From: a virus
Lineage: Duplodnaviria > Heunggongvirae > Uroviricota > Caudoviricetes
Virus record (IMG/VR): IMGVR_UViG_2675903569_000005
Length of the DNA stretch: 12,944 nt
Direction: 5' to 3' (one strand)
How positions within the stretch are numbered: position 1 is the first letter of the stretch; every line of letters begins with the position of its first letter. This document shows, piece by piece, positions 1 through 12,944 of the stretch. The notes under the pieces are model-generated. The model was not told the DNA's origin. It did not search any database and was given only the letters and a program-made list of their open reading frames with translations. The position numbers were made by a program, and so were the translations under genes.

Positions 1-228
1 CAGGATATTGTCCAGGTCGCGACGACGCTTATCCGGTGGCTCTGCAATCACCTTTATCGCCAGCCTTCCGGACAGGTTTAATTTCAGCCGCTGCTGGCGA
101 ACAATTAGCGCCACATCACGGCGATAACGCTTTCCGGCCTCCGAGATGAAATACGTATTGCCATGACGTCGCCAGTAGGTATTCACCGTCGGCGGGTAAG
201 GCAAAACAAATTCTATGCGTTCAGTCAT
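1..228 (-). CDS. rusA: Holliday junction resolvase RusA, N-terminal 76 codons; gene continues past the window start
   Basis: Minus-strand translation from ATG at 228 gives MTERIEFVLPYPPTVNTYWRRHGNTYFISEAGKRYRRDVALIVRQQRLKLNLSGRLAIKVIAEPPDKRRRDLDNIL, matching recalled RusA motifs (LPxPP near the N-terminus, PDRRRRDLDN). Not in the ORF track because it is truncated by the window edge. The start abuts the stop of the upstream gene (TGA then ATG). Confidence 0.8.
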   Translation of the reverse strand, partial: MTERIEFVLPYPPTVNTYWRRHGNTYFISEAGKRYRRDVALIVRQQRLKLNLSGRLAIKVIAEPPDKRRRDLDNIL

Positions 229-1287
229 TCATGCTTTCCACTTCAGGACACCCGAATTTCTCGCGTGCATTAAAAAACGAATCAGCAACAACAGCTGGCT
301 GCCGTGTTTTTCTTCAAAATCTTTTACCCCGGCGTGCAGTTCGTTATGACATTTACGGCACAGCGGAATAACAAACAAATCATCAGCCTTTGTTCCCATA
401 CCTCCCAGGCCATGACCAATGATGTGATGCGGATCATCTGCCTGATTACCGCACGTCATGCATTTCTGCGTTTTTACCCAGCGCGTGTATACAGGCATCT
501 CTTCCCGTTGTGGTTTCTGGCGCTGGAGATACTGAGCCGGAGACTCCGGATCAACGGCGATGCTTACTAACGTCTTTTCCTGGAGTGGGGGCTGTTGCTG
601 GTGGACGTGAAGTGGCAGCGCAATATTTTTTGTGCGCTGCTTCAGTATGCTGGTGGCAGTCTGTTCTCCCGGTACGATGTCACTCTCACGGTATACGGAG
701 CGGATTTTTTCCACCGGTAATCCCAGTGAACGACACAATACAGACTCCGGAAGCGCATCAGCCACCTGATTGCAGACCGCCCACCAGGATAATTCGGCCA
801 GCGATAACTCCCTCTCCTGCGTACCGCTGATTGCGTGACGGATGACGTCAATCATCCATGCTGACAAGTTTTGGTGAGCAAGTTGCTCAAGTGATTCTGA
901 GGTCTGGTCACACAACTGGTTGTCGCAGTGCCAGCACAACACCATTGCGCCGGTACCATAACGGTGAATGACGGTTTCACTGTGGTGATAATCACCGTGT
1001 GGCCACTGGCAGGATTTAATATGGCGCAACAGCCAGTCAGACAGTGCACCAGCGCCGCCAGCAGCACGAATCACACGCTCATTGCTGAAAAATGGCAGTA
1101 ATGATTTATCCTCCGCCAGCGGCTGGCGAACGGCAGGGACGACTCCGGATGGCAGGCCGCACATGCTTTTCGGTTCCGGCTCCACCAGCACTCGAGGATT
1201 ATGAAATATCTGTATGGATTCACGGCCCGGCTTAAGGACCACCAGCCCAAGCTCAGGCACCAGAACAGGTCTAAGTAATACCCGCAC
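229..1287 (-). CDS. Prophage nin-region protein, 352 aa, likely DUF968/YdfU-like with a Cys/His-rich C-terminus (CxxC ... HH ... CxxCH)
   Basis: Long ORF in the track, sitting between a Rem-position gene and rusA as ydfU does in Qin. C-terminal CMTCGNQ...HHIIGHG...CRKCHNELH looks like a zinc-binding/HNH-like motif. GTG start at 1287 directly follows the upstream stop; an internal ATG at codon 42 is an alternative start. Family assignment is from memory. Confidence 0.6.
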   Translation of the reverse strand: MRVLLRPVLVPELGLVVLKPGRESIQIFHNPRVLVEPEPKSMCGLPSGVVPAVRQPLAEDKSLLPFFSNERVIRAAGGAGALSDWLLRHIKSCQWPHGDYHHSETVIHRYGTGAMVLCWHCDNQLCDQTSESLEQLAHQNLSAWMIDVIRHAISGTQERELSLAELSWWAVCNQVADALPESVLCRSLGLPVEKIRSVYRESDIVPGEQTATSILKQRTKNIALPLHVHQQQPPLQEKTLVSIAVDPESPAQYLQRQKPQREEMPVYTRWVKTQKCMTCGNQADDPHHIIGHGLGGMGTKADDLFVIPLCRKCHNELHAGVKDFEEKHGSQLLLLIRFLMHARNSGVLKWKA

Positions 1288-1288
1288 G

Positions 1289-1561
1289 TTACCTCCAGAT
1301 CCGTTGCTGGAAAGTGCGGGACGGACGTGGTGGGCGTTCGGAATAAGGCAGCCTGACAGAGATTATCCAGTGCCGATAGTCGAGACTGAGAGCTTTCTTA
1401 ACCTCGAACCCGCGCCTGCGGTAAGAATGAATCAGCCATTCGGCCTGTTCTTCAGTACATGGTGGGTGTTGGTACCAGTCGGTTTTAAATGCGTGTGAAC
1501 GCCGCTCATGCCGGATGGCAAGGTCGGTATCAGAATTGTGAAATTTGGTTTTGTGCGCCAT
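1289..1561 (-). CDS. Hypothetical prophage protein, 90 aa (occupies the rem position of Qin)
   Basis: ORF in the track with ATG start at 1561, stop 1 nt before the next gene start, same strand as the operon. Only a weak SD-like AGAGAA upstream. No recognisable motif. Confidence 0.45.
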   Translation of the reverse strand: MAHKTKFHNSDTDLAIRHERRSHAFKTDWYQHPPCTEEQAEWLIHSYRRRGFEVKKALSLDYRHWIISVRLPYSERPPRPSRTFQQRIWR

Positions 1562-1633
1562 CTGTTTTCTCTGCTGGCGCAGCAGGTGTCAGGTGTTCAG
1601 GCTGACGTGCGAATTGTAAACCAGAATGCCAGG

Positions 1634-1660
1634 AAAAAACAAAACCCGCCGAAGCGGGTT
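1634..1660 (-). terminator. Rho-independent terminator downstream of hok (probable hok mRNA 3' end)
   Basis: On the minus strand, hairpin AACCCGC-UUCG-GCGGGUU (plus 1643..1660) is followed at once by UUUUGUUUUUU (plus 1634..1644), about 70 nt past the hok stop. Confidence 0.6.
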
Positions 1661-1728
1661 AAGTGCGGGTGCGTTGAGGATGCCTGACACATCAGAGGTG
1701 GCGAGGGATTTCTCCCCCGCCAGGTCTC

Positions 1729-1884
1729 TTACTCCTCAGGTTCGTAAGCTGTGAAGACAGCGACCTCCGTCTGGCCGGTTCGGATTCGTACCTCGCAGAG
1801 GTCTTTCCTCGTTACCAGTGCCGTCACTATGACGGTTAAACAGATGACGATCAGGGCGATTAACATCGCCTTTTGCTGCTTCAT
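1729..1884 (-). CDS. hokD: Hok-family type I toxin (HokD/RelF-like), 51 aa
   Basis: Internal ATG at 1884 of the 70-aa track ORF gives MKQQKAMLIALIVICLTVIVTALVTRKDLCEVRIRTGQTEVAVFTAYEPEE, which matches my recollection of E. coli HokD throughout. AAGGAG lies 9 nt upstream of this ATG. Confidence 0.85.
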   Translation of the reverse strand: MKQQKAMLIALIVICLTVIVTALVTRKDLCEVRIRTGQTEVAVFTAYEPEE

Positions 1885-2143
1885 AGCCTGCTTCTCCTTG
1901 CCTTTCGGCACGTAAGAGGCTAACCTAGATTTGCCGTTCATAGATTGAGCCTCAGATTAATGTTAAGCGTCTTGCAGGACGCGTAATGTTAACTGGGGCT
2001 TTTCTCTATCTGCCTTTTGGTGTTCATGCCTGAGACAGATAGCCTCAAGCACCCGCAGTCATTCTACTTAACTAAGATTTCCCCGCAAACCGTTTTTGTC
2101 CGGCACAGTAAATATCCAACTAAACCAATGGCGTTCGCTGTAT

Positions 2144-2323
2144 TTACCGCCAGTATTCAATGCACATGACCGCCATGAACACCCCTAAAAAAAGGGCATT
2201 TATATATCCAAATATTAATATCAAAACATCAACTTTTTCCATATACCTTGCTGTGAAGATGATGGGCATACATGATACGAACAACCAGAACGCAACAAAC
2301 AAAAACTGCAATGCGTTTTTCAT
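2144..2323 (-). CDS. Small hydrophobic protein, 59 aa, two predicted TM segments; function unknown
   Basis: ATG at 2323 preceded by AGGAGG with a 4-nt spacer. Product MKNALQFLFVAFWLFVSCMPIIFTARYMEKVDVLILIFGYINALFLGVFMAVMCIEYWR. The track ORF starts at an upstream GTG (2362). Lies in a markedly AT-rich islet (about 2150..2420). Confidence 0.45.
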   Translation of the reverse strand: MKNALQFLFVAFWLFVSCMPIIFTARYMEKVDVLILIFGYINALFLGVFMAVMCIEYWR

Positions 2324-2552
2324 TATTCCTCCTACAATCAATGTGCAATTACATTTAAACACACCTCAATTTGGCCGGACATATAAATATCTAAACCAGA
2401 AAAAATCACTTACATAGCGTTACAAACTCTTTAGTCTAAATATTCATCGTAAAACATTCCCCATACTTATCAGCCCGTTCTGCGCCAGGTAGCTCATTGC
2501 CTTATCTGGGAATCTGTAATCAGGTTTCCAGATGCTGGTGGATTTTCGCGTT

Positions 2553-2810
2553 TTAGTTGTTCATAAAAGTGCACAGCTTTAACCAGTTCTTCTGATGTAA
2601 CCGGGACTGGCGGGGCAGTGAATAAGGCCTGAATTTCATAGTTCGGCCTGTCGTTACAATCCTCTTTTTTCGGTACATATTTCCAGTCACCAGACCACTA
2701 CTTCCCCTGAAAGTCCGTAACGCCTTTTTTTTCACGTAGCGATATCGCCATGCCACTGTTTTTGCTTGCCCCGCCGTTTCATGCCCTTCCTGATAATTAA
2801 CCTCGCTCAT
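2553..2810 (-). CDS. Hypothetical ORF, 85 aa in frame 1, with probable frame discontinuity; a start-less -1 frame stays open to 2494
   Basis: ATG at 2810 overlaps the stop of the upstream 58-aa gene (ATGA). The -1 frame is open from 2697 to a TGA at 2494..2496 and looks more protein-like (EDCNDRPNYEIQALFTAPPVPVTSEELVKAVHFYEQLKRENPPASGNLITDSQIRQ) but has no start codon. A8 and A6 homopolymers and an A-AAA-AAG heptamer sit at the frame junction. Confidence 0.35.
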   Translation of the reverse strand: MSEVNYQEGHETAGQAKTVAWRYRYVKKKALRTFRGSSGLVTGNMYRKKRIVTTGRTMKFRPYSLPRQSRLHQKNWLKLCTFMNN

Positions 2811-2983
2811 TCATCGCCCCACTCATCACAATATGCTTCGACCGGAGTTTTTCCTGCTTCATAATCATCACGCCATGCTTCAGCATCAGCAGCACTGCCA
2901 CCACGTAACTCTGCATAGTCCATTAACAGTTCATGCCATTCTTCAAAACTGACGTTGTATTTAGTTGAACCAAAATCAGCCAT
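2807..2983 (-). CDS. Small highly acidic protein, 58 aa; unknown function
   Basis: Not in the track (below 60 aa). Hand translation from ATG 2983: MADFGSTKYNVSFEEWHELLMDYAELRGGSAADAEAWRDDYEAGKTPVEAYCDEWGDE. Start overlaps the stop of the upstream 60-aa gene (ATGGCTGA) and its stop overlaps the next start (ATGA). 16 D/E against 4 K/R. Confidence 0.5.
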   Translation of the reverse strand: MADFGSTKYNVSFEEWHELLMDYAELRGGSAADAEAWRDDYEAGKTPVEAYCDEWGDE

Positions 2984-3158
2984 TTTGTTCTTCCTCTTCG
3001 TCTTTTATTTCGTGATATGAGTAATTGCAGTAGTTAAAGAAAATATCTTTTGCTTCGTCATGTATTTCATCAGGCGTCGCACCATCATCCACTTCGAATT
3101 CATCCTCGAAATCTCCACCGGCTATTCCCGTTTCAATAATTATTTTAAACTTTCGCAT
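2976..3158 (-). CDS. Small highly acidic protein, 60 aa; unknown function
   Basis: Track ORF MRKFKIIIETGIAGGDFEDEFEVDDGATPDEIHDEAKDIFFNYCNYSYHEIKDEEEEQNG, 19 D/E against 5 K/R. Translationally coupled to the 58-aa gene. Upstream is an AGGAGG followed by a GC hairpin and then the ATG. Confidence 0.5.
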   Translation of the reverse strand: MRKFKIIIETGIAGGDFEDEFEVDDGATPDEIHDEAKDIFFNYCNYSYHEIKDEEEEQNG

Positions 3159-3251
3159 TTAACTACCGCCCTTTCGGGCGGCCTCCTGATGTTCTGAGGG
3201 TGCAGAAATCCCTCCGGTTAAGGATTAAATTTTTAACAGAGCTAAATTTAA

Positions 3252-3608
3252 TTATTCAGTTCTGGATTTTGTCGCCCTGCGTATCCGCGCTTTCGCGTTA
3301 CGCTCAATCTGAATTAGCTTTTCTATATTTTTTCGCCTTTCCCGCTCCTCCTGACGCAAGAGCCTTACATCATCTGCCAGTCTGGTTTCTCTTTTCGCCA
3401 CAGAGAGCATCCAGTCAAATGGCTCCACAACTGCACCGCAGATTTTACAGCGGACCTGACGCTCTTTTTCGTCAACCCGGACAGAGGCGTGATGACAATA
3501 TGGTCTTTCCGATGGCTCATAAAGAAAATTAACCTGATTACGAGGGTCATCCTCTTTTACCGGAAATAAAACGATATTGCTTAACTCATCCTCTGGTTTT
3601 ATTTCCAT
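3252..3608 (-). CDS. Hypothetical protein with Cys/His cluster (CHH ... CKIC) and a basic, probably coiled-coil C-terminus, 118 aa
   Basis: ATG at 3608 preceded by AAGGAGAGGAG. The track ORF extends in frame to a GTG at 3665 (137 aa), which has its own AGGAGG upstream, so the start is ambiguous. Confidence 0.5.
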   Translation of the reverse strand: MEIKPEDELSNIVLFPVKEDDPRNQVNFLYEPSERPYCHHASVRVDEKERQVRCKICGAVVEPFDWMLSVAKRETRLADDVRLLRQEERERRKNIEKLIQIERNAKARIRRATKSRTE

Positions 3609-3665
3609 GCTCCTCTCCTTTGATGCGAATGCCAGCGGTAATTGAAGCCTGATAGCTAATTTCAC

Positions 3666-4088
3666 TCACAGTACCGCCTCCTGAAAATTACCCTGATAGA
3701 AAGCCAGTACACGCTGCATAGCTTCACTCTTCCGGCACTCGCGACAGATTATGTTTAGGCGACTGTCGTAGCGACGTATTTCTCCGTCAGGTAACGACCA
3801 GATAAGGTCCGGATCAACCACAACCGGTTTCTTCAGCTTTGCCCTCGATAATTTTTTGCGGGCATTTTGCCAGTCTTTACGAGCCTGTTCAGACGGGAAT
3901 AACCCGTAGCCAGAATTGTATACATCGCCACTGGCAACCAGCTCTCTGGCCAGAACGCTCATCAGATATCTTGTTGCCCCAGTTTTAGTTTCCAGTTGTC
4001 GTAACGTCTCGCGCCCACTCTGGCGTACGAGTTCAACAACCTGTCCTTTAATTTTTTCCCGCTCTTCTTGTGTAAAAACTTTTGCCAC
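3666..4088 (-). CDS. Hypothetical early-region protein, 140 aa, directly downstream of the replication gene
   Basis: Track ORF with GTG start at 4088 and AGGAGG 4 nt upstream. Same strand and tight spacing with neighbours. No family recognised. Confidence 0.55.
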   Translation of the reverse strand: MAKVFTQEEREKIKGQVVELVRQSGRETLRQLETKTGATRYLMSVLARELVASGDVYNSGYGLFPSEQARKDWQNARKKLSRAKLKKPVVVDPDLIWSLPDGEIRRYDSRLNIICRECRKSEAMQRVLAFYQGNFQEAVL

Positions 4089-4128
4089 AAGCCCTCCTGA
4101 AAATTACCTCATGACCAGAAATTAACAC

Positions 4129-5205
4129 TTACCCCCTGAAGCCCGGCGGAATTTCGTTATCCGGTTCAGAAATATGATTCACACAACGCTGGTTGTTCGT
4201 GCCGCTTACCGGGAGCAACCAGGGGTTCTCAAAATTCCGGTCCGGTCCAAAAAACGTCGTCGCTCGCTGAACAAATTCCGTTCCCGTTTTCCCGGTAGCC
4301 GCCAAGTATCTTGCGTAACGCCTCACGCCATCCAGCATGGCCTCTGGTGGCACCCCCTCGCGTAATCTGGCCTTCCATGCACTGAAAGCGGATTTCTTCG
4401 GGTTTGCTCCGGCACGCAACGGGTACTCCCGCCAGACCTGTTCGAACACATCCGGATAATCCACTCGTCCCACAGACAGCCCGGTGTTTTCCGGGACTAC
4501 CCGATCGGCTTCCCGCTGAATGGCGAAATCGGCTTCAGGCTGCTGCAGTTGGTGTGATTGTTCCGGCCTTGGGGTCATCACCTGCTGCACAGCGCCCGAA
4601 TCGGCTTTCAGCGCATACGCTGAATCGGCTTCCGGTGTCGTGCCTGCTGGCTGACCAGGATTGACGGTCTGAACATCCCCTGCCTGGTTCGTGGCGTTTT
4701 TTACGCCATGGACCATAGTGTTTTGATCTTCTTGATCTGTATCTTTATCTGTATCTTTATCTGTCGTGACTCGTCGTGACATGTGCGTGACATTTCGTGA
4801 CGCGCCGTGACAATCGCCATTTTGTTCCCGCTTTCTTTCCCTCTCTCGCTGCGCCCTCTTGCGCTCTGCCGGAGATTTTGCGGTTTGCGAAATATTGCCG
4901 TTGTCCTCTTTAAGCACCTGGCGTTTTTCCCATCCAGTGATTAAATCACCATCAAGTACCCGCCCCTGCATCGTCTGCAAAATTGAATCAATTACCTCTT
5001 CTGTCACGTCGAGCGCACTTGCTAAATCTTCTGTCGTGACATCAATGTGACCTCGCGTGACATTTCGTGACGCGCTCACCAGGAGGTGGATATACACTGC
5101 CATCACTGTTGCAATTGGCTGCCCTGACACCCTGGCAATTGTTCGCCACTTAGGGTCATTTGGCATGTCATGCCATAATCTGAGCCAAGCGTTAGCCATA
5201 CTCAC
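4129..5205 (-). CDS. Putative phage replication initiation protein (YdaU/DUF1376-like N-terminus), 358 aa
   Basis: N-terminus MSMANAWLRLWHDMPNDPKWRTIARVSGQ... recalls YdaU/DUF1376 replisome-organiser proteins (family from memory). Sits at the lambda O position after cro and the cII-position gene. Central low-complexity linker TDKDTDKDTD. The coding sequence contains two clusters of CGTGAC repeats. Confidence 0.65.
   Translation of the reverse strand: MSMANAWLRLWHDMPNDPKWRTIARVSGQPIATVMAVYIHLLVSASRNVTRGHIDVTTEDLASALDVTEEVIDSILQTMQGRVLDGDLITGWEKRQVLKEDNGNISQTAKSPAERKRAQRERERKREQNGDCHGASRNVTHMSRRVTTDKDTDKDTDQEDQNTMVHGVKNATNQAGDVQTVNPGQPAGTTPEADSAYALKADSGAVQQVMTPRPEQSHQLQQPEADFAIQREADRVVPENTGLSVGRVDYPDVFEQVWREYPLRAGANPKKSAFSAWKARLREGVPPEAMLDGVRRYARYLAATGKTGTEFVQRATTFFGPDRNFENPWLLPVSGTNNQRCVNHISEPDNEIPPGFRG
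4765..4811. repeat. Iteron-like array: five CGTGAC hexamers at 10-11 bp spacing; candidate origin iterons
   Basis: CGTGAC at 4765, 4775, 4786, 4796 and 4806. Flanked at 4725..4762 by an AT-rich stretch with two GATC sites and a tandem GTATCTTTATCT x2. Confidence 0.5.
5035..5071. repeat. Second iteron-like cluster (CGTGAC/TGTGAC at about 10 bp spacing)
   Basis: Hexamers at 5035, 5046, 5056 and 5066. The 21-mer GCGTGACATTTCGTGACGCGC is identical at 4785..4805 and 5055..5075. An inverted GTCACG lies at 5003. Confidence 0.45.
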
Positions 5206-5270
5206 CTCTTCTGATACCGAATCTTTTTACTCACGAGTTGCCGGAAGCGATTCGATATGGCTATTGTCAG

Positions 5271-5696
5271 TCAATGTACTGCCACAGCATTTCCTGCCGG
5301 GCCACCACGGTTCATCTGATTGAAACCGGCGATTGCCACTGCGACAAAATCATCAGCGTCTCTCACCAGTCGCTCCCGCGTCTCCACCAGCTCCCGAAAA
5401 TAAGCTGAACTGTGGCTGCGCATTCTGGCCACCAGCAAAGGTGGCATTGCCTTTTCGATCGCTGGTAACAACGCCTGAATTTTTTCAACTGCATCAGGGG
5501 TGTCTTTCTCTACCCAGCGGAAAATTTTCTGGGTATTGCGAGCCAGGGCTTCCGGATGGCTGTCGTCATACAGTTCCGGGAACGTCATTCCCAGCTCGAA
5601 ATACGCTTTGGTAATTTTCGCAGCCGGTACTTTTTCGCCGTCCGGATGCGCCCAGGCATTCATCGCCATGCGGATGTGTTCATGCTTGATTTTCAT
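5271..5696 (-). CDS. YdaT-like prophage protein at the cII position, 141 aa
   Basis: Track ORF beginning MKIKHEHI..., which resembles my recollection of Rac YdaT. ATG overlaps the stop of the upstream cro-like gene (ATGA). Confidence 0.6.
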   Translation of the reverse strand: MKIKHEHIRMAMNAWAHPDGEKVPAAKITKAYFELGMTFPELYDDSHPEALARNTQKIFRWVEKDTPDAVEKIQALLPAIEKAMPPLLVARMRSHSSAYFRELVETRERLVRDADDFVAVAIAGFNQMNRGGPAGNAVAVH

Positions 5697-5923
5697 GAAT
5701 CCCCCCCTTGGTTAGAAGGCGGATTATGATCAGAACCGGGAATGACAACCGTCGGTATGTGTAACTCATATTTGAGCGCCCCGGCAGTGACTGCCTGAAT
5801 TAGCAACGCCCATTTCCACGGAACCTCTTCCCCCCACATGCTGACTGTGGTTTTTGACGTTCCTAGAGCTGCGGCTGTTTTAACAACTCCGCCAAAATAG
5901 CCTAATACTTCTGATTTTTTCAT
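5693..5923 (-). CDS. Cro/YdaS-like HTH regulator, 76 aa
   Basis: Internal ATG at 5923 with GGAG 7 nt upstream gives MKKSEVLGYFGGVVKTAAALGTSKTTVSMW..., a helix-turn-helix pattern. Divergent from the repressor gene. The long N-terminal extension of the track ORF is hydrophobic and looks like an artifact. Confidence 0.65.
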   Translation of the reverse strand: MKKSEVLGYFGGVVKTAAALGTSKTTVSMWGEEVPWKWALLIQAVTAGALKYELHIPTVVIPGSDHNPPSNQGGDS

Positions 5924-5951
5924 GAGTCGCTCCATAAAACTGAACGTCAAA

Positions 5952-6014
5952 AGTTTAATAATCAAAACCAAAAAAGTCAAGAAACAAAACCATCTGTGTT
6001 TTAAAATCAAAACA
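5952..6014. promoter_or_regulatory. Divergent immunity control region: PR-like promoter for cro (minus), PRM-like promoter for the repressor (plus), and two operator copies
   Basis: Perfect 18-bp palindrome TGTTTT-N6-AAAACA at 5997..6014; imperfect copy AGTTTA-N6-AAAACC at 5952..5969. Minus-strand TTGACT (5980..5975)-N17-TAAACT (5957..5952). Plus-strand TAAAAT at 6002..6007, 6 nt before the repressor ATG. Confidence 0.5.
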
Positions 6015-6652
6015 TGAGCAAGCAAACTATATCTGAACGCATAACCCAACGTATGCATGCGCTAAACCTGAAAGGCAAAGACCTTGTCAATGGCACTGGC
6101 GCATCAAAAGGCTCCGTAAGTCAATGGATGAACGGTGGAGGAGCGCCGTCCTCGCGTTACATAAGTTCACTGGCAAAAATATTGAAAGTAAACGAAAATT
6201 GGCTTCTTAATGGAGGAGAGTTAAATACAGGTGATTCGCTTGATCTATCTTTACCGCCGATAAAAACGGTTCCGCTACTATCACTTCAGCAGGCAGCAAG
6301 CTGGAGTGATTATATGAAAAATTCCTCAATAACCTCTTGTGTGCAGCTTGTCGGAGAAATCCCGGTCAATACCTTTGCAGTTGTTCTAGAGAGTGACAGT
6401 ATGTCAACATCTGGTGGGGGAGTTTCCATCCCAAATGGTTCAACAGTTTTTATTGATCCCGATCGAACCGTACAACCAGGAAATATTGTCCTTGCCTTAC
6501 CCAAAGGGACCACAACACCTGTCATTCGTAAACTGGAGATAGAAGGGCCGGATATTCTTTTAGTCCCCACGAATCCTCGCTACCCTTCAATTATGCTGGA
6601 TGATCTATCTTGCATATTGGGCGTATGCTTTAAAATTCAACAAGATATTTAA
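6014..6652 (+). CDS. CI-like prophage repressor: N-terminal XRE HTH plus C-terminal LexA/S24 peptidase domain, 212 aa
   Basis: HTH region GTGASKGSVSQWMNGG; C-terminal domain with a DSMS serine motif and a VIRKL lysine, as in LexA/lambda CI autocleavage domains. Divergent from the cro-like gene. No SD upstream of the ATG. Confidence 0.85.
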   Translation: MSKQTISERITQRMHALNLKGKDLVNGTGASKGSVSQWMNGGGAPSSRYISSLAKILKVNENWLLNGGELNTGDSLDLSLPPIKTVPLLSLQQAASWSDYMKNSSITSCVQLVGEIPVNTFAVVLESDSMSTSGGGVSIPNGSTVFIDPDRTVQPGNIVLALPKGTTTPVIRKLEIEGPDILLVPTNPRYPSIMLDDLSCILGVCFKIQQDI

Positions 6653-6718
6653 CCAACCTCATCTATTTGATTAACTGTATGCCATCGTGGTGATGGCTTA
6701 ACAGCTGCCTGCTTAAAA

Positions 6719-6765
6719 TGTTTTGATAAAAAAACATTGACCTGAAAAGTTCGTTTTTCTAAACT
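6719..6765 (+). promoter_or_regulatory. Candidate repressor-controlled promoter of the ydfABC-dicF-dicB operon
   Basis: Second perfect copy of TGTTTT-N6-AAAACA at 6719..6736, immediately followed by TTGACC (6737..6742)-N17-TAAACT (6760..6765). Same -10 hexamer as the PR-like promoter. Confidence 0.45.
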
Positions 6766-6944
6766 CCATTCATTCCCTCACCCCATCCTACAGAATGCAG
6801 GGCAATACTTCGAGTTACCAGGCAGTGGTCAGGGGTTAAGTAGCCAGCCCGAGGCGTAAGAACATGACGGCAGGGTTCAACTTTAATAACTATGCAGCAG
6901 GTTTTTGTTCCGCTACCCCGGCGTTAAGGGGAAATGAGGTCAGC

Positions 6945-7100
6945 ATGGATACTATCGATCTTGGCAACAGCGAATCTCTGGTATGTGGCGTGTTCCCCAA
7001 CCAGGACGGTACGTTCACCGTGATGACGTATACCAAAAGCAAAACGTTTAAAACCGAAAATGGTGCCCGTCGCTGGCTGGAAAGAAACTCAGGTGAGTGA
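6945..7100 (+). CDS. ydfA: YdfA-like small protein (DUF1391), 51 aa
   Basis: Internal ATG at 6945 with GAGG 5 nt upstream gives MDTIDLGNSESLVCGVFPNQDGTFTVMTYTKSKTFKTENGARRWLERNSGE, close to recalled Qin YdfA. The longer track ORF from 6864 has a poorer RBS. Confidence 0.75.
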   Translation: MDTIDLGNSESLVCGVFPNQDGTFTVMTYTKSKTFKTENGARRWLERNSGE

Positions 7101-7101
7101 T

Positions 7102-7230
7102 ATGGATTTCGACACAATCATGGAAAAGGCTTACGAAGAATACTTCGAAGGCCTTGCCGAAGGCGAAGAAGCTCTCAGCTTCAGTGAGTTTAAACAGGCG
7201 CTTTCCAGCTCGGCAAAATCTAACGGCTGA
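7102..7230 (+). CDS. ydfB: YdfB-like small protein, 42 aa
   Basis: Hand translation MDFDTIMEKAYEEYFEGLAEGEEALSFSEFKQALSSSAKSNG, stop at 7228..7230, start 2 nt after the ydfA stop. Matches recalled YdfB; absent from the track because it is under 60 aa. Confidence 0.75.
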   Translation: MDFDTIMEKAYEEYFEGLAEGEEALSFSEFKQALSSSAKSNG

Positions 7231-7259
7231 TAAGCGAAGCAGCACCGCGAGGAATCAGT

Positions 7260-7461
7260 ATGCAGAAACGAGAACCCGTCATCATCGCGCCAGACTATAC
7301 CGATGATGAACTTTATGNNNNNNNNNNCGCAGGATCTGAAATGGGCCAATGAAGCCAGGGCTAAGCAGGCTGAAAATCTGTCCGCTCTGGAGCAGGATAT
7401 CACCAGGCTGGAAAAAGCAGCGGCATTAAGCATTGCCAGAATGATTACATACCCGCGTTAA
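7260..7461 (+). CDS. ydfC: YdfC-like protein, interrupted by an N-gap at 7318..7327
   Basis: ATG at 7260 with GAGGAA upstream gives MQKREPVIIAPDYTDDELY, then the gap, then QDLKWANEARAKQAENLSALEQDITRLEKAAALSIARMITYPR to a TAA at 7459..7461. Frames either side of the gap differ by 1 nt, so the gap length is not faithful. Confidence 0.65.
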
Positions 7462-7801
7462 TAGCTAACCAACGAAGCTAAGGTTGGTAATTAAGGAGTT
7501 CTCCACGGGTGAGGTGGAGTGCGTGCGCCGGACACGGGTGAGCATCCGGCACTGACAGTTTACTGAAAGGATATTTCCCTGAAAAGTCAGGGCATAACAC
7601 GAAAGCGCCCGGAGAAGTTAGTCTCTCTGTATAGGTCGTCGTTAAATTTAATTCGATCGTGCGCTTCCGGTTGTGGCAATCCGCGAAATGGCGCGGCGGT
7701 AAGTATGGCGGGGTTATTCCTTCCCCCGTTGAGGACACCGGGTTGTCAGGTTGACCATACGCTTAAGTGACAACCCCGCTGCAACGCCCTCTGTTATCAA
7801 T

Positions 7802-7854
7802 TTTCTGGTGACGTTTGGCGGTATCAGTTTTACTCCGTGACTGCTCTGCCGCCC
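7802..7854 (+). ncRNA. dicF: DicF small RNA (ftsZ-targeting sRNA of the dicB operon)
   Basis: TTTCTGGTGACGTTTGGCGGTATCAGTTTTACTCCGTGACTGCTCTGCCGCCC followed by TTTTT matches my recollection of the 53-nt DicF sequence, and it lies between ydfC and dicB as in Qin. Confidence 0.8.
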
Positions 7855-8028
7855 TTTTTAAAGTGAATTTTGTGATGTGGTGAATGCGGCTGAGCGCACG
7901 CGGAACAGTTAAAACCAAAAACAGTGTTATGGGTGGATTCTCTGTATCCGGCGTTAATTGTTAACTGGTTAACGTCACCTGGAGGCACCAGGCACCGCAT
8001 CACAAAACTCATTGTTGAGGGCGCGATA

Positions 8029-8217
8029 ATGAAAACGTTATTACCAAACGTTAATACGTCTGAAGGTTGTTTTGAAATTGGTGTCACTATCAGTAATCCT
8101 GTATTTACTGAAGAGGCCATTAACAAAAGAAAACACGAACGGGAGTTATTAAATAAAGTATGCATTGTTTCAATGCTGGCCCGTTTACGTCTGATGCCAA
8201 AAGGATGTGCACAATGA
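8029..8217 (+). CDS. dicB: Cell division inhibitor DicB, 62 aa
   Basis: ATG 8029 with GAGG upstream gives MKTLLPNVNTSEGCFEIGVTISNPVFTEEAINKRKHERELLNKVCIVSMLARLRLMPKGCAQ, matching recalled DicB. The track ORF carries an upstream in-frame extension. Confidence 0.85.
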   Translation: MKTLLPNVNTSEGCFEIGVTISNPVFTEEAINKRKHERELLNKVCIVSMLARLRLMPKGCAQ

Positions 8218-8405
8218 ATCCAGCATTTGCGCTTGTTCTGACGGTTTTTCTTGTTTCCGGAGAGCCAGTTGATATTGCAGTCAGTGTTCACAGAACAATG
8301 CAGGAATGTATGGCAGCAGCAACCGAACAGAAAATTCCCGGTAACTGTTACCCGGTCGATAAAGTTATTCACCAGGATAATATCGAAACCCCGGCAGGTC
8401 TTTAA
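8214..8405 (+). CDS. ydfD: YdfD-like small protein, 63 aa
   Basis: ATG 8214 overlaps the dicB stop (ATGA). Product MNPAFALVLTVFLVSGEPVDIAVSVHRTMQECMAAATEQKIPGNCYPVDKVIHQDNIETPAGL. Confidence 0.8.
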   Translation: MNPAFALVLTVFLVSGEPVDIAVSVHRTMQECMAAATEQKIPGNCYPVDKVIHQDNIETPAGL

Positions 8406-8477
8406 AACAGTTCCGTAATAAATATCCGGTTTCATTCTTATATGCCAGCAATGGCAGGGATTTGTTCNNNNNNNNNN

Positions 8478-8519
8478 ATTTGGCGGTATCAGTTTTACTC
8501 CGTGACTGCTCTGCCGCCC
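8478..8519 (+). ncRNA. dicF: Second DicF copy; 5' end hidden in the N-run
   Basis: ATTTGGCGGTATCAGTTTTACTCCGTGACTGCTCTGCCGCCC plus TTTTT is identical to the 3' 41 nt of copy 1 including the terminator. The 5' 11-12 nt fall in or next to the gap. Confidence 0.55.
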
Positions 8520-8693
8520 TTTTTAAAGTGAATTTTGTGATGCGGTGAATGCGGCTAAGCGCACGCGGAACAGTTAAAACCAAAAACAGTGTTATGGGTG
8601 GATTCTCTGTATCCGGCGTTAATTGTTAACTGGTTAACGTCACCTGGAGGCACCAGGCACCGCATCACAAAATTCATTGTTGAGGACGCGATA

Positions 8694-8882
8694 ATGGAAA
8701 CGTTATTACCAAACGTTAATACGTCTGAAGGTTGTTTTGAAATTGGTGTCACTATCAGTAACCCTGTATTTACTGAAGATGCCATTAACAAGAGAAAACA
8801 CGAACGGGAGTTATTAAATAAAATATGCATTCTTTCAATGCTGGCCCGTTTACGTCCGATACAAAAAGGATGTGCACAATGA
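8694..8882 (+). CDS. dicB: DicB paralog (copy 2), 62 aa, diverged
   Basis: METLLPNVNTSEGCFEIGVTISNPVFTEDAINKRKHERELLNKICILSMLARLRPIQKGCAQ. Differs from copy 1 at K2E, E28D, V44I, V47L and in the C-terminal LRLMPK to LRPIQK. Confidence 0.75.
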   Translation: METLLPNVNTSEGCFEIGVTISNPVFTEDAINKRKHERELLNKICILSMLARLRPIQKGCAQ

Positions 8883-9070
8883 ATACAGCATTTGCACTTG
8901 TTCTGACAGTTTTTCTTGTTTCCGGAGAGCCAGTTGATATTGCAGTCAGTGTTCACAGGACAATGCAGGAGTGTGTGACTGCAGCAACCGAACAGAAAAT
9001 TCCCGGTAACTGTTACCCGGTCGATAAAGTTATTCACCAGGATAATAACGAAATCCCGGCAGGTCTTTAA
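8879..9070 (+). CDS. ydfD: YdfD paralog (copy 2), 63 aa
   Basis: MNTAFALVLTVFLVSGEPVDIAVSVHRTMQECVTAATEQKIPGNCYPVDKVIHQDNNEIPAGL; start overlaps the dicB copy-2 stop. Confidence 0.75.
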   Translation: MNTAFALVLTVFLVSGEPVDIAVSVHRTMQECVTAATEQKIPGNCYPVDKVIHQDNNEIPAGL

Positions 9071-9162
9071 AACAGTTCCGTAATAAATATCCGGTTTCAT
9101 TCTTATATGCCAGCAATGGCAGGGATTTGTTCACCCTTAAATCTGTAATGAGGTAAAACAAA

Positions 9163-10933
9163 ATGAGTAAAGTCTTTATTTGCGCCGCCATTCCGGACGA
9201 ACAGGCAATAAAGGAAGAAGGTGCAGTCGCTGTAGCCACTGCCATTGAAGCCGGTGATGAACGTCGCGCCCGCGCAAAATTTCACTGGCAATTCCTGGAA
9301 CATNNNNNNNNNNNNNNNNTGAGGATAAACCCGGCATACCCCGCCCTGCCCTCGATTCCTGGGATGCTGAATATATGCAGGAAAACCGCTGGGATGAGGA
9401 GTCTGCTTCCTTTGTCCCGGTTGAGACTGAATCAGATCCGATGAACGTCACTTTTGACAAGTTGGCCCCTGAAGTACAGAACGCTGTCATGGTTAAGTTC
9501 GACACATGTGAAAACATCACCGTTGATATGGTTATTAGCGCACAGGAATTGTTGCAGGAAGACATGGCAACATTCGACGGACATATCGTTGAAGCGTTGA
9601 TGAAAATGCCAGAAGTTAACGCCATGTATCCGGAGCTTAAGCTGCATGCCATCGGGTGGGTTAAGCATAAATGTAAGCCTGGTGCCAAATGGCCCGAAAT
9701 TCAGGCAGAGATGCGCATCTGGAAAAAACGTCGCGAAGGTGAACGCAAGGAAACCGGAAAATACACGTCTGTTGTTGATCTCGCCCGCGCCAGAACCAAT
9801 CAACAGCACAGTGAAAATTCAACAGGAAAAATCAGCCCGGTCATTGCTGCCATTCATCGCGAATACAAGCAGACATGGAAAACACTGGATGACGAACTGG
9901 CCTACGCTCTCTGGCCTGGTGATGTGGATGCCNNNNNNNNNNNNNNNNNNNNNNNNNNNNNNNNNNNNNNNNNNNNNNNNNNNNNNNNNNNNNNNNNNNN
10001 NNNNNNNNNNNNNNNNNNNNNNNNNNGACTATTTTTGGCCTTGTCCGTGAACGTCCGATCGACATTCACAAAGACCCTGTGGCACTGAACAAATACATTA
10101 CTGAATACCTGACTACAAAGGGCGTGTTTGAAGATGAAGGAAGAAATCAGAGCGCAACTGATACTCTCTCGTCGCCAGTACCAGAAACTGATGCAGTGGA
10201 AACGGCAATGCCGGACAACGAAAAAACCGAATGCGAAATGGAAGACGAACCATCTGTAGAGCGTGAGGGACCGTTCTACTTCCTTTTCACCGATAAGGAC
10301 GGCGAAAAATACGGTCGCGCAAACAAACTTTCTGGTCTGGAAAAAGCACTGGCCCTGGGAGCTACGGAAATCACAAAAGAGGAATACTTCGCACGTAAAA
10401 ACGGCACGTACTCTGGTTCACAACAAAATACTGGTGCATCTGACACGATCGCACAACCAGAGCCGGTAAAAGTTACCGCTGACGAAGTAAACAAAATTAT
10501 GCAGGCAGCCAATATCAGCCAGCCTGACGCCAATAAGTTGCTTGCTGTATCACGTGGTGAATTTGTTGCAGGGATTAGCGACCCGAATGATCCGAAATGG
10601 GTGAAGGGGATTGAAACCCGCGATTCAGTGAATCAGAACCAGCAAGAAACGGAACAGAACGGCCAGAAAGCGGAACAAAACAGCCCAAATGCGTTACAAA
10701 ACGAGCCAGAAACGAAACAGCCTGAACCAGTGGCGCAACAGGAANNNNNNNNNNNNNNNNNNNNNNNNNNNNNNNNNNNNNNNNNNNNNNNNNNNNNNNN
10801 NNNNNNNNNNNNNNNNNNNNNNNNNNNNNNNNNNNAGGCGCTGAACATCCACACAAGGAGAACACTGACGGCAATCAGCATCACGATAGCGATAATGAAA
10901 CTGGCGAGACGGCAGATCACTCAATTAAGGTGA
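9163..10933 (+). CDS. RecE/YdfE-like N-terminal region (exonuclease VIII scaffold-like), broken by three N-gaps; may be one ORF with the downstream exonuclease domain, or a pseudogene
   Basis: Segments MSKVFICAAIPDEQAIKEEGAVAVATAIEAGDERRARAKFHWQFLEH / EDKPGIPRPALDSWDAEYMQENRWDEE... / TIFGLVRERPIDIHKDPVALNKYITEYL ... LLAVSRGEFVAGISDPNDPKWVKGIETRD resemble my recollection of YdfE/RecE N-terminal sequence. Each segment is open up to the adjoining gap. Frames across the gaps do not match the literal N lengths. Confidence 0.5.
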
Positions 10934-11523
10934 ACGGTCATCAAGAAATCACATCCACCAGCAGGACGTGTGACCATCTAATGATCGACCTTGAAACCAT
11001 GGGAAAAAATCCTGATGCCCCGATCATCTCAATAGGTGCAATATTTTTCGATCCGCAAACCGGAGATATGGGACCGGAATTTAGTAAGACTATCGATCTG
11101 GAAACTGCTGGCGGAGTCATTGATCGGGACACCATTAAATGGTGGCTTAAGCAATCACGCGAAGCGCAATCTGCCATTATGACCGATGAAATCCCGTTAG
11201 ATGATGCACTGTTACAATTGCGGGAATTTATCGACGAAAACTCCGGTGAATTTTTTGTTCAGGTCTGGGGAAATGGAGCCAACTTCGACAACACGATTTT
11301 GCGCCGTTCATACGAACGGCAGGGGATCCCCTGCCCGTGGCGTTACTACAACGATCGCGATGTACGCACAATCGTTGAGCTGGGGAAAGCCATAGACTTC
11401 GATGCCAGAACGGCTATTCCATTCGAAGGTGAGCGCCATAATGCACTTGATGACGCCCGTTACCAGGCAAAATACGTTTCAGTTATCTGGCAAAAACTGA
11501 TCCCGAATCAGGCTGATTTTTAA
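10930..11523 (+). CDS. DEDDh (DnaQ-like) 3'-5' exonuclease domain protein
   Basis: Exo I MIDLETMG, Exo II WGNGANFD and Exo III HNALDDARY motifs. This frame is also open upstream for 49 codons back to the gap at 10835, so the track start (GTG 10930) may be internal to a larger ORF; the first ATG is at 10981. Confidence 0.75.
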   Translation: MNGHQEITSTSRTCDHLMIDLETMGKNPDAPIISIGAIFFDPQTGDMGPEFSKTIDLETAGGVIDRDTIKWWLKQSREAQSAIMTDEIPLDDALLQLREFIDENSGEFFVQVWGNGANFDNTILRRSYERQGIPCPWRYYNDRDVRTIVELGKAIDFDARTAIPFEGERHNALDDARYQAKYVSVIWQKLIPNQADF

Positions 11524-11587
11524 TGTTCAACCCCGGTCGTTGCCCACCAGCTATAGTGGCGGCGACCATGATTAGCGAACGACGCTC

Positions 11588-11836
11588 ATGGCAAGACTTA
11601 TTCTGCTCACTGAGTGGGCAAAAGAGGAATTCAGTGAACCGGTCCCAACTCCGAGTACGTTAAGTAAATACGCTAAAGCCGGAATGATATTTCCTCTCCC
11701 CAAAAAAGTTGGAAGACGCTGGCGAGTGGATCCGCAAGCTCGCTTTGTCGGAATGGTAAACAAGCCGGAGGTGATCGCCACAGATCACCCTGCTTTGAAG
11801 AGGATACTGGAAGATGGCGCGCCCGCGAAAATATAA
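11588..11836 (+). CDS. xis: Excisionase (Xis-like)
   Basis: 82-aa ORF overlapping the int start by 23 nt. LTEWAKE...TLSKYAKAGMIFPLPKKVGRRWRV parallels the lambda Xis DNA-binding region. Confidence 0.7.
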   Translation: MARLILLTEWAKEEFSEPVPTPSTLSKYAKAGMIFPLPKKVGRRWRVDPQARFVGMVNKPEVIATDHPALKRILEDGAPAKI

Positions 11837-12944
11837 AACCGATGTTCCGGGATTATCTCCGTATTTTGACAAAAGAAATAACAAAGTTTACTGGCGTTAC
11901 AGGCATCCCATAACAGGCAAAAATCACGGTCTCGGCAGTATTGACCAGAAACTGGCAGAAACTATTGCAGCAGAAGCGAACAGCCGTCTTGCCCGGCAGC
12001 AAATGGAACAAATGCTCAGTCTGCAGGAGAAAATTATTAGTGATACCGGCGGTTCATCAACCGTTACCATTTTTCTGAATAATTACAGAAAAATTCAACA
12101 GGAAAGATATGAAAACGGCGAGATCAAACTCAACACGCTGAAACAGAAAGCGGCCCCTCTCAGGGTATTTGATGAACGTTTTGGCACCAGACCGTTAGAT
12201 GCCATAACCGTAAAAGATGTGGTATCAGTACTGGAAGAGTACAAGGCCAGAGGACATAACAGAATGGGACAAATTTTCAGGAAAGTACTGATCGATGTTT
12301 TCCGGGAAGCTCAGCAAACGGGCGATGTCCCGCCAGGCTTTAACCCTGCAGAATCGGCAAAAAAACCGCAGGTGCGGATATCAAGACAGCGACTGACTTT
12401 TGATGAGTGGATGATGATTTATAACGCAGCGGAAAAGGATGGTTACTTTTTACAGCGCGGTATGCTGCTGGCACTGATGACAGGCCAGCGCCTTTCAGAT
12501 ATTTGCAAAATGCAATTTTCGGATATCCGGGATGGTTATCTTCATGTCGAACAGCAAAAAACAGGAACCCGGATTGCCATCCCTCTGGCTCTGCGTTGCG
12601 ATAAATTAAATCTCACCCTGGATGATGTAGTGTCATCCTGCCGCGATTGCGTTCTTAGTCCGTGGCTATTGCACCACCATCACGCGAAAGGGACAGCTAA
12701 GCGCGGCGGGATGGTTAAGCCAGCAACATTAACCGTTGCATTTAAAAAAGCCCGGGATTCTGTGGATTACAACTGGCGTGCTAATGGCACCCCACCCTCT
12801 TTCCATGAGCAGAGATCTTTATCAGAGCGATTGTTCAGAGAGCAGGGGGTTGATACCAAAATTTTGCTGGGCCATTCGAATCAAAAAATGACCGATATTT
12901 ACAACGACGCACGCGGTAAGGAATGGAAAAAACTGGTCATTTGA
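11814..12944 (+). CDS. int: Lambda-family tyrosine integrase, 376 aa
   Basis: C-terminus FHEQRSLSERLFREQGVDTKILLGHSNQKMTDIYNDARGKEWKKLVI aligns with the lambda Int catalytic tail (HELRSLSARLY...LLGH...Y..DRGREW); the N-terminus resembles the arm-binding domain. Stop is at the last base of the window, so attL/attR lies just beyond. Confidence 0.9.
   Translation: MARPRKYKTDVPGLSPYFDKRNNKVYWRYRHPITGKNHGLGSIDQKLAETIAAEANSRLARQQMEQMLSLQEKIISDTGGSSTVTIFLNNYRKIQQERYENGEIKLNTLKQKAAPLRVFDERFGTRPLDAITVKDVVSVLEEYKARGHNRMGQIFRKVLIDVFREAQQTGDVPPGFNPAESAKKPQVRISRQRLTFDEWMMIYNAAEKDGYFLQRGMLLALMTGQRLSDICKMQFSDIRDGYLHVEQQKTGTRIAIPLALRCDKLNLTLDDVVSSCRDCVLSPWLLHHHHAKGTAKRGGMVKPATLTVAFKKARDSVDYNWRANGTPPSFHEQRSLSERLFREQGVDTKILLGHSNQKMTDIYNDARGKEWKKLVI

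Follow-up and report, generated by a model that had tools for sequence, protein, structure and literature searches.

GhoT, a protein of about 57 residues, has two predicted transmembrane helices. T4 Imm and HK97 gp15 are small inner-membrane exclusion proteins of phages, encoded by optional accessory genes. In the Qin prophage of Escherichia coli K-12, hokD follows relB and relE, and the integration of relBE at the start of hok has been described as a secondary insertion (PMC6379469). Among the published papers that we searched, we found none that counts a protein-coding gene 5' of hok as part of a hok locus. Here, we analysed a stretch of 12,944 nucleotides (IMG/VR record IMGVR_UViG_2675903569_000005; hereafter, the window), which is a Qin/Rac-type lambdoid prophage of E. 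coli. A first-pass annotation of this DNA, which gave the K-12 order relB-relE-hokD correctly, placed an uncharacterised operon in the relBE position upstream of hok. The new element of this segment is p59, a gene just upstream of hok that is unannotated in RefSeq. Apart from it, the interval is made up of a pseudogene and accessory genes of an ordinary phage kind.

Results

RefSeq and phage annotations of near-identical loci give the gene order, on one strand, as cro-ydaT-rep-DUF977-Zn-ribbon-p60-p58-pseudogene-(p59)-hok-DUF968-RusA-Q. The features of the segment are the following:

1643-1660, minus strand: terminator-like hairpin and T-run 3' of hok (intrinsic-terminator scan)
1729-1884, minus strand: hok, 51 aa (Pfam Hok_Gef PF01848, 81.6 bits against a cut-off of 22)
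1729-1941, minus strand: mok, 70 codons, containing the nested hok
1879-2054, minus strand: hok mRNA leader (Rfam RF01794 'sok', 112.4 bits against a gathering score of 59, model positions 1-157 of 157)
1883-1898: insertion site of the relBE-ydfV-flxA-ydfW-IS block; the 15-bp ATAGCCTGCTTCTCC is duplicated at both block ends
2061-2088, minus strand: hok promoter-like site TTGCGG-16-TAGAAT (8/12, a consensus match only)
2102-2443: AT-rich islet carrying p59, 342 bp, GC 0.354, with homology breakpoints at 2101 and 2444
2144-2323, minus strand: p59, a 59-aa ORF with two predicted transmembrane helices (ORF translation and hydropathy)
2328-2333, minus strand: Shine-Dalgarno sequence AGGAGG of p59, 4 nt 5' of its ATG (from the sequence)
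2444-2810, minus strand: pseudogene of the phrog_660 family, with 2 nt gained in an A-run, a TAG stop and a 163-nt internal deletion
2807-2983, minus strand: p58, 58 aa, pI 4.05, 16 D+E, three predicted helices
2976-3158, minus strand: p60, 60 aa, pI 4.06, 19 D+E, DUF7167/phrog_1997
3159-3187, minus strand: p60 initiation region, with AGGAGG at 3182-3187, a hairpin at 3166-3181, then 7 nt and the AUG

The first-pass annotation had described a 59-aa protein with two transmembrane segments and an AGGAGG ribosome-binding site on the same strand as hok, a frame-discontinuous ORF, and two acidic mini-proteins. All of these are present, and all lie on the minus strand. The Zn-ribbon gene next to p60 gave only a sub-threshold PADLOC match, to MTase_II (E 0.033).

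The hok locus and the relBE insertion

On sequence grounds, the neighbouring locus at 1643-2088 is a complete, self-contained hok/mok/sok type I toxin-antitoxin locus. The RF01794 match lies on the hok mRNA strand and extends from the 5' end through to the hok start codon, and the promoter-like site ends about 7 nt 5' of the leader start. RefSeq annotates the hok gene as hokD (protein WP_000813254.1). With a promoter-like site of its own, a full leader and a terminator-like hairpin, hok is more than the terminal gene of an operon.

Qin-type relatives carry an inserted 3.3-kb block (IS-ydfW-flxA-ydfV-relB-relE) at 1883-1898, right at the start of hok, and the p59 islet and the acidic genes still lie upstream of this block. 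Two Qin-type loci (L002 and L006) keep both the relBE block and the p59/acidic segment, whereas K-12 has lost the leader together with p59 and the acidic genes. Hence, K-12 Qin does differ from the window at this place, as the first-pass annotation held, but relBE does not replace the segment.

An AT-rich islet carries p59

In 200-nt windows, GC ranges from 0.33 to 0.39 within the islet and from 0.45 to 0.56 on its flanks, and the islet as a whole (0.354) compares with 0.47 for the entire window. The sharp AT-rich islet seen in the first reading is real, but comparison with locus L004 moves its limits from 2150-2420 to 2102-2443. Neither L004 nor Stx phages have a counterpart of the islet, which occurs in 1553 of 5426 E. 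coli genomes, at about 1630 places. Its description as a moron holds insofar as it is an accessory cassette of differing GC, present in some loci and absent from others; an own promoter or terminator was not found by consensus scan. Two features were discarded because they were within chance expectation: a 25-nt imperfect direct repeat on either side of p59 (2095-2119 and 2370-2394, 72% identity), and 10 nt of the p59 coding sequence (2174-2183) that are complementary to positions 2019-2028 in the hok leader.

The p59 protein has a GRAVY of 1.31. Its hydrophobic segments span residues ~4-24 and ~32-55 and are separated by the loop TARYMEKVD. The N-terminus is positive and the loop neutral to acidic, a charge distribution suggesting that p59 forms an N-in/C-in helical hairpin in the inner membrane, with a short loop exposed to the periplasm. 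The Shine-Dalgarno sequence, which reads AGGGGG in about half of the relatives, is not occluded by structure (z = -0.9), and RNA folding of the 5' region is no different from that of shuffled sequences. A simple consensus scan upstream of p59 gave no promoter of at least 9/12, the sole 8/12 matches overlapping the Shine-Dalgarno sequence, and a similar scan found no terminator-like hairpin 3' of p59 in 2144-2054. Promoter and terminator consensus scans around both clades of p59 (see below) likewise gave nothing convincing. Because these consensus scans found neither an own promoter nor an own terminator, p59 would presumably be transcribed by read-through from upstream. As for an antisense RNA, the islet has no match to known Rfam families and its plus strand no promoter-like site by consensus. 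An 85-aa ORF on the plus strand (2160-2417), named 'hornerin' in some phage records, was rejected because stops close it in clade 2.

RefSeq has no feature under the p59 match in 40 of 40 records spread evenly through the 1569 matching, and RefSeq/PGAP annotates nothing under the p59-family ORF in the 65 of 65 matching records listed, for either clade. A GTG-start form of the ORF was formerly annotated in CFT073 as 'hypothetical protein c1418'. Literature searches on DUF7167, the peptide sequences and c1418 returned nothing relevant, and none on p59 expression; one match for c1418 belonged to another numbering, referred to NarX and was set aside. In Pfam, p59 matched no family at E <= 0.1, including holins, toxins and GhoT_OrtT (assuming that this model is in the searched Pfam-A copy).

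Two clades of p59 indicate coding constraint

A phmmer search against 1.84 billion proteins revealed a second clade of p59 in E. coli, represented by P0043, which has the same length and shares 25 of 59 residues with zero indels. P0043 matched TIGR03647 weakly (E 0.031; 14.5 bits, cut-off 26), which we attribute to transmembrane composition and disregard. Clade 1 is found in about 1550 of the 5426 complete E. coli genomes (~29%) and clade 2 in 1045 (~19%). Only these two clades were found, both from Escherichia/Shigella; no third one was found by phmmer on the 1.84 billion representatives, in GTDB genomes, in IMG/VR or in a metagenome scan with the two-clade alignment. Clade 2 stands alone in a prophage remnant, without partners of the p58/p60 type.

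At 59% nucleotide identity, the two clades agree in start, stop, length and frame, and this frame is the only one open in both, the other five being closed in one or both. Homology between them extends from the ATG to about 20 nt past the stop. Nei-Gojobori estimates between clades are 0.33 for pN and 0.72 for pS, and 14 of 24 identical residues are encoded by different codons. In total, 22 positions are invariant across clades, including a C-terminal E-x-W-R. The conserved residues S17, C18, P20, T24 and N42 are polar or kinking residues within the helices, and they form no amphipathic pattern. The ORF is intact in 10 of 10 E. coli loci selected by DNA, even where p60, p58, phrog_660, the methyltransferase gene or hok is broken. 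Among metagenome loci, it is intact in 24 of 26 assessable clade 1 copies and in 14 of 14 clade 2 copies. Taken together, these comparisons indicate that p59 is a genuine membrane-protein gene under long-term coding constraint; the existence of clade 2, the lack of indels and a pN below pS bear out the first reading of the 59-aa ORF as a real gene.

Disrupted copies of p59 do occur. Within each clade, copies are 95-100% identical. All seven polymorphic sites of clade 1 are non-synonymous (7/7, with 0 synonymous), the replacements being conservative (V/A, V/I, I/M, Y/H), and recent evolution of p59 is therefore not distinguishable from neutrality. The density of polymorphisms in p59 relative to its flanks (7/180 vs ~18/209) was not used as evidence because the loci had been picked by protein similarity.

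The acidic proteins and the pseudogene

The acidic pair is made up of p60, for which a beta-hairpin followed by a long helix is predicted, and p58, which matches the C-terminal part of phrog_519. The match of p60 to DUF7167 (Pfam PF23768) has 51.9 bits against a gathering score of 24.4 and covers profile positions 1-60 of 60; p60 also matches phrog_1997 (E = 6e-30). The GC hairpin CCGCCC-GAAA-GGGCGG of the p60 initiation region is common to the MFE and centroid folds. The two genes overlap by 8 nt at the p58 start, and the p58 stop overlaps the start of the pseudogene (ATGA). The tight coupling reported in the first-pass annotation extends to these two overlaps, but not to p59, whose start lies 120 nt past the original stop of the pseudogene and which is coupled to nothing.

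AlphaFold2 models of p60 and p58 reached pLDDT values of 79.5 and 77.8, respectively. Foldseek searches of the PDB with these models found nothing at E <= 0.001, and a PDB sequence search with both proteins gave nothing meaningful. Matches in BFVD were limited to uncharacterised phage proteins, one of them of 149 aa with p58 as its C-terminal part. Homologues of p58 were found in 198 phage records, including virulent Ackermannviridae, and those of p60 in 26, including virulent Enterococcus phages; beyond close E. coli-type relatives and Klebsiella phages, the two organism tallies scarcely overlap. Both p58 and p60 are small acidic cytoplasmic phage proteins that are translationally coupled in this window. 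Each of them is found alone in other phages, virulent ones included, and we therefore regard them as generic phage early accessory proteins.

The frame-discontinuous ORF proved to be the pseudogene at 2444-2810. Its lesions were mapped against intact relatives of 171, 119 and 104 aa, and it has AAAAAAAA at the position of AAAAAA in these relatives. The longest ORF left in the pseudogene matches phrog_660 only with its residues 2-31 (E = 0.006), whereas the 171-aa relative (L009) covers profile positions 34-193 of 193 (E = 4e-75). RefSeq labels the equivalent gene 'frameshifted; internal stop'. As a working member of an operon, this ORF is dead: it is a decayed remnant, an outcome that the first-pass annotation had itself named as refuting its reading and that applies to this ORF.

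Searches of Pfam, NCBIfam and PHROGs with p58, p60, p59, P0043 and intact phrog_660 returned only DUF7167 and PHROGs of unknown function. The first-pass view of the genes as uncharacterised holds. PADLOC gave no matches at E <= 0.1 for p59, P0043, p58, p60 or phrog_660. For these genes, no defence or toxin-antitoxin match in PADLOC, Pfam or NCBIfam reached any curated cut-off.

Distribution of the cassettes

The acidic pair is present in 1752 of the 5426 E. coli genomes, at 2619 places, and the entire stretch 1650-3700 in 878. Three loci (L007, L105 and L106) have the islet without p58/p60, and L004 and ArgO145 have p58/p60 without the islet. In Qin-type loci with an intact p59, p60 and p58 are pseudogenes. 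The idea of a single co-inherited operon or module does not survive these differing counts (1553 for the islet, 1752 and 878) and separate occurrences. A toxin-antitoxin, abortive-infection or superinfection-exclusion module is likewise unsupported, given the lack of PADLOC, Pfam and NCBIfam matches to defence or toxin-antitoxin families and of co-inherited partners.

Comparing what sits upstream of hok in related prophages, as had been suggested, places the p59 islet 5' of hok in some loci and not in others. The junction between the islet and the hok leader was found in 1563 genomes, against 1553 with the islet. In every copy examined of both clades, hok sequence follows directly 3' on the same strand, and none of the ~2600 genome copies of p59 is apart from it. 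In clade 2, a 3' remnant of hok lies 55 nt downstream in all 13 metagenome loci with enough flank. Sequence resembling the hok leader is far more widespread (20,569 places, in all 5426 genomes). Moreover, p59 is intact in loci whose hok has been interrupted by the relBE/IS block (27 of 92) or, throughout clade 2, truncated, and the recombination breakpoint at 2101 falls exactly between the islet and the hok locus. Many hok loci have no p59, and p59 outlasts the destruction of hok; the best explanation for their adjacency is tight physical linkage, inherited from a shared ancestral cassette. The constancy of this arrangement in ~2600 copies could also reflect a functional tie.

Discussion

We consider it likely that this part of the prophage is a mosaic carrying a genuine p59 gene, which is transcribed by read-through and linked to hok by descent. 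The interval would form the tail of a rightward early transcription unit, 'nin-like', between the replication genes and hok-DUF968-RusA-Q. Its accessory region would be a mosaic of independently assorting cassettes and not one functional operon: p60/p58, the dead phrog_660 gene, the p59 islet and the self-contained hok/mok/sok. Within such a mosaic, p59 might possibly be an accessory membrane protein acting on a host envelope component, for example in exclusion or in modulation of membrane proteins, a role that we propose only tentatively. It would act during prophage induction or leaky expression. In our judgement, p59 would not be half of a toxin-antitoxin pair.

The first reading of the locus, in which p59 and the coupled acidic proteins form one toxin-antitoxin, abortive-infection or superinfection-exclusion operon, now appears extremely unlikely. 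The genes do share one strand, and the overlaps between p60, p58 and the pseudogene suggest translational coupling. In addition, p60, p58, phrog_660 and p59 are colinear in 69 of 73 IMG/VR loci, chosen for close relatives of p59. This colinearity is confined to one prophage lineage, though, and the islet and p58/p60 occur without each other. Against this reading also stand the lone occurrence of p58 and p60 in virulent phages, their decay in Qin-type loci where p59 is intact, the dead gene and the 120-nt gap that precede p59, the zero PADLOC matches, and a second clade without such partners. The distribution already largely refutes it. We also find it improbable that p59 is a functional part of the hok locus, either as a membrane partner with a modulating or opposing effect on Hok or as a second effector delivered together with it. 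The adjacency of p59 and hok in every copy examined fits this explanation, as do the lack of a detectable terminator between p59 and the hok leader and the prediction that both are small inner-membrane proteins. Yet hok without p59 is far commoner (20,569 leader-like against ~1,630 islet places), p59 remains intact where hok is split or truncated, hok has its own promoter-like site and leader, and a recombination breakpoint separates the two. That p59 defines a family of hok-associated small membrane proteins working with hok, as a modulator or antidote of Hok or as a co-effector co-transcribed with the leader, is in our opinion decidedly unlikely; if true, some prophage hok loci would be three-component systems.

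Two further explanations concern p59 alone. It is unlikely that p59 is a stand-alone small membrane toxin of the GhoT/OrtT or kil type, made upon derepression of the early operon and damaging the membrane. In size and two-helix hydrophobic architecture it resembles GhoT/OrtT (57 aa), it would be expressed from a repressor-controlled early operon, no promoter of its own having been found, and it lies in AT-rich DNA, which is typically silenced by H-NS. However, p59 has no Pfam match to GhoT_OrtT, holins or toxins at E <= 0.1, and its ribosome-binding site is of consensus type and unoccluded, with no antisense promoter or RNA detected. Moreover, 1045 genomes have clade 2 intact, as an isolated gene without a recognisable antidote in its vicinity, and the conserved residues are polar or kinking instead of amphipathic. 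Quite improbable, too, is a p59 that has lost its function or never had one: an ORF still open in young, near-clonal DNA and hydrophobic because its sense strand is T-rich. The high identity within clades, the exclusively non-synonymous polymorphisms, the missing PGAP call, the T-rich sense strand and the existence of disrupted copies would agree with this. What weighs against it is the comparison between clades, in which start, stop, length and frame are kept without an indel at 59% nucleotide identity, pS exceeds pN more than twofold, no second frame is open in both, 22 positions including the E-x-W-R are invariant, and homology ends at the borders of the ORF.

The p59 family, conserved and yet unannotated in RefSeq, belongs in catalogues of small proteins. 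Always accompanied by hok sequence, yet surviving a broken hok, it also raises a concrete question on prophage hok loci.

Comparison with known systems

With T4 Imm and HK97 gp15, p59 shares a likeness by analogy, no homology being detected and an own promoter or terminator of p59 not having been found. GhoT and OrtT resemble p59 (59 aa, two transmembrane helices) in size and topology only; they differ from it in that p59 has no match to their family, no adjacent GhoS-like antitoxin and another pattern of conserved residues. The lambdoid nin and exo-xis/ea regions have the same location, on the early rightward strand with the replication genes on one side and RusA/Q on the other, and likewise consist of short, overlapping, mosaic and uncharacterised ORFs. 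In Stx phage ArgO145, the same p60-p58 pair is found among Ead/Ea22-like, HNH and DUF4014 genes. Unlike in the lambdoid nin region, none of the four ORFs of the segment matches a named Nin protein in Pfam, NCBIfam or PHROGs. Among the hok/mok/sok loci (hokD of Qin, hokW of 933W, parB of R1), that of the window is a complete member, and its leader shares 92% identity with the sokW region of phage 933W. Most of these loci are without p59, which is unlike Hok in sequence. A further counterpart is relBE-hokD (relBEF) of K-12 Qin, with the same prophage type and the same hokD gene, but in the window the hok locus is uninterrupted and lacks relBE. This comparison shows the Qin hok region in its ancestral, uninterrupted form, and the exact site of the relBE block, together with its 15-bp flanking repeat, refines the published origin of K-12 relBEF (PMC6379469).

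Prophage setting and features of the stretch

The interval's home is a Qin/Rac-type lambdoid prophage, as judged from a 99.9% identical RefSeq locus of E. coli JNEC-KY173 and from the sequenced phages vB_EcoS-640R1 and 813R8. One strand reads cro, ydaT-like, replication protein, DUF977, Zn-ribbon protein, DUF7167, hypothetical, frameshifted pseudogene, hokD, hypothetical, DUF968, RusA and Q; the opposite strand holds repressor, dicF/dicB, exonuclease, xis and int. By this gene order, the flagged stretch is the accessory 'nin-like' portion of the rightward early operon. It is ordinary prophage accessory DNA, and its sole modestly interesting element is p59, the gene of a 59-aa predicted membrane protein.

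All features described by the first-pass annotation (the 59-aa ORF, an AT-rich islet, a broken ORF and two acidic mini-proteins) are present, on the minus strand, which carries every gene of the stretch. The islet is real, but its limits had been placed at about 2150..2420 and the true run is longer.

Features of the islet and of the hok locus
2444-2513: surviving original 3' end of the phrog_660 pseudogene
2102-2443: islet, GC down to 0.33-0.39
2328-2333 (-): AGGAGG, consensus Shine-Dalgarno sequence of p59
2144-2323 (-): p59 ORF, 59 aa, after AGGAGG with a 4-nt spacer
TTGCGG-16-TAGAAT (-): hok promoter-like site, ending 7 nt upstream of the leader 5' end
2054-1879 (-): hok leader, Rfam RF01794, 112 bits, end-to-end match on the hok mRNA strand
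1660-1643 (-): terminator-like hairpin 3' of hok

A 25-nt imperfect direct repeat (2095-2119 / 2370-2394, 72% identity) brackets p59 and its Shine-Dalgarno sequence, and 10 nt of the p59 coding sequence (2174-2183) are perfectly complementary to the first hairpin of the hok leader, near its apex (2019-2028); for sequence of this length, chance would give both. In L004, a relative without the islet, a 27-codon hydrophobic ORF, MTWPEAFTTVGIAMAVALVVYSICRWG (about 3155-3238(-)), overlaps the phrog_660 gene stop by ATGA and ends just short of the hok promoter. Its similarity to the second p59 helix is suggestive only, and it might be a p59 remnant or an alternative to it.

Two database labels look doubtful. 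PP818812.1 (L004), named 'Actinobacillus phage vB_Apl-pPE4', shares 91-96% identity with E. coli lambdoid prophage DNA over the region, and NZ_CM135829.1 (L006) is a 4.83-Mb assembly labelled 'DH5alpha' whose Qin prophage retains genes missing from K-12. The window also carries DicF sRNA twice (7803-7854 and 8478-8519), one copy full length (76.7 bits) and the other covering model positions 11-52 (55.6 bits), owing to a tandem duplication of 665-bp period (repeat 7814-8113 / 8479-8778, copies 98% identical).

p59 is a conserved gene with two clades

No RefSeq feature lies under p59 in any of 40 listed matches, evenly spread through the 1569 matching records, and some GenBank annotations name it 'hypothetical protein' (e.g. 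c1418 of CFT073). Close copies (91-100% identity) occur only in Escherichia and Shigella. One diverged relative, likewise 59 aa long, emerged when 1.84 billion representatives were scanned in full with phmmer. P0043, the common form of the diverged clade 2, is present exactly once in each of 1045 complete E. coli genomes out of 5426, in a degraded prophage remnant that occupies the Rac attachment site between ttcA and uspF. No third clade was found in GTDB genomes, IMG/VR or metagenomes.

The window-type clade 1 and clade 2 share 25 of 59 residues without indels, and their nucleotide homology runs from the ATG to about 20 nt beyond the stop. Different codons are used at 14 of 24 identical residues, pN is 0.33 against a pS of 0.72 (Nei-Gojobori; dN/dS ~0.19, with dS saturated), and the other five frames are closed in one or both clades. 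The 22 invariant positions include W13, S17-C18, P20-I21-I22, T24, Y27, F38-G39, N42-A43-L44 and E56-x-W58-R59. p59 has thus been under long-term coding constraint, and we conclude that it is a real protein-coding gene family. An 85-aa plus-strand ORF opposite it (2160-2417(+), 'hornerin' in phage records) was rejected, as it contains stops in clade 2.

The ORF is intact in 10 of 10 loci picked by DNA similarity alone, including those of Qin type in which p60, p58/phrog_660, the methyltransferase and hok are all broken. In metagenomic loci, picked by N-terminal patterns, 24 of 26 assessable clade-1 and 14 of 14 clade-2 copies are intact. All seven polymorphic sites of clade 1 are non-synonymous, though conservative, so recent constraint is not demonstrated.

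In the decayed remnant (L096 4984-7259, ttcA-uspF; L095 326-2563), clade-2 p59 is accompanied by part of an integrase gene, a 3' piece of hok and an ABC-3 pseudogene. One IMG/VR contig has, beside the integrase fragment, three ORFs (284, 281 and 191 aa) whose sizes and order fit cytolethal distending toxin; by eye, the middle one resembles a nuclease.

Linkage of p59 to hok

hok is a self-contained locus, with its own leader (the RF01794 model begins where the mRNA does and ends at the hok AUG), promoter-like site, overlapping mok and terminator-like hairpin. PGAP calls a 59-aa ORF at 1508-1687(+), overlapping the terminator region and the start of a 90-aa minus-strand gene. The islet edge lies 13 nt upstream of the hok -35 hexamer; in L004 and Stx phages homology breaks exactly at 2101.

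The gene of p59, the RefSeq-unannotated, conserved small predicted membrane protein, is joined to hok in all copies examined. From the p59 stop to the leader start, every clade-1 copy examined has 90 nt. In clade 2, a deletion removed the hok promoter, leader and 5' half, and the 3' remnant (80% identity to window 1816-1751) begins 55 nt past the p59 stop. As both clades adjoin hok sequence, the adjacency is old. The link is asymmetric as well: all genomes contain hok-leader-like sequence, at 20,569 places that mostly lack p59, and p59 keeps an intact frame in loci whose hok has been split (27 of 92 loci) or truncated. To us this suggests that the two are tightly linked by descent and that p59 has a separate role; a functional tie to hok is improbable.

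The annotation had placed this segment where K-12 Qin carries relBE. The homology of K-12 to the window runs as far as 1898, 14 nt short of the hok ATG, and relE adjoins there. Qin-type prophages with smaller deletions (L002 from ECOR13, and L006) carry at that site a 3.3-kb IS-ydfW-flxA-ydfV-relB-relE block, and beyond it the hok leader, p59 and decayed p58/p60. Therefore relBE inserted into the hok locus rather than replacing the segment, and K-12 lost the upstream part afterwards. The same 15 bp, ATAGCCTGCTTCTCC, border the block on both sides, right upstream of the hok ATG (window 1883-1898; L006 1477-1491 and 4766-4780), a pattern that resembles a target-site duplication or a microhomology junction. 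PMC6379469, citing Ramisetty and Santhosh 2016, already reports the integration; the ATAGCCTGCTTCTCC junction detail was not found in that paper.

Separate cassettes rather than one module

The broken ORF is a pseudogene: relative to intact phrog_660 relatives of 171 aa (L009), 119 aa (L004) and 104 aa (L008), it has two additional A in a run of A, lacks 163 nt internally and contains a TAG stop.

p60 (60 aa, DUF7167) and p58 (58 aa), both of pI ~4.05, are generic phage early accessory proteins. The proposed tight coupling holds for p60/p58 (8-nt overlap) and p58/next ORF (ATGA), but p59 is translationally uncoupled. Homologues of p58 occur in 198 phage records, mainly ~157-kb virulent Salmonella, Klebsiella and Shigella phages, and those of p60 in 26, including ~140-kb Enterococcus phages; the organism tallies overlap only in close E. 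coli-type relatives and Klebsiella phages. In AlphaFold2 models p60 folds as a beta-hairpin with a helix and p58 as a bundle of three helices; Foldseek matched neither model to a solved structure or a named viral protein. Ahead of p60 (3159-3187(-)), the AGGAGG sits 23 nt from the AUG, with a stable GC hairpin, CCGCCC-GAAA-GGGCGG, between, whose folding would draw the two together; such a split layout is known in a few T4 genes. p58-like sequence without p60 lies beside a DUF1187 gene on 42-64-kb E. coli plasmids (H145-H147, e.g. NZ_CP034798.1 15256-15428).

Complete E. coli genomes (of 5426) in which some place covers 80% or more of the query
Islet: 1553
Islet-hok-leader junction: 1563
Islet-phrog_660 3'-end junction: 1552
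Acidic pair p60 and p58: 1752 (2619 places, 248 on plasmids)
Whole stretch 1650-3700: 878

The islet is preceded by another gene set (204-aa protein, HNH), with p58/p60 absent, in three compared loci (L007, L105, L106); L004 has the pair but no islet, as does Stx phage ArgO145, whose left arm carries the pair among Ead/Ea22-like genes. The parts thus do not form one module.

Predicted role of p59

As neither a promoter nor a terminator was found for p59 and its Shine-Dalgarno sequence is not occluded, the gene would be transcribed by read-through of the early operon. TARYMEKVD parts its two hydrophobic stretches; with its N-terminus positive and its loop neutral or acidic, the protein is predicted to form an N-in/C-in hairpin. 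Neither p59 nor p58 has a Pfam or NCBIfam family, and PADLOC matched none of p59, p58 and p60. Given also the separate distributions and the lack of fold counterparts, the reading as a toxin-antitoxin, abortive-infection or superinfection-exclusion operon is unsupported. Our guess is that p59 may target some component of the host envelope and does not serve as the toxin of a toxin-antitoxin pair.

Follow-up and report, generated by a model that had tools for sequence, protein, structure and literature searches.

An in-phase A_AAA_AAG heptamer in a probable decaying phrog_660-family gene of an Escherichia coli lambdoid prophage

When an A_AAA_AAG heptamer lies between an open reading frame and a startless frame at -1 to it, does it mark a programmed frameshift or a broken gene? 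The question is raised by the minus strand of a 12,944-nucleotide stretch of a caudoviricete genome (IMG/VR record IMGVR_UViG_2675903569_000005; hereafter the window, meaning the whole stretch analysed), in which an earlier note, made from the letters alone, had proposed a -1 frameshift and had held a homopolymer sequencing error or a real pseudogene to be equally possible. Judging from sequence comparison, we consider that 2810..2444 is very probably a decaying pseudogene of a small accessory gene of the phrog_660 family, within the nin-like part of an E. coli lambdoid prophage (Qin/Rac type). The pseudogene alternative thus comes out as the right one, the intact homologs having an A6 tract and a sense codon in place of a TAG.

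Reading frames of the locus and their family

The minus-strand ORF 2810..2553 has 85 codons (85 aa), and its start ATG shares an ATGA with the stop of the gene upstream, at 2983..2807 (overlap sequence GAATGAGC), which bears out the described coupling to a gene for an acidic protein. Three-frame translation from 2810 gives MSEVNYQEGHETAGQAKTVAWRYRYVKKK in frame 0, followed past codon 28 by a strongly basic tail (ALRTFRGSSGLVTGNMYRKKRIVTTGR...; pI ~12) with zero matches among the PHROG families, in agreement with its description as garbage-like. The -1 frame, which indeed has no start codon, reads WSGDWKYVPKKEDCNDRPNYEIQALFTAPPVPVTSEELVKAVHFYEQLKRENPPASGNLITDSQIRQ up to its stop (67 codons, 2697..2494, the length and end that the earlier note had given), and it is this frame that the phrog_660 hidden Markov model matches (E 1.2e-16). 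The features of the locus are:

2807..2983, minus strand: upstream acidic gene, intact, 58 aa, phrog_519, pI 4.05; its TGA overlaps the ATG of the pseudogene
2444..2810, minus strand: whole relic of the phrog_660-family gene, with the ATG at one end and the out-of-frame C-terminal remnant at the other (from alignment with loci L002 and L003 and from PGAP flags)
2727..2810, minus strand: native N-terminal 28 codons (MSEVNYQEGHETAGQAKTVAWRYRYVKK), with the ATGA-coupled start; AWRYRYVKK is invariant in the alignment
2725..2732, minus strand: A8 homopolymer, the real frame break; A6 (AAA AAA, Lys-Lys) in intact alleles, hence a +2 expansion
2553..2726, minus strand: out-of-frame tail of the 85-aa ORF, ALRTFRGSSGLV...CTFMNN and stop, a junk reading
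2698..2700, minus strand: TAG nonsense codon at native codon 37; CAG, CCG or CTG in intact relatives
2494..2697, minus strand: startless native-frame continuation, WSGDWKYVPKKEDCNDRPNYEIQALF...NLITDSQIRQ and stop
2664..2670, minus strand: AAAAAAG heptamer, minus-strand offset 140..146 (0-based); frame 0 reads CGA AAA AAG, that is A_AAA_AAG
2625..2649, minus strand: weak hairpin AGGCCGAA(N8)UUCAGGCCU, -8.1 kcal/mol, 14-nt spacer after the heptamer
2521..2550, minus strand: junctions (alignment gap columns) where older deletions have taken out two segments that the 171-aa form carries, one of 90 bp (in frame) and one of 61 bp (out of frame)
2444..2524, minus strand: C-terminal remnant PDYRFPDKAMSYLAQNGLISMGNVLR and stop, the original C-terminus, in the third frame
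Frame-0 peptide of the 85-aa ORF, minus strand: GSSGLVTGNMYR
Native-frame peptide of the pseudogene, minus strand: EDCNDRPNYEIQALFTAPPVPVTSEELVK

Intact homologs of 104 to 171 aa, all assigned to phrog_660, are found in other E. coli prophages. Two of them, WP_001289993.1 (171 aa, L002) and WP_001529162.1 (104 aa, L003), are each encoded by one continuous reading frame, with the protein MSEINYQEGHETAGQAKPVAWRYRYVKK[D/G]VTDFQ[GKP/ENL]W[A/V]GDWKYVPTKEDCNDRPNYEIQALF..., and the pattern of the intact family, AWRYRYVKK-G-VTDFQ-K-Q/P/L-W-GDWKYVP-T/K-KEDCNDRPNYEIQALF, likewise lies entirely in one frame. The model of the family is matched both by the -1-frame segment of the window and by the intact 171-aa homolog (E 2.4e-74), the window copy differing in being truncated and interrupted. 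A search of ~5.8 billion clustered proteins found 1,615 relatives; the best 120 of these are, where named, from E. coli or Shigella and carry diverse N- or C-terminal modules, some of them ead/Ea22-like or DUF551. The core is kept in a single frame in all 17 aligned cluster representatives, with AWRYRYVKK invariant and W38, D41, W42, K43, Y44, V45, P46, K48, E49, N52 to P55 and I59 to F63 conserved in at least 90% of them. A Pfam scan gave nothing for the 171-aa homolog, the 85-aa ORF or the upstream 58-aa gene, its sole match being DUF7167 in a neighbouring 60-aa gene; a PDB profile search returned only designed helical repeats (E 0.02 or worse) and no related solved structure, and an AlphaFold2 model of the 171-aa homolog from a 30-sequence alignment (mean pLDDT 51.6, pTM 0.32) was too poor for use.

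Lesions and the allele series

Three observations identify the locus as a pseudogene: 1) the same residues lie in one uninterrupted frame in L002, L003 and the 17 cluster representatives; 2) the lesions that separate the window from the intact form can be named (A6 to A8, the TAG and the 61-bp deletion); 3) sister alleles have gathered further independent lesions. DNA alignment and measurement of the tract place the first lesion at GTG-A8-GG in the window against GTG-A6-G in intact genes. The true junction of frame 0 and the -1 frame is therefore this A8 tract, which precedes the heptamer by 55 nt, and the native frame is in addition closed by the TAG that lies between the two. At that codon L002 and L003 have CCG or CTG, and the intact relatives P0063 and P0130 have Q (KQW); because other intact representatives carry Q there, the TAG at 2700..2698 is likely to go back to one transition, CAG to TAG. 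Compared with the 171-aa form, the window lacks segments of 90 bp and 61 bp, the latter by an out-of-frame deletion near 2530, and as a result the original C-terminus is stranded in the third frame. Comparison of the window with L002 also reveals that the 90-bp in-frame deletion is flanked by near-identical direct repeats, AATCC(G/A)CCAG, which suggests that a slipped-strand or short-homology deletion removed this segment.

A 421-nt query of the locus hit 2,073 of the 5,426 complete E. coli genomes (2,102 records), along with several induced phages. Twelve alleles were read, of which ten are pseudogene alleles (the window and nine fetched loci), and they fall into these classes:

Intact (L002, L003): A6 tract, codon 37 sense (CCG/CTG), second site ACAAAAG
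Pseudogene (L001, L007 from E. coli W, L008, L010): A6 tract, TAG, second site AAAAAAG
Pseudogene (L004, L009, L011): A7 tract, TAG, second site AAAAAAG
Pseudogene (window, L005, L006): A8 tract, TAG, second site AAAAAAG

The TAG is thus present in 10/10 pseudogene alleles examined, at any length of the A-tract; since it is found with A6, A7 and A8 alike, it is independent of tract length, and it is more widely spread than A8. Exact matches in the complete genomes amount to at most 426 records for the A6+TAG 65-mer, at most 59 for the A7+TAG 66-mer and at most 337 for the A8+TAG 67-mer, all of them upper bounds whose identity band may take in a few partial matches. The fetched A8 alleles are at least 99.5% identical and have diverged little. 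Elsewhere the decay has gone further, L011 having a second stop (TAG-TGA), L008 a further two 1-bp deletions, and the A6 lineage additional stops downstream; such independent further lesions fit relaxed constraint. Near-identical RefSeq copies, including L004, L005, L006, L007 and L009, are flagged by PGAP as 'frameshifted; internal stop', so that the locus is already known as a pseudogene through RefSeq annotation. With other prophage pseudogenes flagged in this way it has in common the pairing of a point nonsense mutation with an indel in a homopolymer; there is no substantive difference, and the window is one allele (A8+TAG) of the series.

The distribution of the lesions among the alleles points to an order of events, which we infer to have been as follows. 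The 90-bp in-frame and 61-bp out-of-frame deletions would first have removed or shifted the C-terminal module; a C-to-T change would then have made a TAG of native codon 37, formerly CAG; and in a gene already dead the Lys-Lys A6 tract would have drifted to A7 and then A8, presumably by replication slippage. A nonsense mutation first and homopolymer drift afterwards is the simplest history, because the TAG is independent of tract length and has spread more widely than A8. Translation would still begin, thanks to the coupling of the ATG with the gene upstream, and would give an 85-aa peptide that over its last 57 residues is junk read out of frame. The biological weight of the locus is small: it is one more decaying accessory gene of a lambdoid prophage.

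The heptamer, the hairpin and the 105-aa product

A challenge to the pseudogene reading comes from the heptamer. By programmed or compensatory -1 frameshifting, ribosomes shifted at A8 would pass the TAG out of frame, slip at A_AAA_AAG with the help of the hairpin and produce a functional 105-aa protein, and all that the earlier note had described in the sequence is accurate. The heptamer is at 2670..2664 and in phase in frame 0; a -1 slip there does join the two parts into a conceptual product of 105 aa, which matches phrog_660 (E 1.3e-23); and a GC stem does lie about 14 nt downstream, at 2649..2625, where the minimum-free-energy fold contains it. In the A8 alleles examined, moreover, the native frame downstream is intact, being open as far as the stop that also ends the intact 104-aa allele, and fusions of the two frames at the DNA level exist (see below). 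A_AAA_AAG also ranks among the most shift-prone heptamers of E. coli when stimulated (PMC4066793; PMC5009743).

Against this, no homolog has a conserved two-frame architecture, and neither that layout nor the heptamer is conserved among the homologs, the intact ones being single-frame. An uninterrupted frame in homologs was what the earlier note itself had named as speaking against frameshifting, and it is what the comparison found, with an upstream tract of A6 in the intact genes. In the native frame the heptamer reads CCG AAA AAA GAG, plain Lys-Lys; PKKE is also encoded in the intact P0130 and P0133, where AAAAAAG is in a non-slip phase, and L002 and L003 carry ACAAAAG at the site. The heptamer is older than A8, being present in A6+TAG alleles as well, and an X_XXY_YYZ heptamer in phase with the translated frame 0 occurs only in the A8 alleles, that is in one of the three tract-length classes, because translation there has been moved by +2 at the upstream A8 tract. 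Those A6 alleles that lack extra indels keep the native non-slip phase and close frame 0 at the TAG after 36 residues; frame 0 of the A7 alleles ends at codon 41, short of the heptamer. The native Lys-Lys AAAAAAG would thus have been thrown into the A_AAA_AAG phase by accident of the +2 shift.

The stimulators fare no better. Where a programmed site would have a stable stem-loop or a pseudoknot, some 5 to 9 nt past the heptamer, there is none; the only hairpin starts 14 nt downstream, and the 81-nt context of heptamer and hairpin does not stand out from its shuffles in folding stability (z = -0.28), so that there is no case for the stem as a stimulator, the role in which the earlier note had cast it. 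The hairpin is conserved because it sits within the codons of the conserved DRPNYEIQALF. The 20 nt upstream of the heptamer (GTGACTGGAAATATGTACCG) contain no Shine-Dalgarno-like, GGAGG- or AGGGAG-like element. A slip at the heptamer would furthermore yield a product in which 20 core residues, GVTDFQGKQWSGDWKYVP, seven of them near-invariant, are replaced by ALRTFRGSSGLVTGNMYR.

The comparison with known frameshift sites leads to the same result, and the proposed dnaX- or IS3-like mechanism finds no support. As in dnaX, where A_AAA_AAG is accompanied by a Shine-Dalgarno-like element and a stem-loop, the window has the identical heptamer, correctly phased and with a hairpin downstream. It differs in lacking the upstream element, in a two-frame layout that is not conserved in homologs, and in the position and strength of the hairpin (14 nt away and -8.1 kcal/mol, against -19.7 kcal/mol for the dnaX downstream sequence under the identical folding procedure); the spacing from heptamer to stem in dnaX is about 6 nt. 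IS3/IS911 orfA-orfB is similar in that an A_AAA_AAG-type heptamer links an upstream ORF with a startless -1 ORF; the locus in the window, however, has neither a transposase nor inverted repeats, it lacks a conserved orfA/orfB overlap, and its '-1 ORF' is the native frame of a single-frame gene. Unstimulated heptamers in E. coli reporters reach 2 to 10 times a background of ~0.055%, slippage well under 1% (PMC4066793). A small fraction of ribosomes may slip -1 at 2670..2664, as at any such heptamer in E. coli, and this low-level slippage is probably incidental and meaningless, not programmed. We therefore regard a functional frameshift here as very unlikely.

A variant of this idea takes the +2 expansion itself as a cure. 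In G-run mutants of the herpes simplex virus thymidine kinase, a 'savior indel' with low-level compensatory frameshifting has been described (PMC5009743), and the geometry of the window (+2 indel, TAG out of frame, in-phase A_AAA_AAG) suits a savior indel with compensatory slippage exactly, which counts against the pseudogene reading. A8 would then allow the TAG to be read as sense, and a low-level -1 slip at A_AAA_AAG would supply a trickle of 105-aa protein, which strikes us as highly improbable. We hold out only a slim chance that such a protein, keeping the N-terminal AWRYRYVKK and the C-terminal EDCNDRPNYEIQALF..., is made for this reason. As in the viral case, the nearest analogy of interest, a homopolymer indel kills the gene and full-length product could come back in trace amounts through a shift-prone run; the differences are that the compensating site in the window is a separate run 55 nt downstream, that 20 conserved core residues are replaced in its product, and that the independent TAG shows the gene to have been dead already. 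Nothing at the locus requires a rescue of the savior type; if true, it would be a natural case from bacteria in which an out-of-frame detour gets round a nonsense codon.

With the conceptual fusion as query, natural ORFs of 105 aa were recovered on the A8+TAG background, in each of which a +1 insertion joins the two frames again at a site of its own (loci L013 1501..1818, L014 to L017 and L018 to L021):

P0121: +T at the equivalent of ~2695; assembly GCA_054890285.1, L013 1501..1818
P0122: +A at the equivalent of ~2644; 10 contigs
P0129: +A at the equivalent of ~2589; 14 contigs

A fourth, P0123, from one Logan contig of the A6/TAG lineage, encodes the chimeric junction that the slip proposed in the earlier note would give (YRKK-EDCND) and, lineage differences apart, the product of that slip. 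These fused ORFs could reflect selection to regain the C-terminal part, and P0121, P0122 and P0129 might be the same rescue at the level of DNA, an interpretation to which we attach little likelihood. As evidence of selection they are weak, the search having been able to recover fused ORFs only (an ascertainment bias). Both P0122 and P0129 trace to a single SRA project (SRR337687xx to SRR337694xx), in which the contigs bear other single-base insertions that cut DUF977 from 140 to 66 aa and alter the lengths of neighbouring ORFs; the fusing insertions may be errors or the mark of a hypermutable background.

The decaying gene remains our preferred reading, and it carries a caution: a perfect in-phase heptamer of the dnaX type, with a hairpin and a homologous startless -1 frame, can be a mere by-product of a homopolymer indel farther upstream, and such cases are settled by comparison with intact homologs and not by inspection of the motif alone.

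Remaining alternatives and the prophage context

The polymorphism of the tract in the population (A6, A7, A8) would also be expected of a phase-variable or contingency gene, whose expression would be turned on and off by slippage of the A-tract. However, the TAG lies downstream of the tract in all ten polymorphic alleles examined, so that no tract length gives an ON state, and the intact alleles examined have A6; tracts of six to eight A are, besides, short for an efficient contingency tract. We deem this extremely improbable, and exceedingly unlikely too is the proposal that the 85-aa frame-0 ORF is a new functional gene for a basic peptide born by the frameshift. The latter can appeal to the translational coupling to the upstream gene and to the annotation of a hypothetical protein in the phage record ON470612, but the tail has no family match, the 85-aa ORF is confined to the A8 class (A7 ending at codon 41 and A6 without extra indels at the TAG), and RefSeq PGAP omits the ORF and marks a pseudogene instead. 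That the window has a homopolymer sequencing or assembly error over a true A6 or A9 tract in an intact gene, as the earlier note had suggested of the nearby A8 (rightly singling out a tract that is the true junction), has next to no chance of being correct: homopolymer runs are prone to errors and other assemblies have A7 and A6 variants, but up to 337 complete genomes, the work of many laboratories and with FDAARGOS reference assemblies among them, contain the exact A8+TAG 67-mer, and the in-frame TAG nine codons downstream survives any correction of the tract. Transcriptional slippage at A8 was likewise considered and rejected, an A9 transcript regaining the native frame only to meet the TAG nine codons on.

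As regards the surroundings of the decaying gene, the window is a Qin/Rac-type lambdoid prophage adjoining ompW. In the annotated counterpart L006 the order of genes is antiterminator, RusA, DUF968, hokD and then the pseudogene, followed by the 58-aa gene, DUF7167, a 118-aa gene, DUF977, the replisome organizer, a YdaT-like protein and Cro, and finally the repressor, ydfC, dicB, exonuclease, excisionase and integrase. By this order, the pseudogene has its place in the stretch of small, dispensable genes that separates the replication module from the late-control one. The neighbouring DUF7167 gene (equivalent to window 2976..3158) is itself a pseudogene with an internal stop in the A6+TAG lineage (L001 1203..1385, L007 49..231, L010 49..231), where, E. 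coli W included, the 58-aa gene has no annotation; in this lineage decay extends beyond the pseudogene ORF over the entire cluster of small genes.

Several further features of the region were observed. In the induced phage ON470612.1 the 85-aa frame-0 ORF was deposited as a 'hypothetical protein' (22712..22969; L012 651..908), and the label 'hornerin' on a minus-strand ORF close by has the look of annotation noise. A sok antitoxin RNA (Rfam RF01794, 112 bits; 1879..2054, minus strand) adjoins the hokD-type toxin gene directly downstream of the pseudogene. On the plus strand, 7803..8778 contains a tandem duplication with a 665-bp period, in which 300-nt repeats (7814..8113 and 8479..8778) are 98% identical. 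The duplication yields two copies of the DicF small RNA, one full (7803..7854, 76.7 bits) and one without the first 10 positions of the model (8478..8519, 55.6 bits). The best-matching genome may be without this duplication, since it is ~540 bp shorter across the window.

Follow-up and report, generated by a model that had tools for sequence, protein, structure and literature searches.

Two overlapping genes in a prophage of E. coli encode proteins of 60 and 58 aa (here termed A60 and B58) of extreme acidity, and the locus raises the question of whether such small polyanionic proteins serve as DNA mimics or as anti-defence factors of another kind. The window, i.e. the whole stretch of 12,944 nt that was analysed (IMG/VR record IMGVR_UViG_2675903569_000005), represents a lambdoid prophage of E. 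coli (Qin/Rac type).

The gene pair and its junctions

The features of the locus are itemized here.

2976-3158, minus strand: the A60 gene, 60 aa, ATG to TGA, net charge -14 (open reading frame and translation)
2807-2983, minus strand: the B58 gene, 58 aa, ATG to TGA, net charge -12 (open reading frame)
2976-2983, minus strand: the 8-nt overlap of the A60 and B58 genes, ATGGCTGA (sequence)
2807-2810, minus strand: ATGA, shared by the B58 stop and the start of the following open reading frame (sequence)
2553-2810, minus strand: open reading frame for a basic 85-aa protein 3′ of B58, probably a decayed Ead/Ea22-like gene (in RefSeq 'frameshifted; internal stop')
3165-3187, minus strand: AGGAGG (3182-3187) with a 7-bp GNRA-loop hairpin (3165-3182) (fold and conservation)
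3252-3608, minus strand: gene for a protein with a zinc ribbon and a basic helix (PHROG 1621, WP_000403785.1; match to phrog_1621 with E = 3e-56)

The coordinates, the 8-nt overlap and the ATGA overlap given in the original prediction are all exact. The A60 gene passes into the B58 gene through ATGGCTGA, within which the A60 stop codon (read as AAT GGC TGA) falls inside the first codons of B58. Judged from its sequence the overlap is a putative translational-coupling junction, by which B58 would be coupled to A60, and the spacing of the two genes is unchanged in 79 of 80 IMG/VR loci. The same ATGGCTGA junction is found directly after a DUF1187 gene in an IncI2 plasmid, and in a Klebsiella plasmid there is an 8-nt overlap with a third, unrelated upstream gene, the product of which ends in HG. 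The xAT GGC TGA junction was read directly for A60 and DUF1187, while the third case is deduced from the annotated coordinates and the HG end. It would seem that the junction belongs to the B58 cassette.

Overlaps of 8 nt precede B58-family genes at 2976-2983 in the window, at 7001-7008 in locus L096 and at 6001-6008 in locus L097. The three genes on the 5′ side of B58-family genes, encoding A60, DUF1187 and a 140-aa membrane-like protein, are unrelated to one another.

Upstream of A60, the GNRA-loop hairpin stops 6 nt 5′ of the start codon in the computed fold; with the hairpin unfolded, the Shine-Dalgarno sequence AGGAGG lies 23 nt away from that codon. The element of 32 nt comprising AGGAGG and hairpin is exact in 74 fetched loci, including that of the Stx phage ArgO145, where it stays with A60 despite a different upstream gene. 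The variants of the hairpin have C-to-T changes (C to U in the RNA) that preserve G-U pairs, and a change of the loop from GAAA to GGCA, which is still GNRA. The element is possibly a split ribosome-binding site, or an mRNA-stabilizing hairpin, belonging to the A60 cassette.

Family membership

A60 is a full-length member of the Pfam family DUF7167 (PF23768), scoring 51.9 bits against a gathering cutoff of 24.4 (E = 8.2e-14), with its residues 2-53 aligned to positions 1-60 of the 60 in the profile. It also matches phrog_1997 (E = 6e-30), and RefSeq names the gene product 'DUF7167 family protein' (WP_001224662.1, differing by one residue, D26). No difference between A60 and DUF7167/PHROG 1997 was found; DUF7167 has no assigned function. 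The 121 relatives of A60 returned by a profile search are all stand-alone proteins of about 55-60 aa. DUF1187 was considered as a remote homologue of DUF7167 and rejected (hhalign probability 0.1%).

A60 as encoded in the window has glycine at position 26 (codon 3081-3083), where aspartate is present in 86% of the family and in all 81 other close E. coli-type copies. It is one nonsynonymous difference, in a column whose acidity is conserved.

B58 matches phrog_519 (E = 4.5e-23) over positions 76-137 of the 143 in the profile, and because only this part is covered some members of PHROG 519 would have an N-terminal extension. The product of orf183 of phage CBA120 matches the same region of the profile (E = 2.6e-22). 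B58 belongs to no Pfam family, and none of 39 relatives matches any family at a significant E-value. When 1.84 billion representative proteins were scanned exhaustively with HMMER, only 65 clusters of B58 relatives emerged, nearly all of them stand-alone proteins of 50-65 aa; in one match, of 127 aa, a frameshift has joined DUF1187 to B58.

It had been held earlier that neither sequence belonged to a recognised family and that the 58-aa gene would be invisible to a 60-aa cutoff. With A60 in DUF7167 and B58 in PHROG 519, the first statement does not stand, and in practice B58 is annotated, as RefSeq WP_000753060.1. Both genes are thus already annotated, in catalogued families of unknown function, and are less novel than had been supposed. 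Literature searches on both families, the accessions, the peptides, the lambdoid accessory region, IncI2 plasmids and Ackermannviridae transcriptomes found nothing relevant.

Conservation of acidity and purifying selection

A60 has 19 Asp or Glu residues compared with 5 Lys or Arg (pI 4.06), and B58 has 16 compared with 4 (pI 4.05), so that the rough net charges originally proposed agree with those computed. The median net charge is -12 for 51 relatives of A60 and -10 for 39 relatives of B58. Some 12 columns per family consist of Asp or Glu to 72% or more, and these two residues together make up 28-32% of the sequence. The acidity is therefore a trait of each family that is conserved position by position, and not a local accident.

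Polymorphism among the near-identical E. coli copies is too sparse for a useful dN/dS, and more distant copies were used instead. Comparison of B58 with an 88%-identical copy from IncI2 plasmids gave dS = 0.69 and dN = 0.063, with dN/dS = 0.09. With a copy from an Enterobacter plasmid pS was 0.81 (saturated) and pN 0.10, and for A60 compared with a copy from a Klebsiella phage pS was again 0.81 (saturated) and pN 0.18. Both A60 and B58 are real genes under purifying selection.

Predicted structures

The AlphaFold2 models of both proteins are confident, with pLDDT of 89.8 for A60 and 88.9 for B58. A60 is predicted to fold as beta-beta-alpha, with strands at residues 2-8 and 17-23 and a helix at 29-43, followed by an ordered section (44-52) and an acidic tail of low confidence. 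Its conserved core comprises I8, F21, V23, I32, F40, C44 and Y46. B58 is predicted to be a three-helix mini-bundle (helices 13-26, 34-42 and 47-55), and its conserved core is hydrophobic and aromatic (F13, W16, W37, Y41, P47 and W55). The acidic columns of B58 lie in i/i+4 register on helix 1 (14/15, 18 and 22) and on helix 3 (49, 53 and 57). A structure search of BFVD returned only uncharacterised phage homologues, with no significant neighbour for either protein, and the predicted folds have no likeness to Ocr, ArdA or other solved structures.

Comparison with known DNA mimics and inhibitors

Homology to known DNA mimics, anti-restriction proteins and anti-CRISPR proteins was sought and rejected, the searches of Pfam, NCBIfam, PADLOC and the PDB being empty or at chance level. 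A scan of Pfam-A at E ≤ 1 returned DUF7167 and a weak match to AnkX_ins for A60, and nothing for B58. Neither protein was matched by NCBIfam, and the PADLOC defence models at E ≤ 1 matched neither A60 and B58 nor three of their neighbours. Searches of PDB sequences with single sequences and with family profiles gave no match, or matches at chance level. Neither protein falls in the Ocr family by the Pfam and PDB searches, nor in the ArdA family by Pfam at E ≤ 1, and none of the 39 B58 relatives matches an anti-restriction family. The confident models resemble neither the elongated helical fold of Ocr nor the three-domain dimer of ArdA.

The likeness to these proteins is of another kind. Ocr (T7 gp0.3) and ArdA are strongly acidic, non-enzymatic and early, Ocr being found on phages and ArdA on plasmids and transposons. 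The dense conserved carboxylates of the class are present in A60 and B58, and B58 is like ardA in its distribution over temperate phages, virulent phages and conjugative plasmids. DNA mimics as a class carry carboxylates spaced like the phosphates of B-form DNA on a folded, usually dimeric, protein; what the alignment of B58 shows that bears on spacing is the i/i+4 stripes on helices 1 and 3. Both proteins are, however, much smaller than the classical mimics.

Closer in size are T7 gp5.9, an acidic protein of 52 aa that inhibits RecBCD as a coiled-coil dimer and is encoded just 5′ of the exonuclease gene 6, and phi29 p56, an inhibitor of uracil-DNA glycosylase of 56 aa. A60 and B58 resemble these in size class, in acidity and in their place beside genes of DNA metabolism, and the A60 relatives of Guernseyvirinae are encoded just 5′ of an exonuclease gene, as is gene 5.9 before gene 6. 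No homology to either was detected, and the coiled-coil dimer of gp5.9 differs from the predicted beta-beta-alpha and three-helix folds. The nucleoid-protein mimics T4 Arn, T7 gp5.5 and SPO1 Gp46 are likewise small, acidic proteins of mobile elements, but here the likeness is pure analogy, with no sequence or structural link to A60 or B58 found.

What stands of the DNA-mimic or anti-defence prediction is that the proteins are small, extremely acidic, apparently coupled and placed in an early operon. A DNA-mimic or anti-defence role for A60 and B58 is a plausible candidate function.

Relatives of A60 often lie beside genes of DNA metabolism

Relatives of A60 and of B58 at 40-60% identity occur in unrelated phage groups. 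In profile searches the distant loci have one family only, the other being absent within about 3 kb, and the two families are independently distributed. An obligate A60-B58 pair was therefore rejected, the families being apart outside the lambdoid phages of E. coli. The view of the two acidic genes as a pair thus holds for the E. coli lambdoid loci, where they are ordered and apparently coupled, and not as a general functional unit.

The relatives of A60 are found in phages and prophages, with almost none on plasmids (15 records). In Klebsiella Guernseyvirinae the gene overlaps the start of a PD-(D/E)XK/DUF2800 exonuclease gene, near those for SSB and PolA. In P22-like early-left regions it is located within 1-3 kb of the Erf, SSB, Dam and theta genes (in the order Arf, Erf, SSB, x, Dam, A60, theta, x, Exc, Int). 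Other relatives lie, likewise within 1-3 kb, beside GamL, DUF3799 and RecT or beside ERF, YqaJ and SSB, or directly after a SNF2 helicase, while in Enterococcus Herelleviridae the gene follows one for an ASCH/DUF3850 protein. In the window the pair comes after the replisome-organiser and DUF977 genes.

Such surroundings could mean that A60 and B58 serve the element's own replication or recombination machinery as accessory or regulatory subunits and do not inhibit host proteins, for example as acidic partners that tune a phage exonuclease, SSB or annealing protein. This reading, the main alternative, concerns mainly A60 and is possible but on balance doubtful. The adjacent gene changes in almost every lineage, with no consistent co-occurring partner family, and a specific link of A60 to exonucleases is weakened by the neighbour in Enterococcus phages that is annotated as an exonuclease but in a closely similar contig is matched by ASCH/DUF3850. 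Moreover, A60 is kept in the window although no Erf, RecT, Bet or Gam was noticed when the list of open reading frames over its 12.9 kb was read by eye. The accessory slot of temperate phages simply adjoins the recombination genes.

Relatives of B58 occur in virulent phages and on conjugative plasmids

The range of B58 is somewhat broader than expected, extending over temperate phages, virulent phages and epidemic resistance plasmids. Relatives are present in ~170 genomes of virulent phages of roughly 150-160 kb. Three of these large phages were inspected (CBA120, with orf183, Menlow and CRW-SP2); all are Ackermannviridae, and in them the B58 gene lies in a cluster of small genes 3′ of the major capsid gene.

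On plasmids, B58 relatives are found in 561 cases, of which 516 are conjugative. The 88%-identical copy (WP_000753050.1) occurs in >400 plasmids of E. coli, Salmonella and Shigella (~60 kb for those listed), which implies that lambdoid prophages and these plasmids have probably exchanged B58 recently, as judged by sequence identity. The one plasmid with this copy that was typed, pMCR_1884_B3, is IncI2 and carries mcr-1. Its gene string (6294-9148 of L096) comprises a CaiF/GrlA-type regulator, DUF1187, the B58 copy, SPFH and NfeD, followed by T4SS genes. The presence of this regulator in one string with B58, and of hha on the same plasmid, may be compared with the setting of nucleoid-protein mimics. 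More distant copies of B58 (49-59% identity) lie in clusters of hypothetical genes on large plasmids of Klebsiella, Raoultella and Aeromonas.

The relaxase and mobC genes of the IncI2 plasmid are at 53.9-58.6 kb. The position of oriT and the direction of entry were inferred by analogy with MOBP plasmids, and on this basis the B58 copy lies beyond repA on the leading side, ~15 kb and 26 open reading frames from oriT, with its transcription directed away from it. That B58 is a classical leading-region gene in IncI2 plasmids seems doubtful, its orientation and position being a poor fit.

Setting in the E. coli prophage

Of 5,426 complete E. coli genomes, 1,034 contain a near-identical segment of 1.3 kb (99.8% identity, coverage at least 80%). 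The genes on the same strand are, in the order annotated in RefSeq, Cro-like, YdaT, replisome organiser, DUF977, zinc-ribbon protein, DUF7167 (A60), hypothetical (B58), a frameshifted pseudogene, hokD, hypothetical, DUF968, RusA and antiterminator. No promoter-like or terminator-like site was found on this strand between the replication genes and A60-B58, and since none separates them the pair would belong to the delayed-early operon.

The pseudogene is the open reading frame at 2553-2810, the product of which is basic (pI 11). Its N-terminus (MSEVNYQ) is like that of the Ead/Ea22-like protein of phage ArgO145 (MSEIDYQ), in which an intact Ead/Ea22-like gene follows A60-B58. The pair lies in a different early region of ArgO145, among Ead/Ea22-like genes and upstream of the integrase end.

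On the 5′ side, the 80 IMG/VR loci of the E. coli type usually begin with the zinc-ribbon protein, followed in some cases by an acidic protein of 70 aa and then by A60 and B58, the zinc-ribbon protein being present in 78 of them. This protein has a weak match to the TFIIB zinc ribbon and a long basic helix, and for the 137-aa reading frame that begins at an upstream GTG its pI is 9.4. The zinc-ribbon-A60-B58 cassette duplicates and shuffles among Ead/Ea22-like genes. One IMG/VR locus has the cassette twice, with an Ead/Ea22-like gene between the copies, and two others have a second zinc-ribbon gene and a second gene for the 70-aa acidic protein.

The constancy of this order, and the basic character of the zinc-ribbon protein, would suit a role for the acidic proteins in neutralizing or chaperoning a basic neighbour in the cassette (the zinc-ribbon or the Ead/Ea22-like protein), as antidote or assembly factor. 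This seems distinctly unlikely. In profile searches the zinc-ribbon protein was not found near distant relatives of A60 or B58, which also lack each other within about 3 kb; in IncI2 plasmids it is DUF1187 that precedes B58 instead; and both proteins fold confidently alone in the AlphaFold2 models.

The prophage is very common in E. coli and carries other genes that affect the host, hokD/sok and DicF/dicB, so that lysogenic conversion or exclusion might be considered, with A60 and B58 benefiting the lysogen by, for example, blocking a competing phage. The pair is nevertheless embedded, with no promoter-like site of its own, in a lytic operon that is repressed in the lysogen, and strictly virulent phages, too, have retained both families; such a function is quite improbable. 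That A60 and B58 are chance reading frames or decaying passengers can be dismissed as extremely improbable, for although the downstream neighbour is a pseudogene and the databases hold many truncated or frameshifted copies, the low dN/dS of B58, the deep conservation over phage families and plasmids, the confident structure models and the conserved coupling junction and upstream hairpin all stand against it.

Discussion

The reading that we favour, tentatively and with less than even confidence, is that A60 and B58 are stoichiometric polyanionic binders of a host nucleic-acid-binding protein, acting in counter-defence or host takeover. Each would be a compact accessory protein of mobile genetic elements, non-enzymatic and distinct from the other, and both would be made from the delayed-early operon of the prophage, with translation of B58 coupled to that of A60. 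Each would present a conserved polyanionic surface on a small rigid scaffold, which in A60 is a predicted beta-hairpin, helix and acidic tail, and in B58 a predicted three-helix mini-bundle with i/i+4 stripes of Asp and Glu. By binding stoichiometrically to the nucleic-acid-binding surface of a host protein, perhaps a defence or repair nuclease or a nucleoid-associated protein, they would, like DNA mimics, make the host less able to interfere with foreign DNA as it enters or replicates. Protein binding, the anionic surface as the working part and the identity of the targets are what we infer here.

Several observations are consistent with such binders. Neither protein has a catalytic or DNA-binding signature, and both occupy exchangeable accessory slots in early or DNA-metabolism operons, B58 also in slots on plasmids. 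Relatives of A60 adjoin Erf, RecT, SSB, exonuclease, Dam and theta genes, and inhibitors of the Gam, Abc2 and gp5.9 type are found in the neighbourhoods of recombination and exonuclease genes. Against this, there is no homology or likeness of fold to any known DNA mimic or anti-defence protein. On the IncI2 plasmid B58 heads the SPFH/NfeD/T4SS string, outside the set of leading-region genes that point toward oriT; because it heads that string and is transcribed away from oriT, its position there does not point to a function in establishment. In the virulent phages inspected its place 3′ of the major capsid gene may likewise tell against a binder of this kind.

A more specific form of the same proposal is that B58 represents a new minimal nucleic-acid-mimic fold (~45 residues in three helices), used alike by temperate phages, by virulent Ackermannviridae and by conjugative plasmids, IncI2 among them. 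Its single target, which it would disable, would be a conserved DNA-binding protein of enterobacteria, whether a defence nuclease or a nucleoid silencer such as H-NS. A60 would then act as another inhibitor, specific to phages, of a host enzyme that processes DNA ends, for instance RecBCD. In this full form the proposal is unlikely.

Should either protein prove to act in counter-defence or host takeover, it would represent a new and very small family of inhibitors. Its reach would be unusually wide, extending to about a fifth of complete E. coli genomes, to an entire family of virulent phages considered for therapy, and to the IncI2 plasmids that spread mcr-1 and with it colistin resistance. 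A target common to these elements would indicate a function of the host that phages and plasmids alike have to neutralize. If they are ordinary accessory factors, the analysis provides genomic context and structure models for two domains of unknown function.

Other features of the prophage

A hokD toxin open reading frame and a full-length match to the sok antitoxin RNA (112 bits) lie at 1729-2054 on the minus strand, ~750 nt downstream of the pair. There are two matches to the DicF sRNA, at 7803-7854 and at 8478-8519, the second of which is cut by a run of N, together with two copies of a dicB-like open reading frame (7924-8217 and 8589-8882). This arrangement indicates that the DicF-dicB segment of the prophage is tandemly duplicated. 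The long antisense open reading frames (7830-8435 and 8555-9100) are probably not genuine. In the left arm of the prophage there are five runs of N, totalling 221 bases (7318-7327, 8468-8477, 9304-9319, 9933-10026 and 10745-10835), and open reading frames that span them are unreliable. The E. coli-type segment is also present, at ~92% identity, in the record PP818812.1 (Actinobacillus phage vB_Apl-pPE4), the host assignment of which may need checking.

Follow-up and report, generated by a model that had tools for sequence, protein, structure and literature searches.

A probable replication origin inside the initiator gene of a lambdoid (Qin/Rac-like) prophage

Origins located within initiator genes

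Placing a replication origin inside the gene of its own initiator is a known design, seen in lambda and in some plasmids. The origin of lambda lies within the O gene, where initiator sites arranged in units of 18-20 bp are followed by an AT-rich, unwinding-sensitive tract (PMC6022878). The Rep protein of pSK41 possesses a winged-helix N-terminal domain of ~120 aa with a DnaD-like structure, which binds Rep boxes located centrally within rep; its linker is encoded by the origin DNA and its C-terminal domain is host-specific, and in pPR9 the N-terminal domain and its sites were swapped together while the C-terminal domain stayed constant (PMC5703833). In SPP1, oriL lies within the organiser gene 38, and its AB boxes are bound by the protein, with an AT-rich unwinding element adjoining them (PMC5737612, PMC6316719). 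Rac has been reported with an active origin, oriJ (PMC3945230), and pfam09681 has been listed in a table as 'origin of phage replication' (PMC3764933).

We analysed a stretch of phage DNA of 12,944 nucleotides (IMG/VR record IMGVR_UViG_2675903569_000005), hereafter called the window, which contains a replication initiator gene at 4129..5199 on the minus strand (356 aa, ATG at 5199). The segment 4685..5071 of this gene is, we believe with good confidence, the replication origin of a lambdoid (Qin/Rac-like) prophage, located inside the gene of its own initiator. The sequence comparisons described below are best explained by an iteron-type embedded origin analogous to ori-lambda, SPP1 oriL and the pSK41 RepA_N origin: repeats of a short word (GTCACG on the coding strand, CGTGAC on the plus strand) appear clustered in the initiator open reading frame, an AT-rich tract adjoins them, and the repeats are under selection at the DNA level and co-vary with the initiator. 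As far as we found, this design has apparently been mapped here for the first time in this protein family; our literature search, which left subscription journals mostly outside its reach, returned no account of the word or of an origin in the initiator's family.

The likeness to ori-lambda that a sequence-only reading of the window had proposed holds for the origin-in-initiator layout and for the position of the gene, but not for the protein, which is not a relative of lambda O, nor for the grammar of the words. In both systems the origin lies inside the initiator gene (lambda iterons at O gene nt 349-433; array B of the window at nt 389-435), an AT-rich tract comes after the repeats, and a Ren-like gene stands downstream. 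The upstream order in the window is the S24 repressor, Cro-like and YdaT/CII-like genes and then the initiator gene, and lambda O is positioned likewise; because the genes of both sit after cro and cII, early transcription runs through the gene. However, lambda has one array, composed of four units of 18-20 bp with internal inverted symmetry and spacings of 20, 24 and 23 bp (about two helical turns), whereas the window has direct words of 6-7 bp at every turn (10-11 bp spacing), distributed over two arrays separated by ~260 bp, with an inverted copy in addition. Lambda also encodes P, which brings in DnaB, whereas in the window no loader gene follows and a DnaT-like tail closes the protein. 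Neither a helicase gene nor a loader gene adjoins the initiator gene, and neither is encoded anywhere in the window; together with the DnaT-like tail, the absent loader gene suggests a helicase-loading route unlike that of lambda P.

The pSK41-type RepA_N replicons share the three-part layout with the window, and an exchange resembling that of pPR9 is seen here between the window gene and the gene of Stx phage 75/02. They differ in being Firmicutes plasmids, whereas the window belongs to a Proteobacteria phage whose 356-aa protein gave no match to RepA_N (PF06970). Compared with them, the window has an extra array in the N-terminal coding part and a (GATAAA)n tract, and its tail copies DnaT, whereas the pSK41 C-terminal domain binds DnaG primase. 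The G38P/oriL system of SPP1 has in common with the window a repeat-made origin embedded in the organiser gene and an AT-rich element adjoining it; however, SPP1 possesses a second origin, oriR, elsewhere in its genome, as well as its own loader and helicase, neither of which the window encodes. Rac YdaU has the same neighbours (YdaS/Cro-like and YdaT-like genes upstream, YdaW/DUF977 downstream). It shares the linker AATAAAGATACAGATAAAGATC, after which comes an inverted repeat (CCCCCCC..GGGGG), and the tail (...IPPGFRG); its own word, (A)TGTTCAA, stands at gene nt 148, 392 and 426 and, inverted, at 452. It differs in its N-terminal domain, which is DUF1376, and in the DnaC-like gene ydaV that follows it. 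A link between YdaU-oriJ and the window element may serve as a lead.

The window protein matched phrog_3729, 'replication initiation protein', over its full length (E 1e-255), and NCBI gives close homologues the name 'phage replisome organizer'. In deposited phage records the gene is named replication protein O, replisome organiser or primosomal protein I; most deposited copies are labelled 'hypothetical protein', and the origin is unmarked. The ORF lister gave the GTG at 5205 as the start of the gene, and the homologues have the N-terminus MAN. The initiator was found at 98-99% identity in the isolated phages Tritos, Evi and vB_EcoS-689R5, the replication module is present in 2699 of 5426 complete E. 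coli genomes (about half), and relatives of the module occur in Gamma-, Beta- and Alphaproteobacteria. The present analysis locates the likely origin of a module that is widespread in E. coli, in isolated temperate phages and in proteobacterial relatives.

Repeats, AT-rich tract and inverted repeat in the window

Five exact copies of CGTGAC were found on the plus strand at 4765, 4775, 4786, 4796 and 4806, with spacings of 10, 11, 10 and 10 bp, just as the sequence-only reading had listed them; five copies in 47 nt correspond to a Poisson p of ~2e-11 at the window-wide expected rate. They constitute array B (4765..4811, minus strand; five GTCACG at gene nt 389, 399, 409, 420 and 430). The second cluster, array A (5035..5071, minus strand), had been credited with four CGTGAC, of which three are exact (5035, 5056 and 5066) and the fourth phased copy, at 5046..5051, reads TGTGAC (GTCAC-A on the coding strand), so that the coding strand carries GTCACG, GTCACG, GTCACa and GTCACG at gene nt 129, 139, 149 and 160. 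The repeats had been said to code the interdomain linker; this is correct for array B, which codes CHGASRNVTHMSRRVT at the beginning of the linker, but array A codes the surface loop A43-T55 of the N-terminal domain. The earlier list of copies was also incomplete, having missed a single inverted copy at 5003..5008 (plus strand), which codes D64-V65-T66 in the turn of the helix-turn-helix. The gene 4129..5199 contains nine phased copies and one inverted copy of the word inside 310 bp. Exact copies of CGTGAC in the whole window number 12 versus 5.1 expected, nine of them lying within 310 bp and three being scattered. The 21-mer GCGTGACATTTCGTGACGCGC was confirmed to occur precisely twice, at 4785..4805 and 5055..5075 (0 expected), in the same frame at both places and 270 nt, or 90 codons, apart; the translation of the initiator contains GASRNVTHMSRRVTTDKDTDKDTDQEDQ, with ASRNVT present twice. 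Tandem Repeats Finder returned two arrays, one of period 10 (4763..4812) and one of period 12 (TCTTTATCTGTA, 2.9 copies; 4730..4764).

The AT-rich tract beside array B, with its 12-bp tandem repeat and two GATC sites, is present as had been described. This putative DNA-unwinding element (4716..4764) reads (GATAAA/GATACA)n on the coding strand, codes DKDTDKDTDQEDQN, holds GATC at 4725 and 4734, and coincides with the GC minimum of the gene, which is 0.35 at 4710..4769 with values of 0.55-0.63 on both sides. The 50 nt following array B, averaged across 52 loci, had an AT content of 0.64 versus 0.45 for the gene (p 2e-10), and the motif AGATAAAGATA was nearly universal after array B, GC-rich hosts included; in a Castellaniella example, the AT content of the tract was 0.70 and that of the whole gene 0.35. 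The GATC/Dam sites were rejected as part of the element, because they are absent from the AT tracts of most relatives; GATC is also not enriched in the window (37 versus 47 expected).

On its far side, the AT-rich tract is bordered by an inverted repeat (4685..4715) with a 13-bp stem on the plus strand, G-T pairs counted, and a 5-nt loop, the DNA fold of which has a free energy of -10.9 kcal/mol (z -5.7). The Stx phage 75/02 homologue retains this inverted repeat, a T:A pair being replaced by A:T in a compensatory manner. Perfect inverted repeats of 7 bp or more were found just past the AT tract in 17 of 66 loci versus 40 of 546 control windows (p 2e-5), the stem sequences varying from locus to locus, and the inverted repeat appears to belong to the element. 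Folded as single strands, the iteron and AT region was unremarkable (z -0.9), and a search of Rfam returned no known RNA family in 4100..5200.

Conservation of the arrays and alternative explanations

We compared 66 non-redundant homologous loci from many bacterial genera. A scan of IMG/VR with the family alignment gave only 100%-identical E. coli copies, and the useful diversity came from a scan of genome contigs. Whether homologous initiator genes carry repeats at the same place, as the sequence-only reading had asked, could be answered from this set: both positions are occupied, and the word shifts in step between them. An array, defined as at least three copies of a word, was present at the region A position in 47 of the 66 loci, and the region A word recurred at least twice in region B in 43 of these 47 versus 1.9% in cross-locus controls. 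The words are concentrated in region B (146 copies in 10.3 kb) compared with the remainder of the gene (5 copies in 15.3 kb), and they were spaced by 10 bp in 149 instances and by 11 bp in 35. By a simple 6-mer count, about a quarter of the loci are without a clear two-array pattern. The loop coded by array A is a hot spot of insertion and deletion, with extra copies of the word in three loci (L089, L113 and L156). Roughly half of the GTCACG-type loci have the exact inverted copy at gene nt 192, and the codon for V65 is GTG in 19 of 19 sequences having V there.

The word itself differs by lineage, being GTCACG, GTAACG, CGAACG, GCAACG or GTGACG. Aeromonas phage pAEv1818 and Pseudomonas phage phi1, at ~70% aa identity, carry GTCAC(G) at nt 129, 139, 149 and 160 and also at gene nt ~389-418; more distant homologues retain both arrays with the word changed, to CGAACGC in ct2G2228 and to GCAACG in Ralstonia phage Hennie. 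Pseudomonas loci contain GTCACG, CGAACG or GTGACG, and Enterobacterales loci contain GTCACG, GTAACG or CGTCAC. Comparison of the loci demonstrated that the word changes in concert in both arrays of a locus; it tracks the element and not the host, an argument that the protein recognising it is the element's own. On a single conserved scaffold the collection combines ~50 initiators with at least six different words; such pairs could serve to establish how winged-helix initiators of this class read DNA and to predict which co-resident prophages share origin specificity.

Selection on the DNA itself was shown by two observations. The word lies in all three reading frames in 39 of the 47 loci. In a codon test, 21 homologues were picked by a protein motif only and amino-acid-invariant residues were compared; the frequency of the top codon was 0.98 under the word versus 0.54 elsewhere (p 2e-5), and the codon of R49, which lies in a spacer, varies freely. 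On these comparative data, selection acts on the repeats as DNA, and they are no by-product of an amino-acid repeat. The gene thereby exemplifies overlapping constraints, in which a DNA element dictates the codon choice, and even the length of a loop, of the protein.

An unlikely alternative is that the arrays are operator-like regulatory sites and that replication starts elsewhere; its variants, namely self-repression by the initiator, a transcription roadblock, or another phage regulator acting on an antisense promoter, are unlikely even when taken jointly. Array A is located near the start of the gene, at a place where protein bound to it could obstruct transcription, and its role may be in regulation instead of in the origin. 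GTGACA on the plus strand resembles a -35 hexamer, with a promoter-like site at 4787..4814, and the arrays resemble the sites of lambda CII, which are direct repeats 10 bp apart inside genes. However, promoter-like sites occur at chance level (3 versus 3.3 expected) and the words CGAACG and GCAACG are not -35-like, and an antisense promoter built from the words was rejected on these grounds. In phages with different neighbouring regulators, the arrays still accompany the N-terminal domain, and array B comes with a conserved AT tract and an inverted repeat, a combination that marks an origin and not an operator. The two functions are moreover compatible, as iterons commonly autoregulate too.

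It is highly improbable that a host protein uses the words as its sites, or that the (GATAAA)n tract is mainly a recombination joint, with neither being a functional part of an origin. The notion of a joint draws on the position of the tract, which is the exact point where homology to the Stx phage 75/02 gene begins, on its presence in genes with unrelated N-terminal domains (e.g., Rac YdaU), and on the many different C-terminal modules found fused to this N-terminal domain; it leaves the helically phased arrays and the frozen synonymous sites unexplained, however, and a role as a joint is compatible with one as an unwinding element. Recognition by a host factor is disfavoured by the word differing among elements within one host genus, and DnaA-box-like sites number 28 versus 27 expected, with none in the core. 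That the repeats are a mere DNA shadow of an internal protein-coding duplication, without a function in the DNA, which the sequence-only reading had named as a possible refutation of its proposal, is hardly credible at all: ASRNVT does occur twice and the 21-bp repeat does keep its frame over 90 codons, but within the arrays the word stands at 10-11 nt in three frames, coding C-H, S-R and V-T, other invariant residues use several codons whereas the synonymous sites under the word are frozen, and other lineages swap the word in both arrays together and alter the encoded amino acids, so that a pure protein-level duplication is ruled out by the three-frame placement together with the frozen sites.

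The initiator protein and a model of the origin

The product of 4129..5199 is a phage replication initiator whose N-terminal domain is a DnaD-like winged helix. This domain, presumed to bind the origin, comprises residues 1 to ~125 (coding region 4825..5199, minus strand) and superposes on the DnaD N-terminal domain and RepA_N, its closest folds. No Pfam or NCBIfam profile matched it above threshold: PF09681 scored 12.7 bits (cut-off 23.3; E 0.13) and TIGR01714 scored 15.4 bits (cut-off 49.8; E 0.016), both below the family threshold, yet these weak alignments span residues 5-122 and nearly the whole profile. According to the description of PF09681/TIGR01714, the low-complexity stretch after the domain reflects direct DNA repeats of the origin; in the window protein, the N-terminal domain is immediately followed by CHGASRNVTHMSRRVTTDKDTDKDTDQEDQ, coded by array B and the (GATAAA)n tract, in agreement with that description. 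Descent from a diverged lambda O was dropped, as Pfam gave no Phage_rep_O match even at E 10 and hhalign of the family profile against lambda O returned a probability of 0.1. A relation to SPP1 G38P was likewise rejected, hhalign having found no similarity to G38P itself.

The last 25 residues (QRCVNHISEPDNEIPPGFRG...; 4132..4206, minus strand) form a DnaT-like tail. Residues 333-356 align to positions 156-179 of the 179-position DnaT profile NF002770, and the DnaT PDB chains 6aep, 2ru8 and 9zbt_D match the tail at E 1e-3 to 2e-2; the likeness is confined to the last 24-25 residues of the 356-aa protein. The tail differs very little from the C-terminal end of DnaT, a primosomal protein of the host, and presumably serves host factors as a handle. 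PF17948, the DnaT C-terminal domain, has been recorded in some homologues that carry other C-terminal modules; the window protein gave no match to it.

In the model that we propose for the embedded origin, the winged-helix domain would bind the GTCACG words of the two arrays, which lie one helical turn apart and thus would be contacted on one face of the DNA. Array B (4765..4811) would be the core array, and array A (5035..5071) with the inverted copy (5003..5008) an auxiliary array, which may be joined to array B through oligomerisation of the protein. The resulting nucleoprotein complex, aided by transcription from the early promoter through the gene, would melt the (GATAAA)n tract at 4716..4764, for which the inverted repeat at 4685..4715 would form the boundary. 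The C-terminal part, ending in the copy of the DnaT tail, may then recruit the helicase-loading machinery of the host.

Array A may also be self-referential, in the sense that the initiator's words encode loop 43-55 of the very domain that recognises them (and residues 64-66, through the inverted copy), a reading we hold to be very unlikely. If the loop contacted DNA, a change of word would alter the binding site and its reader in one step, and new specificities (GTCACG, CGAACG, GCAACG and others) would arise in step in both arrays and the protein. The recognition helix, predicted at residues 67-77, has an acidic character and no residues specific to a word group, and the winged-helix core outside the iteron-coded stretches has almost none. 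The basic segment 101-117 is the sole segment outside those stretches that separates the GTCACG group from the CGAACG group, and it is a more ordinary candidate for the putative reader of the word than the loop coded by array A.

Repeats and layout of the initiator gene

The initiator gene (4129..5199, minus strand), which encodes 356 aa and holds all of the repeat features, lies downstream of a P22-Cro-like gene (5693..6058, minus strand) and a YdaT/CII-like gene (5271..5696, minus strand), with a divergently transcribed S24 repressor gene at 6014..6652. Downstream come a DUF977/Ren-like gene at 3666..4088 and a zinc-ribbon gene at 3252..3665. Of 5426 complete E. coli genomes, 2699 contain the initiator DNA, and many E. 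coli chromosomes carry it at 100% identity; in the isolated phages vB_EcoS-689R5, Tritos, and Evi, the gene is 98-99% identical.

Twelve exact copies of the iterated word CGTGAC (GTCACG on the coding strand) were counted in the window, against 5.1 expected, and nine of them are packed into 310 bp. The sequence-only reading, which had proposed an origin embedded in this gene, listed five plus-strand copies in array B (4765..4811), and exact matching confirmed all five, at 4765, 4775, 4786, 4796, and 4806. Of the four that it listed in array A (5035..5071), three are exact (5035, 5056, and 5066, plus strand), whereas the fourth phased place holds the variant TGTGAC (5046..5051). The exact 21-bp repeat that it described, GCGTGACATTTCGTGACGCGC, does occur exactly twice, at 4785 and 5055, and an inverted copy of the word lies at 5003..5008. 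On the coding strand, GTCACG falls at gene nt 129, 139, 149 (as GTCACa), and 160 in array A and at 389, 399, 409, 420, and 430 in array B; the spacing of 10-11 nt places the word in all three reading frames, coding C-H, S-R, or V-T in turn. Tandem Repeats Finder independently detected arrays of period 10 (4763..4812) and period 12 (4730..4764), and the latter, with GATC sites at 4725 and 4734, agrees with the tandem repeat and two GATC sites previously noted beside array B. The GC minimum of the gene (0.35) falls at 4710..4769, the AT tract, a (GATAAA)n stretch, at 4716..4764, and an inverted repeat just past it at 4685..4715 (DNA fold -10.9 kcal/mol, z -5.7).

Phased initiator-specific words, an AT tract, and an inverted repeat inside an initiator gene together make up the layout of an iteron-type origin, and early transcription runs through the gene that carries it. 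Array A may also be an operator-like regulatory site, a role compatible with iteron function, but such regulation leaves the tie to the AT tract and hairpin unexplained. On the plus strand, the words (read as GTGACA) resemble a -35 hexamer, and one promoter-like site made up of them is found at 4787..4814 (plus strand), antisense to the initiator gene; promoter-like matches are at chance level overall.

AT tract, hairpin, and other N-terminal modules

Scanning a single genome for each bacterial species yielded 71 loci, and a total of 66 non-redundant loci was analysed. Over the 50 nt after the last array B copy, mean AT content was 64%, versus 45% for the gene (52 loci; Wilcoxon p 2e-10). The tract reads (A/C/T)CAGATAAAGATAAAGAT... 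in nearly all 52 loci, whatever the word or host GC, which indicates that the D/K-rich linker uses, of the codons open to it, those richest in AT; in a Castellaniella gene, the tract is 70% AT and the gene overall 35%. Perfect inverted repeats of 7 bp or more, at most 80 nt after the AT tract, were present in 17 of 66 loci versus 40 of 546 control windows (p 2e-5), with stem sequences that vary between loci. The gene of Shigella phage 75/02 Stx, which has only its C-terminal half in common with the window gene, retains the hairpin, whose loop-closing pair has undergone a compensatory change. The AT tract may in addition be a joint for swapping N-terminal and C-terminal modules, which would add to the origin reading rather than replace it.

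Two other N-terminal modules, those of Stx phage 75/02 and Rac YdaU, show the same plan with words of their own. In Stx 75/02 (locus L001), the N-terminal module is unrelated to that of the window protein, and the 5.5 kb examined contain four copies of AAGGGGCT and no more, all of them in the rep gene, as two mutually inverted pairs with 11 bp within each pair (gene nt 185 and 196, inverted at 441 and 452; L001 3131..3149 and 3387..3405). The N-terminal coding part holds one pair; the other immediately precedes a GAACAG x4 linker. Rac YdaU of E. coli K-12 (locus L162, 2620..3477) has a DUF1376 N-terminal domain and carries (A)TGTTCAA at gene nt 148, 392, and 426 and, in inverted orientation, at 452; this array is followed by AATAAAGATACAGATAAAGATC, the same AT tract, and then by a CCCCCCC..GGGGG inverted repeat, and the protein ends in ...IPPGFRG. 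The Rac origin oriJ may be located in this ydaU region.

Arrays and codon use in homologous genes

At the places corresponding to arrays A and B (regions A and B), a 6-mer with at least three copies was found in region A of 47 of the 66 loci, and in 43 of these 47 it recurred at least twice in region B, versus 1.9% in a cross-locus control. Word copies numbered 146 in the 10.3 kb of region B versus 5 in the 15.3 kb of remaining coding sequence. Spacings were mostly 10 bp (149 cases) or 11 bp (35 cases), and a smaller peak stood at 20-21 bp; all three reading frames were occupied in 39 of the 47 loci; by simple counting, the two-array pattern was not clean in about a quarter of loci. The earlier question of whether homologous initiator genes carry repeats at the same place is thereby answered in the affirmative: both positions carry arrays, and the word changes in step. 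GTCAC(G) occurs at 129, 139, 149, 160, and about 388-418 in Aeromonas phage pAEv1818 and Pseudomonas phage phi1 (about 70% identity), CGAACGC at 125, 137, 147, and 315-366 in a metagenomic podovirus (48% identity), and GCAACG at 130-182 and 401-431 in Ralstonia phage Hennie (38% identity).

The words observed were GTCACG, GTAACG, CGTCAC, CGAACG/GAACGC, GCAACG, GTGACG, and TGTAAC. Three different words were found among Pseudomonas loci and likewise three among Enterobacterales, which argues for reading by the element's own protein; the word goes with the element, not the host. That the words are host-factor sites is unlikely, since the word varies within one host genus. Array A falls within the codons of the loop that joins helix 29-45 to the helix-turn-helix, an insertion/deletion hot spot that is longer with more word copies (gene nt about 130-240 in the homologous loci L089, L113, and L156); up to 10 copies in L156, from Pseudomonas sp. 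PA15, give runs such as VPVCDAPVTPCDVTCDGGDADVTPVT. The length of the protein at this place is set by the DNA element.

Codon use was compared at amino-acid-invariant, degenerate residues (positions 1-70) in 21 homologues from different genera, picked by protein motif alone (57-74% amino-acid identity). Under the word, A43 was GCG in 19 of 21, S44 was TCA in 20 of 21, and V47 GTC, T48 ACG, G50 GGT, H51 CAC, V54 GTC, and T55 ACG were each fixed in 21 of 21, whereas 21 other invariant residues used two to six codons; mean top-codon frequency was 0.98 under the word versus 0.54 elsewhere (Mann-Whitney p 2e-5). R49, with its third base in a spacer, used four codons. Because the codons under the word are nearly fixed, internal duplication of coding sequence alone, which the sequence-only reading had named as grounds for giving up its proposal, is excluded as the explanation of the repeats.

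Initiator protein, mechanism, and known systems

The window protein matched phrog_3729 'replication initiation protein' over its full length (E 1e-255), and phage records label the gene replication protein O, replisome organiser, or primosomal protein I. Kinship with lambda O was rejected, as profile comparison with lambda O returned nothing; comparison of the protein family with SPP1 G38P gave no similarity, a Foldseek search nothing significant, and a Pfam search to E 10 no match except a sub-threshold PF09681 alignment. The NCBI name for close homologues is 'phage replisome organizer', a family whose description mentions origin repeats in a low-complexity region, and pfam09681 is entered as 'origin of phage replication' in a published table (PMC3764933). 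The last 25 residues (QRCVNHISEPDNEIPPGFRG; 4132..4206, minus strand) are nearly a copy of the host DnaT C-terminal tail, and an ...IP(P/K)GFRG tail of the same kind closes the Stx 75/02 protein, Rac YdaU, and several homologues whose C-terminal modules are different; the tail has the look of a short motif for plugging into the host primosome. Among segments not coded by iterons, only residues 101-117 (about 4849..4899), a basic stretch after the wing, set GTCACG-type proteins cleanly apart from CGAACG-type ones, by a 9-residue insertion/deletion, by a difference at K114, and by Q117 to W. This stretch is a candidate determinant of specificity; the canonical recognition helix (67-77), an acidic one, has no group-specific residues.

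The layout has three validated counterparts. Ori-lambda consists of iterons and then a High-AT-rich region (PMC6022878), its iterons lying at O gene nt 349-433; SPP1 oriL lies within gene 38, with AB boxes adjoining an AT-rich unwinding element (PMC5737612, PMC6316719). In pSK41 Rep, whose protein architecture is the nearest of the three, Rep boxes in the middle of rep are bound by a DnaD-like winged-helix N-terminal domain; the central linker, encoded by the ori, can be dispensed with, and the C-terminal domain is host-specific (PMC5703833). From likeness to these systems, the N-terminal domain probably binds the words on one helix face and oligomerises, which may join arrays A and B, and the nucleoprotein complex would open the (GATAAA)n tract. 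The DnaT-like tail suggests direct recruitment of the host loading machinery; the DnaT C-terminal domain binds PriA/PriB and assembles into filaments on single-stranded DNA (PMC13377028). Of the proposed steps, helicase loading is the least certain: the window has no P-, DnaC-, or DnaB-like gene, whereas a DnaC- or DnaB-like gene lies directly downstream of the initiator in the Stx 75/02, Aeromonas, Pseudomonas, and Ralstonia phage relatives. DnaA boxes were not enriched.

The principle of an origin inside the initiator gene is already well known, and what sets this case apart from lambda (short direct words at every turn, a second array within the segment coding the domain, and a (GATAAA)n tract that is nearly universal) amounts to variation in detail. 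In literature of incomplete coverage, where earlier work is possible, no description was found of an origin in this proteobacterial family, its word, or its two-array layout.

Elsewhere in the window, three consecutive, slightly overlapping plus-strand ORFs (9375..10088, 10079..10933, and 10930..11523) match successive parts of the 823-aa RecE-like exonuclease family phrog_2082; the RecE-like gene (9375..11523) looks broken by frameshifts, which suggests a partly decayed prophage. A direct duplication (7814..8113 and 8479..8778; offset 665 bp, at least 300 nt at 98% identity) yields two copies of the DicF small RNA, at 7803..7854 and 8478..8519, the second 5'-truncated in its Rfam match. A hok/sok-type toxin-antitoxin pair occupies 1729..2054, with a MokW/Hok-like ORF at 1729..1941 (minus strand) and a sok antisense RNA at 1879..2054 (minus strand, 112 bits).
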